Shown here in pieces: positions 1 to 26,271 of a stretch of 26,271 bases of DNA (its first letter is position 1; each line of letters opens with the position of its first letter). Below the pieces are notes generated by a model. It saw only the letters and a program-made list of their open reading frames with translations, had not been told where the DNA came from and did not search any database. The stretch comes from Folioceros fuciformis (Eukaryota): contig JBNGIO010006165.1 of NCBI GenBank assembly GCA_049999805.1, forward strand, positions 148,199 through 174,469. Direction: 5' to 3'. A program made the translations under genes and the position numbers.

Positions 1-3000
1 ACGGATGCGTGGTGCGGGCCTGCGATCCAGATGATGGTTGTCAGGGTGTGCGTCAGGCTCTGTAGCGAGTCCAGCTTGGGCCACCAGGCCGCGCCCTTGA
101 AGTCCCCGTGTCCGACTTCCACCACCTCCTTCCACCAGGCTTGCAACTCAGTGTCCGCCTTCACCGCAGCATCCGAGTCCTTGTACGCCAGCCCAACGTA
201 CTTGCCCACCCAGGACTCGATCACGTCCCAGAGTTCCAGCCCGTCTTTGGCGAAGGGATAGTCCTCGATCGCCAGCTTCACGCCCCCCGGATGAGTGGAG
301 TCTGCTGGTTCTGCCATACCCCTGCCCACAAAAAATTGCACAGCACACAGTGTTCAACCCACCAGCTTGAATGCAGTTGAAAGGCTGGAGGAAGGATGAC
401 GCACATCATCGTGTACTGGCCACGATGAATGGCGCCATATGTCAGCCTCGTTTACCTGGAAATGAGGTCGGTGGGTAGGGCTTGTCTGTCGAACCTCCAC
501 TTGGCTCCATACACCACAGCACTCATCTCCATGCAGTAAGTGCCAGGGGTGAACGTCCTCTCGATGATGCCGTTGGAGTTGATGAGAGCCTGCCTCGCAG
601 CGCCATTGATGTTCATGGTGTTCCTGAAGTGGGGCAGCAGAAGGATGTGGATGGGATGGATAGCACTCAGCTGCCGGTGGGTTGCTATGATGATGGGTTC
701 CATCACTGCGTGCGTCTCCAGCCTGCAGGGCATCAGTGGGGCGTGATGAAGGAAGAAAGGAACGACATGACGGGCATGTTTGTATGGAATGCATTGTTGC
801 ACTAATAGAATACCAGTGGCTGACGAGCTCGTGGTAGCCGAAGTCAACAGTACTGGCGTGGATCTTTGCTAGCTCCCACAAGTAGTCCTTGTCCTCTGCA
901 TCCGCTGCCGGGGCAGTAAATACTCTCGAGGACTTCTCCAGAGCCAGCTCAATGGCGATAGGCTTCAGGGTGCCCTGGCTGGTGAGGAACAGAATGGTCC
1001 GGGGAGCATATCCCAGGCCTCTGCCTTGTTTGTTCTGCTTACCGATGTATGGCAAGAAGATATCGTGGTAGTCTACCGTGAACAGCCTCTTACCTTCTAT
1101 GGCCTGCACGAATGGTTCAAGAGAAAAGTACCAATGGGATCAGATGAAGGGTTGGCCAACTGCCGGTCCAGGATTGTGTCCCATCTTGGTCTACTACCTG
1201 GGCGACAGACAATCCCTCCAAGTATGGGAGAATGTGCTCGTCTGTGAGGGCCGTGCCTGGACCATACACCTCGGGATCCAGAGAGCTCTTGGGCGGGTAT
1301 TCCTGCATACGAACGAGTGTGTGAGCAGCAATCCGTGCAAGGTCTGCTTCGCACATGAGCCACCAGAGGCAGAGGATATCTGGCAATCATGGAGGATGGC
1401 AAGTGCGTGAGCTTTTGGTACTAACTTGGACGCGCTGAATGACGATTGGGTTGATCCCAGCCAAGGCCTGACGTCCGAATTCCTCGTCGGTACACCATGC
1501 TTTTTCATCAACTGCGAAAACACAAGCACAGGAAGGAAGGTTGTAGTCCACTGCCAATGGCAAAGAAGGTGACGTAACTCCACGATAAACAGAACGAAGG
1601 AATACGTGGAGAGCAGCAGCAAACCTCTGATGACATCGGGAACAGGGTACTTGATCAGGCTCTTGTTGTCGCCATCGCCGTTAAAGAACTGTGCGATGAG
1701 CGTGAATGGATTGGTGAAAGCCGGAGCGTCCTGCGGCACATCTCCGAAGCATCCCTTGAGGTTGAGACCTTGGTCGTACAGCTTCTTGATGTCCTTGAAG
1801 GTGTCAAAGTCATCGGGGGTGGTATCGAAGTAGGTGGATATGGCAGGCAGGATGGCGTGCGCCGCGGCCTTCACGGCGTCCGCCAACACGCTGGACGTTT
1901 TTTCCCGGCTGAAGATCTCATCTCTCGGGATGTAGAACTGCTCCAGCAGCGGTGACCCCACGTTGCTCTCCAGTTGAGGGGCTTCACCACACAGCGTTGC
2001 ACATTTCAATCGCCAACAATTCAGCATCAACTCATGGAACAAAAATCAGAAGCTCGCATAGGTCTGATCTCTACCGGTTTTGGAGGGAGGACGGCCGGTC
2101 CTGATGCGGCGAGGATATGGCAGGGCGGAGCCTCCCAGAATAGGCCGGATCGTGGAGGAGTCGCTGTCGGGATTGGAGAGGTCGTTGTACACGTCATAGT
2201 CGTAGATTCTCTCCCACGGCTCCCTCTCTCCTTTGCCATCTCCACGCTTGACCTGGAGCTCCAGTTCTCTCAACGCCTTGATTCCTGCGGGGGTTTCGCT
2301 CGGGACATAGGCCTGGCGCACGCATCGTGGAGTCACTGCCGAGACACTATCATGAATGCATTGGAGACAAAAAAGTGGATGGTAGCGGGTGTCACCTTGT
2401 TGGTGAAGAAGACGCGGTCGGCTGAGTATCGCGAGGTGTTGTAGACGACGGAATTGCAGGGGAACGTGAGCTTGGTCTTGTCCGCCAGCTCCAGCACCAG
2501 CGACCTGAGGAAGAACTCGTTGGGGTGGCCGTTCCTCACCAGGAATGCTCCAGGCACACCGAAGTCGGTGGGGACCTTGAAGGTGACGGTGAAGGAATCC
2601 TCGTCCGTGGCCACCTCCAGGGCTTCGGGCGTGAGGTCTTCCAACCCCCAGTTCTCGATCTTGGCAGTGTCGCTGAGCTTGGGCTGCCCTGTCTCTGCGC
2701 ATGACACGGAGCCATTCTCAGACCAGCTCAGTCTCGAGGGTATTCAACCCCATTTTCGTTGGCACATGTTACAAGAACGTTATCTGTTTCCTCAGGATTC
2801 CATGAAGCTTGAGACTAGCAACCATGCCCTCACTCACTTGGGTCCAAGTCGACGCTGACGAGCCGAAGTTCCACCTTATTGCCCACCAAGTCGGCGGCCA
2901 AATCCACAGCCTCAGCCGCTTTGTTCTGCAAATCCAGCAGATTCTTCTTGATCAGCACTACGGTGCCCTTGAGCTCCACGGTGGAAGAGGTAGTTTTGGA

Positions 3001-3276
3001 GCCATTTCCAAAGATTTTGGACAGAATCCCGCCGATAGCCCGCACCGAGACTGGGCCCGGGCTCCCTGCAGCCTGCCGATCACTGCCCGGAGGGCTTGAC
3101 ATTCTGGCCACTTTCGGGAATCCCAGGAGCGCTGTGCCGCTCAGGTCGGAGCCTCTGTAGCCCAGGCTAGCACAAGCCGTCGATGCCTGCCGCACTTTGC
3201 TACAGGAATCGATGGGGTTCGCAGCGATGGCTGCCGGAGCGGGAATGGACACCACGATCCCCGAAATGCTTGCCAT
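1..3276 (-). CDS. LOX: Lipoxygenase, type-II plastid 13-LOX (3' end lies outside the window)
   Basis: Exons on the minus strand: 3276-2838, 2694-2396, 2312-2075, 1981-1625, 1511-1426, 1302-1198, 1103-814, 722-456, 321-<1, all with GT-AG introns. N-terminal S/A/R-rich transit peptide (MASISGIVV...), PLAT domain ([19 protein letters not shown]), [35 protein letters not shown], Fe-ligand region [16 protein letters not shown], and IIERTFTPG (TF = 13-LOX determinant). Confidence 0.96.
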
Positions 3277-6200
3277 TTCTGAGAAGATCTTCCGCAGTCT
3301 GCAACTAGGTAGTTGCGTGCAGAGTTTGGATACACACTTACGCACACCTCGTTGGCGCAAAAGACTGACAGACAGCCAACAACCAGGCTCGCCCAGCTGT
3401 AATGCCTGCGAAGGCACCATCCACATGGTATGAATCCCACACCACTAGCCTACCAGTGTCTCCATAATAACACCAACGGCAAAGGACGCAACTAGCACTC
3501 TCCATCCCACGCACGCTCCACAGTGCCAACACGCACTTAGTCTATAATTCGTCACACCAACAAACCAGGCACGACGTACCGCAGGTTCAACAACCCCGGG
3601 CTCCCCTCAATTCCTTCCTCCAGACGCTTCGAGCTCGGTCAGTACCCACCTCATCCAAGACTAGTCAGACGCTTGCAAATTCCTGGCCTCTCCCACCTGA
3701 CAAGGACGTAAGAGACAAAGTCTGCACCCTCAGCCTCCTTCGCGTTTGCGGAAGACACGAAAATTGCTCCTCTGCATGTGACGAAAAAAGAGGAAGAGCG
3801 GACGAGGTTGGTCAGATCTGACTCGGATGGAATCACTAGGAAACTCAAGGCAGCACGGGGCGCCGCAATTGCCAATTACCACGAGCTAAGGGCCGGCCCG
3901 ACTCTGTCAATCCGCCGACTTCGTGTTTGGACAGGCCTGATGGCGAAGACTCGGAACCTTGACGGTGTCTGTTTCGCGCATATATTTGCACGGTTTGATG
4001 GGGCAACAGAGCAACCAACCCAGGTGCGGAGGACTGCCGATCAGCTTGACTGCTTAGGGGCACTTTATGCATCACAGTGGAGCTCCATGTGTAAAAGGGG
4101 AGGGGAGGAGAAACATTATTTATCTTATTCAACGTCCAGAGAAATCTGCAAGAAGTATCCGCCAATCTCCACAGCACGTGGTTCGGACCCTTCCTGGCAC
4201 ACAGGGCTGCTAGGAAACATCCTAGACCTATCTCGGATTTCTCCATCACTCCTGCCAAACCTGTCCTCACATAAAGATTCCTTCATATCATAGAGGCAGA
4301 TGGTGGGCCAGCTGCGGCAACAGCAGTTCAAAGTCTCTCTCTCCCTGACGGTGCTTGGTTGACGGGGCATCCTCACAGTCACAAGTCGGCAACAGGCAGC
4401 AGGGAAGACGGAATCGGTACGGCCTTGGCCAGCGACTCGCCCAATCGCTCATAGTCCGATCCCAGCCTACCGTTGTTCCAGCATGTTCTCCTTCTCCCAA
4501 TCTCCCTTGTCTGAACTCTCACTGAAGATCTGTCACCTTATCTCCATCGATGGTGCGTGTGGTGATGTGGCAGTGAAATCTTTACTTTGAAACTTTTAAT
4601 TTTCACATGGGTTGGCTGGACGTTTTTCAGAATCCTGCTTTCCACCTTGAGGTTTGGCAATGCTTTCCCCTTGACATGCTTGATTGCAAGCTGCGACTCG
4701 TCTGCAACTACGCCTCCTACCACAGGGCAAGTGGAATCACTATTGTGGAACTTTTCAAGACGTCAGTGGCCAGCTCTCGACCCCTTTAAAGGTGCCTGGT
4801 TCATAAAACGTCAGCTTTACAGGTGGTGTGCTTGGGTGATGGTACTGGTGTGACATCCACCCACCACTGGGCCTGTCAACAAAGACGTTCCTGGAAGCAA
4901 GCCCGGATATGCTCGAGGTACTTCTTGCGCATGTTTCACATGCTGACGTAAACGAAAGCGTTTCATGGATGTCCTCGCAGCTCACTCCCAATACATCCAG
5001 AGTGTCGTGTTTGTGATGTATCGCGGAACTACGTTGCTCACAATTTCGCTGGGCGGCTGCCTGAAAGAGATATTCTTTTCTAGATGCAGAGAACTGGCCT
5101 TCCGGGATGTATCCTGTTGTGAGCGATGCAAGAGACAACGGTGAAAGTCAAGTGCAGAAGTGAGAATTGGGGTCGAAGCATGTCTTGTAATTCATAACCT
5201 CAGACCAAAAGGAGGCATCAGAAAATCGTTAAAGAAAACGTTGGCCCACATGAGCGTAGCCCAGGGAGCATGATCCTGTCGGCGGTGTACCCAATCTATG
5301 CCTTGGTCTCTTTACTTCCCACTGCTGACTAACGACATCGCTTTCAGTTTTTGCAGGTCTTAGATCCTGTTGCAAATCTGCGAATTGTTGTGGCGAGTAC
5401 TTCATGTGCAGTGTGGTTGCATCTTTGGCCACACTTTTGTCTTAAGCAGTCAAGGTGAGAGGCAGGCTTGAGTGGTCCCTATGACTCTGTTGGAGCATCG
5501 CAAAATGTCTTGAAAGCAGCTCATCAGCCTGCTCGCCGGCAGGCAGGAATGATCCTGGGGAGTTAACTGACCAGGCTCTGAGGTCCCCTCCTACAAGTGT
5601 CACCAGAAAGAAATTAGGAGCTGTCAATGTCTTTGCAAGAAACACAGCAGAGGATGGTCGACTGTGAAGAGCACTGAATTGGCGGTGTCCTAACTCAGGA
5701 ACAAGCACCGTCAGTGTCTGTCTAAATGGTGGCTTAGGCCGAACGGACACATTTATACCAGTGAACTTTTTTTTCTTCATCTTCTTCGACTACACCGAAT
5801 TGTGTAGCTGGAGTACCCACAGAGATCAGCTTCATGACCTAGTTTGCATCACTTTTGCATAGAGATGACCCATCCCGTGAATTCTCCAAAGGAAGGCCAA
5901 AGGTGCTCACACTTGCGCATGCTGCAGAACGCACACAAGGGCGGCCACGACTTCGTCATACACCGGACTGTGAGGACTACGAGTTTCTCGCCCTGCCCCT
6001 TCTACGCATACGCTGCAGGCACGGCGTTTCAAGTCAGTCAAAACATCTTTCTGACCGGGTCTGTCACTTCCAGCTGCCATCCAGCTGCCAGAGTGGCGCC
6101 AAGTGTTCACCAAGGACAAGCTCATGACGTTTAACGGCAGTGGACAACACATCAGCGTTCATCTGTTGCCCAAGTTTCAAGTTATCCCATCGCACAAGCG

Positions 6201-6895
6201 TCCAGGCAAAAATACATGGCCATCCAGCTTCCCACACGGTATGCGCATCCTACGATACAATCCCCTAGGGTTTAGGCTGCAGTCCGGGTCCATCCTCAGA
6301 AATTTGTGGCAGACACTGTGAAAGGTTGAACCCTTTGCCCATTTATTGCCGCGGAGAGTCCATTTTCTGAAAAGGGAGAAAGGCCCTGCTCAGTCTCGGA
6401 AAAACCGAGGACATTTTGGTTGGGTTTTTATCTTGGCCGTTTCCTGGTGGCATGGAACGATGTGTCCCAAACCACGTCGACTGGTTCGTCAGACGTCGAG
6501 GAATGAGAACTCCTGGTGACGATTTATCCCCTGGGGTGTCTTGATGTATTTTCAAACTACTGAATTGGTCAAGAAAGAGCTGATTTGTGATCCAAGACGT
6601 AGCCTGTGCTTGCATCCTTTCGTCTGCAACTTACCAGGGGTATGGGTCGAACACGAATGAGTTCAAGAGGTGTGCTTCTCGTGCCAGGCTACCACATGAA
6701 CGTTCTCGATATAGTTGCCAAACCAGGTGCCTTGACATGGTCTGTCATAGTTTCTGAGCGTGTTATGCCAAGTACTGGCAAGTACAAAACAGGCCTCTGC
6801 ATGTACGGATTTCGTCAACAAGATGCATTGGATTAGATCGGCGAAGGAGGGAAAGGGATGGGGTATGGATTGACGTCGTGGAAAAAGGCAAGCAG

Positions 6896-9340
6896 TCAGT
6901 GTCGATCGCCACAAGAGCAGGAGCCACCAAGGAACCGATGCACTCTATGAGCATCTCGCACTATGATCGCTCGGTTCTCAAGACGGGACATGATCTTGGT
7001 GCTACTGTGGCAGTCATTGCACATACGGAGATTTTTGGTCACCAACAGAGTTGCGCCTTCTCCTGTGTGGAGCAGACCATATGCCAACGCCAGTTTCTCT
7101 GCGTGTCCACATAGGGAGTCCTCTTTGTCCTGCTCAGAGACTGACTTCAGCACCAATTCAGTCTGCGGCACGTGGCCTCCTTCCCTCAATCTAAGATTCA
7201 CACCCTTTAGTGTCGACGAAATATCAGCTCTGTCTTCTCCTACTCTAAACTCGTGCACCTGACTCTCCACTTCAATGCACGCCCTGGCAGCCTTCTTCTT
7301 AGCTCCTGCTGACTTTCTCAAGCTTTCAACTCTGTCCACATCCTCCCACCTGTCTGCACTCGCATAGATATTGCTCAAGAGCACATAGGAGCTTGCATCG
7401 TCTGCTTCCAAAGCTACAAGATGCTCAAAACATCGTCTTCCACACTCCAAGTCACTGAAGCTTCTGCAAGCAGTCAGCAAGGCTGTCCAACCAACGACAT
7501 CGTCTGTAACTGGCGCAGTTAGTAACATGCTTTCGGCCTCGTTCAGATAGCCTGACCGACCGAGGAGGTCAACAATGCAGTTATAGTGATCATGAGTTGG
7601 AATGATTTCATGCTCCTCTACCATCAGCCTGAAATAGTGCTGGCCTTCGAGAACCAAGCCATCATGGCTGCATGCCACCAACAGCGAAACAAACGTAGTT
7701 CCATCTGGCTGGATACCTTGATCCAGCATCACTTCGAAAAGCTGTATTGCCATCCGACCAAGGCCATGTTCAGCATACCCATTAAGCATGGCATTCCATG
7801 TCACCACATCTCTGGTGGGCAATTCATCAAACACCCTGCGAGAATCTTCCAAGCACCCACATTTCGCATACATGTCAACTAGGCAGTTGCCAACCAGCAC
7901 ATTCGCTTCTAGGCCTTGTTCACGAATTTGCTGGTGAAGTTCTTTGCCCTGCTGCAAGGCTCCCACACTGGCGCACGCTTGAAGCAGGCACACAAACGTG
8001 ACACGATTGGCCGGAGTCAAGCCATTGTGCTGCATACTTGCATGAAGAGCCAGGGCCTCTCGCCCCAGCCCCTCTTGGCTGTATCCTGCAATCATGGCAG
8101 TCCATGTCACCACGTCTTTTGTGGGCAGGCTGTCGAACACCTTTCGAGCATCCTCCAAGCTTTGGCATTTGGCGTACATGTTCACCAGGCTGGTGCCAAT
8201 TACAGCATCAGCTTCCAGACCTTCCTTCCGAATGTCCGAGTGAAGCTGCTTCCCCTGTTGAATGTCTCCCACACTGGCGCACGCTTGAAGTAGTGACACA
8301 TATGTGACATTATCTGCTGGCGTCAAGCCCTCCTGCTGCATACTTGCATAGAGAGCCAGAGCTTCTTGCCCGAGCCCCTGCTGACTGTATCCTGCTATCA
8401 TAGCATTCCATGTCACCACATTTCTTACAGGCAAGGTGTCAAACACTTGGCGAGCTTCCTCCAAGCTCCCGCATTTGGCATACATGCTCACCAGGCTGGA
8501 GGCCACAAAATGATTAGCCCTCACGGAGCTGGCCCTGATATCCGCATGCACCTGCTTCCCAGCAACCAGGTCCTCGGCAGCAGCACACGCCTTCAGAACT
8601 GCCACGTAGATGTGGTTGTCCGGCCTCACACCTGCCTCTATCATCCGCCGATAAAGATCAATAGCTTGCGCAGGCTGCCGATGTCGAGCATGAGCCAAAA
8701 TAATTGAGGCCCACATGTACACGTCCGGGGTAGCCACCCTGGTGAAGACCTGCCCGGCCTCCTCCAACTTGCCCTGAGCAGCATACATACAGATGAAATG
8801 GTTGGCCAAGAAAGCGTCTGACTCGTACCCCGCTCTGACAGCAAGAGCATGAACTCGCCTGGCAAGCACCAAATCCTGGTGCTGGACACACTTTTTGATC
8901 ACGAGGTAGAACACGAAGTTGGAAGCAGGGCATCCCGGCTGCTGCACCAGGAGCTCCAACGCTTCCACAGCCTCCGTCAACCCTCCCTCCTCGCAACGGG
9001 TCCTCAACCATCCAACCAGCTGCGAATCCACGCAACCCGGATGGTGTGGGATTCGGAGCCACAGCGGCTCCTTGGAAGCCTTGTGCCTGAAGTCAGGATG
9101 ATGGGGGCTCCTCTTGTCCCGCCTATCGTCCCACCACTGAGTAGGGTCGGAGAGGAATTGGTGCCACAAGACATCCTGCCGCTGCACCTTCTCCTTGAGG
9201 GCCATCAATTCCTGAGCGGTACAGCTCCCCGCAGCTCCAGCTCCAAATGGGCCCGCCGGCACCACATGAGCTGCAGGCTGCAGCTTCCCCAACCCCTGCT
9301 GCACTGGCATCACCAGCGGCAAATCCAACGGCCTGGCCAT
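6896..9340 (-). CDS. PLS-class PPR-E1-E2-DYW (DRH / DYW:KP-like) organellar RNA editing factor with N-terminal OSB-like PDF motif
   Basis: 814-aa intronless ORF with 14 clear P/L/S motifs (e.g. VVTWNAMIAGY, SLVSMYAKCG), E1/E2, and a deaminase-fold domain with HAEKLA...CNDCH ending in DRH. aa 58-108 contain LWHQFLSDPTQWWDDRRDKRSPHHPDFRHKASKEPLWL. The true start codon is uncertain. Confidence 0.95.
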   Translation of the reverse strand: MARPLDLPLVMPVQQGLGKLQPAAHVVPAGPFGAGAAGSCTAQELMALKEKVQRQDVLWHQFLSDPTQWWDDRRDKRSPHHPDFRHKASKEPLWLRIPHHPGCVDSQLVGWLRTRCEEGGLTEAVEALELLVQQPGCPASNFVFYLVIKKCVQHQDLVLARRVHALAVRAGYESDAFLANHFICMYAAQGKLEEAGQVFTRVATPDVYMWASIILAHARHRQPAQAIDLYRRMIEAGVRPDNHIYVAVLKACAAAEDLVAGKQVHADIRASSVRANHFVASSLVSMYAKCGSLEEARQVFDTLPVRNVVTWNAMIAGYSQQGLGQEALALYASMQQEGLTPADNVTYVSLLQACASVGDIQQGKQLHSDIRKEGLEADAVIGTSLVNMYAKCQSLEDARKVFDSLPTKDVVTWTAMIAGYSQEGLGREALALHASMQHNGLTPANRVTFVCLLQACASVGALQQGKELHQQIREQGLEANVLVGNCLVDMYAKCGCLEDSRRVFDELPTRDVVTWNAMLNGYAEHGLGRMAIQLFEVMLDQGIQPDGTTFVSLLVACSHDGLVLEGQHYFRLMVEEHEIIPTHDHYNCIVDLLGRSGYLNEAESMLLTAPVTDDVVGWTALLTACRSFSDLECGRRCFEHLVALEADDASSYVLLSNIYASADRWEDVDRVESLRKSAGAKKKAARACIEVESQVHEFRVGEDRADISSTLKGVNLRLREGGHVPQTELVLKSVSEQDKEDSLCGHAEKLALAYGLLHTGEGATLLVTKNLRMCNDCHSSTKIMSRLENRAIIVRDAHRVHRFLGGSCSCGDRH

Positions 9341-9843
9341 AGTCTCCTACCTGCTCCACCTCAGGCACCATGCCCGCTAACACTGTTACATTCTGTGCCC
9401 TCCCGAGGTATCTGCGAGGGACCCGTGCCCCGCTCCACAACCGGGCTCGAACAGGAGGCTCTTGTACAAGCTTTACTCTCAAACACGGGAAATTACAGTA
9501 TATAGTGGAGGTTTTTACAGACTGAGACCACTAGCCATTCCTAAAGTCCGCTTGTTCTTCATGCACAGCCCACCCAGGGCATCGACACGAAAAGGATAAA
9601 CAACATGGTGGACCATCGGAAGGTTCTCAAAATGAACTAATGCAAGATGGGGAGACTGTATGTCACGAGTGTGTACCCAGAAAGGATGGGACGGTCCCTC
9701 AACACCTGAGCAGTCTGGAAGAAGATCCACATTCACTACCGAATTACCAGAGTTCCGCTATGGTTCCGCTCTCACTATATCGGTCAATCCAAGAGGTGTG
9801 GCACTACACCTCCTCGGATACGAAGTCTGATCTAATGGGGGCA

Positions 9844-9900
9844 ATTTGAAAAGAAGACAAGACACTTGACAACACATTTGAAAAGAAGACAAGACACTTG
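9844..9900. repeat. Direct repeat (25-bp identical unit, 32-bp period) abutting an assembly gap
   Basis: ATTTGAAAAGAAGACAAGACACTTG at 9844-9868 and 9876-9900, immediately followed by Ns. Confidence 0.9.
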
Positions 9901-9910
9901 NNNNNNNNNN
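9901..9910. other. Assembly gap (10 N)
   Basis: Run of n at 9901-9910. Confidence 1.
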
Positions 9911-10132
9911 TGTGAAAAACCTTGAAAAGTTCTTGCCCATCCCCCTTGCCCCTCTTGCAGGGAAGAATATTTATGGACTGTAGCTGTTGCACAACCCTCT
10001 GCCACCCAACTAGAGGGGTTGATGATGTGCTCATAGATTGAATTGAATAGGATCTGTAACAATCACATCAACGACACAAACTTGTTCCCCTAATGAGAAA
10101 AAGGTCAACTCTAAGTGAAACCCCATTGAGAA

Positions 10133-10391
10133 CATGGGTGACAATGCGGTGCCTCCAACAGGAGAACGGGACCCTCTATCGACCATAGAGGACAACAGGA
10201 CCCTCTATCGACCATGGAGGACAACGGGACCCTCTATCGATCATGGCAACCCCGAATTGTATCATGGGCGACAATGTAGTGTCCCCAACAGGACAATGGG
10301 ACCCTCTATCCACAGTGGCAACCCACAATTGCAACAGGACCGGCAACCCACAATTGCAACAGGACCCTCTATCCACACTGGCAACCCACAA
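10133..10391. repeat. Degenerate minisatellite, core GGACCCTCTATC
   Basis: Core at 10169, 10198, 10227 (29-bp period), 10299 and 10362. Higher-order copy 10133-10180 vs 10263-10310. GGCAACCCACAATTGCAACAGGACC occurs twice. Confidence 0.85.
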
Positions 10392-11048
10392 CCGCATGTA
10401 TACGGAGAAAAGGCCAAGGGGGTGGGCCAAACCTAAGAGAAATCTATGACAGTGACGAAAGTTGTTGGTGCCATTTGAAATGGCTAGATGAAAGGCCAAA
10501 CTCTCCAAATGAGCCAGACAATTCATCCACGGGCACACTCGAAGATGCCAAGATCTATGATGTCCAAAAGCTTGCATAATCCTAAACCCGAGTTTAGGAA
10601 CCAAGAACTTATTGTTAAGGAGACTTTACTTATGGCTTGAAATAAGTGAATATGCTTTAGGATGGGGAAAGAAAGAACGGGGGAGCAAAAGTAGAAAAAG
10701 GGAGTGTACGGACAAAGGGAAAACGAATCCTACAAGTACCCCAGCCCAGGCCAATTTGCAATCCCTCGGTCTTGTCGTCCGGGCCTGCGACAAAACCCCA
10801 CAGCCCACAACCCCCCCACATAAGAAGTAAACAACGTGGGTCTATCTCTTCAGATGGGTCTATCTGAAGCGATAGACCCATCGCTGCTGCTAGCCATCTT
10901 CCGGTGTAGCTTCCTGGACCTCTGCCCGACACTTGGAACTTGTTGGATGAAAACGTCTCTCTTCTTGTTGCTTATATGAGCTGTGCAGGCGCTCTCTTGC
11001 GACGGGAGCGGGGAAGTTTGGGAAGACGGCAGCTCTAGTAAGGCAACG

Positions 11049-12086
11049 ATGGCCGGGGCCTTGATCAGAGGCGCTTCTGTCGCGCTACGCGAGCCGGTGC
11101 ACCTGCAGCGGACGCGCCATGCCAGCGAGAGCACAAACAGTAGCTCCTTCAGCGTGAGAGCGTCGGGCGCGTCCGGCAAGAGGTTGCGTAGGCCGGAAAA
11201 TGTGGAAGGTGAATTCTTCGTGGACAACAGTTGCATCGACTGTGATACGTGCCGGTGGATGGCGCCGGCCACCTTCTCCGCCAGGGCAGGCCAGTCGGCG
11301 GTGCACCAGCAGCCGGCCACGGAGCAGGAGCGGTTCAAGGCGCTGCAGGCGCTGCTGTCGTGTCCAACGGGCTCCATCCGCACCGAGACGCCGCCTCCCG
11401 ACATCCTCCAAGCGCAGCTCACCTTCCCCATACCTGTGGCGGCGGATGGCCAGACCTTACCAGGCGTCTACCACTGCGGCTACCACTCTCCCAAGTCTTT
11501 TGCCGCCACCTCGTACTTCGTGGTCCGGGACGGGGGAAACATTCTGGTGGACTCCCCGCGCTTCACCGAGAAGCTGGCCGCACGGCTAGAGAGCTTGGGG
11601 GGAGTGCGCTACCTCTTCCTCTCACACGTGGACGACATTGCCGACCACCAGCGCTGGCAGGAGCGATTCCAGTGCCAAAGAATTATGCACGAGACGGAGA
11701 TCCATCGTGACGCTGGGTTGGCTGGCGTGGAGATCCCGCTCCGAGGCGTCGGGCCCTGGCCCCTGGGCCCGGACGCTGAGGTTGTGTTCAATCCCGGGCA
11801 TTCCTCTGGGTCCGTCTCGCTGTTCTTGAAGGACCAGATGGCTCTGTTTACAGGGGACCACCTCGGTTCAGGGGAGGATGGTGAGTTCCATGTGAATCGG
11901 GAGTTCAATTGGTACTCTGTGAAGGTTCAAATCGAAAGCCTCCAGAACGCCACATTGCCCCTGGATTTTGTGTGGTTGCTTCCAGGCCATGGGAGGAGGT
12001 ATAAATTCGACAGCCTTGAACATAAGAATCGAGTGCTTGAGGACATGATCGCACGTGAGGAGGCCTTACTCGCTAACAAGTCGTGA
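11049..12086 (+). CDS. Ferredoxin (4Fe-4S-like) + metallo-beta-lactamase-fold hydrolase, probably plastid-targeted
   Basis: Intronless ORF from ATG 11049 (MAGALIRG...). S/R-rich leader ending ...SVRAS, then RRPENVEGEFFVDNSCIDCDTCRWMAP...CPTGSI (Fe-S motif), LVDSP, LSHVDDIADH, PGHSSGS, FTGDH, LPGHG (MBL fold). Confidence 0.9.
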   Translation: MAGALIRGASVALREPVHLQRTRHASESTNSSSFSVRASGASGKRLRRPENVEGEFFVDNSCIDCDTCRWMAPATFSARAGQSAVHQQPATEQERFKALQALLSCPTGSIRTETPPPDILQAQLTFPIPVAADGQTLPGVYHCGYHSPKSFAATSYFVVRDGGNILVDSPRFTEKLAARLESLGGVRYLFLSHVDDIADHQRWQERFQCQRIMHETEIHRDAGLAGVEIPLRGVGPWPLGPDAEVVFNPGHSSGSVSLFLKDQMALFTGDHLGSGEDGEFHVNREFNWYSVKVQIESLQNATLPLDFVWLLPGHGRRYKFDSLEHKNRVLEDMIAREEALLANKS

Positions 12087-12695
12087 CACTCATTTCACCA
12101 ACAACCTCCCAGGCTGCATTCCACCTCGAACCGCAAGGAGGTCACGAGCTGAATCTCATGATCTGAACACAGCGATTTCTGGTTACGTGACTCTTCTTCA
12201 AGTATAGATGCTTTCTATCCTACACAATACATATTATGTCAAATCTCCCCTGATTTCTCTGATGTTATGGGAATCCGTTCTACCACATGTTGGTGCCCTT
12301 CCTGGGCTGTCCAAGGAAACAAGGCGACATGAGGAACCAGCACCCTTATATGTACACATTTGTACGGTATACAACGAGTCGTTCGAGAGTAAAATGTTGG
12401 TTGCCTGCTTCTCTTCTAGATCTGTTGTTGAGAATCGCAGAGCACAGTCGAGTGTGTCTGTTTCAGTGGTTCAGAACGCGCTGCCGGATCTCTGCTCGGG
12501 CATAAATCGGGTCAAGTAAGAGGCAAAAGCACGTTCCGGTTTTCTCATCGCCTGGAATTGATGTACAAGGATGGCCGGGCCCGTTGGGCACAGACAAATG
12601 AACCCGCTCCACTCTTAACTTCCTCATGTCATTTGCACCTCCATCGTATGATGAAGGGAAGATGAAGTGGGGAGGAGTGGAGGGGGGGTCGGGAG

Positions 12696-15361
12696 TCATA
12701 GCTGCTTGGATTCCTCCATGTCCAGTAAGGCTTTGTCTGCCTTCTCAACTGCTGCTGCGAGATCGCTCTCGGAAGGGAGCAGTCCGAGGAAAGGTAGTGG
12801 AAAGAGCGAGGACACATTGCAGATGACGAGGAGCAGAAGGAGATGATCGAAATTCGTGCTGGTGACGCCCAGCACCTCCGTCAGCAAGGCGCCCATTAAT
12901 CCGCCCGTGACGCCGGCCCCATTGCTGATGGACATGAGCGTTGCGAACAGAGTGGCTTCCACACCTGGGGGACAAAGCCTGGCTGCCAGAACTAGGATAG
13001 GCATGAAGGATACCTGGAAGGCCGGTAGAAACGACAGGTTATTTCTAGAACGATGTAAACGGACCTAGTGCACCCAAAACATGGTACTCCATGTAGGGTG
13101 GGGCTAACTCACCTGTCCCAAAACGGTGAGGATCAACGAGTCGCCCATGGCAAACCACTGGTCACTGATGCCCAAAGCGCGATTAACCCCTGTCACTAGT
13201 AGGAGCTGAATGGACGGGACGACGAGGGAAGAAAGAATCAGCTTTCACAGGCACAGTCGGCGTACTAGCTGACTTGAAATCAGGTCTGCAAGGGCTATAC
13301 CTGAGTGAGACCCAGAACCGCTCCCACAATTGTTGTCCAGAAGAACATCTTCTGAAGAGATACGTGCTTCAGCCAACCGTTATAGACGCCCACTCCTACC
13401 AGTGACGCAACTGATGTAACCAACCTTACGCGTCCAAGGAATTCAGGCCCAAAACCCAGCTTGTTGGTACTGTGCAATCAGACAAAGAAGCCACGAATCA
13501 AAAGCTGCTGCTGAGATATCGAGCAAGCGTAGAAATTCAAGCGACACAAGCCTCTCGGGGTCATGATGCCCACGTGAAATAGAACATGGCGGTATCTGAA
13601 GTAGGTGTGGCTTGCCACAAAAAGATGAATAAAGTTGGCAAAAAAATATTCGGCTCCTTTGCAGTTCGCCATAAGTGGCCCATCTGCACCCTCGCTAGAT
13701 CCACAACTCCTGAAGCCCATTTGGATCCAGCATTACCCATTGTTCCCGACGCATATACAGATTGTTCTTGAACTAGTCCTGCAACGGCAGAGGTGATGAG
13801 GGGCAACAGAGCCGTTACCCCAAACACAAACCTGCAAGTACATACGTTTGGTTCAGTTAGAATAGGCAAAAGGTTCTGTTGTGTGTACTTCTAACCTCTC
13901 GAGTACACACATCCCAAGTCTCACCTCACGCCGTATGATTCTACGAGGTAGCCACTGAAATAAGCGCTAACTATTCCTCCCGTTGCTGAAGACCCCCAGC
14001 AGAGAGACTGCAGCGAGCCAGCAGTCCCTTGAGACTCGCCACGAGCTCGCTCGACAACCATGGAATCGACAACCTTCACCAACATGCATATGGTGAGCGC
14101 AAAGAAACAGAGTTCCAAAAAATTGAAGGCCAGCATGAACTTTACAACTGCTACAGATCCTGCGCCAACTACTTAGCACTAACAATGGTAGGCTTTGAAG
14201 AAAAGCAATGAAGGAGATCATGCACTTACAACATCAGAGAAAGCCACAGACAAGGAGCTGAGGAATATTGCAACTAGAGCTGTGTACTTGCTGTCCACCA
14301 AAAATGCAAGGGCACCCCATGCTACAGCTCCTAGGAAGCCACAAAGCACAAGATAAGACCTTCTTCGGTACCCGAAAAGAGGAAGTCCATCACTGTGACA
14401 AGCATCATCCAGACGACGACATTCAGTAAATCATGTCACCATAACTTGCTCATGGGTGGGGCACAATCAGGTGTAGGGGCCCACTCTCCTTACCTAATAA
14501 AACCGTAGATGGGCTTCACGAGCCACGGGAACGCAGAAACACCCGACAGCAGGGCAGTCTGCGGCAAGCAACATGGAGCATAAGCTTACATAACTTCCAA
14601 ATCCGAGTGCACAACGACAGTCGAGTGAACGGAGCAGGCACCTCTGCAGGGCTCAAATGGAGATCGTCCTTGAGGAAAAAGCTGACAGCAAGCCGAGAAA
14701 GCCCCAAAATCCCTTGCACAAAATACACCATGGAGATGGCAACAATGTCAGGGGACAATTCCACGCCGAAAAGGGTGAGCTTCCTCTTGGGTGGCTTTCT
14801 CTCCGGCCCTAGCAAGTCGACAGCTTCACTTCCATCCAAGTCTTCCGCTCGGAAGCTCGGACTCTCTACATCGCCCTCGTTGTGGAGAGCCTGCTGGCCT
14901 CGCAACGTCTGCGAATCTGGATAGGGAGGGAGAAATTGCGGACGAATGTGTTACCACTCAACGAGCTAGGCGTGAGCTTACGACAACACTTCAGGCATAC
15001 AAGCACTACCTTTATTTGCAGCGTAGGATGGGCTGCTCTGCCTCATCAGGCGGCCGTCAGCGGCAAAATCCCAGGAAGAATCCTCCCGCCGACTCATTGC
15101 TCGTGGGAACCTAGCTGCAGCTGCCTTCTCTTTCCTGATGCTGATAGCGCAGGAGCGGTGGCAGCGGGACACCGTTGCTGCAAACCATTTGCTCCCAGCA
15201 CGTACCGTTCTAAACCCAAGCCCTGAGGTAGAGAGATGCCTTAAGCCGGGATTGCACGACCCACACAGTTCCGCTCCACCAGCCCCGCGTCCGGTTCGGC
15301 CACCGGTCGGTCGCCCTTCCTTGTAGATAACCTTTGTACACAGCGTTCTACTTGATAACAT
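12696..15361 (-). CDS. Folate-biopterin transporter (BT1 family, MFS), chloroplastic FBT1-like
   Basis: Exons 15361-15010, 14916-14642, 14558-14494, 14392-14230, 14073-13925, 13831-13574, 13469-13301, 13205-13113, 13013-12696. Motifs [80 protein letters not shown]. Alternative in-frame ATG at 15472. Confidence 0.93.
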
Positions 15362-15964
15362 GGCCAGCAACAATATACGGCTGCTACTCCAAACACCAAG
15401 GGGATTGTCTTCCGAGGCACGTTCGCAACGTTCAGCATTGACGATGCCAGTTTTCGATATGGGTGCGCACATTCAGTGTGATCACATTTTCCGTCTCCTT
15501 CACCACACACTGCTGTCGAGCGCTGCGCACCTCGACGTTTCACAAGTGTGGCAATACATACCCGACACACAAGCAAGAACCTGTCCAGTCAATCCAAGAT
15601 TCACAAACATCGGACATACTCATATGTGCGCTGCAAAAAGCTCCACCTAAAGCTTAACAATTACGCTTTACAATCCACACGAAGGGATGATCCTACTTCA
15701 CTTGCCTTTCCCTCATGCAGAACAAATACATGGTCCACAACAGCACGTCTAGCTGGTATCTCCACCACTTGTTTCTGAATACCTATGGCCTACGGGCTTT
15801 GAGAACTTCTAGTTGCGGTGTCCAACCTACACGCCTACCTCGGTAGGCACGTGGGTGCCGGTAGGCCTGGACTCCCGACAAATGGCAGGAAGGGCAGTGG
15901 TGGACAGGTGCTGCAAATCCGAAAACTCCACTGCCCCAGGGAAAAATGGATTGGCAATGTATGT

Positions 15965-18590
<2,626 letters not shown>

Positions 18591-19155
18591 GCCGAGCACA
18601 CCCATCAGGACAACGTCAGCACAATCTCAAACAACCGGTCCGTCACCAGATGGTCAGACCCGCACAGGACGAGCCGGAAAGAATCGGAGACTGCCAACAC
18701 CGCGCTCCCGTAAGCGTATGAAGAGAAGATGAACAAAGCTAAGGGCGGGTGCCTCAAATACCATATCAGATCACTGCATATATAGAAAATGTGTTCTCAG
18801 TCTAGGTAAATCGGTCCGGGTGACTTGGGAAACAAGATGCCACGAAAGCAGGAACAGAACACGTCACAGCGTCAAGGCGGACCAATGAAATACCGAGTTG
18901 GCGTGCCAAGGTGGCATCCACCAATAGGCAGGCTCGGCCACGGAGTGCCACGCTGGCGTGGCCCTGTCCGAGCCAATACCGTCGCCCGAGAGTGCTGGCC
19001 GTCGCGCATGCTGTTTACCGGCGTCAGCCGGTAGCCACGAAACCTGCTGCTTCCCATTTCCAGCTCTAAATGCAACAACAGAAAGCGGGGTGGATCGTGG
19101 CGGGGGCCAAGATTGGGAGCGTATTGCGCTGGATCTGTTCGCGGGCACTACAACC
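18591..19155. promoter_or_regulatory. Shared divergent promoter/5'UTR region of BiP and GRP94 with UPR-type cis-elements
   Basis: TATATA at 18779-18784. CCAAT at 18882, 18921, 18973. GCCACG at 18839, 18937, 18947, 19034 and its inverse CGTGGC at 18957. TGACGTGT on the minus strand at 18859-18866, and GCGTCA at 18869 and 19021. Confidence 0.7.
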
Positions 19156-22100
19156 ATGAGGCGATCGGGGGCAGCCTGGCTGCTCTGCCTGCTTGTTGCC
19201 TTCGCGGTGTTGAATCATGACTGTAAGTCCCGTGTTCAGGCCTCTCCGGGCGGTCCTCAGCTTTGAGGCATTGTGTGGGCTTGTTAGAGTGGTTGACGCT
19301 CCTTCGGGCTTCTGGGGGGGCTTTGCATGCAGGCTTGTTGATTAATCTTTCAGGGTTGTGCACGGGGTATGATTGTTTTGCTGGTTGTGAGCGTCGGGAG
19401 CACGGACGGACCAGTCTTGGATCTTGCGTGTGGCATTTCCGTCGTGCATGCATGCGGGGTTGGGAAGAGGGGTATGGGGCAGGGGGTGGGGAGCGCATAT
19501 GTCGGCCCTCGGTGATGTGTTCTGGCGGGCATTGTGGAGGATCTCTCATGGCGGTGCATTACAGGCTTGGATTGAGCTGGCATCGTCGAGCGGCAGGCGT
19601 GCATAGACCAGTTGCTGTTTGGTGTGGTGGTTGTGAGTGGCTTGACTTTGTGTGATGGGTGGCACTCTATGCTTCGTGGCTGGGTTGTGGCGTAGTGCGG
19701 ATCACGTGGTTGCGAGATTTGGGTTTATGTTCTCTCCGGACAGTGAGTTGAGTCCGGTTTTGGGCACTCCGCAGGTTGGCATTCGCAGGTGAAAGCAGAG
19801 GAGAGTGTTGATGCCGATTTGCGAGACGCACCCAAGATCGAGGAGAACTTCGGCGCCGTCCCACCCGGGCTGTCCACCGATTCCGAAGTCGTGAAAAGGT
19901 GTGATTTAGGCGCCTGGCTTTTTAATGTGGATGCCTTGTGGGGGCAAGGGGAGGGGTGCCCTTTGTTTTCCCTTCTCGGTGTGAACGCTTTCTGACGATA
20001 TGTTGGCGGACTTTTCATCCAGGGAAGCAGAGTCGATCAGAACATTGAGGACTCATGGAGAGAAGTTTGAGTTTCAGGCTGAAGTGTCCAGGCTTATGGA
20101 AATCATTATCCACTCGCTATACAGTAACAAGGATATCTTTCTGCGAGAACTCATTTCGAACGCCTCCGACGTGAGTTCTCCAGGGGTGCACGTGTTGCAG
20201 TGATCTGTTTGTGGCTTTGGAATCGGCCGAAGCGAGCTTGAACCTTGCTGGTTTCAATTTGGCAGGCGCTGGACAAGATCAGATTCCTTTCACTCACTGA
20301 CAAGTCCGCTCTCGGGGAGGGTGAGGACAGCAAGTTGGAGATTGAGGTACACTGTTCCTCTCCCTTAGCTCATGTTGTCAGCGTGGATTACTCAGGAGGA
20401 GTAATCCTGAGATGCACTGTGAGGTTCTGACATCTGTCCTGGGAACAGATCAAGGTGGACAAGGATCGTAAACTCTTGTCCATCCGGGACAGGGGGGTTG
20501 GCATGACGAAGGAGGACTTGGTCAAGAACCTTGGCACAATTGCCAGGTCGGGCACATCAGGTACTTATGGATGTTCTGACGCAAGGTGCCGCTAATTGTC
20601 TAAATTTTGTCCTTTGTTTCTTAGCACTGAGGAACTTCCTCGTATTAATTTTGACCTTTTTTTGTCAATTTGTTTGCAGCATTCCTTGAGCAGATGCAAA
20701 AAGGCGGTGATTTGAACCTGATCGGGCAGTTTGGAGTTGGATTTTATTCTGTATACCTTGTTGCTGATTATGTCGAAGTGATCAGCAAGCACAATGATGA
20801 CAAGCAGTGAGTAATAGCTGTCAGAGTCACTGGTGTAGCAGAGGAAAAGTTCTTCATGGCGAAGCTGAGTTTGGTGGAGTTGTTTGAGGACTATCTTACT
20901 TGCTAGTGCAAGTCACTGATTACAGTGTGCCCCTATGCCCGTGGCAGGCACATCTGGGAATCTAAAGCTGATGGAGCGTTTGTGGTCCTGGAGGACACTG
21001 AAAATGAGCCGCTCGGTCGGGGAACCGAGATCAGAATACACCTGAAGGATGATTCCAGCGAGTACGCTCAAGAGGACAAACTTCGAGTATGTTCTACGCT
21101 TACTCTTGTTTTGCTGTTGTTGCATTTGGACTTGGGGTGTAGGCAGCCATTTTCTCCCTCTGTAGAATGTGTTTCTTATATGCCATTGATTGCAGGAGCT
21201 GGTCAAGAAATACTCAGAGTTCATTAACTTCCCCATCCGCCTCTGGGCAAGCAAAGACATTGACGTGGAGGTGCCGGCAGATGAGGAGTCTGAAGAAGTG
21301 TCAGAGGACGAAGAGCTGAAAGAGAGTAAGCTTTGATTTCTGAGGATGACTTTCTTGCCACTAGGAGCACAGTAGCAGCCAACTGCGGCAGTCTCAAGCA
21401 ATCATGCACGGAGTGTCGGACATCGTTCTGACCTGGATTCTGTGCTAATCTCGTTGCTGCAGCTGAGGAGACGGTTGAAGACGTGGAAGAAGATGGAGCC
21501 AGCGATAAGAGTGAGCGATCCTTTTTTTTCCTGCTGTCTTTGACTTGCTAGCCCGACCACGTGTTACCTTAACTTGTTTGAAACGGGTTTATTCAGAGCC
21601 CAAAACAAAGACTGTCAAGGAAACAAAGTGGGATTGGGAGGTTCTGAACGATGTGAAAGCTGTATGGCTGCGTAACCCGAAGGAAGTGTCTGAGGAGGAG
21701 TACTCCAAGTTCTATCATACTTTGGCCAAGGTAGTCCACTTCGCCGAACGGTTTAGTTCTACCCTTGGTGATGTATTGTTTCCAGCTTGCTAAACGTTCC
21801 TTAATTCTCTTCCAGTGTCGCTTTGCGGTACTTGTTTTCCTGGCTGAGGACTTCGTTTGTCGAGTATTAGATGCAAAAGTTGATCAGTGGCATTTGGTGC
21901 TCAGGACTTCGGTGAGGACAAGCCTCTCGCATGGTCACATTTCAACGCTGAAGGTGACGTAGAATTCAAGGCAATCCTGTACATTCCCCCCAAAGCGCCC
22001 TATGATCTTTTTGAGAACTACTACAACACAAAGGCAACAATCAAGCTCTTCGTCCGGAGAGTTTTCATCACAGATGAATTTGATGAGCTGCTCCCCAAAT

Positions 22101-23971
22101 ACTTGAGTTTCCTCAAGGTACATGAAGTGACGGGGGCCTCGTTGATGTCTGTCGGTAAACGCTTTTGTGCTTCGGAAAGCTGGCCTAGAAGCTGACTGGG
22201 ACGCTTGCTTTGTTGTTTGCAGGGAATAGTCGACTCGGACACTTTGCCCCTGAATGTCTCACGGGAAATGTTGCAAGAACACAGCGCTCTCAAGACCATC
22301 AAAAAGAAGCTTGTCCGTAAAGCCTTGGACATGATCCGCCGAATCTATGAGGAGGATCCTGATGAAGTCCACGACGGCAAAACATCTGGTATGTCTTGGT
22401 GTGGATTCAATGGAACCAACATTGAACCAAGCCCTAGATGTCCATGAAGATCAGAAGCGAAAGTGTGGATTGTGGAAGGTCGGGATTCTTGTCCATCAGC
22501 TTTGAATTGCTGTGCTCTGAGTCTTCTCTGAATTGGTCAGATGAGGAAACGGCCGTGGAGAACTCTGAGAAGAAAGGGAAATACGTGAAGTTTTGGAATG
22601 AGTTTGGGAAAGCTATCAAGCTTGGAGTGATTGAAGATGCAGCCAATCGTGCTAGGTTGTCTAAACTACTGAGATTTCACAGGTACATTGATCGTCAATC
22701 AGCTTGTCTTAATGTCTGCATGTTGGGAAGCAATGCATGCGAATGTTGCCTACCATTTTCCATGTGTCCATTTGCAGTTCCAAATCAGGTGATAAACTGA
22801 CATCACTCGATGAGTACATTTCCCGAATGAAGGAGGGACAAAAGCAGATATATTACATCACTGGTCAAAGTAAAGAAGAATTGGAGAACTCTCCGTTCTT
22901 GGAGAAGCTGCTCGCTAAGGGTTATGAGGTAAGAGTTTGTCCTGGTGGCAGAGACGTGGACGTGTGTGTGCATGTGGGTGGCAAAGTCTATCCCCGCTCT
23001 TGAAGTCTAGTCCTGCGTGTTGACAAAGGCTGCGGTTGGTGCCACAGGTGATCTACTTCGTGGACCCCATCGACGAGTACTTGATGCAGAACTTGTCTGA
23101 GTACGAAGAGAAAAAGTTCCAGAACGTTTCCAAGGATGACCTGAAGATCGCCAGCAAGGCGGAAAAGGCAAGGAACAAGAAGTTGAAGGAATCGTTCAAG
23201 GATCTGACGAAGTGGTGGAAAGAGGCCGTTCCCGGAAGCAGACTAGAGTCGGTGAAGGTGAGCAGTCGCCTTTCCGGCACTCCCGCCGTCGTGGTCACCT
23301 CCAAATTTGGATGGAGCGCAAACATGGAGCGCATCATGCAAGCCCAGACTCTCTCTGATCCCAGCAAGCAAGGCTACATGCGGGGGAAGAGGATACTGGA
23401 AATTAACCCTAGGCACCCTATTATCAAGGACCTGAGGGAGAGGGTGGCCAGCAACCCTGAGGTAAGCGTCGGCTAGCCTGTTCGGTCTTCGTCTGTGCGG
23501 GCATGAAAGTGATTGGAACAGCAGTTGCTGTAGCCTACTCACAATGCGATTGATGGATTTGCTCCAGGACGAGAGTGCGAAAGCCGTGGCAACCTTGATC
23601 TATGAGACGGCTCTGCTCCAGAGCGGCTTCATCCCAGACGACTCGAAGGACTTCGCAACTCGCATCTACTCTGTGATCAAGGCTAACTTGAACTTGAGCC
23701 CGGACGCGGACGTGGAGCCTGAGGAGGAGGTTACCGAGGAAGAGGAGATCTCGGCAGAAGCGAAGGATACCGACAAGGAGGTACACGTAACATACTAGAA
23801 ACGTACATGGTTGACCAGTGCCGAATTTCCTGCATACTCACTGGTAACATTCTCTCCATTCTGGGACAGGGAGGAGATCACGACCAGGAGGCGCATCCTG
23901 ACGAGGAATTTGAGAGCTTTAATGCTCAGAATTTTGAAGATTCGAGCTTCGACTTGAAAGACGAGTTGTAA
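19156..23971 (+). CDS. GRP94: Endoplasmin / GRP94 (ER HSP90, SHEPHERD/HSP90.7 homolog)
   Basis: 17 exons: 19156-19222, 19775-19898, 20023-20170, 20266-20346, 20449-20560, 20680-20806, 20948-21086, 21196-21325, 21463-21510, 21597-21730, 21905-22117, 22223-22388, 22541-22682, 22778-22928, 23048-23461, 23568-23780, 23870-23971. Signal peptide [60 protein letters not shown]-terminus KDEL. Confidence 0.98.
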
Positions 23972-24521
23972 CCGCCGCGGCCAGAACAGGCCATGTAATT
24001 TTGCAAGGAGTAGAGACACATTAGATACGAATCTAGTGTAGAAATACGATTGTGGACAAGAAGTGGACAATTGTCGTCGGCGGGTGAAGAGCAGCCCAGC
24101 CTTCCCCACCAGGGTGTAGTTGTTTAATGGAAACTACAGGGGTTGTGCAAGTCTGGGTGCCCGCAAGATAGCCGTTAGAGTGGTAGTGGTCAGGAGGTGG
24201 CACCCAAAATTCCAGACCAGGGGAGGACAAACCTGTGGCACGGTGTTGCAAGTTGCCTGCACTTTTCATGCCCCTCGCTAAACGACCGTGTGGAAATCAA
24301 AGCTGGAATCACATTTCCCACTCAGAAGGCATGCAGCATGTGCCTTTTGCTGTTCGTCGCTAGCACTTGGAGAGGAGCATTCCTGACATGCATATCTCGG
24401 CAGTCGAGTCATAAACTCCCTGCCAGTGAGAGTAGCCCGAAAAATCGCCCACGTCCCACGGTGATACTATACGATTTTCGTCCCAGGTTAGCGCGATTTG
24501 CACGCTGTACTGTACAAAGCC

Positions 24522-24592
24522 AAGTCGGAGTGGAAGGGGGAGTGGGAGAGGAAGTCGGAGTGGGAGTCGGAGCCGGAGTCGGAGTGGAAGTC
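24522..24592. repeat. Degenerate purine-rich 6/12-bp simple repeat (GTCGGA/GTGGGA)
   Basis: Repeated GTCGGAGTGG(A/G)A units. Confidence 0.7.
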
Positions 24593-24892
24593 AGACTTGT
24601 CCCCAATATCTGCCCCAGCCCAGTCAGCTTGGTGCGTCGTCCATCATGCTGCCTGTGCTGCCAAAACGCGCCTCTATTCTGGCAGATATTTGGAGGCAGC
24701 TGTCACAGCGTCCCTAAATTGGCGTCAAAGGGCAGGCAAGGCAGAGCCCGTTCCCATAGGTGCCCACCCGCCGTGCCTCCTGCACCAATGGCGACTTCTG
24801 TATGCAGGCCAGGCCCCCCAGGGTTTTACTGCTCTACACATCTGGCAACGACTCACACGCGTTGTGTACCATGTATCTGCATCTGTGGCCCT

Positions 24893-24924
24893 CCTACCCT
24901 ACCCTACCCTACGCTACCATACCC
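24893..24924. repeat. (CCCTA)n pentanucleotide microsatellite
   Basis: CCTACCCTACCCTACCCTACGCTACCATACCC. Confidence 0.8.
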
Positions 24925-26271
24925 GGCCCCGCATGAATCCACCCGTGGTTCCCCACTGCCGCTTCGTACGGGTCCCAAGTCTTCCTTCACGTGTGGTATG
25001 GTGCATGTATGTGGTGCTCCCTTGGCCTGCAACCTGCGTCCCAGCTTTGGAATCTCTCCATTTGTTTTTGGCGTACAAGCCCACATCCCCTGTGTATACT
25101 ACATTACTTCACTACGCTACACACGCTTTGGGTTTCCTGTCGCCCAGGGGTCCTTGTGAAAGGGACAAGCGCATTCGGTTGAGCAATGTTCGCTGCTGTG
25201 GGACTTTGTGTTCTCGGGGATTGCATTCTTGGGTCAAGAGCCGTCAAGGTAGGTAAGGATATTAATGTTAACCTATCACTCTCACGTCGTGAGTATTTGA
25301 ATCTTTGATAGCTACTCCATCTTCCTTGCCAAGAACACGCCCGTCTCCATGAAAGCTAAAGCTCGGAGTGTCCATGACCAAATGACTGCTTGCTGCGGCT
25401 TCCTCAACATGACAAAGCTAGAACCATGGCATGGCCGGCCCTCATCACATACGCACAGGGCGCGCCTGTTGCTTACATCCACCTGCACACAATTCTGGCG
25501 AAGACAGGATAGAGAACGGAGAGGGAGAAGGAGAAGCGGTGGGACCCCAGTCCCGCGTGGCTCCATGTTATATGCCGGCACTTGTCGCGTCTCAAAATAT
25601 CTTCTCGACTCTGCCAGGAGCAATCCGTCCGTTCGGAGGGGCCTGCTCCGGACGACGCTCCCCGGTGGTCAGGCCAGGCATCCGGCGCTTGGAGCGGATA
25701 TGGTGCGCTTTTCAACAACCGGCCTGCGCTGGCGAGACGCAACTCGCTCGGCAGTCGACTGCGCTATACCGCACCTTCCCGGAGCCGCCTGCGGGAAGGA
25801 AGGAAGCCAGCCGCGATGTGATATTAGCCTGTCACTCACGCTAGCTCACCTAACTGGGCCGAGAAGGAGGCGACAACAGCAAAAGAGCAGAAGCGAGTCG
25901 ACTCGGAAGGGGAAAGCTGGAATCATTACATGATTGTTGCCGCAAAGGGAACAGGGCTTGGAAGAGCAGCAACGAGCGGCGCAGACCAGCGCGGCGCCGC
26001 ATAATGCAAAATAATGCCACCACAACATGAAAATTCTCACAATCGGACAGCAATCGCAAAGCAAATGCATGCCTCCCCTTCCTCCTCCTCGACGCGTGTT
26101 ACCTCTGTAGCGGCGACGTGGCCCCGCCATGGCTCCCGAGCTCCCGACTCGACCCGACCCGATACACGCTGCGGTCCGTTCCTGTTCCCGTCGGCCGGGC
26201 TGTTCCCGCGGCAAGGACGGCCCGGGCTCGATACCGGCCCGCTGCTGCCCGCCCCGCAAATGAGATGCCCG

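Follow-up and report, generated by a model that had tools for sequence, protein, structure and literature searches.

The window analysed here, a stretch of 26,271 nucleotides of Folioceros fuciformis DNA, carries on its minus strand (9340-6896) an intact, transcribed gene for a PPR protein of the PLS-E1-E2-DYW type, in which an OSB-type PDF motif stands at the N-terminal side of the PPR array. The enzyme class of this protein and the DRH subclass of DYW:KP deaminases, in which it falls, are already published, and its DYW variant is an ordinary one. What is new is that the PDF motif, a feature absent from the preliminary description of this DNA, is carried by most of the examined members of two large KP subclasses, DRH and GRP. 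Taken as a whole, the protein is best explained as an imported DRH editor that converts U to C in cis and has the PDF motif as an accessory, a reading that we hold with moderate confidence. Encoded in the nucleus as an RNA-editing factor for organelles and belonging to the hornwort DRH subclass, it would, we infer, be imported into an organelle, where its 14 PPR motifs would bind one site and its zinc-dependent domain would most likely turn the target U into C. K769 would attack the uridine C4 and the adduct would be resolved to cytidine, following the published reaction model of lysine attack at this position and later hydrolysis (PMC11332814). The PDF motif would then be an accessory module that folds, is under selection, and can be dispensed with. 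Its most likely contribution would be affinity, irrespective of sequence, for single strands either of the RNA upstream of the site or of nucleoid DNA.

Gene layout, transcription, and predicted target

The minus-strand frame 9346-6896 is open between stops for 816 codons and, from the ATG at 9340 to the TGA at 6898-6896, encodes a protein of 814 aa in a single exon. The N-terminal extension (residues 1-52; 9185..9340), in which the paralogues diverge, is weakly conserved and is probably an organelle transit peptide. It is followed by the PDF motif (residues 53-111; 9008..9184), recognized from a profile match and from its predicted fold and written as W..F..DP..WWD.R..K....PDF.HK....LW, and by two helices that precede the PPR array (residues 112-140; 8921..9007). 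These helices are degenerate and repeat-like, are seen in the AlphaFold2 model (helices 55-70 and 73-85 of the model), and are conserved by the paralogues. The array itself (7499..8920; Pfam PPR, E 5.9e-64) comprises 14 PPR motifs, their limits set by hand, in the order L1-S1-(P1-L1-S1)x3-P2-L2-S2. The E1 and E2 motifs come next (residues 615-682; 7295..7498; Pfam E_motif, E 1.7e-16), and the protein ends with a DYW:KP domain of the DRH subclass, 132 aa long (residues 683-814; 6899..7294; Pfam DYW_deaminase, E 8.1e-34). P-L-S triplets, P2-L2-S2, E1, E2, and a C-terminal HxE...CxxC domain thus all occur, as in PLS-class PPR-DYW proteins.

Contigs from run X1, which is not on record as RNA and which skips introns of neighbouring genes at CT..AC ends, match the gene with 0 differences at 5082-7013, 6995-7875, and 8392-9576. 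The third contig runs without interruption through the ATG, the PDF motif, and the first repeats, and the same unspliced RNA contig extends into a 5' untranslated region (9341..9576; 0 differences, 0 gaps). None of the X1 pieces listed spans 7876-8391, and there is no X1 cover at 9873-10489. Run and assembly may share their source material. In three other organisms, spliced runs include pieces that are about 93% identical in the region of the deaminase end, and two of these runs also cover the whole PDF region. At the gene's opposite end, an X1 contig continues without differences for 1.8 kb past the stop (5082-6895), explained by either a long 3' untranslated region or a transcript that overlaps the gene.

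The other genes of the window include a lipoxygenase (1-3600, minus strand), a single-exon ferredoxin and metallo-beta-lactamase-fold gene (10980-12086, plus strand), and a BT1 folate/biopterin transporter (12696-15000, minus strand), none of which has an apparent link to the PPR gene. A head-to-head pair occupies 15965-23800, with a few hundred bases between an Hsp70 gene on the minus strand, whose product ends in HEEL and is BiP-like, and an Hsp90 gene on the plus strand that is presumably GRP94-like. Short imperfect repeats are found upstream of the PPR gene at 10140-10420, and an N run lies nearby at 9902-9909.

The code pairs of the 14 motifs are YD, ND, AD, VN, SN, ND, VD, TD, TN, VN, ND, ND, VT, and ND. 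Application of the PPR code to this array gives what we take to be the target, roughly 5'-nU?nAUnGAnUUnU-nnn-[target]-3', with the motif part at -17 to -4 and the target at 0. The register of the target relative to the PPR array was taken from PMC9478123. Plastid psaA/B had no match in the 87-Mb genome assembly. The only cox1 match in the assembly (L111:1465-1674, G000:C1915) is a short fragment inside nuclear-type DNA, probably a mitochondrial insertion.

Deaminase class and family size

From the sequence of its C-terminal end, the protein had been described as a DYW:KP candidate with a replaced PG box, a shortened gating region without HP, an altered zinc motif, and a DRH end, and each of these features was found in the 814-aa protein. 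KAARACIEV stands in place of the PG box, the gating region reads VHEFRVGEDRADIS and has a 4-residue gap at the xHP position relative to the PG-type structures 9kfx and 7o4e, HAEKLA and CNDCH are both seen in the translation, and DRH forms the last residues. DYW:KP domains are defined by an altered box, a missing xHP, HAE, and a variable end (PMC9478123); HAE, Lys88, and M92 are given as traits of the class (PMC9478123, PMC11845758), and DRH and GRP are its two hornwort variants (PMC9478123, describing Gerke 2020 and Gutmann 2020). With the DRH subclass and the designer protein KP1, the Folioceros protein shares the KP-type box, though the literal P is absent, the lack of xHP, HAE, Lys88, M92, and the DRH end, and with the hornwort subclass also a domain of 132-133 aa, a PLS-E1-E2 array, and membership of a large family. 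It differs from the published subclass in having KA for KP and one residue fewer, both of which are common among its paralogues. It also differs in that it is natural and full-length and in that a PDF motif stands at its N-terminal side, which the available sections of PMC9478123 do not mention for DRH proteins. The DYW:PG editors, among them OTP86 (7o4e), DYW1 (7w86), and a synthetic protein (9kfx), belong to the same fold family and share HxE...CxxC and the conserved active-site lysine; the Folioceros domain, by contrast, has no PG box and no HP, has HAE for HSE and DRH for DYW, and falls in a separate clade. DYW:WW domains have a WW-type box, and the box of this protein contains no W.

The KA that stands for the namesake KP, singled out in the preliminary description, is present, but it was rejected as a special feature, given that position 2 of the box is A in 14 of the 40 closest DRH paralogues (P in 25, R in 1), with K at position 1 in all 40. 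Within the same set, HAE is found in 40/40, a terminal H in 31/40, and the domain length of 132 aa in 6/40. HAE alone is not diagnostic of KP, because another deaminase domain of this genome (L095, G000:C6303), which has HAE and a DQW end and keeps HP, falls in the PG clade.

Phylogeny, which had been proposed as a check, places the protein with KP: a tree that keeps it with PG was rejected (p-AU 0.0098), and the KP and PG clades split with a support of 100/99 in a tree of 37 rows (13 PG and 24 KP rows from an earlier 98, leaving aside P0256, a KP protein, as well as WW references, fern and lycophyte KP proteins, and published reference KP proteins). In the quick tree of 98 rows, it lies among the DRH rows (SH-aLRT 91, unstarred), and the GRP rows form their own group (95). 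Box, missing xHP, HAE, and tree position therefore all agree on membership of DYW:KP, and the subclass is DRH.

The family is large. When used as a query, the domain has at least 150 matching places in the 87-Mb genome, at 62-83% identity (150/150 scored, of 575 candidates). A GRP query gives about 150 places in the same genome, at 78-88% identity among those scored, and a PG query finds six full-length PG-type matches and one short gene (150 scored of 670 candidates). Overall, full-length KP genes number in the hundreds in this genome, and those of PG type about 7. In the protein collection, 33 of 35 matches were KP-type relatives, nearly all of them proteins without a name. The suggestion that the DNA comes from a hornwort-type genome gains from the joint presence of DRH and GRP variants and from the many KP and few PG genes. 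In Anthoceros agrestis, too, many full-length KP proteins accompany a handful of PG proteins (PMC12548569), and because the pattern found here matches this one, the hornwort origin is well supported.

Direction of editing

All catalytic residues are intact, with the KP-typical M. The zinc ligands are H746, C774, and C777, the catalytic glutamate is E748, and K769 corresponds to the active-site Lys88 of KP6; zinc ligands and glutamate are invariant in 40/40 DRH paralogues. Two lysines are essential in KP6 (K693 and K713; PMC11713852), and both are kept, as K749 and K769, with the same spacing of 20 residues. Lys88 does not decide the direction of the reaction, since PG domains conserve it as well (PMC11845758). 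The residues known from KP6 mutagenesis were also considered as indicators of direction and were rejected, as the protein has both sets: by alignment and in KP6 numbering, C6, A116, and V119, which favour U-to-C, and G64, V113, and H133, which favour C-to-U, G64 and V113 being common to GRP proteins.

Designer KP proteins had been invoked as performing U-to-C conversion. This holds for the GRP-type KP2 and KP3 and for the fern-type KP6, but not for the DRH consensus KP1, the only DRH-based design, for which 0% U-to-C was reported in 6/6 U-target replicates (PMC9478123). The Folioceros protein has the same catalytic core as KP2, KP3, and KP6, with both essential lysines, but it belongs to another subclass, keeps an Asp-Lys pair, and ends in H; U-to-C activity is a prediction in its case. 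For natural KP proteins, the activity is given as unknown (PMC11845758). The case for U-to-C comes from the distribution of KP proteins, which are confined to lineages with U-to-C editing (PMC9478123) and whose numbers in A. agrestis track those of U-to-C sites (PMC12548569), and from KP arrays reported to match U-to-C sites (PMC10226603, PMC12548569). On these grounds, conversion of the target U to C by this protein is likely, if well short of certain.

The protein might instead be a C-to-U or two-way editor, the DRH proteins providing part of the C-to-U editing where PG-type proteins are few and the GRP proteins performing the reverse reaction. KP6 does edit in both directions, and small changes move its balance (PMC9478123, PMC11845758), but KP1 had no C-to-U activity either (PMC9478123). 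The DRH subclass keeps a PG-like Asp-Lys pair (K100 and D130 in 40/40) that is lost in GRP, and its terminal H favours C-to-U in KP6; on the other hand, G64 and V113 are also found in GRP proteins, and designer proteins of that type edited only U-to-C. The scarcity of PG-type domains, only about 7 among the scored matches, would leave room for such a role, although a few PG domains can serve C-to-U editing in trans (PMC12548569), and according to reviews KP arrays match U-to-C sites and KP numbers follow those of U-to-C sites. Taken together, these points make a C-to-U or two-way editor unlikely.

It is very unlikely that the protein binds RNA but is insufficient on its own, whether because it needs a plant cofactor, a partner domain, or its native N-terminus, or because it is a non-editing RNA binder: KP1 was inactive in bacteria and human cells (PMC9478123), and active KP proteins in heterologous hosts stay crosslinked to RNA, so that the resolving step is missing there (PMC11332814), but 4/7 consensus designs failed (PMC9478123), which leaves one failure of KP1 saying little, and the DYW domain is under strong constraint (dN/dS 0.07 among 26 DRH genes), with its zinc ligands and glutamate invariant as given above.

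The N-terminal PDF motif

Residues 53-111 have at least 150 matching places in the genome, mostly in long frames (150/150 scored, of 412 candidates). A profile of 30 PDF copies matched 425 proteins and 1066 cluster representatives. Among the 120 matches listed, many are named OSB2/3/4 (E 1e-57 to 1e-19), and 41 have PPR-like repeats by pattern match, mostly from the lycophyte Diphasiastrum complanatum and one from the fern Adiantum nelumboides. The reverse search gave the same relationship, with a named OSB2-like protein retrieving these PPR frames with E values as low as 4e-22. An OSB-only profile, made from 49 repeats of 20 named OSB proteins with repeat limits taken with the 30-copy profile, scores the Folioceros protein at 53.5 bits (E 8.5e-19), against 5.4 bits for the best of 1000 shuffles. 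In AlphaFold2 predictions, the motif consists of a small sheet between two helices (pLDDT 81-90 per ten-residue block in context, mean 76 alone), and its W, P, D, and F positions are invariant. Neither the first 147 aa of the protein nor the 30 PDF copies are covered by a Pfam model (two chance hits, E 0.04-0.11). Searches with the motif found no match among solved structures by sequence (best E 0.2), with Foldseek (best E 4.1), or with VIA-align (best Z 3.7 of 48,161 chains), and no usable match in the ESM Atlas. This absence of structure matches does not show a new fold.

In OSB proteins, the PDF motif binds ssDNA, and PDF alone does so in OSB1; OSB2 and OSB3 are described as oligomers (PMC6963530, PMC6451138). 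The literature on OSB proteins, in its available sections, yielded no report of RNA binding by the motif. The Folioceros protein has in common with the organellar ssDNA-binding proteins OSB1-OSB4 a single PDF motif, about 55 aa long, whose homology is seen in forward and reverse searches alike. It differs from them in the position of the motif, which precedes a PPR array here and is C-terminal in OSB proteins, and in having no OB-fold: no SSB family match was obtained for an SSB-like domain before the motif, which only 52 residues precede. The PDF-PLS-E/DYW proteins of D. complanatum and A. nelumboides, which are unnamed entries in the databases, have, like the Folioceros protein, their PDF motif or motifs ahead of the PLS array, in one to three copies, and the 9 with a full deaminase are all of PG type (HSE, DYW end). 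The motif was considered as a marker of reverse editors and rejected as such, since these 9/9 listed Diphasiastrum proteins, and P0234 too, are PG-type.

To describe its distribution within the genome, 40 DRH and 40 GRP genes were picked by deaminase similarity alone, of which 2 DRH and 4 GRP genes were cut by contig ends. The motif is present in frame in 27/38 DRH and 34/36 GRP paralogues and is missing or eroded in the other 11 and 2. Several of these 13 genes keep remnants, and the motif has therefore been lost repeatedly, including from the closest paralogue of the gene described here. When about 3 kb upstream of each gene was scanned, the motif was found in none of five full-length PG genes (the sixth is cut); of 13 KP genes that are more divergent, 12 lack it. 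The thirteenth, an early-branching KP gene (L106/L128, G000:C5748), has a PDF motif that is interrupted by an intron, whose position in the motif is shared with a gene without PPR repeats (L097:168-1577, minus strand, G000:C2033). In the large DRH and GRP groups, unlike these two genes, the motif lies in one exon, which would fit copying of an intron-bearing ancestor by retroposition. The gene L097 combines a probable transit-peptide exon, the intron-split motif, and an acidic linker with a truncated PG-type deaminase domain that has HSE and a DYW end but no PG box or gating region, and its predicted product looks like a trans-acting donor of the DYW1 kind that bears a PDF motif.

Selection on the motif was estimated by pooled pairwise comparison of genes with one intact copy, giving a dN/dS of 0.20 for 26 DRH and 0.165 for 29 GRP genes, figures to be read with synonymous sites near saturation in DRH and with a choice of intact-motif genes that favours a low value. 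The corresponding figures are 0.17 (DRH) and 0.22 (GRP) for the P2-E2 region, 0.07 and 0.12 for the deaminase, and 0.45 and 0.60 for the 30 residues before the motif. Read most simply, the PDF motif would be an accessory that is under selection and can be dispensed with and that increases the protein's affinity for single-stranded nucleic acid. Designer proteins of the GRP type lack it and still edit (PMC9478123).

It is somewhat unlikely that the motif is a passenger from an ancestral gene, copied along and decaying, or that it is retained only because it caps the structure or belongs to the import signal. Its erosion or absence in 11/38 DRH and 2/36 GRP genes, with remnants in several, would be expected of a passenger, as would its absence from 12/13 divergent KP and 5/5 full-length PG genes. 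Purifying selection on it, however, equals that on the C-terminal PPR motifs, the W, P, D, and F positions do not vary, and the motif is kept in transcripts of related species and in PPR proteins of lycophytes and ferns, often in two or three copies. A protein-contact module that joins PPR specificity factors with trans-acting deaminase donors would account for PDF motifs on E-type PLS proteins without a deaminase domain and on the PPR-less L097 and would suit the oligomers of OSB2 and OSB3, but it is improbable, as the characterized activity of PDF is ssDNA binding and the Folioceros protein has a deaminase domain of its own.

An accessory that binds single strands could be part of a wider scheme. 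Massively editing seedless plants may have built editors with an OSB-derived PDF module that tethers hundreds of them, in hornworts reverse editors above all, to nucleoid ssDNA or nascent RNA and thereby couples editing to transcription; the missing native part would then explain why there is no report of natural and DRH KP proteins working outside the plant. We regard this scheme as doubtful. No published description of a PDF-PPR fusion was found, in a search that did not extend to Gerke 2020, Gutmann 2020, Zaegel 2006, and Knoop 2023. The available sections of a 2026 survey of OSB genes, which kept only OB-fold proteins, make no mention of PPR (PMC13393729), and those of a 2026 survey of editing factors make no mention of OSB (PMC13386178). 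The PDF accessory module of KP proteins is thus apparently undescribed.

Since this DRH gene is intact and expressed, its array short and readable, and relatives exist in other species, it lends itself well to testing what the DRH subclass does. The PDF module is conserved in most of the examined DRH and GRP genes, yet it is missing from all designer constructs. Should the motif prove to bind single strands of RNA or DNA, organelle editing would be connected with nucleoid proteins through it, and tools for U-to-C editing might be improved.
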